Positions 1 to 64,000 of a stretch of DNA of 64,000 nucleotides are shown here, one piece after another. The translations under genes were made by a program, and so were the position numbers. Below the pieces are notes generated by a model that was not told the origin of the DNA, did not search any database, and saw only the letters and a list, made by a program, of their open reading frames with translations. Position 1 is the first letter of the stretch. The number at the start of each line of letters is the position of its first letter. This DNA comes from Chloroflexota bacterium (GTDB taxonomy: Bacteria; Chloroflexota; Anaerolineae; Aggregatilineales; J027). Where the stretch lies: assembly GCA_013112715.1 (NCBI GenBank), contig JABFGB010000005.1, positions 192,009 to 256,008 of the forward strand. The letters run 5' to 3'.

Positions 1-1751
1 ATAATCAAGCCAGCCCCCTTCGCTGGATCATCTCTCATATTTGGCGTTACAAGGCCTTGTTCCTCTCCACTCCATTTTTCTATATTTTCAGCCATCTGAT
101 GTATGCTGGTGCGCCTGTTCTGGTTGGTCGTGCTGCCGACATTTTGATAGATGGTGGAACCCAAAAAGCACTTTTATGGGCATCGCTCGGTATTTTGGCG
201 ATGCTGGTTGCCGATGGCATTTCCAATCTCACTGGCGCACTCTGTATGGAGAATCTTGCCCAAAAAGTTGAACGGGATGCACGTGAAGAGCTTTACACCA
301 GCCTACTTGGTAAAAGCCAAGTATTTCATGACCGCCAGCGTGTCGGCGACATTATGGCCCGCACCACCGATGATGTGCGCCAATTGAATGTGATGATTAG
401 CCCCGGCATCTTTTTTATCTACGAAACGGTGATGGGATTTGTGATTCCGATCACGTTTATGGTTGGCATCAAATGGCAGTTGCTGCTTGTGCCCGCCATA
501 TTTGTCGTCACCTATGTGTTATCGGTACGTGAATATGTAGGACGGCTCAATCCGGTCATTTCACGCCAGCATGATGAATTCGGCACGATGAATGCCGGGC
601 TGGAAGAAAGTATTTCCGGTATTGTTACGGTCAAAGCCAGCACGCAAGAAGCCTTTGAGCGCGGTAAGTTTCGGGCTAATGCGCACAAATTTCGCAATTC
701 GTATGTACAGCAAGGGCGTATTGAAGCGGGGTATCTCCCCATGTTGCTCTATGGCGTTGCGATGGGGTTGACCTTCCTCCATGCGCTGATTTTGTATCGG
801 CAGGGCAGTCTTGAAATTGGCAGCATTATCGCGGTGATGGGCCTAATGAATGTCCTACGCTGGCCCACCTTTGTCTCGCTCTTCTCGCTCTCGCTGCTGC
901 AAAATGGTCTGGCAAGTGGACGGCGTATTCTTGAAATCATCAAAGCCGAGACCGACCTTGATGAAAACGCAGGCGGACATACGAGCGAAGTGCAAGGCAC
1001 AATTGTGTTTGAAGATGTCAACTTCGCCTTTGGGGATAACACTGTCCTCCAAAATATCTCGTTCAGTATTCAACCGGGTGAGACGGTGGCGATTGTGGGC
1101 CAGACCGGGGGTGGTAAAACAACCCTGACCCAATTGGTTAACCGCACCTATGATGTCACGAACGGACGTATTCTGATTGACGGGGTGGATGTGCGCGATT
1201 GGAATTTGACGGCCTTGCGCTCCCAAATCTCCAAAATTGAGCAGGATGTGTTCCTGTTTTCACGCACCATTGCGGAGAACATCGCGTTTGGCAATCCTGA
1301 AGCCACGCAGGAACAGATTGAGCAGGCGGCCCGTGAAGCCCAAGCTCATGATTTCATCATGTCGTTCACCGAAGGGTATCAAACCAAAGTGGGTGAACGT
1401 GGGGTCACTTTATCAGGTGGTCAGCGTCAGCGCATCGCTTTAGCACGGGCTTTTCTGAGCAACCCACGTATTTTGATCTTGGACGATTCGACCAGCGCGA
1501 TTGACAGCGCCACCGAAGACGAAATCCAAAAAGCTATCCGCCGTGCCCAAGAAGGCCGCACCACCCTCCTGATTACACACCGCCTATCACAGATTCGTTG
1601 GGCCAACCACATTTTGGTGCTGGATAAAGGTCAATTAGTTGCCAGCGGATCCCATGAGGAACTGCTGCGTACCTCCATCCATTATCGTCGTATTTTTGCG
1701 CGTTACGACATGGCATTGCCACCGCTGGAAAATCTGGCACAGGCTGTTTAA
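1..1751 (+). CDS. ABC exporter, fused permease/ATPase subunit (5' partial at window edge)
   Basis: The frame of the 57..1751 ORF stays open back to nt 3 (NQASPLRWIISHIWRYKAL...), so the listed TTG start is probably internal. N-terminal half is hydrophobic. Walker A GQTGGGKTT, signature LSGGQRQR, Walker B ILILDD. Confidence 0.9.
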   Translation, partial: NQASPLRWIISHIWRYKALFLSTPFFYIFSHLMYAGAPVLVGRAADILIDGGTQKALLWASLGILAMLVADGISNLTGALCMENLAQKVERDAREELYTSLLGKSQVFHDRQRVGDIMARTTDDVRQLNVMISPGIFFIYETVMGFVIPITFMVGIKWQLLLVPAIFVVTYVLSVREYVGRLNPVISRQHDEFGTMNAGLEESISGIVTVKASTQEAFERGKFRANAHKFRNSYVQQGRIEAGYLPMLLYGVAMGLTFLHALILYRQGSLEIGSIIAVMGLMNVLRWPTFVSLFSLSLLQNGLASGRRILEIIKAETDLDENAGGHTSEVQGTIVFEDVNFAFGDNTVLQNISFSIQPGETVAIVGQTGGGKTTLTQLVNRTYDVTNGRILIDGVDVRDWNLTALRSQISKIEQDVFLFSRTIAENIAFGNPEATQEQIEQAAREAQAHDFIMSFTEGYQTKVGERGVTLSGGQRQRIALARAFLSNPRILILDDSTSAIDSATEDEIQKAIRRAQEGRTTLLITHRLSQIRWANHILVLDKGQLVASGSHEELLRTSIHYRRIFARYDMALPPLENLAQAV

Positions 1752-1766
1752 GGGAGAGAGTGAAAT

Positions 1767-3605
1767 ATGGGCTTTATTCTGGATGGGCTGGAAGCCGAAG
1801 AATATGACCGCAGTTATAATGACCGCCAGTTGGTCAAACGTATTGCGGCCTATTTTCGTCCCGAACGCTGGCGCATGGTGGGTGTTTCGGTAGTCATTCT
1901 GCTGTCATCTGTTTTTTCGACGCTACTGCCGATTTACATTTCGCGGGTCATTGATGATTTAAACCGCGACATCAGCGATGCTAATTTGACCACGATCACC
2001 ATCATTGTGACAGCATTGGGTATCCTTGCGTGGGCATTTAACGCCATCCGCCAATGGTATTCATCCGAGGCGGTAGGGAATGTCGTGCTGCGGCTGCGCG
2101 AAGATGCTTTTGATGCAATATTGGCCCGTGACCTCTCGTTTTACGATACCTACCCCTCCGGCAAAATCGTCAGCCGTGTCACTTCGGATTCGCAAGCCTT
2201 CGCTGATGTGGTGATGCTGGTGATGAACCTACTCAGCCAGCTTTTGTTAATTGTGCTGCTGATTGGGTATCTGTTTCTTGTCAGTGTCGAGATGACCCTC
2301 ATTACCCTCGCGCTAGCCCCGCTGATTATCGGCACGGCGCTGGCCTTTCGTAAGGTGGCCCGAGATACCGTCACCCAATCACGGCGTATTTTGGCCGAGG
2401 TTAGCACCCACGTTCAAGAAACGGTCAGCGGCATCGGGGTCGCCAAAACCTTCCGCCAAGAGAATGCCATCTATGACGAATTTCAGGATGTCAACAAGCA
2501 GTCCTATCGCATCAATTTGCGGCGCGGGTACGTCTTTAATGGAATCTTCCCGATTTTGAACATCTTGGCAGGCATTGGCACGGCGGCACTGGTCTATTTT
2601 GGTGGCTTGAATGTGCGCGACGGCTCATTAAGTGCCGGGGACTGGTATCTGTTCATTCAAGGGCTGGCGCTGTTCTGGTTCCCCCTGACCGGGATTGCGT
2701 CATTTTGGAGTCAATTCCAGTTGGGCCTCGCAGCAGGTGAGCGCGTCTTTGCGCTGTTGGACGCAGAATCTAAAGTTGTGCAGACGGGCACTACCAAGCT
2801 CGATACCATGCGCGGCGAAATCCGCTTTGAAGGTCTCTATTTTGGCTACAAGGAATCTGAAGAACAGGTCTTGGAAGATTTTTGGTTGACCATCCGCCCC
2901 GGTGAGACGTTGGCACTGGTGGGGCATACAGGGTCGGGCAAGACCAGCATCACTAAATTGATTGCCCGTTTCTATGAATTTCAGCAGGGCAAAATTTTAA
3001 TAGACGGGCACGACATCCGTAGCCTCGATTTGGATACGTTCCGCGCTCATCTAGGTATCGTCACCCAAACGCCGTTTTTGTTCGACGGCACCGTGATGGA
3101 AAATATCCGGTATGGAAAATCAGATGCCAGCGATGCCGAGGTAGAAACAGTGGCGCGACAGGTCGGCGGGGGGGACTGGATTGATAGCCTGCCCGAAGGA
3201 TTGCAAAGTCCGGCGGGTGAACGGGGTAACAATCTTTCGATGGGTCAGCGACAGTTGGTTGTTTTGGCCCGAGTGCTGCTGCAAAACCCCTCTATCTTGA
3301 TTTTGGATGAAGCCACCGCCAGCATTGACCCCCTAACCGAGACCTTGATTCAAGAGGGCTTGGAGGAGGTATTGAAAGATCGCACTTCGATTGTGGTGGC
3401 CCATCGGCTTTCGACCATCAAGAACGCAGATCGTATTATTGTGCTGCGCGAGGGGGAGATTATCGAAGAGGGCAATCATGAGGCGCTGTTGAAAAAAGGT
3501 GGGCATTATGCCGAGTTGTATAACACCTATTTCCGCCACCAGAGCCTTGAATATATGAACATCCACCCCGAAGACTGGTTCAAGTCGGCGCGGGCAACAG
3601 CGTAG
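1767..3605 (+). CDS. ABC exporter, fused permease/ATPase subunit (partner of upstream gene)
   Basis: Six-TM-type N-terminal half. Walker A GHTGSGKTS, signature LSMGQRQL, Walker B ILILDEATA. Lies 15 nt after the previous stop, preceded by gggagag RBS. Confidence 0.9.
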   Translation: MGFILDGLEAEEYDRSYNDRQLVKRIAAYFRPERWRMVGVSVVILLSSVFSTLLPIYISRVIDDLNRDISDANLTTITIIVTALGILAWAFNAIRQWYSSEAVGNVVLRLREDAFDAILARDLSFYDTYPSGKIVSRVTSDSQAFADVVMLVMNLLSQLLLIVLLIGYLFLVSVEMTLITLALAPLIIGTALAFRKVARDTVTQSRRILAEVSTHVQETVSGIGVAKTFRQENAIYDEFQDVNKQSYRINLRRGYVFNGIFPILNILAGIGTAALVYFGGLNVRDGSLSAGDWYLFIQGLALFWFPLTGIASFWSQFQLGLAAGERVFALLDAESKVVQTGTTKLDTMRGEIRFEGLYFGYKESEEQVLEDFWLTIRPGETLALVGHTGSGKTSITKLIARFYEFQQGKILIDGHDIRSLDLDTFRAHLGIVTQTPFLFDGTVMENIRYGKSDASDAEVETVARQVGGGDWIDSLPEGLQSPAGERGNNLSMGQRQLVVLARVLLQNPSILILDEATASIDPLTETLIQEGLEEVLKDRTSIVVAHRLSTIKNADRIIVLREGEIIEEGNHEALLKKGGHYAELYNTYFRHQSLEYMNIHPEDWFKSARATA

Positions 3606-3618
3606 AAGCGTTCCATTG

Positions 3619-3650
3619 AGGAGGTGGCTTTTGTCGAGTTTCACCTCCTC
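3619..3650 (+). terminator. Hairpin after the ABC pair (possible terminator)
   Basis: Perfect 9-bp inverted repeat gaggaggtg (3619-3627) / cacctcctc (3642-3650) with a 14-nt loop. The downstream tract is AT-rich but has no clean T-run. Confidence 0.35.
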
Positions 3651-3681
3651 GTGCAAATAATTATTGGAAAGAATACGGATC

Positions 3682-4200
3682 ATGGTCGATAGAATTATTC
3701 AAAATGACGCTCAATTTATGGAATTTGTTCTTGAGTTGTCACACAACACCGATTACAACAAATCTCTTGAGTTATACTTATCTGCCTTGTGGAAACTGCT
3801 GGATGAAAAGCGAAATTCACCCCCTACATGGGAATTATTTGCGACCTTGATAGAAAAGGCATACATTGAAGAAGCGCCGCCTTTTGATCCAGCGTGGCTT
3901 GATTTCAGTGTATCGCCTGATAGTGACCGAATATTTAAAGAGACTGATTTCGCAATAGTCCAAGACTTAATTCTATTTCAAATTGCTGATTTACATCGGA
4001 TGTCCGAGGCTGGAACTCTTTCAATTCCCGTAATGTTTCTATATACAGGCGTTGAATCACCTAGTAAAAGTTACTGGTACAACTTCCACCCTCGAAGTTT
4101 TTGGTCGTGTGCCTTTGGTGAACGAAGGTCAACAGGTCAAACGACTTGCAATTGGGGAAATTTCGCCGTACTTCTCAAATTTGGGCAAGAATACGAATAG
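3682..4200 (+). CDS. Hypothetical protein, paralog A of the ARH-flanking pair
   Basis: ORF 3664..4200 (TTG); ATG at 3682 preferred. Shares ILFQIAD.HRM, WYNFHP, TC.WG.F and a terminal GQ.YE-stop with ORF 5244..5756. AT-rich; one 60-nt line counted at 33% GC. Confidence 0.6.
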   Translation: MVDRIIQNDAQFMEFVLELSHNTDYNKSLELYLSALWKLLDEKRNSPPTWELFATLIEKAYIEEAPPFDPAWLDFSVSPDSDRIFKETDFAIVQDLILFQIADLHRMSEAGTLSIPVMFLYTGVESPSKSYWYNFHPRSFWSCAFGERRSTGQTTCNWGNFAVLLKFGQEYE

Positions 4201-4228
4201 TTCTGATTGAGGCACGTTAAGTATATAT

Positions 4229-5251
4229 ATGGATCAGCAATACATTTCTGGTTGTCTCATCGGCATGGCGCTCGGGGATGCTCTCGGCGCAGAAACCGAA
4301 TTTTTGAATATCAAAGGTATCCTCGAAAAATTCCCACCGTATGGCCCACAAGCCCCCGAGGGCAATCCGGCCCTTGTTACTGATGATACCCAAATGGCAA
4401 TCGCGGTTGGAGAGGCAATAATAGCCGCACCCAAGCCGCTTGAACTCAACAGCCTCGCCCTAGAATTTCGCCGCACTTTTTTGGCATGGTATAACGACCC
4501 TGAAAATAATCGCGCCCCAGGCAACACCTGTCTAACTGCCTGCGAGGAAATGTTTAGGGGCAAATCGTGGCTAGAGGCATCACAAATTAGCTCAAAGGGC
4601 TGTGGTGCAAATATGCGGGTCATGCCGGTTGGGGTATTGGATGTGGATACCATCACCCGTGCAGGCATTGCCCAATTACAGGCCGCCATGACACACGGAC
4701 ACCCCACCGGACTGGCTGCCGCTGATTTGACCGCCTTCGTAATTGCGGATTTGGGCAATGGCGGCACACCAAATGATTTACCCAAACGGGTGCGTGACTA
4801 TGCCCTCTCCCAACGCGAAGTCTATCATACCGATTGGCTGGGCGAATTGTGGTACAAAGCGTTTATGCTGCCAACACCGCAGGCCTATATTGCACATGGG
4901 TGGGATGAATGTCTGGGTGTCTTAGATCGGCTAGATATGGCCCTCGAAAAAATGGATCGGGAAACTGATCCCTGCCTAGCAACCGGGGCGGGTTGGGTGG
5001 CAGAACAAGCCTTTGCAACGGCCTTATTCTGTTTTTTGATGTATCCCGACGACCCGATTGCCGTAATTCGCCGAGCCGTCGTCACGAGTGGTGATTCGGA
5101 TTCCATCGCTTGTATCGCTGGGGCGTTCGCTGGAGCTTATCAAGGTATTGATTCGTGGCCCACCGATTGGGTAGAGCGGATTGAGTATCGGGATCGGATT
5201 TTGAATATAGCTAAGGCGCTTTTGAATTCAAGGGAGGAATCAAATGGATGA
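4229..5251 (+). CDS. ADP-ribosylglycohydrolase family protein (DraG/ARH-like)
   Basis: ARH metal-site motifs GMALGDALGAE, VTDDTQMA and TSGDSDSIACIAGAFAGAYQG. Confidence 0.85.
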   Translation: MDQQYISGCLIGMALGDALGAETEFLNIKGILEKFPPYGPQAPEGNPALVTDDTQMAIAVGEAIIAAPKPLELNSLALEFRRTFLAWYNDPENNRAPGNTCLTACEEMFRGKSWLEASQISSKGCGANMRVMPVGVLDVDTITRAGIAQLQAAMTHGHPTGLAAADLTAFVIADLGNGGTPNDLPKRVRDYALSQREVYHTDWLGELWYKAFMLPTPQAYIAHGWDECLGVLDRLDMALEKMDRETDPCLATGAGWVAEQAFATALFCFLMYPDDPIAVIRRAVVTSGDSDSIACIAGAFAGAYQGIDSWPTDWVERIEYRDRILNIAKALLNSREESNG

Positions 5252-5756
5252 CATACAACTTGAAACGAGCAAACAGTTTCTCGAATATATAAATGCGTTA
5301 AACGAGGAAATAGAAGCAAAAGGCTCTAGTCCACGTTTAGACGCTTATTTGTCATCGCTATATGCCTTAATTCAACCCTATAGAGAGTCTAAGCCAGTGT
5401 GGAATCTTTTTGCCCAATTACTTTCTAGGGCTTTTTCACATGAATCCCTTCCTTTCAACCCAGATTGGCTCCAATATACGACGTATCCTGAACCTACTCT
5501 GCCTGAATTTGAGCAGGTAGAAAAAATGATTCTTTTCCAAATCGCTGATTTCCACAGAATGGGCGAATCTGGCCTTTTGGATCTGTCTCCGGGCAGGTTA
5601 TGGATGGGCGTGAATTCTCCTACAGGTCACCGATGGTACAACTTTCACCCCACAAGCTATTTAGAATGTGCAGCTAGAGGCTCTTCGCAGATGGAGACAA
5701 CTTGTACTTGGGGCTTCTTTCAGCACTTTCTTCTCATGGGGCAAGTTTACGAGTAG
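5244..5756 (+). CDS. Hypothetical protein, paralog B of the ARH-flanking pair
   Basis: ATG overlaps the ARH stop (aATGGATGA, 8-nt overlap). Collinear similarity to 3682..4200 over the whole length. One line counted at 37% GC. Confidence 0.6.
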   Translation: MDDIQLETSKQFLEYINALNEEIEAKGSSPRLDAYLSSLYALIQPYRESKPVWNLFAQLLSRAFSHESLPFNPDWLQYTTYPEPTLPEFEQVEKMILFQIADFHRMGESGLLDLSPGRLWMGVNSPTGHRWYNFHPTSYLECAARGSSQMETTCTWGFFQHFLLMGQVYE

Positions 5757-5847
5757 GACAGTAACTCAAAGCCTTGCCTCGAAAAGTCAATAAGACGTGC
5801 TATCATATCCATCCATTGAAAATGTAGAGGAACTTGAGCAGAGGCTT

Positions 5848-6315
5848 ATGATTCGCGTACTTTTCGTTTGTTTAGGAAATATCTGCCGCTCACCGATGGC
5901 GGAGGGCGTCTTTCAGCACATGGTCAATGAGGCCGGGTTGGGTGAAAAAATCCTGATAGATTCCGCCGGAACCGCCAGTTATCACGAAGGTGAACAGGCG
6001 CATAGTGGCACACGGCGCGTTTTACAGGAACACGGCATTGACTATCGGGGGCGGGCGCGTACACTTACCCGCAATGATTTTTACAATTTTGATTACATTC
6101 TGGCGATGGACGCCGATAACCTCGCGGATATACACAGCCGACAGCCTGCCGACAGCAAAGCACACATTCGGCTGTTTTTGGACTACGCACCCGATCAACC
6201 CGTCCGCGAAGTCCCTGACCCCTACTATAATGGGCGGTTTCAGGAAGTGTATGATTTAGTATCGGCGGCCTCTAAAGGATTATTGGCGGAAATACGCAAG
6301 ACGCACGAGCTATAA
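5848..6315 (+). CDS. Low-molecular-weight protein tyrosine phosphatase
   Basis: P-loop VLFVCLGNICRSPMAEG (CX5R-S) and DP motif VPDPYY. ATG at 5848 (MIRVLFVC) is preferred over the upstream GTG at 5797. Confidence 0.85.
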   Translation: MIRVLFVCLGNICRSPMAEGVFQHMVNEAGLGEKILIDSAGTASYHEGEQAHSGTRRVLQEHGIDYRGRARTLTRNDFYNFDYILAMDADNLADIHSRQPADSKAHIRLFLDYAPDQPVREVPDPYYNGRFQEVYDLVSAASKGLLAEIRKTHEL

Positions 6316-6327
6316 GGAACTGCCCCA

Positions 6328-7200
6328 ATGCGCCTGCCTGTGGGAATTGAAAACGCCTTGCGCGATAAATTCAAAATCGTGCCTAAAGACGTGCAGCCTT
6401 GTGTTGGTGGCGACATTAACCAAGCTGCACAAATTGCCACAGGTGATGGCCTGCTATTCATCAAATGGAATGAAAATGCGCTGTCGGGGATGTTTACCGC
6501 CGAATCAAAGGGATTAAAAATCCTGCGGGATTCCAAAACCCTGCGTGTACCAGAAGTCATCGCGGTGCAGGAGGCCGAGGGCGACACCCCCGCTTTTTTG
6601 GTTTTAGAATGGCTGGAGTCGGGTCAAGCGAATTTGCAGACGCCCGAGCAATTAGGTCAAGGACTCGCCGCGCTGCATCGCCAAACCGCCCCCAAGCATG
6701 GCCTTGACCATGATAATTTTATTGGGTCGCTACTCCAATCGAATACGCAGCATGATTCGTGGGTAACATTTTATGCCGAACAGCGCATCCGCCCCCAAAT
6801 GGAAATCGCTCGTCAAAAAGGGACACTGCGTCCGGGGCGTGAACGCATGTTGGAAGTTTTTTTGGCCCATCTGCCAAAATTGATTCAAGACGCCCCTGCC
6901 AGTTTGCTGCACGGCGATTTGTGGGGCGGCAATGTCATGATTCTCGCCAATCAGCAGCCCGCTGTAATTGACCCCGCCGTGTATTATGGCAACCGCGAAG
7001 TTGAGCTTGCCTTTACTGAATTATTCGGCGGGTTTGCCAAACGCTTCTATGACGCCTATCACGCTGCCTATCCACTTGAACCGGGCTACCCCAGCCGCCG
7101 CGCCCTCTATCAACTGTATCCGTTGATGGTGCATATGAATCTGTTCGGTGGGGGTTATGCCAGTCGTGTTGATTCTATCCTCAGCCAGTATGTAGGGTAA
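6328..7200 (+). CDS. Fructosamine/ketosamine kinase family protein
   Basis: Kinase-fold motif LLHGDLWGGNVM and DPAVYYGNREVELA. Length 290 aa. Adjacency to an LMW-PTP gene is common. Confidence 0.8.
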   Translation: MRLPVGIENALRDKFKIVPKDVQPCVGGDINQAAQIATGDGLLFIKWNENALSGMFTAESKGLKILRDSKTLRVPEVIAVQEAEGDTPAFLVLEWLESGQANLQTPEQLGQGLAALHRQTAPKHGLDHDNFIGSLLQSNTQHDSWVTFYAEQRIRPQMEIARQKGTLRPGRERMLEVFLAHLPKLIQDAPASLLHGDLWGGNVMILANQQPAVIDPAVYYGNREVELAFTELFGGFAKRFYDAYHAAYPLEPGYPSRRALYQLYPLMVHMNLFGGGYASRVDSILSQYVG

Positions 7201-7201
7201 T

Positions 7202-8155
7202 ATGCCAGATCAGCCCACCTGTTCCGTTGTCGTTCCCGTTTATAACAGCGAAGCCACCCTTACCCCATTAATCGAACGTCTCGCCGCTATCCTGCCCACC
7301 ATCGCCCGTCAATTCGAGGTGATTTTGGTCAATGATGGCAGCCGCGATAAAAGCTGGGAAGTAGTAACTCAACTGACCGAAGCCTATTCATGGGTGCATG
7401 GCATCAATTTTATGCGGAATTATGGACAGCATAATGCGTTGTTAGCAGGCATTCGTGCCGCCAGCCATGCCATTATCATCACGATAGATGATGATTTGCA
7501 GCACCCTCCCGAAGAAATTCCGAAATTATTGGCGAAATTGGCCGAGGGCTATGATGTGGTGTATGGCACTCCCGTCCAGCGGCGCGACAAACTATGGCGT
7601 GATCTGGCCTCGCGGATAACACGGCTGGCCCTTGCTACCTCAATGGGCTTTGAGACGGCTCGCCACGCCAGCGCGTTTCGGGCATTCAGGACAGAACTGC
7701 GCATGGCTTTTGCCGATTATCGCAGCCCGGATATGATTCTAGATGTGCTGCTGACATGGGGTACCACCCGCTTTGGGTCGGTCATCGTAGAACATCAGCC
7801 CCGACAGGTGGGAAAATCGAATTACACCCTGCTCAAGCTGCTCAACCACACCCTCAATATGATGACAGGCTTTAGCACATTGCCCCTCCGCATTGCCAGT
7901 TTGACTGGATTTGTGTTCACGATCTTCGGGTTTCTTTTGCTGTTGATTGTGATTAGCGCCTATGCCATTGAAGGCAGTAGCGTACCCGGCTTTCCCTTTC
8001 TAGCCTCCGTCATCACCATCTTCGCCGGGGTGCAGTTGTTTGGCATTGGCATTATTGGCGAATATTTGGGGCGGATTCATTTTCGCAGTATGCACCGCCC
8101 ATCCAGTGTTATCCGCAATACAATTGGATTTGATTCAGGTGATGGAAAAAAATGA
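7202..8155 (+). CDS. GT2 polyprenyl-phosphate glycosyltransferase (ArnC/GtrB-like)
   Basis: SVVVPVYNSE, INDGSRD-like VNDGSRD, ITIDDDLQHPPEEI. Two C-terminal TM helices. Confidence 0.8.
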   Translation: MPDQPTCSVVVPVYNSEATLTPLIERLAAILPTIARQFEVILVNDGSRDKSWEVVTQLTEAYSWVHGINFMRNYGQHNALLAGIRAASHAIIITIDDDLQHPPEEIPKLLAKLAEGYDVVYGTPVQRRDKLWRDLASRITRLALATSMGFETARHASAFRAFRTELRMAFADYRSPDMILDVLLTWGTTRFGSVIVEHQPRQVGKSNYTLLKLLNHTLNMMTGFSTLPLRIASLTGFVFTIFGFLLLLIVISAYAIEGSSVPGFPFLASVITIFAGVQLFGIGIIGEYLGRIHFRSMHRPSSVIRNTIGFDSGDGKK

Positions 8156-8892
8156 AACAGACAGACGGCGTTGCGCTCTCAGCCATTGATGAGGAGCGTT
8201 TTGGAATTCGTGTTGCACGGGCCAATCTTGTCACTGCCGAAACATGGCCCGTCATTATGGATTTTTGTCGGGCCAATCAAGTTAAAATGTTGATTGCCCG
8301 CTGCTATACCTCGGATATTGCTGTTACCCAAGCGATGGAACGAGCGGGTGGTCTATTGATGGATACACTGGTCGTTTTCTCGCGTGATCTCGTGCGCCAT
8401 AAAATTCCCGACAATCCCAATCAGGACATCATACGGCTGATGCGTCCCGGCGATGAGGAACAAATCCGCGAGGTAGCCGCACGGGCATTTGATGGCTATT
8501 CAGGTCATTATCATGCCGACAGCCGCCTTGATAAGGCCAAATGTGATGAGGCGTATATCTCATGGGCCATGCGTTCGTGTGTCTCTAAAGAGATCGCCGA
8601 CGATGTGTATGTGGCGGCGCACGGGGATAAAATTATCGGCTTCATCACCATGCAGTTAAATACTCCCGAAGAAGGACAGGCGACCATTGGCGGAGTTTTG
8701 CCGGAAGCGCAGGGCAAAGGCTTATACCGCTCATTTTTGATTACCGGAATGGAGTGGTTATTGGCAAAACAAGCCGCGACAATGGTGGTCTCAACACAAA
8801 TTACCAATATCGCCGTCCAAAAAGTCTGGGTTCGGTTGGGTTTTGAACCACGTTATGCGTTCTACACCTTCCACAAATGGTTTGATGACTAG
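8152..8892 (+). CDS. GNAT-family N-acetyltransferase
   Basis: 4-nt overlap with the GT2 gene. Acetyl-CoA loop-like EAQGKGLYRSF in the C-terminal half. Confidence 0.6.
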   Translation: MKQTDGVALSAIDEERFGIRVARANLVTAETWPVIMDFCRANQVKMLIARCYTSDIAVTQAMERAGGLLMDTLVVFSRDLVRHKIPDNPNQDIIRLMRPGDEEQIREVAARAFDGYSGHYHADSRLDKAKCDEAYISWAMRSCVSKEIADDVYVAAHGDKIIGFITMQLNTPEEGQATIGGVLPEAQGKGLYRSFLITGMEWLLAKQAATMVVSTQITNIAVQKVWVRLGFEPRYAFYTFHKWFDD

Positions 8893-8895
8893 CCC

Positions 8896-9684
8896 ATGAC
8901 GACCAGCTACGATGCCCAATTTTTCCCATTGTTATTTAAAGTCGAAGACCGCCATTTTTGGTTTCGCGTCCGGAATCATGTCATCCGCACGCTCGTCCAG
9001 CAGATTGTGGGGCCGCTACCTCATGGCTATCGTGTCTTGGAGATTGGGTGTGGAACGGGCAACGTCCTGCGTCACCTAGAGCAAATCTGTACCAATGGAT
9101 TGGTCATCGGCATGGATTTGTTTGGGGAGGGCTTGCATTATGCCCGTCAGCGTGTCTCCTGTCCGCTGATTCAGGGCGATATGCACAATCCGCCTTTCAG
9201 CGCCCAATTTGACCTCATCGGCCTGTTTGACGTATTAGAACACCTGCCAGACGATGTGCAGGTATTGAATGATCTATTTTCTATGTTGACGACAGGTGGA
9301 AAATTGTTATTGACTGTGCCTGCCCATCCGTCGCTGTGGAGCTATTTTGACGAAGCCGCCCACCACTGTCGGCGCTATCAAAAAAATGACCTCACCGAAA
9401 AATTAACCCAAACGGGGTATAAGATTGAATACATCTCCTACTACATGGCAAGCATTTTCCCTTTGGTTTGGGCAGGTCGAAAAATCGCCGCCTTGACGAA
9501 GCGTGATAAAACCCCTAATGCCCACCAAATGACAGCAAATGAATTGGCGGCCCGTGAACTCAAAATTACACCCGGCCTGAATGGCATTTTGAATACCATT
9601 TTGATGCAGGAAACCCGTCTGATTGCCCAACGCAAGACCTTGCCCATCGGAACTTCTTTACTGGCAATTGCCTATAAACCCTAA
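8896..9684 (+). CDS. Class I SAM-dependent methyltransferase
   Basis: Motif I VLEIGCGTGNVL. Post-I acidic residue and FDVLEHL motif. Confidence 0.8.
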   Translation: MTTSYDAQFFPLLFKVEDRHFWFRVRNHVIRTLVQQIVGPLPHGYRVLEIGCGTGNVLRHLEQICTNGLVIGMDLFGEGLHYARQRVSCPLIQGDMHNPPFSAQFDLIGLFDVLEHLPDDVQVLNDLFSMLTTGGKLLLTVPAHPSLWSYFDEAAHHCRRYQKNDLTEKLTQTGYKIEYISYYMASIFPLVWAGRKIAALTKRDKTPNAHQMTANELAARELKITPGLNGILNTILMQETRLIAQRKTLPIGTSLLAIAYKP

Positions 9685-9690
9685 GCGACT

Positions 9691-10296
9691 ATGGTACAAA
9701 AACTGCTCCATCATATTGTCTCTAATCCCTACGTCTACGACCGCGTGCAGCAATTAGTCGGGGCACAATTGGTACGACAGAAATTAAGCGCCTATCTTCA
9801 GCCCATTGTGCCAGATGCGGTCATTGTTGATTTAGGGGGTGGCACGGGCAACAATAGAGACCTGTTTTCACCCGATCAGCACTACATTTGCCTTGACAAT
9901 GACCAGTTAAAATTGAAGGGATTTAGGGAAAAATTCCCTAAAGATAGTGGCCTTCGCGCAGATGCCACCCGGCTTCCCCTGCAAAGTAACAGTGTAGGCC
10001 TTGTATTATGTACAGCGGTTTCTCATCATATCCCTGATGATTCACTAGACTCATTTTTTAGTGAGGCAATCCGCATCATTAAAAGTGAGGGGCGTTTTGT
10101 TTTTCTGGATGCCGTGTGGTCGCCACGCCGTCTACCCAGTCGTCTATTATGGCGCTATGATCGGGGTAGCTATCCGCGTACCCTCGAAAAACTTCAAACG
10201 ACGCTGGCACGGCACGGCCAAATCTTAGATTGGCACACATTCGCCGTTTATCATCGCTATGTTATCGCAGTTGTCGCCTCCACGAGGGTCATTTGA
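9691..10296 (+). CDS. Class I SAM-dependent methyltransferase
   Basis: Motif I VDLGGGTGNN. Length 201 aa. Confidence 0.75.
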   Translation: MVQKLLHHIVSNPYVYDRVQQLVGAQLVRQKLSAYLQPIVPDAVIVDLGGGTGNNRDLFSPDQHYICLDNDQLKLKGFREKFPKDSGLRADATRLPLQSNSVGLVLCTAVSHHIPDDSLDSFFSEAIRIIKSEGRFVFLDAVWSPRRLPSRLLWRYDRGSYPRTLEKLQTTLARHGQILDWHTFAVYHRYVIAVVASTRVI

Positions 10297-12497
10297 GCAA
10301 AAAAGCCGAACGTTACGTCCTCATCTTTATCATTGTAGGGTATTTTGTTCTTGCATGGAGTTATGCCCAAGGGCCGTTGTTTGAACCACACGACGAAGAC
10401 CTGCATTATGATTACATCCGGGTGCTGGCCCATCAACATCGTTTCCCCAACCCCTACACCAAAGAATGGTCGCAATATGCCCAGCCACCCGGCTATTACC
10501 TATTAAACGCCCCAATTCTGGCACTGCTGCCAGATCATGATTTTAAAGACCGCTATGAAGAGATGCGCAAAAATCCTTTCGCAGGTGAACTCATTGACAT
10601 TCCCCACCAGCAGAATCGCAACCAGTATCTGCATGACCGCAGCGAATCCTTCCCTTACGAAGGCAACGACACAGCACGCAATTCCCAAGTGTTGCGCTGG
10701 TTTTCGATATTGCTAGGACTGTTCACTTTATATTTCAGCTACCGGATTTATCAACTACTGTGGCCTGACCGACCCTATCGAAGGCTGTTGGCGCTTGGCA
10801 TCGTCGCGTTTTGGCCGCTTTTCGTTCGTATGTCTGGGGCGATCAATAACGATAACTTGGTCTATCTGTTGGCGACCCTCAGCCTCTATTTGGTGCTGCG
10901 CCAAATGAAGGACGGGCCGTCGCTAAAACAAAACATCATCTTAGGGATTGTGTTGGGAACTAGCCTGATGACTAAATCCTACACCGGATTTCTCGCAATC
11001 CCAGTTGGGCTTTGGGTCATCACTGATCGGCGGACTTGGCGGTACGTGCCGTTGATACTCGCGCTTACGCTGGGGATTGGGGGTTGGTGGTATGTGCGGA
11101 ACATCATCGTGTATGGAAACGCTACCTTTTACGATCACCCGCAGTTGCAAGGTTGGTGGGTGAAGTCCGGCGGCGGCTTTTCATTAAGTTATGCGTTTGA
11201 GACCTTTCCGTTGATCTTTCACCATTTCTGGGCACATTACCGCTTAATTGTCGTCCACCAACCTTTATACACCGGGTTCTATACCGTTAGCATCATTAGC
11301 ATAATCGGCATGTTATTCCAAGCGTTTCGGTTCTCGCGCGTTCTCTATCGTGAAAAGTGGTCGGTAGAACGTCGGTATGCCTTCAAACAAGGGCTGGTGG
11401 TCGTCGGATTTGTGGTGGGATCGTTTTTGATGATCTTTTATATTTGCGGCACAATCTACAGTGGTTATCAGGGCCGCTATGCGCTGGGAGCTATCGCAGG
11501 GATGGGGGCGTGCATGGCGATGGGCTTGGAGGGGTGGCTTCCGGAAAAAGTGAAACGACCTTTTGTATTGACCAGCATCTCCTTTATGGCCGCACTCTCG
11601 ATGGTCATATTCGCAGGCTACTACCGCTTTGTGTTCACCGTTTTTCCCCCACCCAACGGAATTGAACATCCTATCGTGTATCGCTATGACAATACAGTGG
11701 AACTCATCGGCGTCAAAGAGATTTCAGTGGGTGGGCAACCGGGTGACATCGTTGAGATCGAAGCCTATTGGCGGGCGTTGGGGACTGCTACCAACCCCAA
11801 CTATGTGGTATCAGTCACGGCGTTTGGCAGCACCGAGCTTCGTAAACACAGCTATCCGGGCGGTGGCAACATGATAGCGACGGATTGGCGGGCAGGGGAT
11901 GAATGGACGGAGCGCTACTATATGAAAATCCCCCGCGATGCCGAAACACAGAAGGTCTATCCACTGACCATCGGTCTATTTGATGTGGTGACGGGTTATA
12001 TCCCACCGATCACAGATGCCAATGGACAAGAGGCGTTTCCGGTGGTCGGGCGATTCATCGTACACGGGACGCCCGTCGCCAATCCCACTTATAATTACAC
12101 GCTTGGCAATATCATCGGCTTGACACCCACGGGCTTGCAACGCAACGGCGATGATATTAGCCTGTGTGTGGATTGGGTATCACTCAAGGCCACCGCCACC
12201 GATTTCCATTATTTTGTGCATGTCTATCAGGGTGAGGAGTATTTTACGCAAGCCGATGGACAACCGCGTAACAGCGATTATCCAACAGGGGCTTGGCTTC
12301 CCGGCGAAATTATCAAGGATTGCATAGTCGTTAATGCGGCTGGACTCCCCGACGATGATTGGTCGGTCAAAATCGGTCTCTATGACCCAACCAGTTTGCA
12401 GCGCCTCCCTGTGCGGGATAAGGCAGGCAATGTTCTAGCAAGTGATTGGCTTAGTTTGGCTATTGGGGAAAATGGAGTAGTTATTTCACAACCGTAG
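10293..12497 (+). CDS. GT-C (GT39/ArnT-like) membrane glycosyltransferase with two C-terminal soluble repeat domains
   Basis: About 12 TM segments, then two similar domains (...YWRALG... GLFDVVTG and ...VHVYQGEE... GLYDPTSLQRLP). TTG at 10293 overlaps the upstream TGA. ATG at 10230 would overlap the upstream gene by 67 nt. Confidence 0.65.
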   Translation: MSKKAERYVLIFIIVGYFVLAWSYAQGPLFEPHDEDLHYDYIRVLAHQHRFPNPYTKEWSQYAQPPGYYLLNAPILALLPDHDFKDRYEEMRKNPFAGELIDIPHQQNRNQYLHDRSESFPYEGNDTARNSQVLRWFSILLGLFTLYFSYRIYQLLWPDRPYRRLLALGIVAFWPLFVRMSGAINNDNLVYLLATLSLYLVLRQMKDGPSLKQNIILGIVLGTSLMTKSYTGFLAIPVGLWVITDRRTWRYVPLILALTLGIGGWWYVRNIIVYGNATFYDHPQLQGWWVKSGGGFSLSYAFETFPLIFHHFWAHYRLIVVHQPLYTGFYTVSIISIIGMLFQAFRFSRVLYREKWSVERRYAFKQGLVVVGFVVGSFLMIFYICGTIYSGYQGRYALGAIAGMGACMAMGLEGWLPEKVKRPFVLTSISFMAALSMVIFAGYYRFVFTVFPPPNGIEHPIVYRYDNTVELIGVKEISVGGQPGDIVEIEAYWRALGTATNPNYVVSVTAFGSTELRKHSYPGGGNMIATDWRAGDEWTERYYMKIPRDAETQKVYPLTIGLFDVVTGYIPPITDANGQEAFPVVGRFIVHGTPVANPTYNYTLGNIIGLTPTGLQRNGDDISLCVDWVSLKATATDFHYFVHVYQGEEYFTQADGQPRNSDYPTGAWLPGEIIKDCIVVNAAGLPDDDWSVKIGLYDPTSLQRLPVRDKAGNVLASDWLSLAIGENGVVISQP

Positions 12498-12502
12498 GGG
12501 TA

Positions 12503-13270
12503 TTAAAATTCGTTGGAGATGCGTTTTAAAAAGGCCACACTTTGCAGACGTTGTTCCAAAAGATACATGATGGTCGAGTGCAATACCTGCTCCAATTTGA
12601 AATGATTTTCGGGGCGGAGTTTTAGTTTTTTGACCTCCGCCCATTGATAGCGTGTGAAATGTCGTAAAATTTTAAAGTCATTTAGGGGCAGGCTGATCAT
12701 ATACGAATGACCAGCCGCATGAGATGCCGACACGACCCCACCATCTTCGGCACTGTAGAATTGATCTTCGGCCTGCAATTCCTCCCCGCTGACTGCACAT
12801 TCAAACAACGACGGTGCATAGCCCATCACTTCCAGCAAACGCAGTTCGAAATAGCGGGCGGCCAAGCGCAAATCTATCTCCGGTTCGCACAGCCACCCTA
12901 ACCCCGCCACCAACAACTCATACGCCCCCGCATTCTCCTCATTATCCGCCGAAAATCGGTCAATGAGTTCGGCAAACAGATTAGCATAGGCGATACGATT
13001 GAGGTCTTCATGCAAAGGGAGGAATGGCTCAATGAGATCAATCTGGGTCACAATATTAAGGTTGCGCCCCTCCCCAACAACCATCTCAACCACTGTGTAT
13101 AACTCAACGTGTCCAGCAGAACGTGAGGTGGGGCGACGGGCGCCTTTGGCAATCGCCCGAATTTTGCCGAAGTGGGGAGTAAGCAGGGTTAACAGGCGGT
13201 CAGCCTCGCCAAAATCACTGCGCCGCAAAATAACCGCCGGGGTTTTAAACGTTCGGCTACGATCCGTCAC
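12503..13270 (-). CDS. recO: DNA repair protein RecO
   Basis: N-terminal OB-fold signature AVILRRSDFGEADRLLTLLT. Length 255 aa. The cdd/recO gene order fits common bacterial synteny. Confidence 0.85.
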   Translation of the reverse strand: MTDRSRTFKTPAVILRRSDFGEADRLLTLLTPHFGKIRAIAKGARRPTSRSAGHVELYTVVEMVVGEGRNLNIVTQIDLIEPFLPLHEDLNRIAYANLFAELIDRFSADNEENAGAYELLVAGLGWLCEPEIDLRLAARYFELRLLEVMGYAPSLFECAVSGEELQAEDQFYSAEDGGVVSASHAAGHSYMISLPLNDFKILRHFTRYQWAEVKKLKLRPENHFKLEQVLHSTIMYLLEQRLQSVAFLKRISNEF

Positions 13271-13712
13271 GTTTGCCTTTCCGATTACCTACTCGCTCTT
13301 TATTGAGATTGGCGGGGCCAAAGCCTTCCGGTAGAAGCTCACGCAGGGGCTTTTGCATCAGCAGTGTGCCATCAGCATCCGCAATCAGTACCAGCATGTC
13401 GGGGTTAAACTCATTTAGCACTTGGCGGCATTCCCCACAGGGCGTGCCGCCATTTTCGGTGACGACAGCAACGGCTTGAAACGACACACAACCCTCGCTA
13501 ATTGCCTTGACCACTGCGCTACGTTCGGCACAAATCCCCACTGGGTAAGCAGCGTTTTCTACATTGCAACCTGTATAAATGTCACCATTCTCCCCCAACA
13601 AGGCTGCACCAACATAATAATGACTATACGGGGCATAAGCGCGTTGACGGACGGATTTTGCTTGTTCGATCAACTGCCGAATCGTCTCAGAGGGCAGGTT
13701 GGGTGTAGGCAT
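13257..13712 (-). CDS. cdd: Cytidine deaminase
   Basis: Zinc motifs CAERSA and PCGECRQ. Overlaps the recO start by 14 nt. Confidence 0.9.
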   Translation of the reverse strand: MPTPNLPSETIRQLIEQAKSVRQRAYAPYSHYYVGAALLGENGDIYTGCNVENAAYPVGICAERSAVVKAISEGCVSFQAVAVVTENGGTPCGECRQVLNEFNPDMLVLIADADGTLLMQKPLRELLPEGFGPANLNKERVGNRKGKRDGS

Positions 13713-15158
13713 TTAGGACTCACTTGGTTTGTTAGTTAATGAAGGGGAAGATAAGGCTTCAACAGTTGGATTAGTGCTGGTCGTCCGGCTATCTTTAGCA
13801 TGGTCGGTTGTTTCTTCGGGTTGCGGCATGACTTTCTTGACGTTCACCCGCCGTATACGTCTGCCCGTTACCGACAGTACCCGAATCACGACTTGATTGG
13901 CCGTAATCTCATCACCCGGTACTGGAACCCGCCCCAATTTTTCAAAGATGTAACCACCAAGTGTATCACTTTCCTCGGTTGGAAGCGACACGCCCAATAG
14001 ATGGTTGACGTTATCGAGGTCTATACGAGCATTAAAGACATATTCTGTGTCGCTAACTTCTTCATAAAGGGCCTCTTCCTTAAAGTCATATTCGTCCTGA
14101 ATTTCCCCAACAATTTCCTCGATCAAGTCTTCAATCGTGAGGATACCCGCCGTTCCGCCGAATTCATCCACAACATAGACCAGATGCGTTTTACGTTCTT
14201 GGAGTTCGATCAGCAGGTCACTCGCTTTTTTGGACTCTGGAATAAAATAGGCTTCACGCAGGAGGGATTGAAGGGATTCAGGCTTCTGACCGTCGCGCCA
14301 GACCTTCAATAAATCTTTGGCATACAGGCTGCCCACTATATTATCAATGGTGTCACGGTAGACCGGGATACGTGAGTGGCCTTCTGTAATGATCAAATCC
14401 AACGCTTCCTCAATGGTGGAGTCAATATCCAACGCGACAATATCAATGCGCGGAACCATGACTTCTCGGGCGAGGGTATCATCGAAGAAGCGGATGATTG
14501 AGTAAATCATCTCCTTTTCTTCGTCCTCCAAGACCCCTTCCTCTTGGCCTGCATCCACTAGGGTCTTGATTTCTTCTTCTGTGACGAGTTGACTAGCCCC
14601 GCTTCCGCCGAGGAGGGTAGCGATTTGCCCCGATATGCGCAAGATGAGCAGAATGAGAGGCGCAAAAAACCGCACCACATTGAACATGGCCCATCCTGCA
14701 ACAATCGCGTAGCGTTCGGGACGACTTGCCCCAATAACCGTAGGAATTCGATCTCCCACGACCAGCAACAGGACGCTCGTCAAGGAAACTAGCCCAATGT
14801 ATAACACACCGAGGCTAAGAGTATTATTCGTCGCTTTTTCAATTGGGTCCGTAAAAGTCGCAATTACCAGTAGCACGATGATGCTGTCGAGTACAATGGA
14901 CAAAAATTGGTATGTCGCCATTAAGCGCGTAGCATCTTCACCAAGCTTCAGGGCGCGGCTAACATGCTTCTGCCCGCTTTCGAGGCGCTCCCGTAGGAGG
15001 CTCTTGCGAGAATTGACCAATCCGCTGTAGCCCAGTGTAAGCAGCAGCTTAACGGATAGCAATACGAGCGCGGCGATTAGGCCGGTTGTAAAACTAATCT
15101 CCACAATAGTCCCTCTGAGATTGAACAACAATGGTACGGCAGCAAGACCAAAAGCCAA
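13713..15158 (-). CDS. CNNM/DUF21-CBS-CorC_HlyC family membrane protein
   Basis: N-terminal TM block, CBS pair (ARE VMVPRIDIV ... HSRIPVY), C-terminal transporter-associated domain (GGYIFEKLGRVPVPGDEI). Confidence 0.85.
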   Translation of the reverse strand: MAFGLAAVPLLFNLRGTIVEISFTTGLIAALVLLSVKLLLTLGYSGLVNSRKSLLRERLESGQKHVSRALKLGEDATRLMATYQFLSIVLDSIIVLLVIATFTDPIEKATNNTLSLGVLYIGLVSLTSVLLLVVGDRIPTVIGASRPERYAIVAGWAMFNVVRFFAPLILLILRISGQIATLLGGSGASQLVTEEEIKTLVDAGQEEGVLEDEEKEMIYSIIRFFDDTLAREVMVPRIDIVALDIDSTIEEALDLIITEGHSRIPVYRDTIDNIVGSLYAKDLLKVWRDGQKPESLQSLLREAYFIPESKKASDLLIELQERKTHLVYVVDEFGGTAGILTIEDLIEEIVGEIQDEYDFKEEALYEEVSDTEYVFNARIDLDNVNHLLGVSLPTEESDTLGGYIFEKLGRVPVPGDEITANQVVIRVLSVTGRRIRRVNVKKVMPQPEETTDHAKDSRTTSTNPTVEALSSPSLTNKPSES

Positions 15159-15372
15159 TAACTGACTTTCGGCGCTGAAAAAACAAGTAGGCCGTTAAGC
15201 AATGTAAGGGGGGTTCAGTTAAAGAAGGTTCGTTCACGCTCGTCGCGTCTTGCCTTATTAAACGCAAGTTTGCCTTTCTATTTGGCATTATATCAAGCCC
15301 CCCTGTCAGATGCAACAGAAAATGCCCTACTGTCGAATGCAAAACGACTACATCTCTGCTAGAATAAACATC

Positions 15373-16386
15373 ATGACGCAACCTGACGCATTTTCTGCAA
15401 ATTGGCCTGTGATCGGCCACAATTGGGCGATAGATCAACTCCGACGCGCCTTACAATTTGAACGTATCCGCCATGCGTATCTCATTACCGGGACTGCCAG
15501 CATCGGTAAAACCACATTGGCTTGGGCGCTTGCTACTGCACTCAACTGTCAGGGCGAGACGCCGCCATGTGGTCAATGTCGAAGCTGCAAGCTGATGGCC
15601 GCTGGCAGTCACTCGGATGTGGTGATGGTCGAAGCCGAGCAGGTTGGTGGCACACTTAAAATTGAGCAAGTGCGGGATTTGCAGTACGGGTTGGCACTTC
15701 GACCCTATGAAGGACGGTTTAAAGTTGCTATTTTGCGCCGTTTTCATGAGGCCAACCATGCCGCCCAAAACGCCTTGCTGAAAACGCTCGAAGAACCTTC
15801 CTCACAAGTCGTATTGATTCTTACGGCAGAACACGGGGATCTGCTTTTGCCTACCATCGTCTCGCGCTGCCAAGTCTTAAACCTGCGCCCACTCGGCCTA
15901 GAAGAAACCGAAACGGCCTTGCGAAATTATTGGACTGTCGAACCAGAGCAAGCGACCTTATTGGCAAGGCTATCCGGCGGGCGGATCGGTTGGGCGATTC
16001 GGAGCATCACCGACACGACGGAACTCGATCTCCGTCATGAATCTGTAAATGCGCTAGAACAGGCGATTACAGGGACACGCTATGAGCGATTTCAGTTGGC
16101 CGAAGATTTAGCCAAAGACAAGCCGACACTCTTAACCGTGCTGGATATTTGGCAGACCTATTGGCGCGATGTCTTGTTGGCGACCACTGGCAGTCAAGCC
16201 GCTCTTGTCAATATTGATCACGAATCGGCAATCCTTCAAATCGCGTCTGTCATTGTCCCGGAAGATGCTCAACGCGCCCTTGAAGCGACCCGGCGGGCCG
16301 TGACCCAGCTTGGGCAAAATGCCAATACCCGCCTCTGTATTGAAGTCCTTCTATTAGATTACCCCTTTGTTAAGCCATTTCAATGA
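15373..16386 (+). CDS. holB: DNA polymerase III delta-prime subunit
   Basis: HAYLITGTASIGKTTLA P-loop-like and zinc module CGQCRSCK. ATG at 15373 sits 7 nt after a TAGAAT box (15360-15365), so the mRNA may be leaderless. Confidence 0.8.
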   Translation: MTQPDAFSANWPVIGHNWAIDQLRRALQFERIRHAYLITGTASIGKTTLAWALATALNCQGETPPCGQCRSCKLMAAGSHSDVVMVEAEQVGGTLKIEQVRDLQYGLALRPYEGRFKVAILRRFHEANHAAQNALLKTLEEPSSQVVLILTAEHGDLLLPTIVSRCQVLNLRPLGLEETETALRNYWTVEPEQATLLARLSGGRIGWAIRSITDTTELDLRHESVNALEQAITGTRYERFQLAEDLAKDKPTLLTVLDIWQTYWRDVLLATTGSQAALVNIDHESAILQIASVIVPEDAQRALEATRRAVTQLGQNANTRLCIEVLLLDYPFVKPFQ

Positions 16387-16445
16387 TGACCTAAGCCACC
16401 TCTCCTATTAGGATTATCAAAATTACCCATTTTGCTTCTGATATA

Positions 16446-16474
16446 TTGATTAGCCGAGTTATTCGTGCTATATT
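16446..16474 (+). promoter_or_regulatory. Sigma-70-like promoter (TTGATT-17-TATATT with TGc extended -10)
   Basis: TTGATT 16446-16451, 17-nt spacer, TGC 16466-16468, TATATT 16469-16474. Implies a ~250-nt leader before ATG 16734. Confidence 0.45.
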
Positions 16475-16733
16475 GTTTTGCTAATAAAGCTACTCATGCC
16501 CGTTCCATCTTGCGGACACACGGGGGCTATTGGGTAGTTTTTTGGTTTCTATTGCACGGGGAGGTGGACTGGCAAAGTACATTGCTACTAATACGCATGT
16601 TTTAAACTGCCCAGTAGCATTTGCCTCTTGATAAACCAATAGACAAATGTGTGCTCGCGGTGGCTCATTAAGATTTACCAAACCTTAGGGTTCTCCAACC
16701 CTGAAAAACTCAATATCCTCAAAAGGTTTAACA

Positions 16734-17519
16734 ATGGCCGAGCACAATAATCTGTATCAACGTGCAATCTATTATGATGTGATTTTTGACCGTGACGTAA
16801 GCCGCGAAGTCGAATTCTTGAAAGAAGTCTACCACCAGATCGTAGGCCGTGATCTGCAATCTGTCTTAGATTTGGCCTGTGGGCCGGGGTATCACGCCCG
16901 TGCTTTCGCCAAACAAGGCTATCGCGCCGTAGGGCTTGATTTGCGCCCGGAGATGATCGAATTTGCCCAAGACAAAGCCCGTGAAGTAGGGGCGGTTGTG
17001 GAATGGGTAGCGGCGGACATGACTAATTTCCGTTTAGATCAACCCGTAGATTTCGCATTTTGTATGTTCGACAGCATGGACTGTCTGACTACCAATGAGC
17101 AAATCTTGAATCATTTTCGGGCGATGGGCGATAACCTCACCCATAATGGCTTGTATTTGGTAGATTTAAACCATCCCACAAGTTGCTCCATCGGCGTCTA
17201 TGAGCCGTTTTGTTATGCTGGTCAGCGCGATGGCATCTCTGCCGAAATTCGTTGGGCCGAAACCCCGCCGCAAATTGATATGATCGCAGGCGTGGCACAC
17301 ACCACCCTTGAGATGAGAGTAAAGGATAACGGAAAGGAAATGGTCATTACCGACCATGCCCAAGAGCGACTGCTCACCCCGCAGGAATTGCAGTTGTTCG
17401 CCGAACTTTCTGGTACATTGAAGGTTGTCGGTTGGTATGGTGATTTTGATCTCAACCAGCCTTTTTCAAGTTCACCCCCATCACGACGTATGATCGTCAT
17501 ATTTCAGAAAAGGAGTTAA
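16734..17519 (+). CDS. Class I SAM-dependent methyltransferase
   Basis: Motif I VLDLACGPGYHA and acidic loop GLDLRPEM. Confidence 0.8.
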   Translation: MAEHNNLYQRAIYYDVIFDRDVSREVEFLKEVYHQIVGRDLQSVLDLACGPGYHARAFAKQGYRAVGLDLRPEMIEFAQDKAREVGAVVEWVAADMTNFRLDQPVDFAFCMFDSMDCLTTNEQILNHFRAMGDNLTHNGLYLVDLNHPTSCSIGVYEPFCYAGQRDGISAEIRWAETPPQIDMIAGVAHTTLEMRVKDNGKEMVITDHAQERLLTPQELQLFAELSGTLKVVGWYGDFDLNQPFSSSPPSRRMIVIFQKRS

Positions 17520-17522
17520 TAA

Positions 17523-18065
17523 ATGAACGAACTCGACGACCACCCTAGCTCATACCTCTCACCCAAACTAGAGGGGCGTGTGTTCCCTGAAAAGGGCGGT
17601 CATGGTGCTTTTGCCCGCGAATTGATTCAGGCCGGAGAAGTTATTTCGGTCTGGGGTGGAAAAGCTATGACAAGGGCGGAAGTTGCCCGGCTCAATAATC
17701 CAGCGATAACGACACTTGCCGTCCAGATTGATGAGGACATCTTTCTGGTAACGACGAAGGAGGGTCCCGGCGATTGGGTCAACCATTCGTGCGAGCCAAA
17801 TGCTGGTTTGCAAGGGCAAGTGACTTTAGTCGCCATGCGCGACATTCAACCCGGCGAAGAGGTTTGTTTTGACTATGCCATGACCGATGGGTCAGTATAT
17901 GATGAATTTACCTGCGCCTGTGGATCGCCTAAATGCCGGGGATACGTCAGCGGCAATGATTGGCAAATTCCAGAACTATGGGAACGCTACAACGGGTATT
18001 TTTCACCCTATCTGCAAAAAAGAATTGAGCGTCTCCGCGAAGAAGCAACCGTTTCGGCTGTTTAA
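17523..18065 (+). CDS. SET-domain protein (putative lysine methyltransferase)
   Basis: NHSCEPNA, FDYAMTDG, and post-SET-like Cys cluster CACGSPKCRGY. Confidence 0.8.
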   Translation: MNELDDHPSSYLSPKLEGRVFPEKGGHGAFARELIQAGEVISVWGGKAMTRAEVARLNNPAITTLAVQIDEDIFLVTTKEGPGDWVNHSCEPNAGLQGQVTLVAMRDIQPGEEVCFDYAMTDGSVYDEFTCACGSPKCRGYVSGNDWQIPELWERYNGYFSPYLQKRIERLREEATVSAV

Positions 18066-18075
18066 TGCCTCAAGA

Positions 18076-18110
18076 AAGGGCTGGCATAGGTTTGTCAGCC
18101 CTTCATCTTT
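18076..18110 (+). terminator. Possible intrinsic terminator after the SET gene
   Basis: 8-bp stem aagggctg (18076-18083) / cagccctt (18096-18103), followed by catcttt. Confidence 0.4.
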
Positions 18111-18321
18111 GGCAAATGGCCGATGAGAATGGTTGTGCAAAATACCGAATGTCGCTCAAGAATGGGCTTTTAATCTTACAATAACTTTTTTGACCATTTT
18201 GCACCCAAATTGTATCTATATTGACATTTTGCACTATACGTTGATGGCATTTGTCAATATTGACTAGATTCGTTGAGTTTCTCCCCCTACCTGCCCTATC
18301 ATCTTTAACAATAACCGTAAA

Positions 18322-18348
18322 CCAGCCTCGACTGAGGGTGGGTTTTTT
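18322..18348 (+). terminator. Terminator-like hairpin plus T6 inside the gltB upstream region
   Basis: ccagcctc (18322-18329), loop gact, gagggtgg (18334-18341) with one mismatch, then tttttt (18343-18348). Lies ~150 nt upstream of the gltB ATG. Confidence 0.45.
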
Positions 18349-18500
18349 GCCCCCCAATTCCGGTTGGTTGTTCGTACCTCTTTTCACAATTCACAAAATT
18401 ATCATGTGCAAAGAGCAGCGAAAATCCGGCCAGTTAAGCCAAAGGAAACGGAACTAATTTGAAGACTTAGGGTTCTTTATTATCTTGCGAGGGCAGCACC

Positions 18501-21500
18501 ATGACCATTCCCAACATTCGTACCGACACCCCCCCTGACTCCCCGGATGGCCCAGAACATGACGCCTGTGCGCTTATTATGAGCGTGCGTAAAGGCGGCG
18601 AAAGTACCTATGGAACACTTAAACGCGCTATTCATGCCCTAAGCCACATGGGTCATCGTACTGGCTTTGTCGAAGGGGAAGGTGACGGTGCAGGCATCCA
18701 GACGGACATCCCCCGCCAGTTATGGGGCAAAAAATTAAGCGAAGCTGGTCTCCGTTCCTCCATCGCCACTGATCCACGTTTCTGGGTGGGACACTGCTTT
18801 ATCCCGGCCAATGAAGACTGGCGCGAAATCAGCGAAAGCTTAAATGCCCATTTTAATGATGCGGGTTTAAATCTCCTGATTGCCGAACCGGGGCCAGTTG
18901 TAATGAATGCTTTGGGTCGCCAAGCCCGCCAAAATGCTCCACTATTCATCCAATTAGCGGGTTATGGGGAAACTGCGGATGTGGACAATGTCTTGTTCCG
19001 CGTGCAGTCCGAAGTGGAAAAAATACTGCCGATTCATTTTGCTTCACTAAGTTCGCATGTGGTCGTTTATAAAGTACGCGGCTCAGTCGAAGTGCTGCCT
19101 CGTTTTTATCCTGATTTGCAAGATCGCACTTATTACACCGCAATGGCCTTATGTCATGCGCGTTATTCAACCAATACCGCCTCAAGTTTCGAGCGTGTGC
19201 AGCCCTTCCCACTGATGGGACATAATGGCGAAATCAATACCATTAGCCGTTTTCGCCAAGAAGCCGTGCAGATTGGGGCAGAACTTGACCCCAACAACTC
19301 CGACTCGCAAGATATTGACCGCACCCTCCAAACCCTCTGTGCGAAATATGGTTTAAGCGTTATTGAAGGCCTCGAAATCCTCTTCCCCCCCGTCCCCTTT
19401 GAAGTTGAAAATATGCCCAAACCCCTCCAAGCAGTCTATAACCGTCTGCGTCAGTCCTTTGGGCCATACGCGCAAGGGCCAGCCGCGATCATCGCCCGCT
19501 ATGCGAATATGGCGGTGGTCAGTGTGGATGCCCTCGGTTTGCGGCCTTTATGGTTTGTAGAGACTGAAAAAGAATTTATCTTCAGTTCTGAACGAGGGGT
19601 AGTGCCTCTCGAAAACATGATGTGCGACCCGCGCCCCTTAGCCCCCGGCGAAAAAATGGCGGTGCGGCTCAATCGTGGTAAAAGCGTCGAAGTTTTTGAC
19701 CATGCCGAAATCCGCCAATATGTTATGAAGCAGGCCTTCCAGCGCGAAGTACCCCAATTTGCCGAACGCTACTGGTCGGATTGGAGCAGCTATAGCGTTC
19801 CCGGCGAGGTGCGCACACGGGGGGGAGATGGCGGAGGTGTCGCTCAGTCATTGGCTCAAGCCGAGGTTGCTGTAGACACTGCCCTTATGGAAGTTGCCAC
19901 CCTTGCTGCAACTGTCGAGATGCCATGGCAATACGCCCAAACCCGTGCAGTAGATGCGATAGTCATGGCTGCAACAGGCTGGAACCGCGAACAAATCCAA
20001 GAAATCGAATCGGTGGTAGACACGAGTGGTAAGGATTTGGTTGGCTCATTGGGGCATGACGGGCCATTGGCCGTCTTGAGCAAAAACCGGGTCAACGTAG
20101 CGGATTTCTTTAAAGAAACCGTCGCCGTTGTTACCAACCCCGCCATTGACCGCGAACGTGAAGCTGAGGCCTTTTCGACTCGCATGATTGTTGGGGCACG
20201 TCCTGCCATCGGTGCTGCCCCTCACCCTGATGATATTTTGGTTGTTTTGGAAACCCCCATCTTATCAGGTGGGCATCCCACATTAGGCGACGCCGAATTG
20301 GTACGCGCGGTAGCTGAACCCTATGGCACGATGAGCATCGAAGATTTGCTGGAGCGGTTTGGCAGCCGTGTGGCATGGCTCACGTTGGGTCTCTACCCCG
20401 GCGAAACCACCAATGCCGCCATCAACCGTCTGGCGCACGAAGCCGTCAACGCGGTGCGCTCGGATGTACAATGTCTTGTGTTGGACGATACCCAAACCCT
20501 TGAAGAAAATCTTGGGTGGCTTGATCCCCACTTGGCAGCAGGCGTTATTGACCGCACGCTGCGCGAAGCCGATGATGAACTGAATTTACGACGCCGTGCT
20601 GGGATTGTGGTTCGCAGCGCCAGTATTCGTACCCTACATGATGTCATTCTATTATGTGGCTTGGGGGCCGATGCCGTTAATCCCTATGCGATGTTCGTTG
20701 TGGCGATTGGGGCCGACAAAAAATCCAAGACCCTGACAGGTCAAGATTCCATCAAAGCCCAGCGCACCGTCTTGAAAAATCTAACAGCGGGTTTGGAAAA
20801 AGTGACTTCGACCATTGGCTGTCATGAACTGCGTGGTTATGGCCGCACCTTCAGCAGCATCGGCTTGGCCCCCAGTGTGGCAGGCATGTTGAACACCCCC
20901 AATTATTTCGGCAGCGAAAAGGTCGGCCTGACATGGGAACGCCTTGACCGCGAAGCCGATGAACGTGCCGCCGAATTACGGGGTGAGGCCAAAGCCCAAA
21001 TTGCGCGTGTAGACCGCTTCTACCCCAAATTCTGGAAAAAAGCCGAAGCGGTGGCACATGGCGAAATGTCGCTGGATGAATTTATCGAGATGTACCGCAA
21101 TCTCAAAGAAGAAGTGCCGATTGCGCTGCGCCATATCATTGAAATCAAGCATCTGACCGACAGCATCTCCCCTGAGCATGTCGAAATCGGCGTAGATATT
21201 CATGATATGCCCCTGTTGATTAGCGCCATGTCGTTCGGGTCGCAGGGGGAATTGGCCTATCGTGCTTATGCCGAAGCCGCCAAGCGCCTGAACATTGTCT
21301 GTGTCAACGGCGAGGGCGGTGAATTGCCCGATTTGATGAATCGCTATCATAACAATCGTGGTCAGCAGGTCGCGTCCGGACGCTTCGGTGTCAACGCGGA
21401 ATTTTTGAACTCCGCCTATGTGATTGAAATTAAGATTGGGCAAGGTGCAAAGCCCGGTGAAGGTGGAATGCTGCCCGCGTCAAAGGTCAGCCCACAGGTT

Positions 21501-23153
21501 GCCGAAGCCCGCCACACTACCCCCTACGTCGCCTTGATTTCGCCGTCCAACAATCACGACCTATATTCGATTGAAGACCTTGCCCAACTGATTGAAGAAC
21601 TCAAGACCGTCAATCCCGAAGCCAAAGTGTCGGTCAAAGTACCTGTCGTGCCGGGAATCGGGGTCATCGCGGTTGGGGTCGCCAAAGCCGGGGCCGATAT
21701 TATCAATCTGACCGGGTACGATGGCGCAACCGGGGCCGCCCGTCGTCATTCGCTGCAATATGTCGGCCTCCCGACAGAAATCGGTATCATTCAGGCTCAC
21801 CGCGCTCTGATTGAATCTGGCCTGCGTCATCGTGTCGAGTTGTGGTGTGATGGTGGTATGAAGACGGGCAGTGACGCCGTCAAGATGATTTTGCTCGGCG
21901 CGAATCGGATTGGATTTGCGACAATGGCGATGGTAGCGATTGGCTGTACCATCTGTCGTAAATGTCATGAAGGAACGTGTCATGTCGGTATCACCACCCA
22001 TATCAAGACGGTGGAAGAAGCTACCGAAAAAGGCCTCAAGAGTTTTGTCCCCCGCGATTATGACCTCGCTGTTGACGGAATTGTCCGTGTATTTAATGTC
22101 ATAGCCGATGAGATGCGGCGTTTGACCGCACAGCTTGGTTCAACCTGCCTGCAAGACTTGGTGGGACGTGCCGATTTGTTGGAACAAGTAGCGGGTCTGG
22201 ATATGGTAGACCTCTCGGCCATGCTCTACCACATGCCTATGAAACCCCGCTTGCTTTCCGAACCCGGCATTGGTCGCCGTCTGACCCGTCCACGCAACAG
22301 CTTGACTCACACGATTAGTAACCTCATTCTGAATGCAGTGCAAGATGGGGAACAAGAAGCCACCTATGAAGATGAGGTTATGGCCTATGACCGCGCACTG
22401 GGCGGTTATCTGGCAGGTGAACTTGTCCGTAATCCACGTATTGCCCAACGGCTCAATTGTGCTCACCTCAATTTCGGCCCATCCTCGATTGCCGGCAATG
22501 GTTTTGCAGCGTGGACAACCGACCAACTCGATATTTTTATCGAAGGCGGGGCACAGGACGGTGTAGCCAAAAGCGCCAATGGCGGACGAGTAGTGGTCAT
22601 GAAAGGCCTAAACCATAAAGGTACGCGCTTGGATGGCAGTGTGGGTAAGAGTTTTGCCTATGGCGCACAACGCGGCCTATTGATTGTGCAAGGCAATGCC
22701 GATTCCCGTGCTTGTATCCGCCTATCCGGTGCAGATGTCATCTTTGGGGGCGAAATCACCGAACCGCTGGATGATTCCAGTGTCAATGTCGGCACCCGCG
22801 CCAATCTCAAAGGCTTCGCGTGTGAATACATGACCTCCGGACGGGTCATCATCATGGGTGATCCCGGCCCCTATGCTTTCGCGGGGATGACAGGTGGCAC
22901 GGTCTATCAGCAGCTCACCCCCGAAATGGGCTTTGATGAAAATACGCTGCGCCGTCGTTTTGCCAAAGGTGCAACCGTCACCATTCAGCCATTGGACGAG
23001 AGTGACATCACCCAACTGCGCGATTTGTTCGGCTACTATGTTGAGGCCCTTGAACAAACGGCCCAAATCGAAGAGGCTGACCGGATTGTTGCACTCATGG
23101 AACCAGCTACATTGGCCCGCCGCTTTGTGAAGGTCGTTCCCGTGAGGAATTAG
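18501..23153 (+). CDS. gltB: Glutamate synthase, large-subunit/Fd-GOGAT-type single polypeptide
   Basis: Ntn-amidotransferase Cys after a short propeptide (DACALIM). FMN domain (VASGRFGV, KIGQGAKPGEGG, YSIEDLAQLIEELK). 3Fe-4S Cys motif (CTICRKCHEGTC). C-terminal GXGXG beta-helix domain. No gltD small subunit nearby. Confidence 0.9.
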   Translation: MTIPNIRTDTPPDSPDGPEHDACALIMSVRKGGESTYGTLKRAIHALSHMGHRTGFVEGEGDGAGIQTDIPRQLWGKKLSEAGLRSSIATDPRFWVGHCFIPANEDWREISESLNAHFNDAGLNLLIAEPGPVVMNALGRQARQNAPLFIQLAGYGETADVDNVLFRVQSEVEKILPIHFASLSSHVVVYKVRGSVEVLPRFYPDLQDRTYYTAMALCHARYSTNTASSFERVQPFPLMGHNGEINTISRFRQEAVQIGAELDPNNSDSQDIDRTLQTLCAKYGLSVIEGLEILFPPVPFEVENMPKPLQAVYNRLRQSFGPYAQGPAAIIARYANMAVVSVDALGLRPLWFVETEKEFIFSSERGVVPLENMMCDPRPLAPGEKMAVRLNRGKSVEVFDHAEIRQYVMKQAFQREVPQFAERYWSDWSSYSVPGEVRTRGGDGGGVAQSLAQAEVAVDTALMEVATLAATVEMPWQYAQTRAVDAIVMAATGWNREQIQEIESVVDTSGKDLVGSLGHDGPLAVLSKNRVNVADFFKETVAVVTNPAIDREREAEAFSTRMIVGARPAIGAAPHPDDILVVLETPILSGGHPTLGDAELVRAVAEPYGTMSIEDLLERFGSRVAWLTLGLYPGETTNAAINRLAHEAVNAVRSDVQCLVLDDTQTLEENLGWLDPHLAAGVIDRTLREADDELNLRRRAGIVVRSASIRTLHDVILLCGLGADAVNPYAMFVVAIGADKKSKTLTGQDSIKAQRTVLKNLTAGLEKVTSTIGCHELRGYGRTFSSIGLAPSVAGMLNTPNYFGSEKVGLTWERLDREADERAAELRGEAKAQIARVDRFYPKFWKKAEAVAHGEMSLDEFIEMYRNLKEEVPIALRHIIEIKHLTDSISPEHVEIGVDIHDMPLLISAMSFGSQGELAYRAYAEAAKRLNIVCVNGEGGELPDLMNRYHNNRGQQVASGRFGVNAEFLNSAYVIEIKIGQGAKPGEGGMLPASKVSPQVAEARHTTPYVALISPSNNHDLYSIEDLAQLIEELKTVNPEAKVSVKVPVVPGIGVIAVGVAKAGADIINLTGYDGATGAARRHSLQYVGLPTEIGIIQAHRALIESGLRHRVELWCDGGMKTGSDAVKMILLGANRIGFATMAMVAIGCTICRKCHEGTCHVGITTHIKTVEEATEKGLKSFVPRDYDLAVDGIVRVFNVIADEMRRLTAQLGSTCLQDLVGRADLLEQVAGLDMVDLSAMLYHMPMKPRLLSEPGIGRRLTRPRNSLTHTISNLILNAVQDGEQEATYEDEVMAYDRALGGYLAGELVRNPRIAQRLNCAHLNFGPSSIAGNGFAAWTTDQLDIFIEGGAQDGVAKSANGGRVVVMKGLNHKGTRLDGSVGKSFAYGAQRGLLIVQGNADSRACIRLSGADVIFGGEITEPLDDSSVNVGTRANLKGFACEYMTSGRVIIMGDPGPYAFAGMTGGTVYQQLTPEMGFDENTLRRRFAKGATVTIQPLDESDITQLRDLFGYYVEALEQTAQIEEADRIVALMEPATLARRFVKVVPVRN

Positions 23154-23191
23154 GAAATTTCCTGAATCCACAAAATTCTAATACTCAGGAC

Positions 23192-23228
23192 TTGCCCATT
23201 GTATATCTTAGATGTGATGGGCATTTTT
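23192..23228 (+). terminator. Weak terminator-like hairpin after gltB
   Basis: tgcccat (23193-23199) / atgggca (23216-23222), followed by tttttgt. The loop is long (16 nt). Confidence 0.3.
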
Positions 23229-23371
23229 GTATTCTGGAAGGAAAACTATCTCAAATAAAAGTTACTTTCACCTTTATTCGATTTGTTTTCACAATTTTTT
23301 TGAATTATGATAAATGTCCTAAAATCCATACGGACATGATAGAAATTTGTGAAGAAAATCGGTAAGCAGGA

Positions 23372-24172
23372 ATGAAACACCATATATTTTTGAGCTATAG
23401 TCGAGAAGATATATTAATCGTGAACTTGATCAGGGATGATTTCGAGAAAGAAGGCTTCACTGTCTGGACTGATCAGCACATAAAACCCGGAGATTCTTCT
23501 TGGATCAAGCAAATACAAAAAGCCATTGAAGATAGTGGATGCGTTGTTGTCATAATGACCCCTGAAGCTAAAAATTCGGAATGGGTAGAAAAAGAAATTG
23601 AATATGCTCAGGCCCTCGATCGGCCTATCATACCGTTACTTGCAAGAGGGAATAAGGCAACAGCAGTACCGGTAGCTATTATAACCTCTCAGCATATTGA
23701 TATTAAGGAGAATCGCATTGGTGCCATACGTAGAGCATCAAATACTATTAGAGAACTTCTCAATCTTCCACCCAAACCTGAAGATTTAGCTGGATTTTGG
23801 GCAAGCAATACAGATGATTATTTCTCTTTACAGGAAGGAAAAACACTTAGAGAACTATGGGAAAATATTACGAAAGATTCTGGAATTATAATAATCCTTG
23901 ATGAAAAGCATAAATTAGTTGGCATGATAAGTATAGGAGATTTGCTCAAACGTCTGTTAGAAGAAGATTTGAGTGAAAACACCCCAATAAAGCGCCTTAT
24001 GGTACCTAAGTCAAAAATAAAGCATGTAAAAGAAACCAGTACGATGAGCGAAGTTCATAGGCTAATTGCGAACTTCGAAATCGATCAAGTACCTGTGTTA
24101 AATGAAAATGATGAGTTAACGGGTGTTGTAACAAAAAGTGAGGTGGCTGCATGGTTTAGAAAAAACCGCTGA
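23372..24172 (+). CDS. TIR domain - CBS pair (Bateman) fusion protein
   Basis: N-terminal HIFLSYSREDI...FTVWTD...VVVIMTPEAKNSEWVEKEIEYA fits a TIR_2-like fold with the conserved W...E glutamate. The C-terminal half has two CBS-like repeats (IIILDEKHKLVGMISIGDLL and IDQVPVLNENDELTGVVTKSEV). Sample lines count 28-38% GC versus ~53% in flanking gltB. Confidence 0.75.
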   Translation: MKHHIFLSYSREDILIVNLIRDDFEKEGFTVWTDQHIKPGDSSWIKQIQKAIEDSGCVVVIMTPEAKNSEWVEKEIEYAQALDRPIIPLLARGNKATAVPVAIITSQHIDIKENRIGAIRRASNTIRELLNLPPKPEDLAGFWASNTDDYFSLQEGKTLRELWENITKDSGIIIILDEKHKLVGMISIGDLLKRLLEEDLSENTPIKRLMVPKSKIKHVKETSTMSEVHRLIANFEIDQVPVLNENDELTGVVTKSEVAAWFRKNR

Positions 24173-24284
24173 AATAATAACTTTGATATCCTCGACCCTG
24201 ATAAGCACATCCCTCAAATTTGTGTACAATATTCACCGACGCCGTAGCTCAAAAACCTTTGCGGCTTTGTGTGGAGAATCTTGC

Positions 24285-26942
24285 ATGAAAAAATGCACTT
24301 TAATGATGGGAGTCTTGCTCCTGCTGCTGACCGTTTCGGGCGTAACCTTTGCTATGCCCCGTCACCAAGCCCCGCCAGAGCCAATTGCCTATGGGGATAC
24401 CGCAACAGGCAGCATTAGTGAAATTCAAACCGAAGCGCGTTATGTGATCGAGGCCACACAGGGAGATCGTTTGGTTGCCATCGCTTCGACCACCAACGGC
24501 GATCTTGACCCCTATTTAAATCTGACTTCAGTTGAAGGTACGCTGCTGGCGAGTGACGATAACAGCGGTGGTGGGACAGTGGCTCAAATCACCTTTGTTG
24601 TTCCAGCGAGCGCGGCTTATTTAATTGTGGTGACGCGCTCACCCGAAGGTGCAGGCAATACGACAGGCGACTTTGAATTAACGGTGACCAATGCCGCCGC
24701 ACCCGTTGCTACCGAAGTGACCCCTGAAGTAGAAATTCCGACCTCGACTCCTGCCACTACCTCCAACACCGCCCGTTTACAGCCACTCCAATCCGGCACG
24801 CCAACGCGGGGTAGTGTGGATACAAGCAGCACCTTTAATCTGTACTGGTTTGAAGGCACAGCCGGGCAGGAAATTAGTCTTTCGCCAGATACCACCAGCC
24901 CCTTGCAGCCCTTATTGGTACTCTATCGGGCCGACTTCAGCGAAATTCTACGCGCCCAACCGGGCCAAGTTCTAAGTGCCACCTTAGAGGACAACAGCAT
25001 CTATTTTGTTGCGGCAGCACAGGTCGAACCCGGCAGCAGCGGCGAGTATGCCTTTACCTTTGACAATGGCACGGGTGACACTGGCTCGGCCATTGACCGC
25101 GATTTCCTGTTGTATGGTCAAAATATCAGCGGCAGTGTTTCCAATACCACACCCACCACTCGTTTCCGTTTTCGGGCCGAGGCGGGGGATGCCGTCACCA
25201 TCAATATGAATGCCATCAGCGGCGATTTGGACAGCTATCTTTTATTAGTAGATTCCAGCGGCAGCACCATCGCGGAAGACGATAACAGCGGTGGCAATGG
25301 CGATGCCCAAATTAGCACGACCATGCCGACCAGCGGAGAATTTTTCATTATTGCCACTCGCTTAGGTCAAGCCCAAGGGGTGACGACAGGTGAATTTTTG
25401 TTGGCCCTGATTTCCGATGCCCCACCGCGTTTGCCCCAAGCGACCCCGCCAACCCTGCCCACTGAATATGCTGAATTCCCACGCCTGACCTATGGCGAAA
25501 GTGCTGAGGGCGAAATTAGCAATGCCGTATTCCTAACCGTCTATGTTTTTGAGGGGCGAGCCGGGGATAACGTGAATATTGTGATGCAGGCCACCGGGGG
25601 CAATCTGGACAGCTATATGGTGCTGCTGGATGATGCACGCATCCCGCTACAGGACGCTGATGACATCAGTGAAACCAACAAAAATGCTCAATTGCAATTT
25701 ACCCTGCCACGTGACGCTTTTTATGCCATTGTCGCCACCCGCTTCGATCAAGGAGAGGGAACAACGGAAGGCACTTTTGAACTCAGCCTTGACCTTGCCT
25801 CCAACGATCAAGCCCCCGGCAATCCTGTTATAGATAGGCTAGTGACCGAACGCTTGGCGGCGGGCGACACTCCCTCCGGCACCTTTGAACCACTGCGTTT
25901 CGCCAGTCTCTATTCCTTCACCGCCGTTGAAAATTCACTCATAGATTTTGCCGTGACCGCCGACGGGGGCGAAACTGGCACGTTGATTTTGACGGATGCC
26001 TTCTTGAATCCCATCAGCGTCTCCAACAACGGTGTTCTATTGGCGATTCCAGCCCCAGTGAGTGGCGACTATCTGGTCATTGTAGCCCCCCAAGCTGGCC
26101 CTGCCGCAAATATTTCCGGCGGCTTTTTTGTGGCGTTGAATGCAGGCGTAGGGGAAACCGATACCCCGCCTGAAGACGGTAATACTACAACAGGCGGCAC
26201 GGCTGCCCCTGTTGCCATCGCCTATGGCACAACCGTGCGTGGACGTATTACCGAAGATGTCACCGCCGAACAGTATGTCTTTCAGGGGCGGGGCGGCGAT
26301 ATTGTAGATATTTCCATGACCTCCGATGGCCCAGATATTCTGGATTGCTTCCTGCAACTGCTGGATGCAAACGGGGATGTCATCGAAGAAAACGACGACA
26401 TTGACCCCGGCGTTATTCGTGATTCGCTCATTACCGCCACCTTGCCGAGTGATGGTCAATATACGATTGTCGCTACCCATTTTGAAGACCCGACGGGGCA
26501 AGTTGAGCAGACCTTTGGCAACTATACGCTCACATTAGCCTATCGTGACCCCACCACCGCAGGCGTTGACCGAGAAGCACGGGCTATCAGTTTTGACCAA
26601 AGCCTTAGCGACACGATTGATGCCGATACCTATCTGTATTTCTACTATTTCACGGGCACGCAGGGGGATACTATCACCATTACAGTGGATACCACCGAGG
26701 GGAATCTAGACCCGATTCTCTATCTTTACACCTATGATTCGGCTAATCAACCGCGCCTGCTGACGGCGAATGACGATAGTCCCTTAGGTAGTACATATGA
26801 CCCGTACATTGAATACCGCCTGCCACGTACCGGAACCTATCTGATTGCCGTCACGCGCTATGCCGAAACCGCCGCCGAGCCAACCAGCGGGTCGTATACC
26901 ATTACCCTACAAAATCTGGGGGCAGGCTCCACTAGCCAGTAG
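24285..26942 (+). CDS. Secreted protein of ~7 tandem PPC-like (pre-peptidase C-terminal type) repeats
   Basis: Signal peptide MKKCTLMMGVLLLLLTVSGVTFA at ATG 24285. Recurrent ~110-aa unit contains G[DN]LD[PS]YL.L.D..G...A.DDNSGG...A.I...P..G.Y.I.ATR...G.T.G.F.L. No catalytic domain is recognisable. Confidence 0.65.
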   Translation: MKKCTLMMGVLLLLLTVSGVTFAMPRHQAPPEPIAYGDTATGSISEIQTEARYVIEATQGDRLVAIASTTNGDLDPYLNLTSVEGTLLASDDNSGGGTVAQITFVVPASAAYLIVVTRSPEGAGNTTGDFELTVTNAAAPVATEVTPEVEIPTSTPATTSNTARLQPLQSGTPTRGSVDTSSTFNLYWFEGTAGQEISLSPDTTSPLQPLLVLYRADFSEILRAQPGQVLSATLEDNSIYFVAAAQVEPGSSGEYAFTFDNGTGDTGSAIDRDFLLYGQNISGSVSNTTPTTRFRFRAEAGDAVTINMNAISGDLDSYLLLVDSSGSTIAEDDNSGGNGDAQISTTMPTSGEFFIIATRLGQAQGVTTGEFLLALISDAPPRLPQATPPTLPTEYAEFPRLTYGESAEGEISNAVFLTVYVFEGRAGDNVNIVMQATGGNLDSYMVLLDDARIPLQDADDISETNKNAQLQFTLPRDAFYAIVATRFDQGEGTTEGTFELSLDLASNDQAPGNPVIDRLVTERLAAGDTPSGTFEPLRFASLYSFTAVENSLIDFAVTADGGETGTLILTDAFLNPISVSNNGVLLAIPAPVSGDYLVIVAPQAGPAANISGGFFVALNAGVGETDTPPEDGNTTTGGTAAPVAIAYGTTVRGRITEDVTAEQYVFQGRGGDIVDISMTSDGPDILDCFLQLLDANGDVIEENDDIDPGVIRDSLITATLPSDGQYTIVATHFEDPTGQVEQTFGNYTLTLAYRDPTTAGVDREARAISFDQSLSDTIDADTYLYFYYFTGTQGDTITITVDTTEGNLDPILYLYTYDSANQPRLLTANDDSPLGSTYDPYIEYRLPRTGTYLIAVTRYAETAAEPTSGSYTITLQNLGAGSTSQ

Positions 26943-26952
26943 AACGGGTCGT

Positions 26953-28422
26953 ATGCGAAAGGCACTGTTTTTTATTACCCTGCTGTTGATAATCTCAGGC
27001 TATACACCTGCCTATAGCGATTCGTATCGGCAGCAGGGAGATCAACTCCCCTTTGGAGAGACCGTGACAGGTGAGATTACGAGCGAGGAATTTCGCCAGT
27101 TATATACATTCTCCGGCAATGAGGGGCAGGTGATCGCCATTCGCATGACCCGCGTGGAGGGTGATCTTGATCCGGTGGTGCTTCTCATGAATACCAACGG
27201 CGTCGTTTTGGGCTATAGTGACGATGAGGACGAAGGCCGCAATGCCCTGATTAGCTCCCAGCGCCTCCCCGCCAATGGCACTTATGTGGTGATTGCCACA
27301 CGCTTTGGGCACGAGCATGGCAACACGACAGGCACATACGAAATCCGCATGGACAGTCTTGGCGCAACGGCTTCCAGCGGCTCTAGCCTGAATCTAGGTA
27401 CGTCTATTGTGGGGGAAATCACCAACGAACGGCATGAGGTCATCTACACGTTTCAGGCCGAACGTGGGCAGGTCATCAATATTTATATGAAACGCACCAG
27501 TGGCAATCTTGACCCCCTCTTGGATTTGTTCGATGCCAGCGGCGGCTATCTCATCAGTGGCGATGACGACCCGAATTCCTACGGCAGTCTTAACGCCGCG
27601 ATTCTGAACTTTATGATTCCCAACAACGGGAGTTATATCATTCGGGCGACGCGCTGGGGCTATGATGCGGGTACAAGTTCGGGGAGTTTCTTGATTGAAC
27701 TGACGGAAATCCCGCCTGAAACATTGGGGACACGCCCCACCAATGCTCGCTTCATGGCCTATGATGACACCGTAGCCTCGCAAATTGATAATGAAATCTC
27801 CATCCGCTTCTTTCAATTTGATGCCACACGCGGGGATGTGATTTCCGCCGTCGCCAGCCGTGAAACAGGCAACATCTCCCCTCAACTGAGCCTACTCTAT
27901 ATGGATTTACGCCCGATCAGCGTGGGCACAACCGGTTCGGGCCAAGAGGAATCGCGTATTAGTGCGACCATTCCCGAAAATGGACGCTATTTGTTGGCGG
28001 TCTCCCGTTTTCGCGGCGCAGAGGGTACATCCGAAGGAGAGTTTTCGTTAACCCTAATTGGCCGACAGGGTATCGGCGGCGGAGATGCCCTCGAAATTGT
28101 CTACGAGGCGCAGGTGACAGGCATCATTGACAGTGCCCACGCCTCCGAAACCTACATTTTTCTAGGCGAGGAGGGTGATTTAGTCACCATCACCATGCAG
28201 CGCTTGGATGGTAATCTCGATTGCCTACTGACGCTGCAAGATGAAACAGGCAAGCAGTTGATTTTTAATGACGATATTGAACAGGGAGTGGTGCAAGATT
28301 CAAGAATTTCCCGCTTTCGTCTGCCTGCCGATGGCCTCTATCGTATCGAAGCCTCCCGTTTTGACCGCATCGCAGGCACAACCAGCGGGGCCTATTCCCT
28401 GACCCTTGTGAAAGAGAATTAG
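26953..28422 (+). CDS. Secreted protein of ~4 tandem PPC-like repeats
   Basis: Signal peptide MRKALFFITLLLIISGYTPAYS at ATG 26953. Repeats contain VEGDLDPVVLL, TSGNLDPLLDL, ETGNISPQLSL and LDGNLDCLLTL. Confidence 0.65.
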   Translation: MRKALFFITLLLIISGYTPAYSDSYRQQGDQLPFGETVTGEITSEEFRQLYTFSGNEGQVIAIRMTRVEGDLDPVVLLMNTNGVVLGYSDDEDEGRNALISSQRLPANGTYVVIATRFGHEHGNTTGTYEIRMDSLGATASSGSSLNLGTSIVGEITNERHEVIYTFQAERGQVINIYMKRTSGNLDPLLDLFDASGGYLISGDDDPNSYGSLNAAILNFMIPNNGSYIIRATRWGYDAGTSSGSFLIELTEIPPETLGTRPTNARFMAYDDTVASQIDNEISIRFFQFDATRGDVISAVASRETGNISPQLSLLYMDLRPISVGTTGSGQEESRISATIPENGRYLLAVSRFRGAEGTSEGEFSLTLIGRQGIGGGDALEIVYEAQVTGIIDSAHASETYIFLGEEGDLVTITMQRLDGNLDCLLTLQDETGKQLIFNDDIEQGVVQDSRISRFRLPADGLYRIEASRFDRIAGTTSGAYSLTLVKEN

Positions 28423-28982
28423 TCTTTGTCAGACCGCTGCCGTTCCCGAAAATGCGCCACATTGTAGCGATTGGCACAGCGTTCTCCACAAAATCGGCGC
28501 GATTTATTTTTGGATACGTCTATAAACACCTCTTGGCAAGGCGCCGCGGCACAAACCTTCAATCGTTCCGTGCCATACTGCTGCAAGGCCAACGTCAGTC
28601 CTAGCCCTGTCTGAACCGCTAGTCGTTCCACCAAAGCCACAGTCGTCGGTATCTCGTATTTTACTTCTATCAGTTCACCCTTGCTTATGCTGGCCTGCAA
28701 ATTTACCGGGGTTGCCCCCAATAGACTATTAATCTCCCTTTGAACTTCAACAGGTTCACTGATCTCCAACCGCAGAAAAATATCACGCAATCGGTTACGC
28801 AACTGGCGAACCCTCATAAACTCTATTTCGGTGAATGACCCACTCATTTCGATATGGCGCTGCTGCAAAAATTCCTGCAAATCGGCGGGTGTGCGCAAAG
28901 ATTCCGGTTCATCCAAAAACGGATCAAAGGTGTTGGCAAAATCTACCACAAATTGAATAAGATGTACTTCGTAATGACTCAA
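28419..28982 (-). CDS. CGNR zinc-finger domain protein (putative regulator)
   Basis: C-terminal CAAAPCQEVFIDVSKNKSRRFCGERCANRYNVAHFRER matches the CGNR zinc-finger pattern. Stop overlaps the convergent PPC gene stop. Confidence 0.75.
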   Translation of the reverse strand: MSHYEVHLIQFVVDFANTFDPFLDEPESLRTPADLQEFLQQRHIEMSGSFTEIEFMRVRQLRNRLRDIFLRLEISEPVEVQREINSLLGATPVNLQASISKGELIEVKYEIPTTVALVERLAVQTGLGLTLALQQYGTERLKVCAAAPCQEVFIDVSKNKSRRFCGERCANRYNVAHFRERQRSDKD

Positions 28983-28988
28983 CTCGAT

Positions 28989-29017
28989 TTGACTCCTTAC
29001 AAACTCCGTGATATTAT
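28989..29017 (+). promoter_or_regulatory. Sigma-70-like promoter for the MFS gene (TTGACT-17-TGaTATTAT)
   Basis: TTGACT 28989-28994, 17-nt spacer, TG 29009-29010, TATTAT 29012-29017. Confidence 0.5.
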
Positions 29018-29069
29018 ACCGTAAGCACCGTAAACTATTTTGCCACTTACATCATACAGGAGTCAAGGG

Positions 29070-30302
29070 ATGGAAAACATTGCCCGTTCATTAAGTTCGC
29101 CCCGGAACAATTTTTGGATACTGTGGGGTTCCACCACCGCCTCCAATTTGGCCGATGGCCTGTTTAAAATCTCCCTGCCGATTCTAGCCGCCGCCCTGAC
29201 CCAATCCCCCGGATTGGTAGCAGGTGTCACGTTCGCAATAACACTTCCGTGGCCTGTATTGGCATTGCACGCCGGAGTTTTGGCAGACCGTTATGATCGT
29301 CGTTTTATGATGGTCACGGCCAATCTATTACGGGTCGTCATACTTTCCACCATTGTATTATTTGCCGCTACCGACCTCGTTTCGATTTGGATGTTATATG
29401 GCTGTGCCCTGCTGCTTGGAGTTGCCGAAACCTTTGCCGACACTGCGGCGATGGCCCTTATTCCAGCGGTAGTACAGTCCAGTTCGCTCGAAAAAGCTAA
29501 TGCACGGTTGGTCGCCACCCAAACGCTCACCAATGAATTTATTGGCCCTGCGCTGGGTGGGCTGCTCACCACCATCGGCGTCGCATTAACGCTCGGTCTC
29601 AGCAGCGGCCTATATGCCCTCGCTATGTTCTTTTTACTCAATTTGGTCGGCATTTTTCGGTCAGAGCGCGTACACTCTAACTCGATCTCAGTCGATCTCA
29701 AGGAAGGACTACGCTATTTAGCCAAACAACGCCTCCTCCGAACCCTGACACTCATCGTGGGGGTAATGGCAGGCTGCTGGAGCGCGTGGCTGGCGATTCT
29801 GGTTGTCTATGTAGTGGAGCCGGGGCCAGTCGGATTAGACAAATGGGGCTATGGTTTATTATTAGCAGGTATCGGCACAGGTGGATTCATCGGCACATTG
29901 ATTGTCAACCCGATTACCAACTGGCTGGGTAGGCGATGGGCGATTGGCATGGACATTCTCGGCACCTTCACCATGATGGCAATTCCCGCAATCACCACCA
30001 ACCCCATCCTCATCGGCATTGCAGCCATTATCGGTGGCATGGGTGGAACGATGTGGTCAGTCGTCGTGGCAACCCTGCGGCAAAAAATCGTACCCGATCA
30101 TTTATTGGGGCGGGTCAGTGGTGCCATGCGTTTAGTTGGTTGGGGAACGTTGCCTATCGGAGCAGCATTTGCGGGTATCATTGCCCAAACCGCAGGCGTT
30201 CGCATGGTGTTTGCCTTATGTGCTGCGATAACCTGCCTGTTGTTTATTCCGTTTTTCCGCATTATAACAGATGAGGTAATCTCAACTTCGCTCCGTGAAT
30301 AA
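29070..30302 (+). CDS. MFS transporter
   Basis: 12 predicted TM segments. GVLADRYDRR loop motif between TM2 and TM3. ATG at 29070 is preceded by aggag. Confidence 0.8.
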   Translation: MENIARSLSSPRNNFWILWGSTTASNLADGLFKISLPILAAALTQSPGLVAGVTFAITLPWPVLALHAGVLADRYDRRFMMVTANLLRVVILSTIVLFAATDLVSIWMLYGCALLLGVAETFADTAAMALIPAVVQSSSLEKANARLVATQTLTNEFIGPALGGLLTTIGVALTLGLSSGLYALAMFFLLNLVGIFRSERVHSNSISVDLKEGLRYLAKQRLLRTLTLIVGVMAGCWSAWLAILVVYVVEPGPVGLDKWGYGLLLAGIGTGGFIGTLIVNPITNWLGRRWAIGMDILGTFTMMAIPAITTNPILIGIAAIIGGMGGTMWSVVVATLRQKIVPDHLLGRVSGAMRLVGWGTLPIGAAFAGIIAQTAGVRMVFALCAAITCLLFIPFFRIITDEVISTSLRE

Positions 30303-31062
30303 GCGTAATTTCAACAGTGCAACACAGAACAGATTGGAGTCCAATGTGTCCAAGTGGGCTTTATGTTGGCAGGGGTATCGGGCAACCATGCCATTGATGG
30401 TCGGGGTCGCGCCGTTTGGATTAGTATTTGGCGCAATAGCCATTGGAAACGACATGAGCATCGTTGAAGCAGTGGGGATGTCCATCATCGTACTGGCCGG
30501 ATCATCGCAGTTCATCGGCGCACAACTCATTGGCGACGATACTCCGGCTCTCATTATTATATTGACGACTTTTGTGGTCAACCTGCGCCATTTTTTGTAC
30601 AGTGCCTCCCTCACCTCATTTATCCGCCCTCTGAGCAAAGGTTGGAAAGGCTTGCTGGCCTACATGATGGTGGATGAAGTGTACGCCATCGTCATCACCC
30701 GCCATCTCAAACGCGATCTCACCCCATTGGAGCTTGCTTGGTTTTTCACAGGCAGCGGCATTTGTCTGATCAGCCTATGGTGGGTCAGTACATTGGCAGG
30801 GGCCTTAATCGGCGATGTTTTGCCTGATGACGCCGTAGATGCGCTAAGTTTTACGCTTCCTCTAATTTTCACGGCGATTGTCGTCCCCGCCCTCAAAACC
30901 CGGCCCATGCTGCTTTCGGCTGTCAGTGCCGCCGTTACCGGGATTATTTGCGCCCCCATGCCCAACAAATTAGGTTTGTTAATTGCTGCCGCTGTGGGGA
31001 TTGCCGCTGGGCTGTGGAGTGAATCCCAAGCCACCTCTAGCCAATCGCAGGAGGTCGCATGA
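30295..31062 (+). CDS. azlC: AzlC-family branched-chain amino acid exporter subunit
   Basis: Polytopic membrane protein with the AzlC-like start ...PLMVGVAPFGLVFG. Followed by an overlapping ~100-aa AzlD-size gene. Confidence 0.6.
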   Translation: MNKRNFNSATQNRLESNVSKWALCWQGYRATMPLMVGVAPFGLVFGAIAIGNDMSIVEAVGMSIIVLAGSSQFIGAQLIGDDTPALIIILTTFVVNLRHFLYSASLTSFIRPLSKGWKGLLAYMMVDEVYAIVITRHLKRDLTPLELAWFFTGSGICLISLWWVSTLAGALIGDVLPDDAVDALSFTLPLIFTAIVVPALKTRPMLLSAVSAAVTGIICAPMPNKLGLLIAAAVGIAAGLWSESQATSSQSQEVA

Positions 31063-31358
31063 TCTGGTTAACGATTTTGGGCATGGGCCTTGTCACCTAT
31101 GGGGTGCGCGTGCTGCCCTTCACCTTTTTACGTGAAGAGATGCTGCCCAATTGGGTGCGACGCGGGTTAAATTATGTACCCGTCGCGGTGCTTTCCGCGA
31201 TTATCGCCCCGGAATATTTGCCGTCCAACGAATGGGGGCATATCACGCTAGATGCCCATTTAGTGGCGGGGATCGCGGCAATTCTGGTAGCATGGTTCAG
31301 CAAAAATACGATCCTCACCATTGTGGTTGGCATGGCTAGCCTGTTGATCTTAGGCTAA
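31059..31358 (+). CDS. azlD: AzlD-family small membrane protein
   Basis: 99 aa with 3-4 TM segments. 4-nt overlap with the azlC-like gene. Confidence 0.6.
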   Translation: MIWLTILGMGLVTYGVRVLPFTFLREEMLPNWVRRGLNYVPVAVLSAIIAPEYLPSNEWGHITLDAHLVAGIAAILVAWFSKNTILTIVVGMASLLILG

Positions 31359-31399
31359 TCGTGGGTCAAGCGTTGACTGAGGGTACAAGGACTCGTCGT

Positions 31400-31427
31400 T
31401 TATCAGCCTCCTTACCTCTGCTATAAT
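31400..31427 (+). promoter_or_regulatory. Sigma-70-like promoter (TTATCA-16-TATAAT) upstream of moxR
   Basis: TTATCA 31400-31405, TATAAT 31422-31427. The -10 box overlaps the ORF-track ATG at 31426, which argues for the ATG at 31468 as the true start. Confidence 0.45.
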
Positions 31428-31467
31428 GGCGCGGCGGCCTGATACCATAGAAAGTGGAAAGCACAGC

Positions 31468-32430
31468 ATGAATATTGTTCAATCGGTTGCTGAACGCCTT
31501 ATTGATAATGTCGCACGAGTCATCATCGGTAAACGTAACGAAATCCGCATGACGGTCTTGGGCTTGTTGTGTCAGGGCCATGTCTTGCTGGAAGACGTAC
31601 CCGGTGTCGGCAAAACCATGATGGCAAAAGCATTGGCAAGATCCATCGGCGCAACCTTCAGTCGTATCCAATTCACTCCTGACATGCTGCCATCCGACGT
31701 GACCGGGGTCTCGATTTTTAATCAAGGCACTCGTGAGTTTGAATTCCGCCCCGGCCCAATCATGGCTCAAATTGTGCTGACCGATGAAATCAACCGTGCC
31801 ACTCCCAAGACCCAAGCCGCCCTATTGGAAACAATGGAAGAAAAACAAGTCACAGTGGATGGCACAACCTATCCGCTTGAAGAACCGTTTTTGGTGCTGG
31901 CAACACAAAACCCTATCGAATATGAAGGCACATTCCCACTGCCCGAAGCCCAATTGGATCGTTTTATGATTCGTATCCGCTTGGGCTATCCCACTCCTCA
32001 AGAGGAAATCGCCATGTTAGATTCGCAGCAATATCAGCATCCATTGGCGGAACTACGGCAGGTGGTTTCGGTTGATGAATTGTTACGAGCACAACGGGCT
32101 GTGCGGGACACCTATCTGAACTACGATGTCAAAGCCTATATTGTGGAACTCGTCACCGCTACCCGCCGCCACCCCGATGTCTATCTGGGGTCGAGTCCAC
32201 GTGGGGCACTGGCTCTCTATCGTCTGGCCCAAGCCAACGCCGCCCTACAGGGACGTGAATTTGTGCTGCCGGATGATGTGAAATTGTTAGCCGAGGCGGT
32301 TTTGGCCCATCGCATTATTCTTGGCCCAACCGCACGTATCAAGGATATTTCGTCGGGGAGCATCGTCCAATACATCGTAAACACGACCCCCATTCCCGGC
32401 GTGACCGTTGGACAGCGGTATTCACAGTAA
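31468..32430 (+). CDS. MoxR-family AAA+ ATPase
   Basis: Walker [15 protein letters not shown], Walker B/sensor [18 protein letters not shown]. Length ~320 aa. Confidence 0.9.
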
Positions 32431-32436
32431 AGTGTT

Positions 32437-33732
32437 ATGGCACAACGACGCCTTGCCATCTATGTCATTCTAATATTGGCGCTGGTCGGCGGATTCCTCA
32501 GCGGGCGAGCGTTTTTTTATAACATCACCTGCGTTTTTGGGGGCATCCTCATCGCCTCATTGGTCTTTTCGTGGGCTTCGATCAATTGGCTCAATATTGG
32601 TCGGCATACCCTTGTCCGTCGCGCACAGGTCGGGCAATATTTTGAGGAAAATTTCGCCGTCCGCAACAAAAGCATCATCCCCAAGCTCTGGCTAGAAATC
32701 CGCGACCACTCCGATTTACCCGGCCATAACAGCAGCCAAGTCGTCCCATTTATGACCCCCAGCAGCACCTATCGTTGGAAGGTCGGGACATTATGCGTGC
32801 GACGGGGTCAATTTACACTTGGCCCGATGACCGTCACCAGTGGCGACCCCTTTGGCTTTTACATCTTTCCACGTCACATCGGCGCGACCTCTAGCATCAT
32901 CGTCTATCCCATCACCGTACCGATTTATGATTTCGCCACACCTACTGGGGCACTATCTGGTGGTCAGGCCATTCGCCGCCGCACCTTTGAAATCACCCCT
33001 AACGCCGCTGGTATCCGTGAATACGCCCCCGGCGACAGCCTGAATCGGATTCATTGGAAAAGCACCGCCCGTCGTGGCAAACTGCTGGTTAAGGAATTTG
33101 AAGAAGACCCCCTCGGCGATGTGTGGATTATTTTGGACCTCTCGAAAGCCTCGCTGGTCGAACGCCCGTCCGTAGCGACATGGGGGGCATCCGATTTAGC
33201 CTACAGCCGCGGCATTCCACTGCCTCCCTCCACCGAAGAATATGCCATCGCCGCCGCTGGTTCGATTGCCCAGTTTTTTGTGGAGAAGGGACGCTCGGTG
33301 GGCTTCCTAAGTTACACCCCCCATCGAGATTATGTCGCGCCGGATCGGGGAGATCGCCAACTCACCGATATTTTAGAGGTTCTGGCGGTTGCCAAGAGCG
33401 AAACCCAATTGACCCTCCTGCAACTGCTTTCGATGGAAGCCCAACATCTCACACGCGGCACAACCCTTGTCCTGATAACCGCTTCATTGGATACCTCGTG
33501 GGCAGCATTGGCTCATGTACAGGTGCGGCGTGGGCTGTCGGTTATTGCGGTGATGATAGACCCAACCAGTTTTGGGGTCTATGGTCCAAATTTTGAAGGG
33601 GCACGCCAGCAGGTCGAGGCCGCCGGGGTGACGGTTTACCCGCTCCGCCAAGAGGATGACCTGACCGCGACCCTAAGTTATCGCCCCGGCACGAATGGAA
33701 AATCATATGCAAATACAAAATTTCATTCGTGA
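32437..33732 (+). CDS. DUF58 (vWA-like) protein, MoxR partner, two N-terminal TM helices
   Basis: YAPGDSLNRIHWKSTARRGKLLVKEFE signature. Lies 6 nt after moxR. Confidence 0.85.
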   Translation: MAQRRLAIYVILILALVGGFLSGRAFFYNITCVFGGILIASLVFSWASINWLNIGRHTLVRRAQVGQYFEENFAVRNKSIIPKLWLEIRDHSDLPGHNSSQVVPFMTPSSTYRWKVGTLCVRRGQFTLGPMTVTSGDPFGFYIFPRHIGATSSIIVYPITVPIYDFATPTGALSGGQAIRRRTFEITPNAAGIREYAPGDSLNRIHWKSTARRGKLLVKEFEEDPLGDVWIILDLSKASLVERPSVATWGASDLAYSRGIPLPPSTEEYAIAAAGSIAQFFVEKGRSVGFLSYTPHRDYVAPDRGDRQLTDILEVLAVAKSETQLTLLQLLSMEAQHLTRGTTLVLITASLDTSWAALAHVQVRRGLSVIAVMIDPTSFGVYGPNFEGARQQVEAAGVTVYPLRQEDDLTATLSYRPGTNGKSYANTKFHS

Positions 33733-35314
33733 TACTCATGCTTATCAAGATGTAATTCCAAAATGGCATCCCCATTATCTTTATTTCACCGTCTTTGCCA
33801 GCGGCATGACGACTCTTGCTATCGAACTATCCGCCTCCCGTTTGTTGGGGAATATCTATGGGACAAGCAATCTGGTTTGGGCCAATATCATCGGTTTAAT
33901 GCTGGTCTACCTGACCGTCGGCTATTTTCTCGGTGGACGTTGGGCAGACCGTTCCCCTAAGTATTCGACCTTCTACCGCATTATCATCTGGGGGGCTTTT
34001 CTCAGCGGCATTGTACCTTTAGTGGCTCGGCCAGTCCTACGCGGGGCCGCCGAAGCGGTTAATGATTTGGATGCAGGTTTGGCGATTGGCTCATTCGTGG
34101 GTGTGTTGATTTTGTTTTCCATCCCGGTCACGCTGCTGGGTTGTGTCTCCCCGTTTGCCATCCGCCTCGCTATCAAAGAAGCGCATGACGCGGGCAAAAC
34201 CAGTGGCACCTTGTACGCGGTCAGCACGCTAGGCAGCATTTTGGGAACGTTCGCCCCCGTTTTATTGCTCATTCCGCATCTGGGCACTGCCAAAACCTTT
34301 CTGACATTCTCAGGTGTTTTGCTGGCAATAGGGTTTTTGGGGTTATTTCTGACGGAGGGCAAAAAGGTACTGCGTCTTTTTTGGATGCCTCCCGGTCTAA
34401 TTCTGCTCGCAACGTTCGTTCTTAGTGGCCCCACTCGACCCGCCCCTGATGGGATGAAACTGTTGTATGAACGCGACTCCGCCTATAACCTCATCCAAAT
34501 TGTCGAAGACGGTGATGGCACACGCTATCTGTTGTTGAATGAAGGGCAAGGCTATCATTCCCAATGGAATCCGAATGTACAATTTTATCGCCGCACATGG
34601 GATTATTTCTTAGCTGCGCCCTATTTCAATAATGCGCCATTCACTACCGCCGATGTACAAAATATCTGCATCATCGGTTTAGCAGGCGGCACAATTGCCC
34701 ATCAATATACCGATGCCTATGGCTCTATTCCGATTGACGGCATCGAAATTGACCCAACCATTATTGAAGCCAGCCGCCAATATCTTGACCTCACCATGCC
34801 AAACTTGCATGTGATTATTGGGGATGGACGCTATGAACTCAATCGCCTCGATAAAAAATATATGGTGGTCGGGATAGATGCCTACCGCGTCCCCTATGTT
34901 CCGTGGCACCTGACCACACAGGAATTTTTTGAGGAAGTCCGTGACCATCTTACTGAAAACGGCGTGGTGGTCATTAATGTTGGGCGGACGGACACGGATC
35001 GGCGTTTGGTCGAGGCTATGACCCAAACCATGCTGCAAGTGTTCCCTACCGTGCATACGATGGATGTGCCGGATTCCTTCAATACCATTTTGGTTGCCAC
35101 CCGCCAGCCCACTGTCGCGGAAAATTTGGCGCGGAATATGGCACTGCTTGACCAAAGCCAATATCCTCTCGTCTTCCAAACCCTAACCCTCGCATTTCAG
35201 ACCCTTGTTCCAACCCAAGCATCCAATCTCGTTTTTACCGATGACCACGCGCCTGTCGAGACCATTATTGACGACATGGTGATTGACTATCTATTAGAAG
35301 GAAACACGCCCTAA
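33695..35314 (+). CDS. Membrane-fused spermidine-synthase-like protein
   Basis: About 7 N-terminal TM segments. C-terminal class I methyltransferase/aminopropyltransferase fold (IIGLAGGTIAHQY, IDGIEIDPTIIE, VVGIDAY). Alternative ATG at 33707. Overlaps the DUF58 stop. Confidence 0.7.
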   Translation: MENHMQIQNFIRDTHAYQDVIPKWHPHYLYFTVFASGMTTLAIELSASRLLGNIYGTSNLVWANIIGLMLVYLTVGYFLGGRWADRSPKYSTFYRIIIWGAFLSGIVPLVARPVLRGAAEAVNDLDAGLAIGSFVGVLILFSIPVTLLGCVSPFAIRLAIKEAHDAGKTSGTLYAVSTLGSILGTFAPVLLLIPHLGTAKTFLTFSGVLLAIGFLGLFLTEGKKVLRLFWMPPGLILLATFVLSGPTRPAPDGMKLLYERDSAYNLIQIVEDGDGTRYLLLNEGQGYHSQWNPNVQFYRRTWDYFLAAPYFNNAPFTTADVQNICIIGLAGGTIAHQYTDAYGSIPIDGIEIDPTIIEASRQYLDLTMPNLHVIIGDGRYELNRLDKKYMVVGIDAYRVPYVPWHLTTQEFFEEVRDHLTENGVVVINVGRTDTDRRLVEAMTQTMLQVFPTVHTMDVPDSFNTILVATRQPTVAENLARNMALLDQSQYPLVFQTLTLAFQTLVPTQASNLVFTDDHAPVETIIDDMVIDYLLEGNTP

Positions 35315-36045
35315 TGTCTGATTCACAGGCAGTCTCGGTGGATGAAATCATCCCATCATCTAAACCGAATATTTGGCACAAGCTGGCAATTATCCCCCAA
35401 CTCGTCATCAGCGTGACCCTGCCGTTTATTTTGGTCTTAGGCAGTGTGCGGTTGGTCATGACCCCGGCATTTTTGCAACTGGAATATCGCCGCCCCGGTT
35501 TCCCCGAAGATTCCTTTGGTTTTTCTACCGAAGATCGTTTGAAATATGGCCCATATGGGGTACGCTACCTTACAAACGACGCCGACATCAGCTATCTAGG
35601 CAATTTAGAAATTGAAGGCAAATCAGCCTTTAAAGCCGATGAATTGCAGCATATGGAGGATGTCAAAGTCGTGACCCGTGCCGCCTTCCAAGTGCTGTTA
35701 CTGGCTGCCGCGATATTTACGATGAGTGCCATTTTATTGATACGCCAACCTGCTACGCGATTTCACATTCTGCGCGGAATTCAACAGGGGGGCGGCTTAA
35801 CCATCGTGCTCATTTTGATTTTGACGGCGCTTGTGTTCATTAATTGGGATTTTTTCTTTGATACGTTCCACGAAGTCCTTTTTGAAGCCGGGACATGGCA
35901 GTTCTATCGCAGCGACACTCTCATCCGCCTCTACCCTGAGCAATTCTGGTTTGACGTCTCGCTGGTCATTGGTGGGTTAACGATAGGAGCATCACTCTTG
36001 TGTATAGTGATTCCTCGCTGGTGGAAAAGTCGCGCCGAGCAATAA
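35314..36045 (+). CDS. Integral membrane protein, TIGR01906/DUF1461-like (tentative)
   Basis: TAATG stop/start overlap with the upstream gene. 4 TM segments with a large first loop containing ELQHMEDVK. Family assignment is from memory only. Confidence 0.4.
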   Translation: MSDSQAVSVDEIIPSSKPNIWHKLAIIPQLVISVTLPFILVLGSVRLVMTPAFLQLEYRRPGFPEDSFGFSTEDRLKYGPYGVRYLTNDADISYLGNLEIEGKSAFKADELQHMEDVKVVTRAAFQVLLLAAAIFTMSAILLIRQPATRFHILRGIQQGGGLTIVLILILTALVFINWDFFFDTFHEVLFEAGTWQFYRSDTLIRLYPEQFWFDVSLVIGGLTIGASLLCIVIPRWWKSRAEQ

Positions 36046-36069
36046 TTTTTTACTAAGGGAGTCTGCCCC

Positions 36070-37392
36070 ATGCGCGGCCTTCAAAAATGGATGCGGCCCG
36101 GTCTCTATATCAAGCGTTGGTTGCTGCTGATGCTGGTAGCATTGACGGTTTTTAGCCTCGCCTTCGCCCAACTCCTTCTCATTATATATAGGAACGAAGG
36201 CCGACCCGATTGGTTTACCAGTGCCACCCTCGGTTTTTTGACGCCGGGTCTGCGGGGGGCAATTTTGCTTGCTGTAGGGTGCTTCTTTTTTGCGGTCGCT
36301 TTGCGTGGGCTGAATCGCTCTCTTTTTGGCCCCGTTCTCTCACCCTACAGCCTAAGCCAATGGGCGGATATTGTGCAATCGCGTCAGCAGTTACGGCAGG
36401 GACTGCGGGTGGTCGCGCTTGGCGGAGGTACTGGCTTACCAAGCGCCCTACGTGCTATGAAAACCGAAACCAGCAATATCACAGCCGTTGTCACTATGTC
36501 CGACGATGGCGGCAGTTCGGGCCGATTGCGCCGCGATTTAGGTGTCCAACCCCCCGGCGATTTACGGAATAATTTAACCGCATTGGCCCGCGACGAGGCC
36601 TTAATGACCCAGCTTTTTAATTATCGTTTTGAAATGGGCGAATTGGCGGGTCACAGCTTTGGCAACCTGTTCCTTGCTGCGTTGGTTGGCATTAAGGGCA
36701 GCATGGATGAGGCGGTGTTGGCAGCAGGTCGGGTCTTGGATATTCAGGGCCGTGTTCTCCCTTGCACCTTAACCCATGTCACGCTTGTCGCCAAAACCCG
36801 CCATCGGGAAACGGGCGAATTGGAACAAATCAAAGGTGAGTCTCTCATACCCCGTCGGGAGGCGGTTATCGAACGGGTGTCACTTGAACCCCAATGGGCC
36901 AGAGCCATGCCAGAAGTCATGCGTGCCTTACTAGCCGCTGATCTCATCATCATTGGGCCGGGCAGCCTCTACACCAGCATCCTGCCGAACCTGCTGGTCA
37001 ACGGCGTCACCGAAGCCATCCGCGCCAGCAATGCTCTCAAAGTCTATGTGTGCAATATCGCTACCCAGCCGGGAGAAACCGAGCATTATTCAGTCACCGA
37101 TCATGTGGTGGCCCTTGAACAACACATTGGCGAACACCTCTTTGATGTGATCATTGCCAATAATCATTTCCCAACTGAAAATGCTGGCCCCAATACCGTC
37201 TATGTTCGACCTGCCCCGTCCAATCATCCCATCAATCAGAGGTATTATCTGGCCTATGCCGATTTGACTGATGACGAGCGCCCTTGGCGGCACAGTCCCG
37301 AAAAATTACGCGCTGTCCTTTTAAGTTTGCCCCCCACGTCTCAGCGAATTGCACAATCTGAAGGGGAGGGCAAAGTTGCGAGTCTAGGATAA
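36070..37392 (+). CDS. yvcK: YvcK/CofD-like gluconeogenesis-factor family protein with N-terminal TM anchor
   Basis: VVALGGGTGLPSALRAMK, TMSDDGGSSGRLRRD, PPGDLRN. Two N-terminal TM helices. Confidence 0.85.
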   Translation: MRGLQKWMRPGLYIKRWLLLMLVALTVFSLAFAQLLLIIYRNEGRPDWFTSATLGFLTPGLRGAILLAVGCFFFAVALRGLNRSLFGPVLSPYSLSQWADIVQSRQQLRQGLRVVALGGGTGLPSALRAMKTETSNITAVVTMSDDGGSSGRLRRDLGVQPPGDLRNNLTALARDEALMTQLFNYRFEMGELAGHSFGNLFLAALVGIKGSMDEAVLAAGRVLDIQGRVLPCTLTHVTLVAKTRHRETGELEQIKGESLIPRREAVIERVSLEPQWARAMPEVMRALLAADLIIIGPGSLYTSILPNLLVNGVTEAIRASNALKVYVCNIATQPGETEHYSVTDHVVALEQHIGEHLFDVIIANNHFPTENAGPNTVYVRPAPSNHPINQRYYLAYADLTDDERPWRHSPEKLRAVLLSLPPTSQRIAQSEGEGKVASLG

Positions 37393-37430
37393 AATCATTG
37401 GGCCGATGCAAAAATGATCGGCACGCCTAG

Positions 37431-38462
<1,032 letters not shown>

Positions 38463-38522
38463 TTGCGTATTCGGATGGGTCAAAAGCCCATCCCTGCGAG
38501 AATTTCTAAACTTTCTACGTAG

Positions 38523-38545
38523 GGGCGGGTCAACCCGCCTTTTTT
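38523..38545 (+). terminator. Rho-independent terminator between gap and pgk
   Basis: ggcggg (38524-38529), loop tcaa, cccgcc (38534-38539), then T6 (38540-38545). Confidence 0.7.
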
Positions 38546-38569
38546 GTTGACTGCAATGGAGTGCAGACC

Positions 38570-39757
38570 ATGAACAAAAAAACGATTCGTGATATTGATC
38601 TCAAAGGCAAACGGGTATTGGTACGGGTAGACTTTAACGTCCCCCTCGAAGGCAGCACCGTCACCGACGATACTCGTGTCCGGGAATCTGTTCCCACCCT
38701 CAAATACATCCTTGACCAGAAACCCAAAGCCGTCATCTTGATGTCGCATTTGGGCCGTCCAAAGGGTGGGCCAGACCCGAAATATTCACTGAAGCCAGTA
38801 GTGCCCGTCTTGCAAAAATACATCACCGCCCCGATTGCTTTTGCGGAAGATTGCATTGGCCCGGTTGCTGAAAAAGCCGTTGCCGGATTGCCTGCGGGGG
38901 GTGTGCTGCTGCTAGAAAACACTCGTTTTTACCCCGGTGAGGAGAAAAACGACATGGACATCGCCAAGCAACTTGCGGCGCTTGGGGACGTATATGTAAA
39001 TGATGCGTTTGGTTCGGCCCATCGTGCCCACTCTAGCACCGAAGGCGTGGCCCAATTGCTGCCAGCTGTCGCGGGTTTCTTGATGGAAAAGGAACTCGAC
39101 TTCTTGGTAAACGCAATCGAAAAACCCGAACGTCCTTTTGTGGCGATTTTGGGTGGTGCAAAGGTCTCTGGCAAGATTCAGGTGATCGAAGCGCTGTTGA
39201 GCAAGGTGGACAAGTTGCTGATTGGTGGCGGGATGGCAAATACCTTCTTCAAAGCCAAAGGTTGGAATGTCGGGGATTCGCTGGTTGAAGATGACGCCCT
39301 CGATCTGGCCCGCAGTTTGATGGAAAAGGCAGGCGACAAGTTGGTACTGCCACGTGAAGTGGTCATCGCTGATGCTTTCAGCAATGACGCCAAATCGGTT
39401 TCGATTCCAGCGGGTGAAGATGTACCAGCGGGTTGGCGTATTATGGACATCGGCCCCGGCGCGATTAAGGCGTATGAGGCCGAACTCGCCAAAGCAAAGA
39501 CTGTTGTCTGGAATGGGCCAATGGGCGTTTTTGAAATGTCGAATTTTGCCAAAGGCACGGTTGAACTCGCCAAGATTTTGGCAACGCTGACAGCCAAAGG
39601 CACGAAGACGATCATTGGCGGGGGGGACTCCGCCGCCGCCGTAAACGATGCTGGCGTTGCCGACAAGATGACCCATATCAGTACGGGTGGTGGTGCCAGC
39701 CTTGAACTATTGGAAGGTAAAGCCCTACCGGGTGTCGTGGCATTGAATGATCGTTAA
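38570..39757 (+). CDS. pgk: Phosphoglycerate kinase
   Basis: [29 protein letters not shown] at 38570 with ggag 8 nt upstream. The ORF track starts at GTG 38561. Confidence 0.95.
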
Positions 39758-39783
39758 TTTTACAAACCGATAACCCCATATGG

Positions 39784-39813
39784 TTGTTCGGTTAACAAGT
39801 TCCGGTCTATAAT
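39784..39813 (+). promoter_or_regulatory. Sigma-70-like promoter (TTGTTC-18-TATAAT) upstream of the kinase gene
   Basis: TTGTTC 39784-39789, TATAAT 39808-39813. An 8-bp inverted repeat atgcccaa (39812-39819) / ttgggcat (39848-39855) follows. Confidence 0.4.
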
Positions 39814-39902
39814 GCCCAACAGGAGTAGTCCAAAATACTACCCCTCATTGGGCATTTAACTTGATTTATGGATATTGAGAGGGAGGAGGGACAGCGGCCC
39901 CC

Positions 39903-41783
39903 ATGAGTTTTACAATCGGACAAACCGTTGGCCCATATACAGTTATTGAGCAATTGGGGCAAGGCGGTATGGCAACCGTCTATAAGGCCTTTCATGCCAA
40001 CTTGAGCCGCTACGTCGCCATCAAAGTTCTGCATGTCGCCTTTAGCAGCGACGAGGGTTTTCAAGAACGCTTTCGGCGTGAGGCGCAAATCGTCGGACGT
40101 TTGGATCACCCCCATATCGTGCCGATTTTTGACTATGCCATGCAGGAAAACCAGCCCTACTTGATCATGAAATTTATCGAGGGGCAGACACTTAAGCAAG
40201 ACTTGCGTGCTGAACGCCTTACGTTGCAGGAAGTCACCCGTATTATGACGGCGGTGGCCGACGCCCTAGATTATGCCCACCGCAATGACGTGCTGCACCG
40301 TGACGTCAAGCCTTCGAATATCATCATTGATCGAGACGGCGTCCCCTACCTGACTGATTTTGGATTGGCCCGTATCGCCAGTTCAGGCGAATCTACCCTA
40401 AGCCAAGATATGATGTTGGGTACACCCCAATATATTTCACCAGAACAGGCGCAAGGGCGACGCGATCTTGGCCCCAGCACCGACATCTATTCACTTGGGG
40501 TGGTTCTATACGAACTGGTTGTCGGGCGTGTCCCCTTTACCGCCGACACTCCCTATGCCATCATTCACGATCACATCTATAAATCTCTCCCGCTGCCGAG
40601 CAAGGTTAATCCTGCCGTACCAGAAGCAGTAGAGCGTGTATTGTTGAAGGCATTGGCGAAAAACCCTGAAGATCGTTTCCGCTCCGCTGGTGAGATGATT
40701 CAAGCGTTTAAGGCAGCCGTTGCCGAAGGCCGCATGAATGAACTCAGCCGCCAAATGGTGCGACCCGAAGCGTTTGCTGAATCCAACTATGTAACAGCCC
40801 CACCCTACGCTCCCCCCGGCTATACGGGCCAACCTATCCCGCAGATGATGTCAACTCCTGTGCCGATTTCAACCGGGCAGATGCAAATGACCCCGGCAGG
40901 CATGGTGGTGACGGGCAGTTCCGCCACGCGCAAAAACAAACGTAGCAGGAACGGAGCGGCATGGGCATTGGGTGGATGTTTTGTGTTTATCTGCGCCTGT
41001 GTGCTCTCTTCTGGGTTGATATTTTCAGCGTTTGGTGATCCACGCTTTGAGCACAACGGTGTCAGTGAGGCTAGTGGTGAAACAGATCTGCTCGACCTCT
41101 CTGATTTTGCGGTGGGTGTACAAGATGCGGTTCGGCTGGAAGATGCCGAAGCCCTCGTTGAGACCCACCCCAACGATCCGGCAGCCTATTTTGTTCTTGC
41201 GCTGGCCTATTTGGATGCAGGTGATCCTGATAAAGCAGCCGAAGCCGTGCAATCGGCTGTCGCTCTGAATCCGACAGTAGATACCATATTAGAAGCAGCC
41301 GAGGTCGCAGCAGCACGCGGTTATGACGACGAAGCAACCACCCTACTGGCATCTACCTTAGCCGAAAATCAAAATGACCCGGTGGTGCGGAATGAGGCAG
41401 GCGGGTATCTTTATACACAGGCGTTTAATGCCAAGCCGGACGATGTGGCGGTGTTTTGTGAGATTCTAGGGCAATACCCTGATTATGCTGTGTTTCAAGC
41501 GATGATGGGCCAAGCGCTGATCTCTGCTAGCACCCTTCCGCGTCGGGCTGCCGTTCCGCAACGCTGCCCAGTTGAAAGTGGTACCAGTGCCGAGGAACTC
41601 ATCTTGAAGGCAACCGCCCAGATACCTGAATACGCTGAAGCCTTCTTTGTGCTCGGGAACTACTATGAGGCCATTGACGAGATGGACACCGCCAAAGAAC
41701 AGTGGAATCTCGCCCTAGCTATGCCAAATGCACCAACATGGGTACGCGAACGAGCACAAATCAAATTATCGAATAGCGAATAA
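39903..41783 (+). CDS. Hanks-type Ser/Thr protein kinase: kinase, TM, extracytoplasmic TPR-like domain
   Basis: GQGGMATVYKA, HRDVKPSNIII, DFGLARI, GTPQYISPEQ. One TM helix (AAWALGGCFVFICACVLSSGLIF). Alanine-rich helical repeats at the C-terminus. Confidence 0.9.
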   Translation: MSFTIGQTVGPYTVIEQLGQGGMATVYKAFHANLSRYVAIKVLHVAFSSDEGFQERFRREAQIVGRLDHPHIVPIFDYAMQENQPYLIMKFIEGQTLKQDLRAERLTLQEVTRIMTAVADALDYAHRNDVLHRDVKPSNIIIDRDGVPYLTDFGLARIASSGESTLSQDMMLGTPQYISPEQAQGRRDLGPSTDIYSLGVVLYELVVGRVPFTADTPYAIIHDHIYKSLPLPSKVNPAVPEAVERVLLKALAKNPEDRFRSAGEMIQAFKAAVAEGRMNELSRQMVRPEAFAESNYVTAPPYAPPGYTGQPIPQMMSTPVPISTGQMQMTPAGMVVTGSSATRKNKRSRNGAAWALGGCFVFICACVLSSGLIFSAFGDPRFEHNGVSEASGETDLLDLSDFAVGVQDAVRLEDAEALVETHPNDPAAYFVLALAYLDAGDPDKAAEAVQSAVALNPTVDTILEAAEVAAARGYDDEATTLLASTLAENQNDPVVRNEAGGYLYTQAFNAKPDDVAVFCEILGQYPDYAVFQAMMGQALISASTLPRRAAVPQRCPVESGTSAEELILKATAQIPEYAEAFFVLGNYYEAIDEMDTAKEQWNLALAMPNAPTWVRERAQIKLSNSE

Positions 41784-41815
41784 GTTTATCCGTTTTGCAT
41801 TTTGAGGAGTCTTTC

Positions 41816-42589
41816 ATGAGAGTGCCGATTATCGCCGGCAATTGGAAAATGAATAAAACCCCGGCTGAAGCATTGGAATTTGTGAACAGCCTAAAAGATG
41901 AACTTAGCCGTCTGACACAGATTGAACGAGTCGTGTGTCCGCCCTACCTTGCGATCCCCTTTGTCAGCAAGGCCCTCAAGGGCACGGGGATCGGTGTTGG
42001 GGCGCAAGATGTCCATTGGAAAGACAGTGGGGCATTTACCAGCAGCATCGCCCCCAATATGCTGGTAGGCCTCGCCGAATATACGATTATCGGTCACTCT
42101 GAAACCCGCCAGTACCTCGGTGTGACGGATGTGCAGGTCAACAAAAAAACCAAAGCCGCCCTCGCCAATGGTCTCAAACCAATTGTCGCCATCGGTGAAA
42201 CCCTTGAACAAAACGAACGAGGCGAAACCGAAGCGGTATGCAGCAGCCAACTACGGGCTGCTTTGGAAGGCGTTACTGCCGAGGAAACCCACAATATTAT
42301 CATCGCCTATGAACCTGTTTGGGCGATTGGCACGGGCAAAAATGCCACTCCAGAACAGGCCCAAGATATTATCGGCAACGTCGTCCGCCAAACCCTGATT
42401 GAGCTTTACGGACGCGATGTAGCACAAACGATCCGCATCCAGTATGGCGGTAGTATGAACCCTGCCAACTGTGGTGACTTGATGAAGCAACCTGATATTG
42501 ATGGCGGGTTGATTGGCGGGGCATCCCTTAAGAAAGACGATTTCCTTGCCCTGATGCGAATTTCCATTGAAGCCAAAGGTCTAGCGTAA
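41816..42589 (+). CDS. tpiA: Triosephosphate isomerase
   Basis: IAGNWKMN, AYEPVWAIGTG, GGASL. ATG at 41816 with gaggag RBS. Confidence 0.95.
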   Translation: MRVPIIAGNWKMNKTPAEALEFVNSLKDELSRLTQIERVVCPPYLAIPFVSKALKGTGIGVGAQDVHWKDSGAFTSSIAPNMLVGLAEYTIIGHSETRQYLGVTDVQVNKKTKAALANGLKPIVAIGETLEQNERGETEAVCSSQLRAALEGVTAEETHNIIIAYEPVWAIGTGKNATPEQAQDIIGNVVRQTLIELYGRDVAQTIRIQYGGSMNPANCGDLMKQPDIDGGLIGGASLKKDDFLALMRISIEAKGLA

Positions 42590-42604
42590 TCACCGAGGAA
42601 GCCA

Positions 42605-44128
42605 ATGGACGTCACCAGTTTGATTGCCCCTTGGCTAACCTTGCTGGGAATCCTCATTCCGTTGATTTACGCGGAACGGTGGATTCACCAGCATATGTAT
42701 GGGGTGGGCTACTTGCTCACCCTTGATAAGGCGCAGGCCACTGGTTTTTACTACATGGTCTTTTTCCCCGGCGTTTTAGTCCACGAAGTAATTCAATGGC
42801 TCGTCGCTGGAGCGCTCAATGTCAAAGTCAAAAAAATCAACTCCTACCCGAAAACACAAGAAAACGGCACCATCCGCTACGATTTTGTGGTAATCGAGCA
42901 GACTTCGCGTTTCAAGGCCATGCTCATCGGCGGCCTGCCGTTTGTCATCGCCGGGGTAATCGTCTATTACCTAAGCACTTCCATTTTGGAACTTGATGCC
43001 CTCCTTGCCGCGATTGGCACAGGCGATTTAAATGAAATCGGGCGGGGTATCAAGGAGTTTTTAAAAACGGGGGATGTCTGGCTGTGGCTGTATTTGATGT
43101 TTTCGCTCAGTAACGGCATGATCCCGACCAAAGAAGATCGGCAGGGTTGGTTTTTGATTCTTGGGGCAGCGGCAGGTATCACCATTGCCATGTTGTTTCT
43201 CGGGTTCGATGTTTTTGTCACCAAAACTTTATCTGGCCCGATAGCCCATGCCCTAGAACTCGTTAGCACGGCCCTGATTGCCATTCTGTTTATAGATGTC
43301 GTGTTTGGCTTTGCGTTGGCCCTGTTTGAAAGCGGGTTGGAGCGATGGCGCGGCCAAAAAATGAATTACAATACCGAGCAGCGCGTCAAATCCAAAGCCG
43401 AACAGCAGCGTGAACCCGGCAGCAATATCCCTTTGCCCAAAGGCACGCCAATCCCTTCTATCTATCGGCTTGACCTGCCCGTTCCACCTATCCCAACCAA
43501 ACGACCCGCCAAGCCTACGCCTTCTGCCAGTCCCGCTTTCGCTAGTTCCCCTGCTCGGCCAGCATCTGCCCCGATGTTTAACCGACCAGCATCCGGCTCA
43601 ACGGCAGACGAAAACAAGCCAGACGTAGGTCCGCCGCGACCCACACCATCCTTCACCCGACCAGAATCCAAAACCGACGAGCAGCCCCAAGTACGGCCCG
43701 CTTTTCAACCACCTGCTCGACCCAGTTTTGCCGAAAAATCGGTGGAAATTCCGGCGGCCACCCCTGAAAAGTCGGAAACATCGGAACAACCTGCCATGCC
43801 CGCACGCCCGGCCACCCCATCCTTTACCCCCCGGGCTGCTCCCAGTGGAGATACAGGTCGTCCACCCGCCGTAGCTCCATTTCGACGATCAGGCGCGGAT
43901 GAAAATGAGGAACCCCCTTCGGTTACACGTGATCAGCTACGTGGTGGCCGCACCTTCAGTCGGCCCACACCTTCAAGCGGTGATCCAACCCTACCCCGCA
44001 GCCCCCTATCCCCCAATAATCCTCCCACTGACAAGGACGATGATGAAAATACCTCGCAGGTCATGGGGCACAAGCCACCCGATAATGACACGAATGAGGT
44101 ACAATATGTGGACATTGATGATGTATGA
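42605..44128 (+). CDS. Membrane protein with long proline-rich disordered C-terminal tail
   Basis: About 6 TM segments in the first 250 aa. Then ~250 aa rich in P/S/A with repeated RPA.P.F-like units. Confidence 0.6.
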   Translation: MDVTSLIAPWLTLLGILIPLIYAERWIHQHMYGVGYLLTLDKAQATGFYYMVFFPGVLVHEVIQWLVAGALNVKVKKINSYPKTQENGTIRYDFVVIEQTSRFKAMLIGGLPFVIAGVIVYYLSTSILELDALLAAIGTGDLNEIGRGIKEFLKTGDVWLWLYLMFSLSNGMIPTKEDRQGWFLILGAAAGITIAMLFLGFDVFVTKTLSGPIAHALELVSTALIAILFIDVVFGFALALFESGLERWRGQKMNYNTEQRVKSKAEQQREPGSNIPLPKGTPIPSIYRLDLPVPPIPTKRPAKPTPSASPAFASSPARPASAPMFNRPASGSTADENKPDVGPPRPTPSFTRPESKTDEQPQVRPAFQPPARPSFAEKSVEIPAATPEKSETSEQPAMPARPATPSFTPRAAPSGDTGRPPAVAPFRRSGADENEEPPSVTRDQLRGGRTFSRPTPSSGDPTLPRSPLSPNNPPTDKDDDENTSQVMGHKPPDNDTNEVQYVDIDDV

Positions 44129-44272
44129 TTGGGTTGGGGCCTGAATTCTTACCTTTCGTTGACTTCACACAACCCAGTACGTTTTCGGCTGTCGGCCAAC
44201 GTGTTATAGTTGACTTACAGCATCAAAAATGAACGTTTTAAAAGGGATTATGCAGGAGAGATAAATAAAGCT

Positions 44273-45496
44273 ATGCGTAAGAGATACTCACTTGCTTTAA
44301 TTGTTGTATTGTTGATTGCATTGGTGATGGGTGCAGGCTTTGCCAATCAATCCAAAGCCACAGCACAAGACGAATTTGTGTTTGGCATGATCTTGGTCGG
44401 CCCCCACGATGACAATGGGTGGAGTGAAGCGCACTACAATGGTGGATTGTATGTCGAAGAACATGTAGAAGGCGCGAAGATGATCTGGATTGACAAAGTG
44501 AATCCAGCTGACTCCCCTGAACTCACAATGGATTTGGTCGTTGAAGACCTTGTTTCGCAGGGCGCGAAATTGATTATCGCTACCTCTGATGACTTCAAGG
44601 CTGACTTTACGGCGGTGGCGCCTAATTACCCCGATATTGTTTTTATCCATGTTTCTGGCGACGGTGTGTGGACCGGTGAAGCCTCCGAAAATATGGGCAA
44701 TCTCTTTGGGCAAATGCAATATGGCAAAGCGATTGCGGGTTGCGCGGCTGCCCTCAAGACCGAAACAGGTAAAATCGCCTATTTAGGGCCACTAATCAAC
44801 AATGAAACGCGGCTTTTTGCCAATGCCGTCTATTTGGGTGCGAAATACTGCTATGAACATTATCGTGGTATGGACCCTGCTACCCTACAATTTACCGTGA
44901 ATTGGATTGGGTTCTGGTTCAATATCCCCGGTGTCACCCTCGACCCCACTGAAGTTGCCAACGCCTTCTTTAATGATGGCAATGATGTGGTTCTCTCCGG
45001 GATTGATACCACCGAAGCAACAGTCGTTGCTGGTCAACGTTCCGCCGAAGGGGAGCGCGTTTTCTCGGTTGGATACGACTATATTGACACATGTGCTGAA
45101 GCCCCATCGGTCTGCCTCGGTGTGCCCTACTACAACTGGGGGCCAGCCTATGTGACGACAGTCAACGCCGTCAAGGATGGCACTTGGACCCAGAGCTTTG
45201 ATTGGCTTGAACCCGATTGGTCGGACATAAACAATCCCGACACCAGCATCGTGGGCTTTGCTAAAGGCACCGCCCTGACTGAAGAAGAAGCCGCTATCCT
45301 CGACGAATACACTGCGGCGCTCGGTGCTGGAGCAAAGGGTGAAGAAGGTGGCGTTGTGCTCTTCCAAGGCCCACTAAACTATCAAGATGGCAGCACCTAT
45401 CTTGAGGATGGTGAAGTGGCGACACCCGAAAAAGTCTGGTACATGCCTCAATTGTTGGAAGGTATGATCGGCGAAAGTAGCGCCGAAAGCGAGTAA
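44273..45496 (+). CDS. BMP-family (PnrA-like) ABC substrate-binding protein
   Basis: Signal/anchor MRKRYSLALIVVLLIALV. FGMILVGPHDDNGWSEAHYNGG is typical of BMP/nucleoside-binding lipoproteins. Followed by a two-NBD ATPase and two permeases. Confidence 0.75.
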   Translation: MRKRYSLALIVVLLIALVMGAGFANQSKATAQDEFVFGMILVGPHDDNGWSEAHYNGGLYVEEHVEGAKMIWIDKVNPADSPELTMDLVVEDLVSQGAKLIIATSDDFKADFTAVAPNYPDIVFIHVSGDGVWTGEASENMGNLFGQMQYGKAIAGCAAALKTETGKIAYLGPLINNETRLFANAVYLGAKYCYEHYRGMDPATLQFTVNWIGFWFNIPGVTLDPTEVANAFFNDGNDVVLSGIDTTEATVVAGQRSAEGERVFSVGYDYIDTCAEAPSVCLGVPYYNWGPAYVTTVNAVKDGTWTQSFDWLEPDWSDINNPDTSIVGFAKGTALTEEEAAILDEYTAALGAGAKGEEGGVVLFQGPLNYQDGSTYLEDGEVATPEKVWYMPQLLEGMIGESSAESE

Positions 45497-45515
45497 CTGA
45501 AGAAGCAATCACTCA

Positions 45516-45548
45516 CAGGGGTGGGCCACATCGCTCACCCCTCCTTTT
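45516..45548 (+). terminator. Hairpin/partial terminator after the SBP gene
   Basis: aggggtg (45516-45522) / cacccct (45535-45541), then ccttttaa. Confidence 0.4.
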
Positions 45549-45581
45549 AACCGCATACTTATTTCTTTTCAGATCAAAACA

Positions 45582-47225
45582 ATGCGCTTAGAAATCCACA
45601 ATATATCCAAGAGTTTTGGCCCATTAAAAGCCAACGATCACATTTCCTTCACGTTTGAAGGGGGTCGCATCTACGCGATTCTTGGTGAGAATGGGGCTGG
45701 CAAAAGTACCCTGATGAAAATCCTCAGTGGGTATCAATCAGCCAGTAGTGGTCAAATCATCATTGATGGCAAATCCGCCCAAATCAATTCGCCCCACCAT
45801 GCCATTGCACACGGCATTGGGATGCTCTATCAAGACCCACTCGACTTCGCCCCGCTGACGGTACTAGAGAATTATATTGAGGGTAAGCCCTTCAACTTTT
45901 TAATGCGCCGCCGCGAAGCCGAGGCCGATCTCTTGGCCCGCTGCAAGATTTTGGGTTTCAACCTCAATCCTCACGCGATGGTCGAATCCCTTACCGTTGG
46001 CGAACGTCAGCAACTCGAAATTGTGCGCCTGCTCTCATTAGGGGTCAGCATTTTGATCCTTGATGAGCCAACCACCGGTATCTCTGCCGAACAAAAATCC
46101 CAGTTGTTCCAAACCCTCAAAAATTTGGCCCGTGAACAAAACATGATCGTGATTTTGGTCTCGCACAAACTGGCTGATGTTGAGGAATTATGCGACGAGG
46201 TGCTGGTACTGCGACGGGGCAAGTTGGTTGGACACCGTTTTTTGCCCTGTGAGACTGAGATATTAGTCGAAATGATGTTTGGAAAACGTCTCAGCCAAAC
46301 ATCCCCCCAACCTCTATATACGAATAAGCCTATACTCAAAATCCACAAACTCAGTATTCCCGCCCGCCTATTCACGATTCAAAATATTAACCTTGAGGTG
46401 CGAGAGGGCGAAGTCATTGGCCTAGCAGGTCTGGATGGCAGTGGACAAGTCGAATTTATGCGGGTCATCGCTGGAATAGGGCGTCCCACATGGGCCGATC
46501 AACTGACAGCGATGATTGCGCTAGCAGGCATGTGGTGGGTCTTTGGCAAAATCCTTGATGAGTCCTCAGCCGTACTTAATCTAGCCCGTATTGCTATCCT
46601 AATTTTAATCCTCGGCCCCATGCTCAAAACCCTCTATTTGTACATTCGCCAACGGGCCAACAACGCCCAAAACGCCCAAATCATGTTGAATGGCAAGAAT
46701 ATTGGTTGGCGTGGTTATCGGGATTTATTAGAACGGGGGATCGCCTACCTTGCGGCAGGCCGATTGGAAGAGGGCCTTGTGGCTGGGTTAACACTGGTAG
46801 ATCATTCCGCATTGGCAGAGCGCAGTAGCCTACCGCATGTCAATTGGGTACGGGCATGGCATCGCACCAAACAAGCCATTACCGATTTTTCCATCAAGGG
46901 ACGACCTTTCAGCCAGATTCAAACGCTCTCCGGGGGCAATCAGCAGCGCGTTTCATTGTCGCTTTTGCCCGCCAATCTGCGACTGATTTTGTTGGAAAAT
47001 CCAACGCGCGGGCTAGATGTCGAAAGCGCCGGGCACATCTGGTCACTGCTGCTCAATCGCCGCAAAAAGGGGACGGCCATTATTTTTAGTTCACCCGACC
47101 TTGATGAAATTATTGATTACAGCGACCGCATCCTCGTATTTTCTTCGGGACAAACGACCCTCGTGGAAAATCCAGAGCAAATGACTACCGCCCGATTGGG
47201 TGAGTTGATCGGGGGTAAATCTTGA
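45582..47225 (+). CDS. ABC importer ATPase with duplicated NBDs
   Basis: NBD1: GENGAGKSTL, LTVGERQQLEI, ILILDEPT. NBD2: GLAGLDGSGQ, LSGGNQQRVSL, LILLENPTRGLD. NBD2 carries a hydrophobic insertion (see findings). Confidence 0.85.
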   Translation: MRLEIHNISKSFGPLKANDHISFTFEGGRIYAILGENGAGKSTLMKILSGYQSASSGQIIIDGKSAQINSPHHAIAHGIGMLYQDPLDFAPLTVLENYIEGKPFNFLMRRREAEADLLARCKILGFNLNPHAMVESLTVGERQQLEIVRLLSLGVSILILDEPTTGISAEQKSQLFQTLKNLAREQNMIVILVSHKLADVEELCDEVLVLRRGKLVGHRFLPCETEILVEMMFGKRLSQTSPQPLYTNKPILKIHKLSIPARLFTIQNINLEVREGEVIGLAGLDGSGQVEFMRVIAGIGRPTWADQLTAMIALAGMWWVFGKILDESSAVLNLARIAILILILGPMLKTLYLYIRQRANNAQNAQIMLNGKNIGWRGYRDLLERGIAYLAAGRLEEGLVAGLTLVDHSALAERSSLPHVNWVRAWHRTKQAITDFSIKGRPFSQIQTLSGGNQQRVSLSLLPANLRLILLENPTRGLDVESAGHIWSLLLNRRKKGTAIIFSSPDLDEIIDYSDRILVFSSGQTTLVENPEQMTTARLGELIGGKS

Positions 47226-48382
47226 CGGCTTTTCGCAAAATACTCATTCAAATTTCCAGCAGTACCGTCTTGGGGATTCTGCCATTATTGGTCGGAATAC
47301 AGGTGGCGCTGGTGGCGATTCTGCTCATCCTGAACAACGAAAACGTCGAGCCGCGTGCCGTCTACGACCTCATTTACGAACGCACCCTCTCTTTACCCGA
47401 AAACCGTGCCAACGTGGTAGATTTCTGGCTACCAATCTTGCTTTGCTGCTGTGGTCTGCTGCTGACGTTCACCGCCGGATTGTGGAATATCGGCATTGAA
47501 GGCCAAATCACAATGGGGGCGGTTGGTGCAACCAGCATCGCCCTGTTTGTTGAACTCCCGCGCAACGAGCAGATTTTCACCGAATTATTCATGGCTGGGG
47601 CAGCAGGCGGTGCTTGGGCCTTATTTACGGGGGTCATGCGAACACGCGGCGGCGTCAATGAGATTTTTGGCGGGGTTGCTATGAATTTTCTCGCCAGCAG
47701 TTTCTCGTCCTATTTGCTGGTTGCGCCGTGGTCACCCCCCAACGCGACAGGCAGCGCTACCGTGCGCTTCCCTGAAAATGCCATCTTACCCAGCATGGAC
47801 GACTATCGCCTTAGCCCGATAACCATGTATATCACTCTGACGGCCTTTATTTTCGTTCTGTTGACCCTCTCCGGTTCACGCTGGGGCTTGCAGCTTCGGG
47901 CAATGGGCAAAAACGAAAAGTCAGCCCAAATGTTAGGTGTTCCCACCGAACGCAATATCTGGTTAGCCATGCTGATCTGCGGGATTATGGCGGGCTTGGC
48001 AGGCGGGCATTTGGTGTTGTTCCGCCGCGCTAACCTACCTGCGAACGTCTCTGGCGGCATTGGCTTTTTATCACTGCTCGTGGTGCTGCTGGCTTCGATA
48101 CGTGTCCGCTGGGTTCCCTTTGTGTCCTTCGCCTTTGCCCTGCTTTATTCGGCGGGCCTGCCCCTGCGAACACGCCTACAATTGGACGCCTCACTCATCG
48201 GTATCTTTTTAGGAATTTTGGTGTTCTGTGTACTCATTTTTGATGGCGTGCGGCAGCGTTTGAAGGAGCGCGTGGAGCAGCGCAAACTTCTAGCAGCATC
48301 TGGGGGTGAAAAATCACCCCCTCCACCTACGGTTGAAATCCAAATCGGTCAGGAGGCCTCCAGTGGACCCGGTTCTAACTAG
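47222..48382 (+). CDS. ABC importer permease
   Basis: TTG start overlaps the ATPase stop. Polytopic, 8-10 TM segments. Confidence 0.8.
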   Translation: MTAFRKILIQISSSTVLGILPLLVGIQVALVAILLILNNENVEPRAVYDLIYERTLSLPENRANVVDFWLPILLCCCGLLLTFTAGLWNIGIEGQITMGAVGATSIALFVELPRNEQIFTELFMAGAAGGAWALFTGVMRTRGGVNEIFGGVAMNFLASSFSSYLLVAPWSPPNATGSATVRFPENAILPSMDDYRLSPITMYITLTAFIFVLLTLSGSRWGLQLRAMGKNEKSAQMLGVPTERNIWLAMLICGIMAGLAGGHLVLFRRANLPANVSGGIGFLSLLVVLLASIRVRWVPFVSFAFALLYSAGLPLRTRLQLDASLIGIFLGILVFCVLIFDGVRQRLKERVEQRKLLAASGGEKSPPPPTVEIQIGQEASSGPGSN

Positions 48383-49337
48383 CACCCTCGCCGACATCGT
48401 GCGGAACGCGGCGCCGCTGCTCATTGCCAGTCAGGGCGAACTCATTACGGAACGGGCTGGTGTGGTCAATCTTTCACTGGACGGCACGATCCTGTTGGCA
48501 GCAATGGCGGCCTTTGCGGTTACGTACAATACGGGTAGTCTCGGCATGGGCATTGCGGTCGCCATGTTGATTGGCATGTTGGTGGCTTTGATCGTTATTT
48601 CCGCCAGCGTTTTCCTCAAACTCAACCAAATCGCCGTTGGCTTTGTACTGACCCTGCTCTGTGCCGACCTCAGCACCTTTTTTGGTCGGAAATATTCGGG
48701 ACAGCAGGGCACTGAAATCCCCTACACCCCTATCCCCATCTTAGAAAATATTCCGGTGATGGGTGAAGTTTTTTTCCAGCACAATATTTTGATTTACTTC
48801 AGTCTGCTCTTGGTCATTTTTGTTTGGCTATGGACATATCACACCCGTCTCGGATTGTCCCTACGCGGTCTGGGGGAGCATCCCGCAGCGGCCTATGTGC
48901 GTGGCACACGAGTCCAATTGTGGCGCTTTGTATATGTCGCAGCAGGTGGTGCATTGGTCGGCTTGGCCGGGGCATCCTATTCGCTGAGTGTAAAGTTGGG
49001 CTGGCGGGAAGGCTCAACGCTTGGCAACGGCTGGATTGCGCTGGCGATTGTAATTTTTGGCGGTTGGCGACCCTTCCGTATCGCGTTTGGGGCATATTTT
49101 ATTGTTGGCCTGCGTGCCCTAGCCCTCTATTTCCAACAAGAGGATGTGCTGAATCTGCCTATTCAGATCATCAATATGACCCCTTGGGTATTGATGCTGG
49201 TCACGCTTATCTTTGTAACCAGCGGCCTTGCCGAAAGCCTCTTGGTGCTTGTGCCCCCCCGTTGGCGACCCGCTGCCCAAAATTTGCTGCGGGCCAAGCC
49301 TCCAGCAGCCCTCGGGTCAAATTTCGAGCGCAGCTAA
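48363..49337 (+). CDS. ABC importer permease
   Basis: Polytopic. GTG at 48363 gives a 20-nt overlap with the upstream gene; the ORF-track ATG at 48306 gives 77 nt. Confidence 0.75.
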   Translation: MDPVLTSTLADIVRNAAPLLIASQGELITERAGVVNLSLDGTILLAAMAAFAVTYNTGSLGMGIAVAMLIGMLVALIVISASVFLKLNQIAVGFVLTLLCADLSTFFGRKYSGQQGTEIPYTPIPILENIPVMGEVFFQHNILIYFSLLLVIFVWLWTYHTRLGLSLRGLGEHPAAAYVRGTRVQLWRFVYVAAGGALVGLAGASYSLSVKLGWREGSTLGNGWIALAIVIFGGWRPFRIAFGAYFIVGLRALALYFQQEDVLNLPIQIINMTPWVLMLVTLIFVTSGLAESLLVLVPPRWRPAAQNLLRAKPPAALGSNFERS

Positions 49338-49403
49338 ATGGACGGTTGGTTGGCATCCTAAGCAATAATCAGCCGCCTTGTATTTCTCATGCAAAAAATC
49401 ACT

Positions 49404-49442
49404 GGTTACAGGGCTGTAACCAGCCTGTAACCGCCGTGTAAC
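49404..49442 (+). promoter_or_regulatory. Operator-like array: GGTTACAG inverted copy plus three TGTAAC(C/G) direct repeats at 11-bp phasing
   Basis: ggttacag 49404-49411. tgtaac at 49415-49420, 49426-49431 and 49437-49442. TATCTT -10-like box at 49453-49458. Confidence 0.5.
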
Positions 49443-49502
49443 GCCCGTTCGTTATCTTTCTCTCTCAGATTTGGAAACGTTTTTTGAGAGGAGAAAGACT
49501 GC

Positions 49503-52193
49503 GTGAAATCGCCCCACTTTAGCTTAACCGGTAGTGTACTGCTGGTGGTCATGTTGTTGGTAAGTGTACTGCCAACGGCCCATGCCCAAAACAATACGCC
49601 TATCTCTTTGGCCCTGCCGAGTTTTTGGCAGAACATCATGGGAGAGGAGTTTTTAGCTGATTTTGAGACCCAATATGGTGTGGATGTCTATGTCAACTAC
49701 GTAGATACAGGGTTTTCTTCGGCCAACGACATCGCCACCTTTTTGGACGATGGTCAAGACTATGTGAGCCAAGCCGACGTGCTGTATGTGGATGATTCCA
49801 CATTAACACCCGAACGCACCCGCGCCGGATTCTTCCTTGATCTGGCCCCATTGATTGCCAGTGACGGGTCATTGGATACCAACGATTTTTATGTTGCCGC
49901 CCTGCAATCCTTCCAATGGGATGCGGGGGTGTGGGGGCTACCCACTGCAATGGATGTCATCCTCATCACGTATGATGCCGCCGCCTTTGACGAAGCGGGT
50001 TTGGCCTATCCCACCTCCGCATGGACAATGGATGATTTTGCCAATGCCGCCCGTGTTTTGGCCCAAGTGGATGCCAGTGGCGCGGTGACTGTACCCGGAA
50101 TGTCCGTCCAAACCTTTGGAGATAATCTGGGGCTGTTTTTGCGGACGCTGCTGTCACACGGCTTGTATGACGACAGCACCCTGCCGAATAACCCCTCATT
50201 TTCGGACCCTGCCCTTGAGACCCTTTTGACCACATGGAAAGAACTCGTAGATGAGGGAGTTGTCGGTACGAGCTTTGGGGAAACATCCGACCAAATTCCG
50301 CTGCGTATTGAGCAGAGCATCGGTCTATCTGGTTTCGGCCCTGATTCAGTCCAACGCAGTGCAGCATTACTTCCCGGTGACACCGTTGGCTTGACCGTTG
50401 AGGGCTTCGCGGTGAGCAGTGGTACACAAAACCCTGAATTAGCCTACGAATTGGTCAAATATCTGACGACCCGCCCCGAAATTGCCAATTCTTTCCAAAG
50501 CGTCAGTCCTGCCCGTCGTAGCATGGTGGGCGTAGAGGCAAATCCTAACGATGGGTCGGGTGGTCCCGTCATCCAGATTGGGCGCGGTGGCAATCTCTCC
50601 GAAGAAGCACAGGCCCTTTTTGATCAAGCTGTGGAAAAAGCCCTGCCTATATCGGAAACCCGTTTCGCCGATTACCTCAGCTTCGCCCTACAAAAAATGC
50701 AGAGCGATGGACTAGATGCCCACAGCGCCCTCCAAGAAGTCGAACTCGAAGCCATGACCGCCATGCAAGCTGCCGATGAGCGCCGCAATACGGTCACCAT
50801 TTCGATTATTCCACCGCCCGAACCTGTCGTCCTTGCCCCCGGCGAAGTCGCCCTGAATTTTGGTATGGCGTCCTCATTTATCATGATTGGCCCCGGTGGT
50901 GGGTTGCCCAATCAGGAACAATGGGATCAGATTTCGCAGGATTTTGCTGCCAGTGACCCCGATGTGGGAGCGGTGAATGTCGAGCAAGCAATGGGGCGGT
51001 CATTGGAAGAGTTGGCGCAACAATATGATTGCTTCACCCTCGGTTACAATGCAGTTTCGGGTGATTCTAACCTCAGCAGCATTTTGAGTCTCGACCCCTT
51101 CCTTGACACCGATCTCAATTTTGACCGAAACGACGTCATTGGGAATACCCTATCCCAATTGCAGGTAGACAACAAGACATGGGCCTTGCCGATTGGGATT
51201 CAAGCCGATGTGCTGCGCTACGATACCGAGCTATTTAGTAATGCGGGTGTGCCACTGCCCGACGGTGGCTGGACAGTGGATGAATTTGCCGACGCGCTGG
51301 AATCCTTGCAATATGGGCTGGGTGATTCTGCCGCCTTCCAACCACTCGATCCCGGCGGTACCTATCTGTTGATGCTCATCGCGGCCTATGGTGGATTGCC
51401 GATTGATTATCGGACTGAACCCCCGACCATCAATTTCATCGACCCCGCGACAGTAGATGCCATCCGTCAAGTCTTGGATTTAGCCAAAAATGGTTATATC
51501 GAATATCAGGAACTCGGTGGCAACACTTTCGCCGTCTCCATTGGTGGCAGCGATGGTATAAACACCATTGCCATCACCACCGACAGCCTCAGTCCTTTCA
51601 GTTTCCGTCGTGGTGGCCCTCCCGGTAGCCAACAAGCCGAAGACACAACCGCAATTGTCAGTTATCCACGTGGCACAACCTATAATGTAGCCTCCTATAA
51701 CATCGTGACGGGTTATGTCAGCGCCACCGCCGAAAATCCCGAAGCATGTTATCGCTGGTTGAGTGAAGTCGCGCAGCACCCCGAACTCTATTCGGCCATG
51801 CCTGCCCGTACTTCGCAACTTAGCGACCCATCCATCACCACTTCTCAAGGGGAAGATTTAACGGCTCTGTACAACGAACTTGCTGCCACCATCAGCGACC
51901 CCAACACCATAACCTTTCCACAATCGTTCCGTGAAAGTGGTTCGCCTGCCAATTTCGCCAGAGAGTATTGGCTGAAACAGGCGTTTGACCGCTACGTGTT
52001 GGAGGACGCAGACTTGGAGACGGAATTGGCGCAGGCCCAGCAGTACACCCAAGACTACATTAGCTGTATCAGCGACCTGCCGCCGTTTGATCCTAGCAGT
52101 ACCGACCAGAATTACATGCAGGATTATTTCGGGCAAATCACGACTTGTGCAGCAACCGCCGACCCGAATTTCCCGCTACCCGGTCAGGAATAA
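49503..52193 (+). CDS. Secreted protein with two tandem family-1 solute-binding domains
   Basis: Signal peptide ...VLLVVMLLVSVLPTAHAQ. Two MalE-like units, each with W(G/A)LP... and WT(M/V)D(D/E)FA motifs. Confidence 0.65.
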   Translation: MKSPHFSLTGSVLLVVMLLVSVLPTAHAQNNTPISLALPSFWQNIMGEEFLADFETQYGVDVYVNYVDTGFSSANDIATFLDDGQDYVSQADVLYVDDSTLTPERTRAGFFLDLAPLIASDGSLDTNDFYVAALQSFQWDAGVWGLPTAMDVILITYDAAAFDEAGLAYPTSAWTMDDFANAARVLAQVDASGAVTVPGMSVQTFGDNLGLFLRTLLSHGLYDDSTLPNNPSFSDPALETLLTTWKELVDEGVVGTSFGETSDQIPLRIEQSIGLSGFGPDSVQRSAALLPGDTVGLTVEGFAVSSGTQNPELAYELVKYLTTRPEIANSFQSVSPARRSMVGVEANPNDGSGGPVIQIGRGGNLSEEAQALFDQAVEKALPISETRFADYLSFALQKMQSDGLDAHSALQEVELEAMTAMQAADERRNTVTISIIPPPEPVVLAPGEVALNFGMASSFIMIGPGGGLPNQEQWDQISQDFAASDPDVGAVNVEQAMGRSLEELAQQYDCFTLGYNAVSGDSNLSSILSLDPFLDTDLNFDRNDVIGNTLSQLQVDNKTWALPIGIQADVLRYDTELFSNAGVPLPDGGWTVDEFADALESLQYGLGDSAAFQPLDPGGTYLLMLIAAYGGLPIDYRTEPPTINFIDPATVDAIRQVLDLAKNGYIEYQELGGNTFAVSIGGSDGINTIAITTDSLSPFSFRRGGPPGSQQAEDTTAIVSYPRGTTYNVASYNIVTGYVSATAENPEACYRWLSEVAQHPELYSAMPARTSQLSDPSITTSQGEDLTALYNELAATISDPNTITFPQSFRESGSPANFAREYWLKQAFDRYVLEDADLETELAQAQQYTQDYISCISDLPPFDPSSTDQNYMQDYFGQITTCAATADPNFPLPGQE

Positions 52194-52211
52194 ATCGGTG
52201 ATGCTGGGGTG

Positions 52212-52250
52212 GAGTGTGCCAAAATTTCGTGGGAGCGTTCCGGCACACTT
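52212..52250 (+). other. Intercistronic hairpin between SBP and permease genes
   Basis: agtgtgcc (52213-52220) / ggcacact (52242-52249), 21-nt loop, no T-run. Confidence 0.35.
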
Positions 52251-52278
52251 CCTCCTTCATCCGTAGGAGATAACGACT

Positions 52279-55038
52279 ATGTTCCGCCTGTTTGACATCT
52301 TGACGCTGGTATTCGAGCGCCTTTGGCAGCACCGGATTTTGGTATTCTGGACACTGCTTGGTCTTTCAACCGCGACGACTCTTGCCCTAAGCCTAACGCT
52401 CTATGTAGATGCGGTCTATAGCAATCTGCTCGACGACCAATTAGGCGACCCACCCTATGCCTTCCGTTTTCGTTATCTGGGGGCTTGGGAGGGCAACATC
52501 TCGCCGCAGGATGTCAGCAGTGCCAGTGCCAGTATCCATCAGGAGTTTGCCCAATCATTCGGTCTGCCTGTCCTGCGTGAAGCCCAATATATCGGCATCG
52601 GTTTTTGGGGGGTTCGCAGCGCCGAAAACAATCTCAATATCGGCAATTACAGCATTGGGACACTCGAAGGGGCGGATGCGCAAATTCAAATTATCTCCGG
52701 GGAATGGCCTGTGGACTCCACCTCGGCGGATGAAATTCCGGCACTCATTTCGGAAGAACTGTTTTATACAACGGGGTTGGAGGTTGGGGATACCCTCACC
52801 GCTACCCGCTCTGGTGGCAAAACCGTCACTCTCAAAATCGCAGCGATGTGGCGGGCGGTCAACGTCAATGATACGTCGTGGATGCTGCCACCCAAATTTT
52901 TTAATGAAGTGCTGCTTGTCCAACCCACCGACCTAAACGCGATGGTCGAGGGCAACGACTCACCGATTGAGGAAGTGGACTGGTACGTCCTATTTGATGG
53001 CACGGGCCTACGTACCTCGGATGTACAAGCCCTGCTGTCAAATATCATCAATGGTGAACGGCACGTCAATGCGACCTTGCCCGGTATCCGCCTCGATATT
53101 TCACCCAAAAGCGGCCTAGAATCCTTTAACCAAGAGGTTAACGAACTGCGCCAACAACTCGTCATCGTAGTGTTACCCGTTGGCGGACTGATCTTCTATT
53201 TCGTGACTATGCTGTCAGGCATGTTGGTGGGTCGACAGCAGCACGAAGATGTGATCTTGAGCAGTCGTGGGATGAGCCGCCGTGCCTTGTTACGTCTACA
53301 TGCACTCATGTGGCTGATTCTGGCAGGGATAGCCCTCGGCATTGGCATCTTCGCCGCGCCCTCGGTGGTGGAATTGGTAGGCCGCACCACCTCATTTTTG
53401 CGTTTTGATAACGCCACTCCTGATTTAAGCATCCAATTTACCCAACAGGCAGTGTTGTTGGGGACAGCTACGGGCCTTATCGCGGCGAGCAGTGGCCTCT
53501 TGATTGCATGGCGCACGACCCGCCAAAGCATCACCAGTTTTAAACAGAGCCAAGCACGGGCAGGCAAGGCGTGGTGGCAGCGCATGTATCTGGATATGCT
53601 GCTGCTGATTCCAGCGGCCTATGTCTTTTATAACCTAAATGCCGAAGGGGGATTGCAGGCCGATGCTGAAAATCCGTTTAGCAATCCACTGGTGTTCCTT
53701 GCCCCGACCCTGTTCTCGCTCGGTCTAACACTGCTATTCCTACGCCTCTATCCCATGCTGTTGAATTTTGGCGCTCGTATCATCGGTGTCACCAGCAGCA
53801 TCGCTTTGTTGATGGCCCTGCGCGAACTGACCCGTTCAATTAGCAGGTATCGTGGGGCGCTCTTGATGATGTGTTTCACCTTGAGCCTAACCGGATTCAC
53901 CGCATCTATGGCGAGCACGCTTGACCGCAGTTTGGAGGACACCATCAATTATGAAATTGGGGCACCATCGGTGCTGGTGGTCGCGTCGGAGGCCCAAACC
54001 GAAACCACCACCAATGACAGCGGCGAAGCGGAAGAGGAATTGGTCGGTTATAACACTCTACCTGCCAGCAACCTCTTGGCAGTGGAGGGCATTGATAATG
54101 TATCACGGGTAGGCCGCTTCAGCACCCAAATTATGCTGAATAATCAGCGCATCAGTGGCACAACACTGGGCATTGATCGGGGCGCACTGGCCGCAATCGC
54201 CTATTTCCGTGACGACTATGCCGACGAAAGCCTGCCCGCCTTGCTGAACAAACTTGCCGGAAATCGCACGGGCATTCTGTTAAACCGCGAAACCGCCGAA
54301 ACCTATCATCTGCTGGTGGGTCAAGAAATCACCATGCAGTATTCGGCGTTGGGTGAGACCTATCAGGCCACCGTACCCATTGTTGGTCTGCTGGATTATT
54401 TCCCGACGCTTGACCCGGCGGACGGCTTTTTTGCCATCACCAATCTTGACCCAATTTTTGAACTGGTTGGGACGGAACTGCCCCATGATGTGTGGATTAG
54501 TCTTGCCCCAGATGCGGATCGGGACGCGGTACAAGCGGGTGTTCAAGCAATCGGCTTCCCGGTGCTGCGCTGGCTCGACCCCCAAGAATCGCTACGTGAA
54601 GCCCAACTTGCGCCGGGGCGACGTGGGGTGCTTGGTTTTCTATCGGTTGGTTTTGTATCGTCCATCGTGTTGACCCTCGTGGGCAGCATTATTCAAAGCA
54701 CCGCTTCATTTCGTGCTCAGGCCCTGCAACTCGGCTCGCTGCGAGCGATGGGGCTGGGCGGAGGGGCGGTTGGCGAATATCTGATTTTTGCACAGGGCAT
54801 CGCCTCTAGTGGCGGTGTCATCGGCGGGACACTTATCGGGACTGCCACCACTCTGCTGTTTTTGCCACTGTTGGATTTTAGCGGAGGTCTGCCTCCCTAT
54901 CTCATCCGCGTGGCATGGGATGAAATCACGTTAGTCTATGGGGTATTTGCGGGAATCCTCATCATTGTAACTTTAATGACCACCGTCCTCCTCAGCCGTG
55001 AGCATCTATCGGCTCTGGTGAAACTGGGGGATGCGTGA
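52279..55038 (+). CDS. FtsX/MacB-type ABC permease with duplicated module
   Basis: Two halves, each with a TM, a large extracytoplasmic domain and three TMs. FtsX loop motifs GRQQHEDVILSSRGMS and FRAQALQLGSLRAMGL. Confidence 0.75.
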   Translation: MFRLFDILTLVFERLWQHRILVFWTLLGLSTATTLALSLTLYVDAVYSNLLDDQLGDPPYAFRFRYLGAWEGNISPQDVSSASASIHQEFAQSFGLPVLREAQYIGIGFWGVRSAENNLNIGNYSIGTLEGADAQIQIISGEWPVDSTSADEIPALISEELFYTTGLEVGDTLTATRSGGKTVTLKIAAMWRAVNVNDTSWMLPPKFFNEVLLVQPTDLNAMVEGNDSPIEEVDWYVLFDGTGLRTSDVQALLSNIINGERHVNATLPGIRLDISPKSGLESFNQEVNELRQQLVIVVLPVGGLIFYFVTMLSGMLVGRQQHEDVILSSRGMSRRALLRLHALMWLILAGIALGIGIFAAPSVVELVGRTTSFLRFDNATPDLSIQFTQQAVLLGTATGLIAASSGLLIAWRTTRQSITSFKQSQARAGKAWWQRMYLDMLLLIPAAYVFYNLNAEGGLQADAENPFSNPLVFLAPTLFSLGLTLLFLRLYPMLLNFGARIIGVTSSIALLMALRELTRSISRYRGALLMMCFTLSLTGFTASMASTLDRSLEDTINYEIGAPSVLVVASEAQTETTTNDSGEAEEELVGYNTLPASNLLAVEGIDNVSRVGRFSTQIMLNNQRISGTTLGIDRGALAAIAYFRDDYADESLPALLNKLAGNRTGILLNRETAETYHLLVGQEITMQYSALGETYQATVPIVGLLDYFPTLDPADGFFAITNLDPIFELVGTELPHDVWISLAPDADRDAVQAGVQAIGFPVLRWLDPQESLREAQLAPGRRGVLGFLSVGFVSSIVLTLVGSIIQSTASFRAQALQLGSLRAMGLGGGAVGEYLIFAQGIASSGGVIGGTLIGTATTLLFLPLLDFSGGLPPYLIRVAWDEITLVYGVFAGILIIVTLMTTVLLSREHLSALVKLGDA

Positions 55039-56393
55039 TGCAGGAGAAATTCGACGATATGAAAAAACATGTTTTCGCTCTGATGGCTTTATTGATGCTG
55101 GTATCGGCCTGCACAAATGGCGATCCGAATACAAACGACCCTTCTGCAACAATTACCTCCATTCCCACCGCGCCCGCTGCGGCACGTCCTAAATACACCG
55201 TGCAGCGCGGTAATGTGGAGGAAATCTTCGAGTTTAGTGGCCGCTGGCAGCCGCGTGACCAGATGGAGTTGTCATTTGAAATTAACGGCACAATCCGCCA
55301 AGTCAATGTACGGCAGGGTGATGCGGTCAGCACAGGTCAGTTGCTCGCTGATTATCAAATCGAAGACCTTGAAGAACAATTGGTAAGCGCCGAACTATCG
55401 CTGGAAACGGCCCAAACCAATTTAGAGACGGGCGCGGGCACCGATGTCCAGTCAGTAGAAGATGCCGAAATCCGCTTGGCGAATGCTAAATTAAGCCTTG
55501 AGCAGACCAAAGCCAGCCGTGATTGGACAGGGGTTGCCAATGCACGGATTTCACTCGATGCTGCCCAACGTGATCTGGAAAACGCCGAACAAGCCTATCA
55601 AGAAGCCCTCAGCCATCCTGAGCAGGGAGCCAGCGCCGTAGATAACGCCTATACCCAACTGCTCAATGCTCAAGATAATCTGCGCCGTGCCGAAAATTCT
55701 TATTTCTCAGCCGCCCAAAGCTACAACAATGCCGAGTTCAACATTAAGCAGCAGGAGAATTCGGTGATTGAGGCGGAACTGGCATTGGAACGGGCGCGAA
55801 GTGGACAAGGCGATCCCAGTGGCCTCGAAAATCTGCGACAGGCCCAATTGAAAGTAGATCAACTCAAAGCCGATATTGCCCGTTCGTCGCTGTATGCCCC
55901 GATTGACGGCGTGATTTTGGAGGTCAGCATCAGCCCCGGCGACCAAGTAACCGCCTACAATGCGGTAATGACCATCGGCCTGCCTGAACCCAAAGAGGTT
56001 ATTGCCAGTCTTGCGATTGGGGACGCCCAAAATTTGAGTGCTGGGATGGTCGGAGTGTGTCAAGTCGCCAATAAACCAGAAACCGCTGTGCAATGTGCCG
56101 TGCGTCGTATCCCCAGCAGTAATCGAGACGCTGACCAAACTACCCGTATCGCGGCAGGTTTTGAAAATTTGACCGACGGTCAATTGATCCAAGTGTATAT
56201 GCCGCTGCAAATCCGCGAAAACGTGCTGTGGCTGCCTCCCGCCGCGATACGCACCTTCCAAAATCGCACTTTTGTGGTGTTGGATACCCCCGATGGACAG
56301 CGTTCAGTAGATGTCGAACTCGGCCTGCAAACCGATGATCGGGTCGAAATTGTTAGCGGGGTCAACGAGGGCGATGTCGTCGTCGGGCCATGA
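55035..56393 (+). CDS. HlyD/MacA-type periplasmic adaptor, lipoprotein
   Basis: Lipobox LMLVSAC, coiled-coil hairpin, beta-barrel/MPD segments. Possible start at ATG 55059 (MKKHVF...). Confidence 0.8.
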   Translation: MMQEKFDDMKKHVFALMALLMLVSACTNGDPNTNDPSATITSIPTAPAAARPKYTVQRGNVEEIFEFSGRWQPRDQMELSFEINGTIRQVNVRQGDAVSTGQLLADYQIEDLEEQLVSAELSLETAQTNLETGAGTDVQSVEDAEIRLANAKLSLEQTKASRDWTGVANARISLDAAQRDLENAEQAYQEALSHPEQGASAVDNAYTQLLNAQDNLRRAENSYFSAAQSYNNAEFNIKQQENSVIEAELALERARSGQGDPSGLENLRQAQLKVDQLKADIARSSLYAPIDGVILEVSISPGDQVTAYNAVMTIGLPEPKEVIASLAIGDAQNLSAGMVGVCQVANKPETAVQCAVRRIPSSNRDADQTTRIAAGFENLTDGQLIQVYMPLQIRENVLWLPPAAIRTFQNRTFVVLDTPDGQRSVDVELGLQTDDRVEIVSGVNEGDVVVGP

Positions 56394-56406
56394 TCGAGGT
56401 GCAAGC

Positions 56407-57339
56407 GTGACGAGTTATATCTACTGCAAAAATCTGGTGCGGGCCTATCAAGTCGGCGGTCACGAGGTTTTGGCGCTCAAAGGGGTAGATTTTTCGATGG
56501 AGCAGGGCGAGATGGTAGCTATTGTCGGGCCAAGCGGCGCGGGCAAAAGTTCCCTGCTCAATCTGTTAGGCGGATTAGACAAACCCACTGCCGGACAATT
56601 GACCGTTGATGGTCTCAATCTGCTTGAACTTAAAGGCAAGCGGCTGGCGGAGTATCGGTTGAAAAGGGTCGGGTTCGTCTGGCAAAACGTCACTCGCAAT
56701 CTGCTGCCGCATCGTTCCGCCTTTCATAATGTGACCCTGCCCATGACTCTTGCCGGGATGTCGCATTGGCAGCGCGGCAAACAGGCCCGTGAATTATTGG
56801 GCGCGGTTGGCCTGAATGACCAAACACACAAACGACCTGCTACTTTATCGGGGGGTCAGCAACAGCGTGTTGCCATCGCCGTCGCCCTTGCCAATCGGCC
56901 TTCGCTGTTATTGGCGGACGAACCCACTGGCGCGTTAGATCGTAAAAACGCGATTCAGGTGATGCAGTTGATTAACGATCTGCGCGGGCGTTATGGCCTG
57001 ACGGTGTTGATGGTAACGCATGACCTTGATATTGCGGCCTATGCGGATCGCACCTTGACGTTACGTGACGGGGCATTAGGCCAAGACGTTTCCCACGCCT
57101 CTGAAGAAATACCCGTGTTGGATACCGAAGGCCGGATTCAGCTACCCGATACCGCCAAATCACAGCTATCCGAAGCAACCCGTATCGCGGTTGAGGTGCG
57201 ACCAGAAGGAATTTTGCTGCGGCCTGAACACGACACTCCCGACGATACCCATCTGCTGCTCAATGAGATGTTCCCACAAGATGCCCCGCCCTCACGACGG
57301 CGTTTCCTGCGACGGGGTAAGAAGCGAGGGGTGGCATGA
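56407..57339 (+). CDS. MacB/LolD-type ABC ATPase with C-terminal AbrB/SpoVT-like extension
   Basis: GPSGAGKSSLLNLLGGL, LSGGQQQRVAIA, LLLADEPTGALD. GTG at 56407 after gaggtg. About 90 extra residues at the C-terminus. Confidence 0.85.
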   Translation: MTSYIYCKNLVRAYQVGGHEVLALKGVDFSMEQGEMVAIVGPSGAGKSSLLNLLGGLDKPTAGQLTVDGLNLLELKGKRLAEYRLKRVGFVWQNVTRNLLPHRSAFHNVTLPMTLAGMSHWQRGKQARELLGAVGLNDQTHKRPATLSGGQQQRVAIAVALANRPSLLLADEPTGALDRKNAIQVMQLINDLRGRYGLTVLMVTHDLDIAAYADRTLTLRDGALGQDVSHASEEIPVLDTEGRIQLPDTAKSQLSEATRIAVEVRPEGILLRPEHDTPDDTHLLLNEMFPQDAPPSRRRFLRRGKKRGVA

Positions 57340-58073
57340 GAAACAATAATCACAAAGGCCCTCCCACAACCCTCTGTGTGACGGTGGCCCGTGTGGAACG
57401 TCGTTTTGGCGATGTTCAGGTGCTGCGTGGGGTAGACTTAAATGTTGAGCGCGGCGAGTTGGCGGCTTTGTATGGCCCATCCGGCAGCGGTAAAACGACA
57501 CTATTGAATTTGATTGGCGCATTAGATCGCCCCACCGCCGGACAAATCGCGTTTTATGGGCAGGATATTTTGCGGATGAATGATCGCGCCCGCACCAAAC
57601 TGCGCCGCAAATCCATCGGCTTTATTTTTCAGAGTTCGACGCTGCTACCAACCTACACGGCCATTGAAAACATTGACCTTGCCCTGCGTTTGCTGAATCT
57701 GAATATCTTTGAGCGCAACCGCCGTGCCAAATCTGCTTTACAAGCGGTCGGCCTCAGCGCATGGGCCAATCACGTCCCCGATGAATTAAGCGGGGGTCAG
57801 CGTCAACGGGTCGCCATTGCCCGTGCCCTCGCCATGCACCCCAAACTTATTCTTGCCGACGAGCCAACCAGCGGATTGGATACACGCAATGCCCGCCGGA
57901 TGTTAGCGCTGTTTCGCAGTATCGCCGCAACGCAGGGTACGACGTTTCTCATCGTCTCCCACGACCCAATGGTCATCGAATATGTAGACCATGCTTACGA
58001 TCTTTTTGACGGGCAGTTAACACCCCGCCTGATTGTCCGAGAAGAAACACCGCAAGAGGAAATCCCATGCTAA
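57336..58073 (+). CDS. MacB/LolD-type ABC ATPase (second, distinct)
   Basis: GPSGSGKTTLLNLIGAL, LSGGQRQRVAIARAL, LILADEPTSGLD. 4-nt overlap with the upstream ATPase. Confidence 0.9.
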   Translation: MRNNNHKGPPTTLCVTVARVERRFGDVQVLRGVDLNVERGELAALYGPSGSGKTTLLNLIGALDRPTAGQIAFYGQDILRMNDRARTKLRRKSIGFIFQSSTLLPTYTAIENIDLALRLLNLNIFERNRRAKSALQAVGLSAWANHVPDELSGGQRQRVAIARALAMHPKLILADEPTSGLDTRNARRMLALFRSIAATQGTTFLIVSHDPMVIEYVDHAYDLFDGQLTPRLIVREETPQEEIPC

Positions 58074-58942
58074 AAATGATTATGAAACAGGGTATGTCGG
58101 CCCTAATGATGATTGTGGCGATGATTGCAGGCGGCATCATCACTCGGCTTGCCATTCCCAGCGATAATGTCACAGATAGTGATTCTACCCCGTATGCTAA
58201 TGTCCAGCAGCAGGAAGCCACTCCGTCGCCTACCGCTTCAGAGACCATTCCGCCGTATACGCCCCTGCCGTCCCTGACGCCCTCGCAGACCCTCAAGCCA
58301 CCCCCTACCTTTGAGCCACCAACACTGACCCCACAGCCATCCTTGACCCCGACCCTGACGCTGACCCCAACCATCCAACTAGATGTATCGGTTCCCGGTC
58401 TCAATGGGGCAGAGACACCAACACCCTCTACCACTCCGGGCTGCGTCCCACGTGAGGATTGGACATTGACCTATACCGTCAAACGGGATGATGCACTGGC
58501 CTTAATCGCCGAGCAGTACAACACGTATGTGGATGAACTGGTCAAAGCCAACTGCCTTAAAGATAAGAATCTCATCGTCATCGGGCAGGTTTTAAGAGTA
58601 CCGGGAACCGCCCAACCCGTCCAAGCCTACGATTGCAAGGTGTGGGAAGTCCTAACCCCGTTTAATGGCACGGTAACGGTAGCAGGGGATGGCCCGATCA
58701 CCTTTAATTGGCGTGGGCCGGATGCGCCCAAATACCTCATTCGCATCTATCGGCCCGACGGCACGGTTTTTGAGCGCTTGGTGGAACTGCGTGAGAATGA
58801 GCAGATTCAGGCCAGCGAAGACCTGCGGCCCGGTGGAACCTACACATGGTATGTTTATCCACTCGACAATAACTTTGTGCAAATCCCCTGTCACGAAGGC
58901 GGCCCATGGCAGTTTACCAAAGAAGCAGCGGGAGGGGCTTGA
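58067..58942 (+). CDS. Membrane-anchored LysM-domain protein
   Basis: N-terminal TM helix, P/T-rich linker, LysM (YTVKRDDALALIAEQYNTYVDELVKAN...GQVLRVP), C-terminal beta-rich domain. Confidence 0.75.
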   Translation: MLKMIMKQGMSALMMIVAMIAGGIITRLAIPSDNVTDSDSTPYANVQQQEATPSPTASETIPPYTPLPSLTPSQTLKPPPTFEPPTLTPQPSLTPTLTLTPTIQLDVSVPGLNGAETPTPSTTPGCVPREDWTLTYTVKRDDALALIAEQYNTYVDELVKANCLKDKNLIVIGQVLRVPGTAQPVQAYDCKVWEVLTPFNGTVTVAGDGPITFNWRGPDAPKYLIRIYRPDGTVFERLVELRENEQIQASEDLRPGGTYTWYVYPLDNNFVQIPCHEGGPWQFTKEAAGGA

Positions 58943-58998
58943 CAGGAAGTCAGCTTGCGCTACGCTGAAAAGAAGTGAGATGTAGTGGAGAGAAATGA

Positions 58999-60645
58999 AT
59001 GAGTACCTTGCAATCCATCCGGTGGCGATTACCCCTCAGTTATGCAGGCATTGCGTTGTTGGCGACCCTAGCATTGGGGACGGTTTTGCTGACCACGCTC
59101 AATGGCTATTATACGCAGCGGGAACGCGAATATCTCCACCGCATTTCTGGGCCGTTCTCGCGTAATATCGAGCAGCTTGCCTCGGATGGGGTTGCTTTGA
59201 AGGATATGCAATACGTCATAGACAATCACAGTTTTATTGCGCGTTCACGGGTACGCCTACTCGATCCAAATTCACAAGTCGTCTTAGATACGGGCACTTT
59301 CACAGGTGGCGACTTTATCACCATCAGCGTCGAGGGTGCGCCTCCCGATGCCATCTTGAGCACAGGCAGCGTGGCGATGGCAGGAGGAGGTGGAGATTCG
59401 GGGATGCCTCCGGATTTGCAAGTGACGCAAGGCTCAGTGACCACACCAGCGATTATCTCGTTTTTCAGTGTTAATGGCCGAATACCTCTTGAATATAATA
59501 TTTCTCAAGCTGAAGATTCCCTAATGTACGGTCCGGCGGAGATCAGGGGGCAGTCCCGGATGTTTTCTGTACCTGTTGGGGGTAGCTCATTTGGATATGA
59601 TTCGGATAACCCCGATATTTCGATAGATGGACAGCACTCCAGTGAAAAAATCATCCGACCTTTGTATACCGATAACGGGACATTCATTGGTTATCTGGAA
59701 GTATCGGAAGGGCCAGCCTTTGGGCGTGAAATATTGGACAGTGTGGCACAAGGCTTGGTGAGTGCCGGAGCAGTAGCGATTATTTTAGCTGCGCTGGTTG
59801 GTTGGTTAGTGAGTCGGAATATCAGCCAGCCCTTGCTTGCCCTGACCGAAGCGACCAGCCACATGGCCGATGGTCGGCTCTCCGCCCGGGTAGATTTGAA
59901 GCGGGGAGACGAACTGGGTATCTTGGCCCGCTCGTTTAATGACATGGCGCATCGCGTCGAGAATACCGTTGTCACACTGCGCCGATTTGTTGCTGATGCC
60001 GCCCATGAACTGCATACTCCCCTGACCGCCCTACGCACCAATCTCGAGTTAGCGGTTGTCGAAACCGACCCGCAGACCCGTGAAAACTTTATCCATCGAG
60101 CCGAAGCCCAAGCCAACCGCCTTGAACACCTGACCAACAGCCTGCTCGATTTGGCACGCATTGAATCCGGCTCGTATCAACATCAGACCCAATCGGTGGA
60201 TTTGACAGGATTGGTCAAACAAATCAATGAGGTTTATGCCTCACGGGCTGAACAGGCGGGGTTATCATTGAATCTTGAGACTCCCGCTCAGGAAGTCATC
60301 ATTGAAGCCAATGAGCCACAAATCACGCGGGTGATTGATAATCTACTGGATAACGCACTCAAATTTACCCCCGAAGAGGGCACGATTACATTGGGGCTGA
60401 TTCCACAAGAAAGTGATGTTGAAGTGTGGGTCAAAGATACGGGTATCGGCATCCCCCCCGAAGATTTGCCGAATCTATTTAACCGTTTTTATCGAGGGCA
60501 TAACGTAGCGGCTTATCCGGGCAATGGCCTCGGCCTTGTGATTATCAAAGCTATTGTAGAGGAACACCGGGGTACAGTGGCGGTTCACAGCGACCATTCC
60601 GGCACACGTTTTTCGGTCAAGCTACCAAAGGGGGCAGTATCATGA
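58999..60645 (+). CDS. Sensor histidine kinase (TM, ~230-aa extracytoplasmic domain, TM, HAMP, HisKA, HATPase)
   Basis: H-box AAHELHTPLTAL, N-box DNLLDNALKF, G-boxes DTGIGI and GNGLGLVI. Confidence 0.9.
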   Translation: MSTLQSIRWRLPLSYAGIALLATLALGTVLLTTLNGYYTQREREYLHRISGPFSRNIEQLASDGVALKDMQYVIDNHSFIARSRVRLLDPNSQVVLDTGTFTGGDFITISVEGAPPDAILSTGSVAMAGGGGDSGMPPDLQVTQGSVTTPAIISFFSVNGRIPLEYNISQAEDSLMYGPAEIRGQSRMFSVPVGGSSFGYDSDNPDISIDGQHSSEKIIRPLYTDNGTFIGYLEVSEGPAFGREILDSVAQGLVSAGAVAIILAALVGWLVSRNISQPLLALTEATSHMADGRLSARVDLKRGDELGILARSFNDMAHRVENTVVTLRRFVADAAHELHTPLTALRTNLELAVVETDPQTRENFIHRAEAQANRLEHLTNSLLDLARIESGSYQHQTQSVDLTGLVKQINEVYASRAEQAGLSLNLETPAQEVIIEANEPQITRVIDNLLDNALKFTPEEGTITLGLIPQESDVEVWVKDTGIGIPPEDLPNLFNRFYRGHNVAAYPGNGLGLVIIKAIVEEHRGTVAVHSDHSGTRFSVKLPKGAVS

Positions 60646-61340
60646 GACCTACCCATCATATTCTGGTGATTGAAGACGACCCCGGCATAGCCTATAGTCT
60701 GCAAGATGGCCTCAAACGTGAAGGTTACACGGTGACATGGAAAGCCAATGGGCATGAAGGAATGGATTTTGCCCGCGACATCAAGCCCCATCTGATTATT
60801 TTGGATGTCCGCCTACCCGATGGTTCCGGCTTCGATTTTTGTCGCCAAATGCGCTATATGGGCCTGCGTCAGCCGATTATTATGCTGACCGTCAACCGTG
60901 AGGAGATGGATAAGGTGCTGGGGCTGGAAATGGGAGCGGATGATTATGTCACCAAACCCTACAGCCTACGCGAATTGGCCTCACGAGTGCGGGCACAGTT
61001 GCGGCGGGCCTATGGCGAACTTGCCAGCACCGACAGCAATACCCTCTATGTCGGCGACCTTTTGATTGATCGGGCGCGAGGGCAGGTAACGCGCGGTGAG
61101 GATGTGGTGAACCTGACCCCCACCGAGTTTCGGCTGCTGACATTTATGGCCCAACACCCCAATCAAATCCTCAATCGTAACCAGATTTTGGATGCTGTGT
61201 GGGGTTATGAAAGCGACCCCGACAGTGAACAGATCGTGAAGGTCAACATTCGGCGGTTGCGTGAAAAAATTGAAATTGACCCCAGCCGCCCCACGGTGCT
61301 ACTGACGGTGCCGGGGATTGGTTATAAGCTGGTGTGTTGA
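60642..61340 (+). CDS. OmpR/PhoB-family response regulator
   Basis: Receiver domain (VIEDD, ILDVRLPDGSG, KP). Winged-helix domain (LTPTEFRLLTF, GIGYKL). ATGA overlap with the kinase gene. Confidence 0.9.
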   Translation: MRPTHHILVIEDDPGIAYSLQDGLKREGYTVTWKANGHEGMDFARDIKPHLIILDVRLPDGSGFDFCRQMRYMGLRQPIIMLTVNREEMDKVLGLEMGADDYVTKPYSLRELASRVRAQLRRAYGELASTDSNTLYVGDLLIDRARGQVTRGEDVVNLTPTEFRLLTFMAQHPNQILNRNQILDAVWGYESDPDSEQIVKVNIRRLREKIEIDPSRPTVLLTVPGIGYKLVC

Positions 61341-61349
61341 GACGATGTG

Positions 61350-62339
61350 TCAGATCGTCAGGCCCATCCGCGCATACGCATAGCGACGTTTAAAGCCGAG
61401 TTGCTCGACGGCTTCAATCAGGTTGGTCTGCCACACTGGAATTTGAATCTCAATCTTATGGCCCGGACTGAGTTCAAGGATTTCGCGCACCAACTTGACC
61501 AAGAGAGGATAAGCCAGTTCAGGCTGAGTGGGGTCTATCTCTAGGATGATATTATTTAGACCGCCCTTTTTTCTCAACGCCCCAAAACGACCAACAGCGA
61601 CTACCTGCCCATTTTTATCCTGCACCTGATAGCGGCGGCGAGTCGTCTTAGTAATATAGCTGATAATGGACATCATGATTCGGGCGGCGGCGGGTACGCG
61701 GTAGACCGATTCCGCGACTGGCTCATATTCCTGCACAATTGCCGGGGTAATGCGCTGCGCCAGCTGATAACGCGGCTGCCATTCGGATGACTTTAGGGGA
61801 GCCATGGTATAAGTGGAAGTCCATGGGGCCTCAGTGGGTGGGGTAGGGGCTTCATAATCGTAGGTGATGCTGGTCGTATAGTTCACAAACCCCAGTTTTT
61901 CATAAAGTTGTTGGGCGGGCAAATTGCCATCAATTACGTCTAATATAATCTTTTTCGCGCCGCGCTCTCGGCCCAATTTCAAACAGGCTTCAACCAATTT
62001 TCGGGCGAGACCCTTACGCCGATGATCCGGCAGTACCGCCACATTCGACACCATCCATGTATCACTTTTGCCACGCCGCCCGATATTGGCTGTCCCAATG
62101 CGTTTGCCGCCTTCCTCCCAGACGTAACCGTGCATCATATCCTTCATGGAAGGTGAAATAAGGAACAGCACCCGAAAAATGGGCCATAGTTTTTTGACTG
62201 TTCGCAGCATAACGAGGGTGGATTCTTGTTCTTCATCGTCCATATCCCATTCGGGGTGGTCGGGATACTTGGCGGCAACACTCCACACTTCCAACATGCT
62301 ATCAATATCTTTGGGCATCGTAAAGGGGCGGAGAGACAT
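61350..62339 (-). CDS. GNAT-family N-acetyltransferase (two-lobed, 329 aa)
   Basis: Acetyl-CoA loop HRRKGLARKLV. Convergent with the response regulator gene, with a small shared hairpin gacgat/atcgtc at 61341-61359. Confidence 0.65.
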   Translation of the reverse strand: MSLRPFTMPKDIDSMLEVWSVAAKYPDHPEWDMDDEEQESTLVMLRTVKKLWPIFRVLFLISPSMKDMMHGYVWEEGGKRIGTANIGRRGKSDTWMVSNVAVLPDHRRKGLARKLVEACLKLGRERGAKKIILDVIDGNLPAQQLYEKLGFVNYTTSITYDYEAPTPPTEAPWTSTYTMAPLKSSEWQPRYQLAQRITPAIVQEYEPVAESVYRVPAAARIMMSIISYITKTTRRRYQVQDKNGQVVAVGRFGALRKKGGLNNIILEIDPTQPELAYPLLVKLVREILELSPGHKIEIQIPVWQTNLIEAVEQLGFKRRYAYARMGLTI

Positions 62340-62691
62340 TTTGGATACTCCTCATTCAATTTTGGCGGTATCTATTTATACGCAAAAAGCAGTCAATTCG
62401 ATGCACATGGAGGGTAGAAAATTTTGCATACAGAATATACATTCTATTATTGTGGGTTATATGCGCCGAATTTGAATCCGTAACCACGGTTACGCATGAG
62501 TTTGTATTATGACGATAGAGTTAGTGTAGCGAATCGGCTTGAAAAGGGGAAATCAGGGGTAAGGAAGGGTAAGAAATTAACCGTTTTCAAATGGGAGTGA
62601 AATTTTTGGAGATAGCAATTCGCTCACGGGGTTAAAGCCGACGTGCTGAATCTAGATTAAACTCAGGCTGGTCAACATGAGACTATAGTTT

Positions 62692-62720
62692 TTGTGGTGG
62701 TCGCAGTTCTGAAATATACT
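62692..62720 (+). promoter_or_regulatory. Possible promoter (TTGTGG-17-TATACT) for the second TIR gene
   Basis: TTGTGG 62692-62697, TATACT 62715-62720. GTG start at 62753. Confidence 0.3.
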
Positions 62721-62752
62721 ATTGATAAGCAATATTTCATGGGGAAAATATA

Positions 62753-63742
62753 GTGGGTCATCTTTTTATCAGTTATAGCAAAAAAGATATAGATTTCGCT
62801 CGTAACCTGAAAAAATCTTTGAACGATGCAGGTTTCGATGTTTGGATGGACGAGTCGGAAATTCATCCGGGTCAAGTCTGGGATGATGTTCTTCAACAAA
62901 ATGTCTTGAGTAGTTCTGCTTTATTGGTAGTGATGTCCTCAAATTCTCGCAAATCAGATTGGGTGAAAAATGAAGTTGAATTAGCACGGGAAAAGAAAAT
63001 TCCGATCTTCCCGATTTTGTTAGAGGGTGAGGTCTGGTTTGGGCTTCGACATCTTCAATATGAGGATATGCGCGATCAAGAAAAAACAGTCAAACTCTCT
63101 ATAGAATTTACTGTCAGTTTACGCCAAACGACCTCTGACAAAGGCCATATTCCTTCAACGCCAAAGACAAATCGCCGTATTCGACTTAATGAACCCTGGG
63201 CTATTATTATTGCAGCCCTCATAAGCGGAATATGCCTCATTATTGCCGCATTAATTGCGCTTGGCGATAACAATGACAACGAGAAATCTGAATCTACTCC
63301 ACCGCAAATTGTAGAAGCGACCACTACCGTTGCTCAAACTGTATCGCCATCCAGTACACCCACCAGCACGCCGACTGCCTCTGCCACAACATCCAATATT
63401 CCTACCCAAACAAACGCCGCGACGACGATTTTTACTTCCATACCTACCGAAAGTTCGATTTTAACCACAACTGCCCCCACGACCATCGCCTATCCATGCG
63501 AGGGTCAGATTGTAGATGCTGGTTCGTATGTGACTTCACTCAATGTGGTACGCATTAGTCCATCTCCTGATGCACGATTACGTCCACCTGTCAAAGTTGG
63601 TGATGTAGTGACGATAGAGGCAAAAGAGGGAGAAACAATAGCAAATACCTGGTATCAAATAACCTATGAAGGCCCGAATGGGAGTATTTCGGGCTGGATA
63701 CCCGATGAATATCTAGCTCTATCTGAAAACTGCCCTAAATAA
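62753..63742 (+). CDS. TIR, TM, S/T-rich linker, SH3b-like domain protein
   Basis: HLFISYSKKDI...FDVWMDE...LLVVMSSNSRKSDWVKNEVELA is TIR_2-like with the conserved W...E. TM helix WAIIIAALISGICLIIAALIAL. T/S/P linker. C-terminal LNVVRISPSP...WYQITYEG..GSISGWIPDEYL is SH3b-like. Confidence 0.75.
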   Translation: MGHLFISYSKKDIDFARNLKKSLNDAGFDVWMDESEIHPGQVWDDVLQQNVLSSSALLVVMSSNSRKSDWVKNEVELAREKKIPIFPILLEGEVWFGLRHLQYEDMRDQEKTVKLSIEFTVSLRQTTSDKGHIPSTPKTNRRIRLNEPWAIIIAALISGICLIIAALIALGDNNDNEKSESTPPQIVEATTTVAQTVSPSSTPTSTPTASATTSNIPTQTNAATTIFTSIPTESSILTTTAPTTIAYPCEGQIVDAGSYVTSLNVVRISPSPDARLRPPVKVGDVVTIEAKEGETIANTWYQITYEGPNGSISGWIPDEYLALSENCPK

Positions 63743-63761
63743 ATTCTAGCTGGAGGTCGAA

Positions 63762-63902
63762 ATGAGAACTTTTTCTGTTGTGATTTCAACTATTTTACTG
63801 GCTTCAGCCTTGTCTATCACTGAAACTAGAATTGCCAATGCCCAAGACACAACCAGACCTGTTCAATGCGGCGAAATCATCGAGGCTGAATTAAGCCACT
63901 AG
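63762..63902 (+). pseudogene. Short signal-peptide ORF (46 aa), possibly the truncated 5' end of another PPC-type secreted protein
   Basis: ggaggt RBS, then MRTFSVVISTILLASALSITETRIANAQDTTRPVQCGEIIEAELSH-stop. The mature N-terminus resembles the start of the PPC repeats at 24285 and 26953 (..YGDTATGSI.., ..FGETVTGEI..). Confidence 0.3.
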
Positions 63903-64000
63903 TCGAAAGTGATCAGCGAACAAGAGACGATCAGGGTGATGCCAAACATTCTGTTGGGTGTGCATAAAAGCATCAACTGAAGCCTGCAACTCATCCAAGG
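63891..64000 (-). CDS. 3' end of a convergent ORF running off the window (unknown; faintly transposase-C-terminus-like)
   Basis: Reverse frame reads ...LDELQASVDAFMHTQQNVWHHPDRLLFADHFRLVA-stop. Only 36 codons are visible. Confidence 0.25.
   Translation of the reverse strand, partial: LDELQASVDAFMHTQQNVWHHPDRLLFADHFRLVA

Follow-up and report, generated by a model that had tools for sequence, protein, structure and literature searches.

A previously undescribed, compact and mostly helical protein, here called X, flanks an ADP-ribosylglycohydrolase (ARH), a member of an already known superfamily, on both sides in a Chloroflexota MAG (BroJett018). X is a real and widespread family without annotation and without known fold, and it is recurrently linked or fused to NAD/ADP-ribose (ADPr) enzymes across lineages, in a minority of its contexts. 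The best explanation of the whole, which is held tentatively, is that the ARH and two divergent X copies are co-expressed and that X is a non-enzymatic partner of ADP-ribose-processing enzymes. The window, i.e., the whole stretch of DNA that was analysed, comprises 64,000 nucleotides. Work on the ADP-ribosylation of proteins, DNA and RNA in bacteria is moving fast and touches on toxins, phage defence and RNA repair.

Layout of the locus

In the ORF list of the window, the three genes lie on the same strand in the order X_A, ARH, X_B, with the following features:

3682..4200, + strand: X_A, 172 aa from ATG 3682, upstream copy of an all-alpha family of about 170 aa
4229..5251, + strand: ARH, 340 aa, ARH/ARG superfamily (PF03747)
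5232-5237, + strand: GGGAGG, Shine-Dalgarno-like, within the 3' end of ARH, 6 nt before the ATG of X_B
5244..5251, + strand: 8-nt start/stop overlap ATGGATGA, with the X_B ATG at 5244 and the ARH TGA at 5249-5251
5244..5756, + strand: X_B, 170 aa, downstream copy of the family of X_A

X_A and ARH are separated by 28 nt. The start of X_A had been placed at TTG 3664, a second possible in-frame start, and is most likely the ATG at 3682, as in the public annotation. X_A is identical to the public protein P0242 ('hypothetical protein BroJett018_13920') and ends in GQEYE; X_B is identical to P0001 ('hypothetical protein BroJett018_13940') and ends in GQVYE. The overlap of the X_B start with the ARH stop, already pointed out in the preliminary description, was confirmed at 8 nt, and together with the upstream Shine-Dalgarno-like motif it is a predicted translational coupling of X_B to ARH.

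An inverted repeat 5' of X_A (3617-3651) reaches -20 kcal/mol but folds no better than shuffled sequences (z=-1.0), and it is not considered a feature. No terminator-like site was found, and an Rfam search of positions 3300-6000 returned no RNA family. A pair of LMW phosphatase and fructosamine-kinase genes is located downstream of the locus.

The central ADP-ribosylglycohydrolase

The assignment of the middle ORF to the ARH enzymes holds. PF03747 matches it over its full length (profile positions 1-286 of 287), scoring 215.9 bits where the cut-off is 26.2 (E=1.2e-63). Metal binding by the motifs of this family is established from the structures of ARH1, ARH3 and DraG. Both di-metal motifs, whose loss on proper alignment would have spoken against the preliminary description, are intact: TDDT (residues 51-54) aligns with TDDT of Tri1, MJ1187 and DraG and with SDDT of ARH1 in the PDB sequence matches, and GDSDS (residues 288-292) aligns with DDADS, GDTDS, GDADT and GDSDS in the same proteins. 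From these motifs, the enzyme is predicted to be catalytically competent.

The best PDB sequence match is Tri1 (6dre; E=1.5e-18). Nevertheless, the protein scores far below the NCBIfam equivalog for Tri1 (NF041672; 80.1 bits vs a cut-off of 490) as well as that for DraG (TIGR02662; 75.7 bits vs 337). It is also devoid of the N-terminal extension of Tri1, as its residue 7 aligns to Tri1 residue 73. The reported absence of an ADP-ribosyltransferase (ART) gene was borne out for the Pfam-annotated region of ±5 kb, where no cognate ART toxin was found. Neither DraT nor a nitrogenase (nif) context was detected in the ORF list and the same annotated region.

Two divergent X copies of atypical composition

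The two flanking ORFs are homologous along their length, as had been proposed: BLASTP gave 40% identity over 175 columns (E=2e-43). Moreover, all motifs listed earlier are present in both copies, namely YLS.L, P.W.LFA.L, PF.P.WL, ILFQIAD.HRM.E.G, WYNFHP.S, TC.WG.F and the C-terminal GQ.YE. The profile of the X family recovers X_A with E=9e-51 and X_B with E=2e-56. Foreign homologs are about as near as the partner copy (X_A to P0003, 49%; X_B to P0243, 48%). A recent tandem duplication is ruled out by the 40% mutual identity, compared to the 49% between X_A and a foreign homolog. Hence, the picture of a hydrolase sandwiched by two paralogs is right as to gene order and wrong if it is taken to mean a recent local duplication. 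In a rough NJ tree the two copies are long-branch sisters, and an ancient duplication could possibly have given rise to them.

A mosaic composition had also been described, with AT-rich flanking genes and a GC-rich ARH. The AT shift of X is real, whereas the contrast was overstated. Single 60-nt lines reach a GC of 0.32-0.33 in the X genes and 0.62 in ARH. Averaged over whole genes, GC is 0.405 (X_A), 0.433 (X_B) and 0.523 (ARH). The ARH mean is near the window mean of 0.513, so this gene is genome-typical and not GC-rich, and it is the X genes that are shifted. At third codon positions (GC3), X_A has 0.364 and X_B 0.415, while ARH has 0.507 and the neighbours range from 0.46 to 0.62; amino-acid composition as the sole cause of the low GC is thereby ruled out. 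AT-richness is not a family-wide trait either: across 77 other loci, the GC of X follows that of the host (median difference +0.015), and no locus in this comparison has an X-minus-flank difference as negative as that of the window X genes. Both copies were probably acquired horizontally, and since they are AT-shifted relative to ARH, the data suggest that they arrived separately from it.

A widespread family without known fold

Clustered at 50% identity, the X family has at least 640 clusters that match with E<=1e-3, and 448 that do so with E<=1e-10. Its members occur in at least seven phyla, with representatives in Chloroflexota, Myxococcota, Actinomycetota, Planctomycetota, Bacteroidota, Bacillota, Verrucomicrobiota and Acidobacteriota. 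The hallmarks are QI(A/V)DL, WYNF.P and a C-terminal G(Q/R)xYE. A set of 89 diverse members shows no variation at W131, N133, W156 and G166, and hardly any at Y35, Q99, D102, Y169 and E170. The C-terminus is exactly YE in 307 of 318 members, and nothing follows the glutamate in 316 of them. No relatives turned up in two pattern-based scans of viral contigs.

According to the preliminary description, the flanking ORFs could not be assigned to any family, and this remained the case after searches of Pfam, NCBIfam, PADLOC and PHROGs, in which X had no qualifying match; the Pfam Imm families and the PADLOC defence models were likewise without a match. Only DUF7660 (PF24693) gave weak similarity, which concerns the three N-terminal helices of X (residues about 10-63); seven of the 89 members reach E<=0.01, with 0.0017 as the best value. 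Membership was rejected, with 17.7 bits against a gathering threshold of 27 and none of the 89 members above it. In addition, the DUF7660 model spans 73 positions, under a third of X, and is free of the WYNF and YE hallmarks. No literature on DUF7660 was found.

The AlphaFold2 model of X_B (pLDDT 96.8, pTM 0.91) consists of eight helices and a small hairpin. A Foldseek comparison of this model, one of the checks proposed earlier, found no match in the PDB or BFVD (best E about 2.6-4, TM<=0.22), in line with an unrecognised family. A sequence-profile search against the PDB returned only noise (E>=0.06), and neither method pointed to a known NAD- or ADPr-binding fold. In the Foldseek comparison with the PDB, the all-alpha model did not resemble an ART, TIR, RES or sirtuin fold.

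Neighbours of X in other genomes

A conserved linkage between X and ARH genes was not observed, which in strict terms counts against the preliminary description by its own standard. No ARH was found in about 115 other loci, among them about 14 contexts of the window's own subfamily. The search covered 80 genome loci, with flanks of up to ±10 kb, 28 metagenome loci that belong to the same subfamily as the window, and 11 Pfam-annotated loci of other organisms. The genome scan used WYNFDP, so that its sample is biased away from the WYNFHP subfamily of the window; the latter was covered by a subfamily-specific metagenome scan and a protein search. Besides the window, X-ARH-X contigs came only from the same organism. 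A new ARH-centred system, as envisaged in the preliminary description, is therefore not recurring, because the adjacency is limited to one organism. Within the window's own subfamily, a NAD/ADP-ribose enzyme was seen in 1 of about 14 contexts, which is the window itself.

The suggested link to ADP-ribosylation biology, in contrast, does hold for other enzymes, next to which X is encoded or to which it is coupled or fused. Tpt1/KptA adjoins X in 11 loci (by match to the KptA model). The KptA-linked X proteins belong to two distant clades with differing gene orders, and the X-KptA junction is an ATGA overlap in a Bacteroidota locus. Among the matches listed, Tpt1/KptA is the most frequent Pfam family within two genes of X (8 members among 133 neighbours). 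An HD-Nudix gene lies directly upstream of X in 7 loci. In 5 Myxococcota loci, the two overlap by 8 nt, ATGG(C/G)TGA, with the geometry ATGGNTGA as in the window. One HD-X fusion exists (P0228). In Vallitalea, an alpha/beta-hydrolase-NADAR gene (PF08719, E=1e-54) is located directly upstream of X, about 250 nt apart and without overlap. A single Barstar-X fusion (PF01337, E=2.5e-22) was found on a 4.4-kb contig, and a barnase/RNase Sa-family gene (PF00545, E=3e-22) lies directly upstream of it with a 4-nt overlap.

NAD/ADPr enzymes are enriched at ±1 of X relative to genes farther away (5.1/82.6 vs 1.2/420, lineage-weighted; p=6e-4, with values of the test from 6e-4 to 2e-3) in a cluster-weighted test whose detection models were built from the positives, so that divergent 'far' matches may be missed. 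The enrichment is modest (p about 1e-3), and most X contexts contain no NAD/ADP-ribose gene. Other tightly coupled neighbours are CysRS, hisD/C, hisB, PEBP, SDR, AtuA, His_Phos_1, GNAT, AraC and a 2-oxoacid dehydrogenase operon. X is often found within runs of small unannotated same-strand ORFs (L001, L004, L082, L083, L124), and ISL3 transposase fragments precede it directly in three loci (L092, L105, L115). In about 125 loci, the neighbours annotated with Pfam included no toxin or ART domain beside X, except for the single RNase gene; the annotation covered part of each locus, and the neighbour tally 25 of the 119 families that matched.

The great majority of X genes are solitary, and so are those of a whole genus group of actinomycetes. 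It is syntenic in about 45 Actinomadura/Spirillospora genomes, and its GC follows that of the host from 28% to 78%. By its host-like GC and synteny, X has the look of a resident gene in most genomes, which favours a cellular function over a purely selfish one.

Possible roles of X and of the module

Several of the enzyme families recurrently linked to X produce, remove or break down ADP-ribose adducts. KptA, Nudix and NADAR enzymes share a NAD+/ADP-ribose network with ARHs (PMC8120803; PMC9503650), and bacterial KptA is found in NAD+/ADPr operons with ARHs, macrodomains, sirtuins and NADAR (PMC8120803). The 5'-phosphate ADP-ribosylation made by KptA is reversed by ARH-like and macrodomain enzymes (PMC11833690), and KptA by-products are processed by Nudix domains (PMC9503650). 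In the tentatively preferred reading, X falls outside known enzyme classes and would be a stoichiometric partner, and the locus would be a small co-expressed module of ARH and two divergent X copies. X would bind an ADP-ribose-type ligand, an ADP-ribosylated or phosphate-ended nucleic acid, or the partner enzyme itself, with Y35, Q99, D102, W131, N133, W156, Y169 and the carboxyl-terminal E170 as candidate binding site. It could thus direct or gate ADP-ribose removal by ARH in the window and by HD-Nudix, KptA or NADAR elsewhere. Two copies might then endow the single hydrolase with two specificities or two regulatory inputs. The many X contexts free of NAD/ADPr genes, the lone case within the window's subfamily, the modest enrichment and the AT shift of X relative to ARH speak against this reading, as does the restriction of X-ARH adjacency to the window's organism.

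That restriction is what would be expected if the adjacency were due to chance, X being a mobile small gene that inserts after well-expressed genes and is functionally unrelated to the resident ARH, which may for its part belong functionally with the downstream phosphatase and kinase pair. Composition points in the same direction, as the GC3 of ARH is genome-typical, that of both X genes is about 10-15 points lower, and the GC difference from the flanks is extreme among the loci compared. The two copies are no recent duplication, and in other genomes X follows cysS or a dehydrogenase operon, lies within a his operon or has transposases as neighbours. Nonetheless, hitch-hiking does not readily explain the exact 8-nt overlap with its internal Shine-Dalgarno-like motif, whose geometry recurs between HD-Nudix and X in Myxococcota, nor the occurrence of four families of NAD/ADPr enzymes immediately beside X (±1) in five or more independent lineages, nor the HD-X fusion. 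Two independent insertions on either side of one 1-kb gene are also improbable. Chance adjacency is accordingly considered somewhat unlikely, if a serious contender. An orphan immunity or protection island, the idea put forward in the preliminary description and likewise a serious contender, though judged unlikely, would have X binding toxins, such as effectors of competitors that target nucleic acids or ADP-ribosylate, and ARH serving as enzymatic 'reversal' immunity, with two X copies against two toxin variants and no cognate toxin encoded, as the locus would serve protection only. Tri1-type ARH and NADAR are indeed known in antitoxin or immunity roles, and a hydrolase on its own can confer protection from ART toxins (PMC8120803; PMC11125620; PMC11833690). 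Paired divergent paralogs at one locus are typical of immunity arrays; the runs of small ORFs, the patchy distribution of X with its nearby transposase fragments, and the AT-shifted window copies would also fit. The Barstar-X fusion even overlaps a barnase-type gene in a classical toxin-immunity pair, but the inhibitor there is Barstar, not X, and this RNase is the only toxin seen in the annotated neighbourhoods. Furthermore, X resembles no Imm family or PADLOC model, and immunity proteins, which co-evolve with diverse toxins, would not usually keep polar and aromatic residues and a C-terminus invariant across phyla. Synteny and host-like GC across a whole actinomycete genus group, as well as the differences of the window ARH from Tri1, argue in the same sense.

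The order of a hydrolase followed by X, with overlapping stop and start, also resembles the antitoxin-toxin layout of type II toxin-antitoxin systems, and DarG and NADAR are established examples of hydrolases that serve as antitoxins (PMC11125620). X would then be a growth inhibitor acting via NAD+/ADP-ribose chemistry, and the upstream ARH, HD-Nudix or NADAR its antitoxin. This is very improbable. Obligate pairing across genomes is not seen, and a toxin could not tolerate being solitary in the great majority of loci. Besides, the modelled all-alpha fold is unlike ART, TIR, RES and sirtuin folds, X_A precedes ARH instead of following it, and the PADLOC search gave no match.

The partner reading can be taken further, to a version that is unlikely as a whole. 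X would be a new fold and a dedicated partner (reader, adaptor or pseudo-substrate regulator) of KptA, ARH, NADAR and HD-Nudix, enzymes that write, erase or degrade the ADP-ribosylation of nucleic acids or proteins, with the free C-terminal Tyr-Glu-COOH as functional element. The ARH with its two X copies would then show, in minimal form, a new regulatory layer of bacterial ADP-ribose signalling and repair. Tyr-Glu-COOH might enter the phosphate- or ADP-ribose-binding site of the partner, or might itself be reversibly ADP-ribosylated. In the literature searched on operon partners of KptA, Nudix and HD proteins, a helical domain of this kind with a C-terminal YE was not found described.

The field lacks a physiological role for Tpt1/KptA in bacteria and for many ARH, NADAR and Nudix enzymes that stand alone, and X could be a missing accessory component. 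Because it is widespread, strongly conserved, unannotated, confidently modelled with a structure unlike known ones, and repeatedly coupled or fused to these enzymes, X offers a testable handle on their substrates. If the link were coincidental, X would still be a new domain of unknown function and the ARH sandwich a one-off arrangement.

Comparison with known systems

The DraT-DraG system of nitrogenase regulation shares with the window an ARH of the same fold and family, whose metal-site motifs align. The window gene differs in scoring below the TIGR02662 cut-off and in having no DraT or nitrogenase context. Closer in sequence is Tri1 of the Tre1-Tri1 system of Serratia, in which an ART toxin is paired with an immunity protein of the ARH superfamily and the TDDT and GD.DS motifs are conserved. 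By analogy with Tri1, a protective 'reversal' role of the window ARH is conceivable. In contrast to Tri1, it is without the N-terminal extension, falls below the equivalog cut-off and has no ART in the Pfam-annotated ±5 kb. We know of no X-like partner in Tri1 systems.

DarT-NADAR and DarTG likewise combine an ADP-ribosyl hydrolase with a small partner gene, and NADAR is upstream of X in the Vallitalea locus (L003). In contrast to these systems, no DarT-like ART is present, and X itself is predicted to be all-alpha and not ART-like. The likeness to Barnase-Barstar is confined to the one Barstar-X fusion; X shares neither sequence nor fold similarity with Barstar, and the window locus has no RNase. 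Since the fusion immediately follows the RNase gene, the analogy suggests that X can act in a Barstar-like protective setting against nucleic-acid damage.

The broadest similarity is to the NAD+/ADP-ribose operons, in which Tpt1/KptA occurs with ARHs, macrodomains, sirtuins, NADAR and Nudix enzymes (de Souza and Aravind 2012, as summarised in PMC8120803 and PMC9503650). X mostly occurs without these enzymes, and the window has ARH only. Nevertheless, KptA, HD-Nudix, NADAR and, in the window, ARH, all of which adjoin X, belong to the enzyme repertoire of these operons, and the coupling and fusion described above suggest that X is an additional component of them.

Locus organisation

X_A and X_B, two copies of an unannotated protein family of about 170 aa (X), lie on one strand with an ADP-ribosylglycohydrolase gene (ARH) between them. 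The three genes stand between an ABC-transporter pair and a phosphatase/kinase pair.

Genes of the locus and its flanks
57-1751 and 1767-3605: ABC-transporter genes, 5' of X_A
3682-4200, + strand: X_A, ORF from the ATG at 3682 (alternative start 3664)
4229-5251, + strand: ARH, ORF (PF03747)
5244-5756, + strand: X_B, ORF
5797-6315, + strand: low-molecular-weight (LMW) phosphotyrosine phosphatase (PF01451, E=5e-42)
6328-7200, + strand: fructosamine-kinase family gene (PF03881, E=4e-86)

The ABC-transporter stop is 76 nt from the X_A ATG (3682), and X_A is separated from ARH by 28 nt. The overlap of ARH and X_B measures 8 nt (ATGGATGA); GGGAGG is located 6 nt 5' of the X_B ATG, and a 40-nt gap follows X_B. 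The public record names the organism as the Chloroflexota MAG BroJett018, places the X_A start at ATG 3682 and lists both X genes as "hypothetical protein". All contigs carrying the identical ARH protein belong to the BroJett018 organism, and the arrangement is unchanged in them. A perfect 9-bp inverted repeat (GAGGAGGTG...CACCTCCTC, 3617-3651) is found between the ABC-transporter stop and X_A. It is not regarded as a feature: the hairpin's predicted energy of -20 kcal/mol is no better than that of shuffled sequences (z=-1.0), and a T-tract is lacking.

ARH matches PF03747 from end to end (E=1.2e-63). Its metal-site motifs TDDT (51-54) and GDSDS (288-292) align with those of Tri1, MJ1187, DraG and human ARH1, so the lack of metal-site residues that the preliminary description had named as an argument against its proposal does not apply. 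The scores are below the equivalog thresholds of Tri1 (80 against 490 bits) and DraG (76 against 337 bits) and, in contrast to Tri1, the protein has no N-terminal extension. Judged by its sequence, ARH is an ordinary, intact superfamily member to which no particular substrate can be assigned.

The immediate 3' neighbours of X_B are the LMW phosphotyrosine phosphatase and the fructosamine-kinase gene. Such pairs have been connected with the deglycation of proteins. If this holds, the functional partner of ARH might be this downstream pair instead of X.

The X family

X_A and X_B are indeed paralogs, as previously proposed: they share 40% identity over their full length (E=2e-43), and all of the motifs named at that time were found. 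A word-indexed search with X_B alone returned only one distant relative. An exhaustive HMMER search of representative clusters (50% identity) with a three-sequence profile retrieved 640 clusters at E<=1e-3, 448 of them at E<=1e-10. The hosts belong to Chloroflexota, Myxococcota, Actinomycetota (including about 45 Actinomadura/Spirillospora genomes), Planctomycetota, Bacteroidota, Bacillota, Verrucomicrobiota and Acidobacteriota. Members are "hypothetical" in all sources, and Pfam domains are nearly absent from them.

Conservation is strict. W131, N133, W156 and G166 are invariant in 89 diverse members, and conservation reaches at least 90% at L32, Y35, L36, F71, W75, Q99, I100, D102, L103, G122, L140, Y169 and E170. 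The exact C-terminal YE is present in 307 of 318 members, and glutamate is the last residue in 316. The AlphaFold2 model built from the family alignment (pLDDT 96.8, pTM 0.91) has eight helices and a small hairpin. A Foldseek search with this model detected no similar structure in a set of 350,542 PDB chains (best E=3.9, TM<=0.22) or in BFVD, and the profile gave only noise against PDB sequences. The sole family-library signal was a sub-threshold match of three N-terminal helices to DUF7660 in 7 of the 89 members. Viral contigs, scanned twice by pattern, yielded no relatives. X is a new family, with no curated model, described function or similar solved structure.

Across the family (alignments A2 and A3, proteins P0001-P0334), two length classes were observed, short (about 170 aa, including both window copies) and long (about 196-210 aa). 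Both end in YE. The long forms, to which the KptA-linked Myxococcota group belongs, have a conserved insert between the last two helices (GGW.PGD.TGR..VPG.VAV.D..G...).

Genomic contexts of X

The window ARH was compared by phmmer with 80 genome loci (up to ±10 kb) and one metagenome contig; no match was found beyond the window in this set, which was keyed on the motif WYNFDP and under-sampled the WYNFHP subfamily of the window. Tandem X copies are rare in the same set. A subfamily alignment (A5) was therefore built, and metagenome and protein searches were added, yielding 28 loci and 128 proteins, respectively, the latter mostly from Chloroflexota, including Ktedonobacter. No ARH was detected in the WYNFHP-subfamily loci from these searches, and the Pfam-annotated contexts of the subfamily are mutually unrelated.

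Contexts of subfamily X genes
L116: 3' of cysS
L125: 3' of a 2-oxoacid dehydrogenase operon
L104 and L114: adjoining GNAT genes
L124: among runs of small unannotated ORFs
Further loci: adjoining AtuA or His_Phos_1
L092 (3341-3718), L105 (2111-2608) and L115 (5232-5903): ISL3-family transposase genes or fragments directly 5' of X

With no ARH at the other X loci examined and such unrelated contexts, the X-ARH-X arrangement does not recur, and the new ARH-centred system proposed in the preliminary description falls in its literal form. The ISL3 transposases at three loci, one of them in Ktedonobacter racemifer, suggest that X moves together with IS elements, or lies next to them, in this Chloroflexota subfamily.

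Other NAD/ADP-ribose enzymes do adjoin X. When 133 neighbours (±2 genes) at 39 non-Actinomadura X loci were compared with Pfam, the Tpt1/KptA RNA 2'-phosphotransferase was the top family, with eight members, followed by HD and NUDIX with five each. Tpt1/KptA is NAD+-dependent and has an ADP-ribosyltransferase fold. With local HMMs, KptA was located no more than a few kb from X in 11 loci, and an HD-Nudix fusion protein immediately 5' of X in seven. In five Myxococcota loci, HD-Nudix and X overlap by 8 nt (ATGG(C/G)TGA), the same geometry as that of ARH and X_B. In six, a convergent KptA lies 7-13 nt past X. In a Bacteroidota locus, the stop of X (...YE) overlaps the KptA start (ATGA). The KptA-linked X proteins fall in two distant clades with different gene orders.

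The conserved Myxococcota cluster (L024 1055-3161; also L029, L039, L041, L057, L026 and L011) consists of HD-Nudix (about 320 aa), X (196 aa) and convergent Tpt1/KptA. Its HD-Nudix/X overlap reads ATGGNTGA, and KptA is 7-13 nt beyond the X stop. It may represent an uncharacterised three-gene NAD/ADP-ribose or RNA-end module.

Fusions and further neighbours were also found. P0228 is an HD-X fusion. P0208 is a 305-aa Barstar-X fusion (L123 2-1227, high-GC contig; Barstar PF01337, E=2.5e-22), preceded with a 4-nt overlap by a barnase/RNase Sa-family gene that is cut by the contig end (PF00545, E=3.2e-22). In a Vallitalea sp. MAG (Bacillota, L003 8315-10500), a 475-aa fusion of an alpha/beta-hydrolase (S15/S9-like) and NADAR (PF08719, E=1.2e-54) lies directly 5' of X, on the same strand and with a gap of about 250 nt.

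Enrichment of matches to ARH, KptA, HD-Nudix or NADAR was tested by comparing ±1 neighbours with more distant genes of the same loci, collapsed to lineage clusters by X identity. It amounted to 5.1/82.6 against 1.2/420 at 60% identity (p=6e-4) and 3.6/51.6 against 1.1/286.7 at 50% identity (p=0.002), and is to be read as moderate, not overwhelming, because the detection models were derived from positives. The association concerns a minority of X contexts.

Different contexts are found in other hosts. In a Blastocatellia MAG (L006 1-3065), X is inserted into a histidine-biosynthesis operon, between one ORF that matches both histidinol dehydrogenase and an aminotransferase and imidazoleglycerol-phosphate dehydratase (gaps of 9 and 14 nt). 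In L031, L072 and about 45 Actinomadura/Spirillospora loci, X is chromosomal, syntenic and of host-like GC (about 0.75). Its neighbours there are an aldehyde dehydrogenase on one side and an AraC-family regulator on the other, with an alpha/beta hydrolase nearby and no NAD/ADP-ribose enzyme detected within ±10 kb.

Composition and origin

The mean GC content is 0.40 in X_A, 0.43 in X_B, 0.52 in ARH and 0.513 in the window. The mosaic composition described earlier holds in part: its figures are true for single lines, whereas gene means are less extreme. The shift persists in GC3 (0.364 in X_A, 0.415 in X_B, 0.507 in ARH, 0.46-0.62 in neighbouring genes), so amino-acid composition alone is not the cause. 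At 77 other loci, the GC content of X follows that of the host over a range of 28% to 78% (median difference +0.015), and none has an AT shift as large. The window X genes thus appear to have arrived relatively recently in surroundings typical of the genome.

A recent local duplication was rejected, as each copy is closer to a homolog from another organism (X_A to P0003, 49%; X_B to P0243, 48%) than to its partner (40%). A rough NJ tree pairs X_A with X_B on long branches, so an ancient duplication is possible.

Two further AT-rich stretches were seen. One, at about 62300-62700 (GC 0.38-0.39), separates two divergent ORFs, 61350-62339 (-) and 62753-63742 (+), and is likely to be a promoter region between genes. 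The other, at about 23.1-24.3 kb (0.36-0.39 in 500-nt windows), is the lowest-GC stretch of the window and contains an ORF of 266 aa (23372-24172, +). The N-terminus of its product is TIR-like (FLSYSRED...), with weak PDB matches (E=5e-4 to 3e-3) to bacterial TIR proteins, the TLR1 TIR and CRISPR-associated Cat1. A CBS pair (E=1.5e-14) makes up the C-terminus. TIR domains often consume NAD+. This is a second foreign-looking gene, possibly with NAD chemistry, and the ARH locus is about 17.6 kb away.

Possible roles of X

The best explanation, though a tentative one, is that ARH is co-expressed with two X proteins and that X, itself no enzyme, is a partner of enzymes that process ADP-ribose. Its observed part comprises the anatomy, the coupling, the X family and the contextual enrichment. 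ARH, X_A and X_B would be expressed together, and X, by way of its conserved aromatic/polar site and its fixed C-terminal YE, would bind an ADP-ribose-type ligand, a modified substrate or the enzyme. We infer this binding role, as well as any effect on ARH. Chance hitch-hiking of X beside ARH is rather unlikely: the GC3 contrast between X and ARH, the lack of an ARH in the vicinity of X at other loci and the large number of unrelated contexts speak for it, but the recurring overlap geometry, the X fusions and the enrichment argue against it.

An orphan immunity island of X and ARH, as the preliminary description also suggested, is unlikely. It would agree with the Barstar-X fusion, the small-ORF arrays around X, the indications of mobility and the immunity functions known for ARH and NADAR. 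However, no cognate toxin was seen among the Pfam-annotated neighbours of X, X matches no immunity family, its conservation is unusually strict and its synteny is stable in actinomycetes. That X itself is a toxin is very improbable, since it is mostly solitary.

Relation to known systems

No description of an X-like domain was found in the literature that could be searched and, as far as searched, the recurrent coupling of X to KptA, HD-Nudix, NADAR and ARH is unreported. With X as a partner of ADP-ribose-processing enzymes, the locus would be an NAD/ADP-ribose module with an accessory protein not recognised before, whose mechanism we infer. For Nudix domains fused or linked to KptA, a role in processing the ADP-ribose by-products of KptA has been proposed (PMC9503650). 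KptA adds 5'-phosphate ADP-ribose to RNA and DNA, which ARH-like and macrodomain enzymes take off again, and hydrolases that stand alone can shield cells against ART toxins (PMC11833690). NADARs serve as antitoxins by reversing the ADP-ribosylation of guanine (PMC11125620). X is connected to four enzyme families of a single recognised network, namely KptA, HD-Nudix, NADAR and ARH, as well as to one RNase-inhibitor pair.

Follow-up and report, generated by a model that had tools for sequence, protein, structure and literature searches.

TIR NADases constitute an immune effector common to bacteria, plants, and animals. What triggers their activation is, for each of them, the chief question still to be answered. 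The bacterial switches known so far are cyclic-oligonucleotide sensors (SAVED, STING, and CARF), Argonaute, and direct sensing of the ThsB type. A single gene in a 64-kb stretch of DNA from a Chloroflexota bacterium (referred to as the window throughout) raises the question of whether a sensor of another kind can take this place, as it encodes a TIR domain followed in the same polypeptide by a pair of CBS domains. What does this protein do, what might control it, and how did the gene arrive where it is found? The reading that we favor is tentative, with a chance slightly short of even: the gene may encode a single-polypeptide TIR NAD+ glycohydrolase, the activity of which would be controlled by the CBS pair at the C-terminus of the same chain. 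The evidence bearing on this gated-NADase reading, as well as on three alternatives to it, is examined in the following.

The gene and its authenticity

The features of the locus are collected in Table 1. An in-frame TAA located 9 nt, i.e., three codons, 5′ of the ATG renders this ATG the earliest possible start of the gene, and since the N-terminus it specifies (MKHHIFLSYS) agrees with the N-termini of the closest relatives (exemplified by MSHHIFLSYS in P0003), the start codon appears to be sound. An identical 266-aa protein is found as an exact match in an NCBI metagenome-assembled genome ("BroJett018_14090, Chloroflexota bacterium"), and the same protein recurs unchanged in Logan assemblies derived from six SRA runs, the surroundings being conserved in every case in which neighboring genes can be seen. 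An assembly artifact can thus be dismissed as the source of the fusion. Over the 20.8 kb that they share, the two strains carrying the identical gene show about 0.7% sequence difference. Taking the complete lack of SNPs in the gene between them as a sign of selection or of a sweep was considered and rejected, because the differences cluster and stretches of 1–2 kb without any of them are common. A 57-aa ORF located upstream (23192–23365) was judged to be spurious; it overlaps the terminator hairpin of gltB.

Table 1. Features of the TIR–CBS locus, with positions counted from the first letter of the window.
Feature	Position	Strand	Basis or remarks
Strain-specific AT-rich cassette	23153..24203	.	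1,051 nt, GC 0.363; fills the gltB–PPC intergenic slot; blastn breakpoints
Terminator-like hairpin and T-run after gltB, inside the cassette	23193..23233	+	12-bp stem, 4 G-C pairs, then TTTTTGTATT
TIR–CBS gene	23372..24172	+	ORF list, 266 aa
TIR domain, aa 1–130	23372..23761	+	Pfam TIR_2, AF2, Foldseek
E75 codon, putative catalytic glutamate	23594–23596	+	aligns with Cat1 E74
Short Pro-rich linker NLPPKPEDLAGFWASN, aa 131–146	23762..23809	+	follows the final TIR helix and precedes the first CBS strand of the model
CBS pair (Bateman module), aa 147–262	23810..24157	+	Pfam, phmmer, Foldseek
CBS1, about aa 148–198		+	first motif of the CBS pair
CBS2, about aa 204–262		+	second motif of the CBS pair

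The TIR domain and its active site

The initial annotation had read the N-terminal half of the protein as a TIR domain that keeps the glutamate of the S-x-W-x-x-x-E motif, and the C-terminal half as a CBS pair; all three readings are upheld by profile searches, alignments, and structure comparison. The Pfam model TIR_2 (PF13676) matches residues 5–113 with E = 1.2e-23 (84.4 bits versus a cut-off of 28), the ThsB_TIR model also scores above its cut-off (37.8 bits versus 21.2), and phmmer searches of PDB sequences align the N-terminal half with Cat1, TLR1, BtTir, and PdTIR. An AF2 model—computed from an alignment of 29 rows, in which 25 TIR relatives, two stand-alone CBS proteins, and the CBS pair of the CorC protein encoded in the window accompany the query—is confident for the TIR half, with pLDDT values mostly above 90 at residues 1–130; a model generated from the single sequence was discarded (pLDDT 39). 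Foldseek searches of the PDB with the former model returned, at a probability of 1.00, the TIR domains of SARM1, SPARTA TIR-APAZ, AbTir, BtTir, RPP1, and TRR-2, and target-normalized TM scores of 0.64–0.82 for isolated TIR-domain targets identify the predicted fold as the flavodoxin-like fold of TIR domains. The TIR domains of SARM1 are the top structural neighbors of the query, and the best neighbors of the modeled domain are catalytically active TIRs.

A closer look at the residues required for catalysis is afforded by the comparison with Cat1. The query contains the motif NSEWVEKEIEYA, in which E75 is the glutamate of the S-x-W-x-x-x-E pattern; the counterpart of E75 in HMMER alignments is the "EL" glutamate of Cat1, BtTir, and TLR1. 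Residues 5–84 of the query align to Cat1 in gap-free fashion with an offset of one, so that S8, D34, S69, and E75 of the query are equivalent to S7, D33, S68, and E74 of Cat1. In Cat1, these four residues line the NADase pocket, and replacement of N10, D33, S68, or E74 by alanine yields defective mutants, with Cat1 function abolished by D33A, S68A, and E74A (PMC12162218). Among 107 aligned single-TIR members of the clade to which the query belongs, no variation is seen at S8 and S69, and conservation reaches at least 90% at D34, W71, and E75; all five residues are invariant in the 15 closest members. Judged by these alignments, E75 sits at the catalytic position of enzymatic TIRs. TLR1 is a non-enzymatic scaffolding TIR and is not known to be an NADase. 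Since TLR1 keeps the aligned glutamate too, catalysis requires a residue of the E75 type but is not guaranteed by it, and the conserved residues are no proof of catalysis, a point that has to be held against the gated-NADase reading.

The CBS pair and the linker

The Pfam family CBS (PF00571) matches the C-terminal half in two stretches (E = 2.2e-16, 60.4 bits versus a cut-off of 24). In a phmmer search of PDB sequences, residues 136–258 span the complete CBS pair of MgtE (2yvy; E = 3.6e-7), and Foldseek also matches the cytosolic CBS domain of MgtE with ATP (5x9g). Both CBS motifs are complete, and the positions of the ribose-phosphate motif can be read from the sequence as G184-MISIG-D190 in CBS1 and G251-VVTKS-E257 in CBS2. 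We take the GMISIGD stretch of CBS1 to fit the ribose-phosphate motif G-h-h-S/T-x-x-D/N; CBS2 (GVVTKSE) carries a glutamate at the place where the ribose-binding aspartate or asparagine of this motif is canonical. As far as can be told from sequence, the latter replacement may weigh against a gated NADase.

The CBS half of the AF2 model is of moderate confidence (pLDDT 45–75), too low for conclusions on the ligand or on the geometry of a dimer; values below 50 are reached in the linker region at residues 142–148. Similarities of the CBS half to NCBIfam models are generic and below threshold (CcpN at 41 bits, CbpB at 33 bits, MgtE, IMPDH, and DS-11 at 22.7 bits), so that no CBS ligand can be assigned on their basis.

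An AT-rich cassette in a conserved slot

The initial annotation had noted a strong AT shift of the gene in comparison with the adjacent gltB, had placed it between housekeeping and secreted-protein genes, and had suggested horizontal acquisition. The composition is indeed deviant: GC and GC3 amount to 0.378 and 0.315 in the TIR–CBS gene and to 0.536 and 0.549 in gltB, and the 800-nt stretch of lowest GC in the entire window (0.357; mean 0.513, sd 0.032) lies on the upstream spacer and the 5′ half of the gene. TIR-clade genes found elsewhere have a GC content close to that of their hosts (0.649 versus 0.644, and 0.551 versus 0.56). The AT shift is therefore a mark of foreign origin rather than a trait of the family.

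A second line of evidence comes from the corresponding locus in relatives. A search with the C-terminal 349 aa of GltB retrieved 80 loci from Anaerolineae/Chloroflexota; the five closest of these, ranked by amino acid identity over this probe, are L007 (CFX5; 99%), L008 and L009 (both 97%), L010 (94%), and L011 (89%). In each of these genus-level relatives, gltB is retained and precedes the two genes for PPC-repeat proteins that also lie downstream of the TIR–CBS gene in the window, and none of the five encodes the TIR–CBS protein (tblastn). DNA homology to these loci ends at position 23152, the stop codon of gltB, and restarts at position 24204 (blastn), and the 1,051 nt between these points occur in this organism only. 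In the relatives, the equivalent slot holds a minus-strand gene for a membrane-anchored PD40 beta-propeller protein in L007 and L009 (451 and 432 aa, respectively), a 166-aa remnant of this gene in L008, an unrelated 116-aa ORF in L011, and just 105 nt in L010. Horizontal acquisition of the cassette is strongly supported by this pattern, since the close relatives keep both flanks without the cassette and its composition is deviant. Neither an integrase nor a transposase gene was detected around the cassette, and a search for flanking direct or inverted repeats (att-like sequences or target-site duplications) yielded only short matches at chance level. Presumably, the cassette was exchanged by homologous recombination acting on the conserved sequences at either side.

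A terminator-like hairpin closes gltB within the cassette, and the relatives carry different hairpins at the same position behind gltB. Because of this hairpin, the TIR–CBS gene probably possesses its own promoter in the AT-rich spacer at 23234–23371. No sigma-70-like promoter was recognized upstream of the gene, promoter-like sites being no more frequent there than in shuffled sequence, and no Rfam family was matched in or around the cassette.

Rarity of the TIR–CBS architecture

How widespread is the fusion? When 1.84 billion cluster representatives were scanned exhaustively with phmmer, 22,902 matches resulted, the best 150 of which were examined and found to match in the TIR half only, without a single TIR–CBS protein among them. 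As a TIR of clade-level similarity (about 110 bits) joined to a CBS pair would top this ranking, the library of 1.84 billion representatives contains no close TIR–CBS orthologue; the best 150 exclude such close orthologues but not TIR–CBS fusions scoring below about 107 bits. When the CBS half was compared by phmmer with all 170 proteins retrieved, the query was the sole match. Two word-index searches of 5.8 billion clusters, one of them with a profile favoring TIR plus CBS, revealed no second TIR–CBS protein either; the chimeric profile, in which the CBS half of the query was attached to each of 30 TIRs from the clade, matched only TIR-only proteins and two stand-alone CBS proteins of 150 aa. 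JGI metagenomes contributed another 80 loci of the TIR clade, none of them with a CBS ORF (0/80), searches of phages, plasmids, and IMG/VR returned either nothing or TIR and CBS matches separately, and a metagenome scan with the CBS half found no relative. Full-text searches of the literature likewise found no description of a TIR–CBS fusion.

The TIR clade itself is rich in other partners. In its 107 single-TIR members, the partners of the TIR domain include REC (6), FGE-sulfatase (5), HEAT (5), Ser/Thr kinase (3), TPR (3), FHA (2), SIR2_2 (2), and Ras-like GTPase (2) domains, and CBS is the partner in the query only. Judging from these sequences, the clade swaps its partner domains freely, as would be expected for an effector module with interchangeable sensors. 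The initial annotation had not recognized the architecture among named TIR defense systems, and TIR joined to a CBS pair is indeed a combination of modules for which no earlier example was found. The principle of fusing a sensor to a TIR domain or to another suicide effector is already established, with DS-11, Cat1, TIR-SAVED, and TIR-STING as precedents that the initial annotation did not name.

A singleton of this kind could also be a recent, possibly non-functional chimera, a consideration that speaks against the gated-NADase reading; with the architecture represented by one example, selection maintaining the fusion is without comparative support. According to this explanation, the TIR and CBS modules were joined by a recombination accident in acquired DNA and have not been purged since, and the protein is inert. 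The failure of all searches described above—from the best 150 matches and the word index to the 80 metagenome loci, phages, plasmids, and IMG/VR—to bring up a second TIR–CBS protein, together with a CBS half for which the metagenome scan found no close relative, is what one would expect of such an accident. Against an inert chimera, the ORF is uninterrupted, the two domains exceed their Pfam cut-offs by a wide margin with all key residues present, and a clean, short linker connects them. The identity of the gene in two diverged strains points in the same direction, although this is a statistically weak point. We regard an inert chimera as very unlikely.

Neighboring genes and the search for partners

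Within 10 kb upstream, the window encodes a dCMP deaminase, a CNNM/CorC protein, HolB, a methyltransferase, a SET-domain protein, and GltB; the 10 kb downstream contain the genes for the two secreted PPC-repeat proteins, an ABATE/zf-CGNR protein, an MFS transporter, AzlCD, and MoxR-DUF58, as well as a spermine-synthase-like gene. The placement initially given for the gene, between housekeeping and secreted-protein genes, is thus accurate. The gene lies outside of any defense island, and this observation counts against the gated-NADase reading. Searches of 48 ORFs of the window, gltB excluded, with PADLOC and Pfam revealed no ThsA, SAVED, STING, CD-NTase, Argonaute, or cas gene, and no component of Thoeris, CBASS, Pycsar, or CRISPR systems was found in the 64 kb. 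The earlier statement that the window lacks a SIR2/SLOG (ThsA), STING, Argonaute, or CBASS partner therefore holds. The cassette contains one gene only, and no conserved neighbor gene exists beside it or beside three relatives from the clade, which are themselves solitary genes. Further PADLOC matches in the window (mad2/3/8, AriA, and PD-T4-6) are most likely generic; Pfam identifies five ABC-type ATPases and one Ser/Thr kinase there. A second solitary TIR gene occurs within the same window.

The surroundings of the gene bring up the alternative of a physiological rather than an immune function. The protein might be an energy- or nucleotide-responsive enzyme of NAD turnover or else a non-enzymatic TIR adaptor, with a role in dormancy, in stress, or in the filament-level control of cell fate in a multicellular member of the Chloroflexota. 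CBS pairs mostly control metabolic enzymes and transporters, as reflected by the NCBIfam similarities to CcpN, CbpB, IMPDH, and MgtE, the gene resides among housekeeping genes, and the fusion partners within the TIR clade include classical domains of signal transduction (REC, FHA, Ser/Thr kinase, and Ras-like GTPase); the second solitary TIR gene would, in addition, suggest a large paralogous repertoire of signaling proteins. A gene that is missing from five of five genus-level relatives and is foreign in composition nevertheless fits an accessory or conflict gene better, and the active-site residues are fully kept. A non-immune regulator is accordingly held to be unlikely.

Comparison with known TIR and CBS systems

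The closest counterpart of the query in terms of architecture is the TIR-CARF protein Cat1 (PDB 9mud). Both proteins combine an N-terminal TIR with a dimerizing nucleotide sensor at the C-terminus and are of nearly the same length (263 aa in Cat1 versus 266 aa in the query), and Cat1 is the best PDB sequence match for the TIR half, albeit at low identity (24.8 bits). In Cat1, ligand binding drives the stacking of TIR domains onto one another and thereby creates the NADase site (PMC12162218). The two differ in the sensor and its surroundings: Cat1, located in type III CRISPR loci, employs a CARF domain to sense cA4 made by Cas10, whereas the query features a CBS pair and has neither a CRISPR locus nor a cyclase nearby.

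With respect to the sensor, the nearest parallel is the CBS-HEPN protein DS-11 (NF053863), in which, as in the query, one polypeptide unites a CBS module with an effector; in DS-11, the CBS module serves adenosyl binding and dimerization, and the effector needs dimerization. DS-11 is a validated one-protein anti-phage system, the defense of which is lost upon mutation of an adenine contact in the CBS domain; the authors propose that an adenine derivative bound by the CBS domain regulates the effector and state that, before DS-11, no defense system with a CBS domain had been characterized (bioRxiv 10.1101/2025.01.08.631726). In contrast to the query, the DS-11 effector is a HEPN RNase instead of a TIR. 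The query does not belong to DS-11, as it reaches 22.7 bits on one generic CBS motif versus a cut-off of 260 and contains no HEPN domain according to Pfam.

TIR-SAVED, TSR1, and TIR-STING, which are effectors of CBASS and type III CRISPR systems, follow the same general design of a TIR NADase with a C-terminal nucleotide sensor, and in these proteins, ligand-induced oligomerization turns on the cleavage of NAD+. TSR1 provides a precedent for a TIR effector that is functional as a dimer (bioRxiv 10.64898/2026.09.16.751991). The SAVED_TIR model is the best PADLOC match of the query, covering the TIR part only, and a match to PycTIR is confined to that part as well. Unlike the query, TIR-SAVED and TIR-STING rely on SAVED or STING sensors and on cyclic oligonucleotides supplied by an adjacent cyclase. 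The query is no effector of CBASS, Pycsar, or type III systems, given that its C-terminal half is a CBS pair and that the window harbors neither a cyclase nor a cas gene. In eukaryotes, the NADase activity of the SARM1 TIR domain is restrained in cis by a metabolite sensor that reads the NMN/NAD+ ratio, so that the gating signal is a metabolite and not a second messenger. SARM1 differs from the query in being eukaryotic, in its ARM-repeat sensor, and in its octameric scaffold of SAM domains, and sequence identity between the two is only 16–18%.

The relationship to Thoeris is of a different kind. The match to the ThsB_TIR Pfam model and to several PADLOC ThsB models suggests that the TIR domain could act as a ThsB-like signal generator, so that a trigger perceived by the CBS pair would lead to the production of a cADPR isomer or another ADPR-derived messenger, to be recognized by an effector encoded elsewhere. 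Cyclizing TIRs make use of the same catalytic residues, and the best NCBIfam match of the query is ThcB4 of type III Thoeris. This match, however, is weak, its 41 bits lying far under the cut-off of 220, and ThsB proteins do not contain CBS domains. Moreover, a receptor is wanting: no ThsA-like gene (SIR2 or Macro with SLOG) is present in the cassette, within 10 kb on either side, or anywhere in the window, and no ThsA-like or other receptor gene was seen in the 64 kb or beside the relatives from the clade. The query is thus not a Thoeris component, and a mobile cassette of one gene would arrive in a new host without the receptor for its signal. A signal-generating TIR is considered quite unlikely for these reasons.

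A possible mechanism of CBS-gated NAD+ cleavage

TIR NADases form a composite active site only when TIR domains associate with one another. CBS pairs, for their part, generally dimerize and bind adenosyl ligands, and the resulting dimeric discs change their geometry upon binding. Control of TIR association by the CBS pair is what results when these general properties of TIR NADases and CBS pairs are combined. Under the gated-NADase reading, the CBS pair of the query would dimerize and bind an adenosyl ligand, which might be ATP, ADP, AMP, SAM, c-di-AMP, a derivative of NAD, or some other signal. A shift in ligand occupancy, caused for example by phage infection or by a collapse of the energy supply, would then re-orient the CBS dimer. 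This movement would bring the N-terminal TIR domains into contact and so assemble the composite NADase site, and the ensuing depletion of NAD+ would stop the growth of, or kill, that cell of the filament which has been infected or damaged. The logic would be that of Cat1, TIR-SAVED, TIR-STING, SARM1, and DS-11, with a sensor domain for which no precedent on a TIR was found. In support of this proposal, the TIR fold and its active-site residues are intact, the CBS pair is complete, and the cassette is foreign and strain-specific. On this analysis, the TIR–CBS protein probably represents a new type of self-contained switch for cell suicide or defense.

Implications

The TIR–CBS protein is one natural example, and it comes from an uncultured organism. 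In its most far-reaching form, the proposal would make it the first TIR NADase wired to a CBS module, i.e., a reader of adenylate or energy state, or of an adenosyl alarm molecule, that resembles SARM1 in its logic, brings about NAD+ collapse in a filamentous multicellular bacterium without a cyclase or a partner protein, and moves between strains as a cassette of one gene. Taken as a whole, this picture is possible but on the unlikely side. If it is true, CBS-gated TIRs would add ordinary adenosyl metabolites, or a new messenger, to the switches that turn on bacterial TIR domains, and would parallel both SARM1 in neurons and the CBS-HEPN protein DS-11. CBS pairs may then be suspected to serve widely as inputs to abortive-infection effectors, a general role that has been overlooked, and an autonomous protein of 266 aa would offer a compact model for the way in which a dimeric sensor controls the assembly of a TIR active site.

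The gltB-PPC slot and its surroundings

The intergenic slot between gltB and the PPC (pre-peptidase C-terminal) genes is a single-gene site that varies by strain, with identical breakpoints. Membrane-anchored PD40 beta-propeller genes, a truncated remnant of such a gene or an orphan ORF lie at this site in four of the genus-level relatives L007–L011, and no gene in the fifth; neither mobility genes nor repeats accounting for the exchange were found. Both PPC genes, whose products share 26–28% identity, are kept in all five relatives. Upstream of them, the element AGCACATCCC(T/C)CAAATTTGTGTACAAT is near-identical in five of five relatives, even where its flanks are only ~75% identical. A conserved CGTAGGGCAAGTCGCC precedes this element in the relatives and has been lost from the window. 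The element may constitute a promoter or operator for the PPC genes.

Comparison of window positions 13372–34172 with the second strain carrying the identical TIR-CBS gene (SRR19543874/5; loci L002/L003) revealed differences at 145 of 20,801 positions. These are strongly clumped (e.g., 32 in 17372–18171, 29 in 21372–22171, and 26 in 24572–25371), a pattern more suggestive of patchy recombination than of divergence at a clock-like rate.

Coordinates of features in the window and in the loci of relatives
Feature	Locus	Position	Strand	Remarks
ADP-ribosylglycohydrolase gene	window	4229-5251	+	PF03747, 216 bits
Conserved element	window	24204-24235		5′ of first PPC gene; equivalents, e.g., L007 8403-8429
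Secreted protein, repeated PPC modules	window	24288-26942	+	first PPC gene
Secreted protein, repeated PPC modules	window	26950-28422	+	adjoins first PPC gene
Second solitary TIR gene	window	62753-63742	+	329 aa; TIR_2 87.5 bits, aa 5-109
PD40 beta-propeller gene, membrane-anchored	L007	7080-8435	-	
PD40 beta-propeller gene, truncated remnant	L008	7080-7580	-	
PD40 beta-propeller gene, membrane-anchored	L009	7084-8382	-	
Slot without gene	L010	7050-7154		
Orphan ORF	L011	7168-7518	+	116 aa

Related TIR proteins

The closest TIR relative among the matches listed is P0003 (283 aa, JGI; 56% identity), in which the segment SEWVEKEIEYA...IIPLLxRGNKAT is almost the same as in the TIR-CBS protein. Its C-terminal domain (~150 aa) has no match in Pfam and, by eye, appears similar to a Roadblock/LC7-type sensor. 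Five to seven tandem copies of the TIR-clade domain occur in the giant proteins P0026, P0028, P0031, and P0094 (1,773–2,330 aa), an architecture that is itself unusual.

Because the products of TIR enzymes are ADP-ribose derivatives, the ADP-ribosylglycohydrolase gene deserves mention; it lies 18 kb upstream of the TIR-CBS gene and is probably an unrelated housekeeping gene. The second TIR gene of the window is preceded by a spacer of ~400 nt that follows a divergent GNAT gene. Its product shares 34% identity with the first TIR and has no Pfam domain in the C-terminal ~200 aa. Being solitary and AT-shifted (GC 0.436, GC3 0.367) like the first, it brings the number of foreign-looking N-terminal-TIR genes in the 64 kb to two.

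Follow-up and report, generated by a model that had tools for sequence, protein, structure and literature searches.

A predicted type-II TIR protein with an extracytoplasmic SH3b module in filamentous Chloroflexota

Are there bacterial surface receptors that are wired to TIR-domain NAD signaling or cell death, especially in multicellular filamentous bacteria? This testable question is raised by a protein family with a member encoded near the end of a 64,000-nucleotide stretch of Chloroflexota DNA, the whole of which we refer to as the window. To our knowledge, almost all characterized bacterial immune sensors, and every characterized bacterial TIR system, recognize invaders that are already in the cytoplasm. 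A 2024 survey of TIR systems in E. coli concluded that transmembrane domains and ectodomains like those of Toll-like receptors (TLRs) seem to be absent from bacterial TIR systems (PMC11350192). The initial annotation of the window gene had proposed a cytoplasmic TIR domain, a single membrane-spanning helix, and an SH3b-like domain outside the cell. We infer, with a probability of roughly 0.55, that the product of this gene is a type-II single-pass membrane protein, a receptor-like TIR effector with which a filamentous Chloroflexota bacterium of the Anaerolineae type responds to some cue at the cell envelope.

Gene, domains and predicted topology

The features of the gene and its upstream flank are as follows.

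62340..62752, no strand: AT-rich intergenic spacer between a divergent GNAT acetyltransferase gene and the TIR gene
62753..63742, plus strand: gene for the TIR, transmembrane, P/T/S-linker and Cys-bracketed SH3b protein (GTG start, 329 aa)
62753..63142, plus strand: predicted cytoplasmic TIR domain, aa 1–130 (Pfam TIR_2, AF2, Foldseek)
62972..62974, plus strand: codon of E74, the predicted catalytic glutamate of W70-x3-E74 (alignment with solved TIR NADases)
63194..63262, plus strand: single transmembrane helix, aa 148–170, of the signal-anchor type (hydrophobicity, flank charges, AF2)
63269..63493, plus strand: predicted extracytoplasmic P/T/S-rich linker, aa 173–247
63494..63739, plus strand: Cys-bracketed SH3b (SH3_3-type) module, aa 248–329 (Pfam, AF2, Foldseek)
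63497–63499 and 63731–63733, plus strand: codons of C249 and C327, a predicted disulfide pair

The open reading frame had been placed correctly, to the nucleotide. Its GTG start agreed with homologs, whose N termini read MGHLFISYSK or MSHIFISYSK, and a GGGGA purine tract lies 9–13 nt 5′ of it. The identical 329-aa protein was present in an NCBI MAG (GCA_016860965.1, Chloroflexota bacterium BroJett018) and in five independent Logan assemblies; it is already labeled 'TIR domain-containing' in public databases, and its individual domains are well known. The AT shift and the AT-rich spacer that had been pointed out were both reproduced. GC content was 43.6% in the gene versus 51.3% in the window (990-bp windows with GC this low make up 2.9%), GC3 was 0.367 versus 0.53–0.60 in 12 adjoining genes, and the 60-nt lines at 62761, 62701 and 62821 had the reported 27%, 33% and 50% GC. 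Such a foreign GC3 is consistent with mobile or accessory status, which genes of conflict systems typically have. The spacer, which was exactly the reported 413 bp and had a GC content of 38.5%, presumably holds the promoters of both the GNAT acetyltransferase and TIR genes. A promoter and terminator scan of 62200–64000 yielded generic promoter-like hexamers in this spacer and nothing informative, and an Rfam scan of the same interval returned no match at E ≤ 0.1.

The N-terminal domain was matched by Pfam TIR_2 (PF13676) over aa 5–109 at 87.5 bits (cutoff 28), and the TIR (PF01582) and ThsB_TIR (PF08937) profiles also scored above cutoff. AF2 pLDDT was about 87–97 over aa 1–130, and Foldseek aligned the model, at probability 1.00, with the Hydra TRR-2 TIR (target-normalized TM 0.78–0.84) and AbTir (0.77), with the SARM1, SPARTA and TLR1/2 TIR structures also among the matches; the model thus confirmed a flavodoxin-like TIR fold for aa 1–130. 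The SDW...E motif that had been noticed corresponds to 'KSDWVKNE' (S68, D69, W70 and E74). In alignment, W70 and E74 fell on AbTIR 'DWTNYE', PdTIR 'EWPQKE' and TIR-STING 'EWSKFE', and E74 was the sole invariant column in a 37-sequence alignment of relatives. Judged by these alignments, the domain retains the active-site signature of NAD-cleaving TIRs (FISY strand, W70 and the putative catalytic E74). The 'FISY' strand and W-x3-E are shared with AbTir, PdTIR, ThsB, SARM1, TIR-STING and SPARTA TIR-APAZ, and enzymatic TIRs of this kind were the best sequence and structure matches of the domain.

We considered membership in Thoeris and ruled it out. PADLOC ThsB matches covered the TIR region only, as did the match to the NCBIfam type III Thoeris profile ThcB4, which scored 50.5 bits against a cutoff of 220, and no ThsA-like effector gene (SIR2, Macro, SLOG or TM) was adjacent in the window or the homolog loci. 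As a separate observation, the window contains a second TIR gene, at 23372–24172, which encodes a soluble TIR-CBS protein. The initial annotation had mentioned neither this gene nor the downstream partner gene and its truncation, both described below.

The helix that follows the TIR domain was as strongly hydrophobic as had been claimed: the Kyte-Doolittle maximum (19-aa window) was 3.04, at aa 150–169, and the AF2 model placed a helix at 148–170. It is flanked by KTNRRIRLNE (four K/R) on its N-terminal side and by DNNDNEKSE (net −3) on its C-terminal side. Next comes the linker, which proved to be 75 aa long (about 70 had been estimated), with 55% S+T+P and a pLDDT of about 50–57 in the AF2 model, indicating disorder; homologs have equivalent P/T-rich linkers. 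Outside the helix, the only cysteines are C249 and C327, which bracket the C-terminal module. Among 40 representatives containing both a TIR domain and the module, all 40 had exactly one transmembrane helix between the two, and 35 had an excess of K/R on the TIR side of that helix. Three observations, namely this K/R bias, the invariance of the two cysteines in relatives and the presence of the module behind signal peptides or anchors in other proteins, lead us to predict an N-in/C-out (type II) topology, with the TIR domain inside and the module outside, in line with the topology originally proposed; this prediction applies the positive-inside rule together with family context. We also considered the opposite orientation, with the TIR domain outside and SH3b inside, and rejected it in view of the flank charges, the invariant cysteines and the signal peptides that precede the module elsewhere.

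The C-terminal domain had been called SH3b-like. When compared on its own with Pfam SH3_3 (PF08239), the query module scored 23.2 bits (E 7.8e-5; profile positions 5–53 of 54), which is below the cutoff of 27, and the orthologous module of homolog P0007 scored 32.6 bits, which is above it. SH3_3 matched 74 of 99 family members (E ≤ 1e-3) and GW matched 18 of the 99. Modeled alone (aa 241–329), the module reached a pLDDT of 92 and a pTM of 0.80 in AF2, and its Foldseek matches were almost exclusively SH3/SH3b domains, the top ones being SH3b domains of endolysins, amidases and NlpC/P60 enzymes; the best was Psm endolysin 4krt, with a modest E value of 2.9e-3 and a query-normalized TM of 0.61. 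These profile and model comparisons support an SH3-like beta-barrel of the SH3b/SH3_3 type. None of the outcomes that the initial annotation had named as refuting its proposal, in topology, C-terminal fold or catalytic residues, was observed in these analyses.

The module family and exchange of its partners

The isolated C-terminal module, being too short and divergent, returned no match in a word-index search, so we gathered its family by exhaustive HMMER profile search, which recovered 744 relatives in 1.84e9 representatives. In 99 module-bearing relatives, C249, G314 and C327 were invariant, and the module always occupied the extreme C terminus. The proposed architecture recurred in this family: 40 of 99 single-module proteins had a TIR_2 domain in the order TIR–TM–module. 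Another seven had the order EAD–TM–module, with EAD8 in six and EAD1 in one, and Trypsin_2 was present in five; 37 of the 99 carried a signal peptide or anchor at the N terminus. This exchange of effectors and adaptors on a common module is as seen in conflict systems, and EADs are adaptor domains of predicted conflict or apoptosis-like systems in multicellular bacteria (PMC7159879, PMC8195603). From these arrangements, the module family is predicted to be always extracytoplasmic and, where joined by one transmembrane helix to a cytoplasmic output, to serve interchangeable ones (several TIR subfamilies or EAD8/EAD1).

The fold and extracytoplasmic location of the module, together with a weak 'TWYQ...GW' signature, are shared with the SH3b/GW wall-binding domains of lysostaphin, Psm endolysin, LytB, NlpC/P60 enzymes and Listeria Auto and InlB. 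It differs from them in being bracketed by an invariant Cys pair (YPC...C-P), in always standing at the extreme C terminus, and in a family that is fused to signaling domains across the membrane rather than to hydrolases only. The Cys-bracketed SH3b modules are a distinct, defined and previously unnamed subfamily.

SH3b domains are often mere wall anchors. For this reason, and because the module is also found on secreted trypsin-like and subtilisin-like proteases, it could be a localization tag rather than a sensor. Taken to its conclusion, such a scheme would have SH3b and the linker tether the protein to the wall or septum, while the TIR domain, in the manner of soluble bacterial TIR effectors, would be triggered from inside (phage components and nucleotide signals are examples of possible triggers), with no information crossing the membrane. 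We regard it as distinctly unlikely, notwithstanding that the module's spread over secreted trypsin-like proteases, a subtilase and many small proteins that have no cytoplasmic domain is typical of targeting modules (such as GW or SH3b in autolysins), and that the soluble TIR-CBS protein points to cytoplasmic sensing by TIRs in this organism. The cytoplasmic part of the query protein consists of the TIR domain and ~17 juxtamembrane residues, with no recognizable intracellular sensor domain, and its relatives swap the ectodomain for ligand-binding or enzymatic folds while keeping the TIR–TM portion, which is expected of sensors rather than of anchors.

These swaps were seen among 79 genome loci with close TIR relatives, found with a tight TIR alignment, nearly all of which came from filamentous Anaerolineae/Aggregatilineales. 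Two or three such loci were present in 13 genomes, and the paralogs often carried different ectodomains (FGE-sulfatase, PD40 propeller, DsbA-like, a 4-Cys domain or SH3_3) on a conserved TIR–TM chassis. The TIR-TM-SH3b family is large, lineage-specific and undescribed; our literature searches, which were non-exhaustive, returned no prior description of a bacterial TIR-TM-SH3b protein or of a TLR-like bacterial receptor.

A secreted partner and the end of the contig

Downstream of the TIR gene, the window ends with two further features.

63762..63902, plus strand: 46-codon remnant of a secreted partner gene, with a signal peptide followed by '...PVQCGEIIEAELSH' and then TAG (partner HMM)
63903..64000, minus strand: start of a probable repeated (IS-like) element, whose open frame runs off the contig

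The remnant begins 20 nt past the stop codon of the TIR gene, as in other loci; the partner HMM matched it at E 9.7e-4, and it aligned with full-length partners, which are secreted proteins of about 300–345 aa with PPC-like beta-sandwich domains. Linkage was assessed with this HMM over all six-frame ORFs. In each of 10 loci, the partner lay directly 3′ of the gene that carries the module. It was immediately downstream in the window and in L007, L013, L031, L034 and L079, as opposed to none of ~57 module-less TIR loci (Fisher p about 1.5e-8). It was also present in all four extra loci that we fetched by the DNA signature of the module alone, using a degenerate pattern, one of which (L093) had the partner and no TIR. 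In P0133, the N-terminal domain of the partner was fused to 4-Cys and SH3b modules.

In the window, the partner gene is cut short and followed by a minus-strand frame that reads '...SLDELQASVDAFMHTQQNVWHHPDRLLFADHFRLVA*'. All six assemblies end 0–116 nt past the point of truncation. Because the partner is truncated and all six assemblies break there, the element at the contig end is probably a repeated, IS-like one that interrupts the partner gene. The 41-aa minus-strand fragment had no match in Pfam, and an exact-match scan of metagenome contigs for the sequence beyond the truncation point found no copies.

With its partner gene truncated, the system in this genome may be incomplete or may act without the partner, and the local TIR-SH3b copy may itself be non-functional. 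The extreme version is that the locus is decaying, an inactive remnant of a two-gene cassette that was acquired horizontally and then lost its partner gene to an insertion. A partner reduced to 46 codons, with a probable repeat after it where every assembly stops, would fit such decay, as would the foreign base composition and a related cassette (L095/L096) with an in-frame stop in its linker. We nonetheless judge it improbable, since the TIR-TM-SH3b frame is intact and identical in six assemblies from several samples, and the conserved residues of both domains are all kept, including E74, C249, G314, W315 and C327.

A receptor-like effector among known systems

Our preferred reading, that of a receptor-like TIR effector, draws on the architecture, the active site, the external SH3b module, the exchange of EAD and TIR domains, the ectodomain swaps, the lineage restriction and paralogy, the partner linkage and the foreign base composition. 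TIR enzymes such as SARM1, AbTir, plant TIRs and ThsB are active on oligomerization. In this reading, the SH3b module would bind a cell-envelope glycan or peptide, the secreted partner, or both, and a change in the envelope (candidates being invader contact, wall damage, and loss or modification of the partner) would alter the clustering of the ectodomains. Clustering outside would bring the cytoplasmic TIR domains together, and the activated TIR would cleave NAD+, causing either its depletion or the production of an ADPR-derived signal. The affected cell would then stop growing or die, which would protect the rest of the filament.

A similar layout could also serve envelope-status signaling rather than immunity, with the protein acting as a housekeeping sensor analogous to the PASTA Ser/Thr kinases: SH3b would read the state of the peptidoglycan or sheath, and the TIR domain, through an NAD-derived signal or a local change in NAD, would control growth, septation, filament breakage or dormancy. 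PASTA kinases are activated by ligand-dependent clustering. PknB, PrkC and Stk1 likewise join a cytoplasmic catalytic domain through one transmembrane helix to one or more extracellular domains that bind wall ligands, although their output is a kinase and their input PASTA, where the query has TIR and SH3b, and there is no sequence relationship. Besides this type-II layout, common to PknB and PrkC, the PDB relatives of the SH3b module are wall-binding domains, and gene neighborhoods lend the idea some weight. Homologs P0002 and P0004 adjoin the mraZ-rsmH-ftsL-PBP division cluster, and the genes upstream of the query in the window include those for a LysM protein and a two-component system, besides an ABC transporter and the GNAT acetyltransferase (61350–62339, minus strand). 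Moreover, no recognized defense genes (ThsA, STAND NTPase or MoxR-vWA) were found beside the query gene or the homologs examined, nor was any defense-island context. Set against these points are the foreign GC3, the patchy distribution with several paralogs bearing swapped ectodomains, the replacement of TIR by EAD8/EAD1, whose known occurrences are confined to predicted conflict systems, and the tolerated truncation of the partner gene. Accessory conflict genes fit these features better than does core envelope regulation, which we therefore consider unlikely.

Conflict systems with which the receptor-like effector can be compared are the NTP-dependent ones (Kaur, Burroughs, Iyer and Aravind 2020, 2021; PMC7159879, PMC8195603). 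They too occur in multicellular lineages, here the filamentous Chloroflexota, and they too use TIR, trypsin, EAD8/EAD1 and FGS/FGE-sulfatase sensors; in their GAP1-N2 GTPase systems, transmembrane segments are followed by extracellular bacterial SH3 domains (PMC7159879, PMC8195603). They are built, however, around a STAND, MoxR-vWA or GTPase core, and no such core NTPase was adjacent in the window or in the homolog loci examined. A single-polypeptide TIR-TM-SH3b protein with a secreted PPC-like partner was not found in these two papers or in the literature searched.

The enzymatic TIRs offer a second comparison. Activation driven by oligomerization would be expected of the query by analogy with them, but they are soluble, and their control lies with sensors or partners in the cytoplasm (ThsA, Argonaute, STING or an ARM domain), whereas the query has only a transmembrane helix and an extracytoplasmic domain besides its TIR. 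Neither a ThsA-like gene nor one for another effector that could receive a signal was found close by.

The resemblance to TLRs suggested by the initial annotation held in part. Like Toll-like and IL-1 receptors, the protein is single-pass and, by prediction, has a binding domain outside and a TIR domain inside; its family, like theirs, has diversified by ectodomain variation and paralogy, and its TIR fold matches the Hydra TRR-2 and TLR1/2 structures. The orientation is inverted, however, because TLRs are type I whereas the query would be type II, with an N-terminal TIR in and a C-terminal SH3b out. Their LRR and Ig domains have no counterpart in the query, and their TIRs are scaffolds, whereas the query keeps the catalytic glutamate of enzymatic TIRs. 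The likeness is best described as an independent, analogous assembly rather than homology of the whole architecture.

A stronger version of the receptor-like reading, which we put forward tentatively as possible though doubtful, is that filamentous Chloroflexota have genuine pattern-recognition receptors at the cell surface, forming a family with a TIR–TM unit, interchangeable ectodomains and, in some members, a secreted PPC-domain co-receptor. The ectodomains (candidates being SH3b, the C-type-lectin-fold FGE-sulfatase, the PD40 propeller, the DsbA-like domain and the 4-Cys domain) would detect extracellular invaders or wall damage and thereby cluster an enzymatic TIR across the membrane. If so, TLR signaling would have a bacterial counterpart that evolved independently, and this would be the first bacterial immune TIR with a trigger outside the cell. 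More boldly still, the membrane TIR might signal to soluble TIRs, such as the TIR-CBS protein, through TIR–TIR contact resembling that of TLRs with MyD88. By-products of the analysis were the Cys-bracketed SH3b subfamily, the partner protein family and the 4-Cys ectodomain.

Topology and catalytic signature of the TIR–TM–SH3b protein

The ORF that the initial annotation had read as a receptor-like TIR protein (hereafter the query) was recovered with exactly the same boundaries, next to a divergent acetyltransferase gene.

62753..63742, + strand: TIR–TM–SH3b gene, GTG start, 329 aa
61350-62339, − strand: GNAT acetyltransferase, 329 aa, divergent from the TIR gene

The GTG start is supported by the closest homologues, which open MGHLFISYSK or MSHIFISYSK at residue 1. 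The identical protein is encoded on contig BOKL01000004.1 (383,495 bp) of the NCBI MAG 'Chloroflexota bacterium BroJett018' (GCA_016860965.1); five independent Logan assemblies contain it too. The gene has 43.6% GC (window, 51.3%), a value equally low in only 2.9% of 990-bp windows, and a GC3 of 0.367, compared with 0.53–0.60 in the twelve preceding genes. The AT shift reported earlier (27%, 33% and 50% GC) corresponded to the 60-nt lines at 62761, 62701 and 62821, respectively, and the AT-rich upstream spacer had the length first described (62340-62752, 413 bp, 38.5% GC); within it an Rfam scan gave no match, and a promoter scan found nothing beyond generic promoter-like hexamers. Farther upstream, a stretch entirely on the + strand, from 58067-58942 (+) to 61340, encodes an HlyD/CzcB-type adaptor, two ABC ATPases and a LysM protein, together with a HAMP histidine kinase and an OmpR-type response regulator. 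For the TIR homologues P0014 and P0003, too, a GNAT gene is adjacent, a recurrence that is possibly meaningful, possibly not.

Pfam TIR_2 matched aa 5–109 of the query with 87.5 bits (cutoff 28). A phmmer comparison with solved structures aligned W70 and E74 ('SDWVKNE') with the Trp and catalytic Glu of AbTIR ('KDWTNYE'), and likewise with PdTIR ('KEWPQKE') and a TIR–STING fusion ('SEWSKFE'), bearing out the SDW...E motif previously proposed. E74 was also the sole invariant column among 37 full-length aligned relatives. AlphaFold2, run with this 37-sequence alignment, modeled aa 1–130 with a pLDDT of ~87–97, and a Foldseek search with the TIR model matched Hydra TRR-2 (target-normalized TM 0.78–0.84) and AbTir (0.77), as well as SARM1 and SPARTA. 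The query belongs to the TIR superfamily, with active-site residues that predict the enzymatic type.

The hydrophobic helix and S/T/P-rich linker proposed at the outset correspond to a TM helix at aa 148–170 (mean Kyte-Doolittle 3.04 over 19 residues), flanked by KTNRRIRLNE on its N side and DNNDNEKSE on its C side, and to aa 173–247, which are 55% S+T+P and disordered in the AlphaFold2 model. At ~0.3 nm per residue, this long and flexible extracytoplasmic linker may be able to cross about 20 nm of wall. Among the family members with both a TIR and an SH3b domain, exactly one TM helix lay between the two in 40/40, and K/R residues were more frequent on the TIR side in 35, with the reverse in 1 and a tie in 4. 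Because of this charge bias, the cysteine pair of the SH3b domain and the occurrence of this domain behind signal peptides, we place the SH3b domain outside and the TIR domain inside, the N-in/C-out arrangement first suggested. We regard the architecture and topology as very probably correct.

A cysteine-bracketed SH3b module

When scanned alone, aa 248–329 (hereafter the module) matched Pfam SH3_3 at 23.2 bits (E 7.8e-5, profile positions 5–53 of 54), slightly below the 27-bit cutoff, with weaker GW and SH3_2 matches; the orthologous module of the homologous protein P0007 scored 32.6 bits, above the cutoff. Modeled alone from a 32-sequence alignment (pLDDT 92, pTM 0.80), the module retrieved almost exclusively SH3 domains in Foldseek, the best being that of the Psm endolysin (4krt, E 2.9e-3, query-normalized TM 0.61) and other top matches being the wall-binding SH3b domains of YrvJ, CPF_0587, PlySb, NlpC/P60-SH3b, LytB and lysostaphin. 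From profile and model together we accept the earlier assignment of this domain as a predicted SH3b of the bacterial SH3 clan, with the query's own Pfam score sub-threshold. That such a domain might serve as an anchor only, with the TIR domain triggered from the cytoplasm, we consider quite unlikely.

An exhaustive search of 1.84 billion representatives with a module profile (A1, built from the query, P0007 and the homologue P0002) yielded 744 proteins at E<=1e-3, of which 109 reached E<=1e-10, and about 100 of the best 150 carried one full-length module at the extreme C terminus. In the 99 single-copy C-terminal members that we used for family statistics, C249, G314 and C327 were invariant and P248, W300, Y301, I303, W315 and P328 were at least 90% conserved, giving the signature YPC ... 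WYxI ... GW ... C-P. The query has only three cysteines, at positions 161 (in the TM helix), 249 and 327; because the latter two are the only ones outside the membrane, a predicted C249–C327 disulfide bracketing the module is the natural reading. Pfam matches over the 99 proteins were SH3_3 (74), GW (18), TIR_2 (40), the conflict-system adaptor domains EAD8 (6) and EAD1 (1), and Trypsin_2 (5). The architecture initially noted in a single protein recurs in 40/99, and the module is an extracytoplasmic family of its own.

Architectures of the 99 single-module proteins
TIR–TM–module: 40 of 99
EAD–TM–module: 7 of 99
N-terminal signal peptide or anchor: 37 of 99
Short cytoplasmic tail, then TM: 9 of 99

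Linkage of the module to a secreted partner

Downstream of the query lie a short ORF and the end of contig BOKL01000004.1, ~270 bp from the TIR gene, the window therefore being the last 64 kb of that contig.

63762-63902, + strand: partner remnant, 46-codon ORF 20 nt past the TIR gene stop; signal peptide, then '...AQDTTRPVQCGEIIEAELSH'
63903-64000, − strand: open frame running off the contig, probable repeated (IS-like) element

The genes directly 3′ of those for P0002 (locus L013) and P0007 (L007) open like this ORF. We built an HMM from the full-length versions of this conserved secreted protein (the partner, about 300–345 aa) and ran it on all six-frame ORFs of all loci. Every module-bearing gene had the partner immediately downstream (the window, with the 46-aa remnant at E 9.7e-4, L007, L013, L031, L034 and L079), and none of about 57 TIR loci lacking the module did (Fisher p about 1.5e-8). 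In an independent sample, metagenome contigs searched by a degenerate DNA pattern for W-Y-Q-I ... G-W-I-P-x-E-Y, the partner was next door in 4/4 matches. One of these, L093, had the partner and a short tail–TM–module protein with no TIR, and two others, L095 and L096, had a TIR of a different subfamily (FISYQR type).

L095:2199-3236 (−) and L096:6474-7511 (+): FISYQR-type TIR–TM–linker–SH3b gene, in-frame TAA inside the P/T linker, partner intact downstream

Because the partner accompanies the module without a TIR or with another TIR, and is absent at module-less TIR loci, it tracks the SH3b module rather than the TIR domain. With its in-frame TAA, the L095/L096 gene may be split, recoded or a pseudogene.

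Over its C-terminal half, the partner gave sub-threshold matches to PPC (pre-peptidase C-terminal) domains (E 1.5e-4 to 0.036). In P0133, a signal peptide and an N-domain of the partner type (39% identical to the partner of L031, E 2e-28) are fused to a 4-Cys domain and an SH3b module; at L031 and L094, another secreted gene that carries the module comes after the partner. This fusion and the gene neighborhoods suggest that the partner, 4-Cys and SH3b extracytoplasmic modules probably act together physically.

In the window the partner ends at codon 47, with a TAG at 63900, and the partner HMM found no partner-like coding sequence on the + strand from there to the window end. All six public assemblies stop 0–116 nt past the truncation point. 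The simplest reading is that the partner gene was interrupted by the insertion of a putative repeated element, probably a mobile one; that the TIR–TM–SH3b protein is itself a decaying remnant we judge very improbable.

Relatives, proposed mechanism and precedents

Full-length homologues share a near-alike N-terminal TIR, one TM helix at about residues 150–185 whose N side carries K/R, and then a P/T-rich linker; their C-terminal domains vary, including FGE-sulfatase (PF03781), a PD40/TolB-type propeller, DsbA-like thioredoxin, SH3_3 and the 4-Cys domain. Scanning one genome per species, we found 79 loci, nearly all in Anaerolineae, Aggregatilineales or 'Chloroflexota' MAGs, with two or three loci apiece in 13 genomes; roughly half encoded single-TM proteins and about twenty a soluble ~470-aa paralogue. 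The neighborhoods of P0002, P0003, P0004 and P0014 contained no recognized defense partner and held housekeeping genes (uvrC, mraZ–rsmH–PBP, transporters, GNAT). A housekeeping sensor of envelope status, analogous to PASTA kinases, is in our estimate an unlikely role for the query.

The 4-Cys domain (~130 aa, extracytoplasmic, no Pfam match) reads 'LT(L/I)F...DS(L/F)TLYVP ... C(F)RL ... P.P..C ... ADVFW ... C.....C' and is shuffled among TIR–TM proteins, partner-type secreted proteins and SH3b-module proteins.

4-Cys domain carriers: P0002, P0004, P0133; L031:5001-6788, L031:7720-8931, L034:5001-6434, L048:1705-3255 (−)

The soluble paralogue (P0009-like, ~460–480 aa, no TM, a closely related TIR and an uncharacterized C-terminal domain) occurs widely among Anaerolineae (match at 5001 in L018, L023, L024, L027, L028, L035, L036, L038, L040–L042, L045, L049, L055 and others). 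The next gene, which often overlaps it by 4 nt, usually encodes a ~200-aa acyltransferase-like protein starting '...PE(A/V)N...L(A/I)R(F/L)(I/L)F...GW...PHTSNWD', making a separate conserved TIR gene pair.

The query combines a TIR domain on the cytoplasmic side, its catalytic signature intact, with one TM helix and a disulfide-type SH3b module; the module is strictly linked to a secreted beta-sandwich protein, and in relatives EAD adaptors replace the TIR and other binding folds replace the SH3b module. We favor, at a probability of about 0.55, a receptor-like role in conflict or PCD. The SH3b module would bind an envelope component, the partner or both, and an external event would shift ectodomain clustering, uniting TIR domains and switching on NAD+ cleavage. 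TIR activation by association is known for SARM1, AbTir, plant TIRs and ThsB. The affected cell within a filament would then arrest growth or die, an outcome that suits the conflict-system theme of multicellular bacteria, where such systems are enriched (PMC7159879, PMC8195603).

The likeness to Toll-like receptors first noted stands for the external module, internal TIR and single TM; the query has the inverted orientation and no LRRs, so we rejected homology of the architecture. Thoeris was likewise rejected (ThcB4 50.5 bits, cutoff 220; no ThsA). The query family shares the vocabulary of the Aravind-lab conflict systems (TIR, EAD8/EAD1, trypsin, FGS), but their core NTPase is missing from every locus seen, and in those papers TM segments followed by extracellular bacterial SH3 are mentioned only for GAP1-N2 GTPase systems (PMC7159879, PMC8195603). 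A literature search found no account of TIR–TM–SH3b proteins, the Cys-bracketed SH3b subfamily or the PPC-like partner; the domains are individually ordinary. A 2024 survey of E. coli TIR systems notes that bacterial TIR systems seem to lack TM and ectodomain features of the TLR kind (PMC11350192). The query is of interest chiefly because it opens extracellular sensing by a bacterial TIR system to testing.

The window holds a second TIR gene, in its lowest-GC patch (990-bp GC minimum 0.36), and another low-GC patch lies at about 3.2–3.7 kb.

23372-24172, + strand: soluble 266-aa protein, TIR_2 (84 bits) and two CBS domains, W-x3-E motif 'SEWVEKE'
24138-26942, + strand: secreted 934-aa protein, at least four PPC repeats (111 bits), after the TIR–CBS gene
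26845-28419, + strand: another PPC-like protein, after the 934-aa protein
3664-4200, + strand: 178-aa ORF, no Pfam match, at the second low-GC patch
4229-5251, + strand: ADP-ribosylglycohydrolase (PF03747, 216 bits), directly after the 178-aa ORF

The two TIR domains are 34% identical, and, counting the partner remnant after the query, the order TIR then secreted PPC occurs twice in 64 kb. A link of the ADP-ribosylglycohydrolase gene, 58 kb from the TIR–SH3b gene, to ADP-ribose/NAD metabolism is possible.
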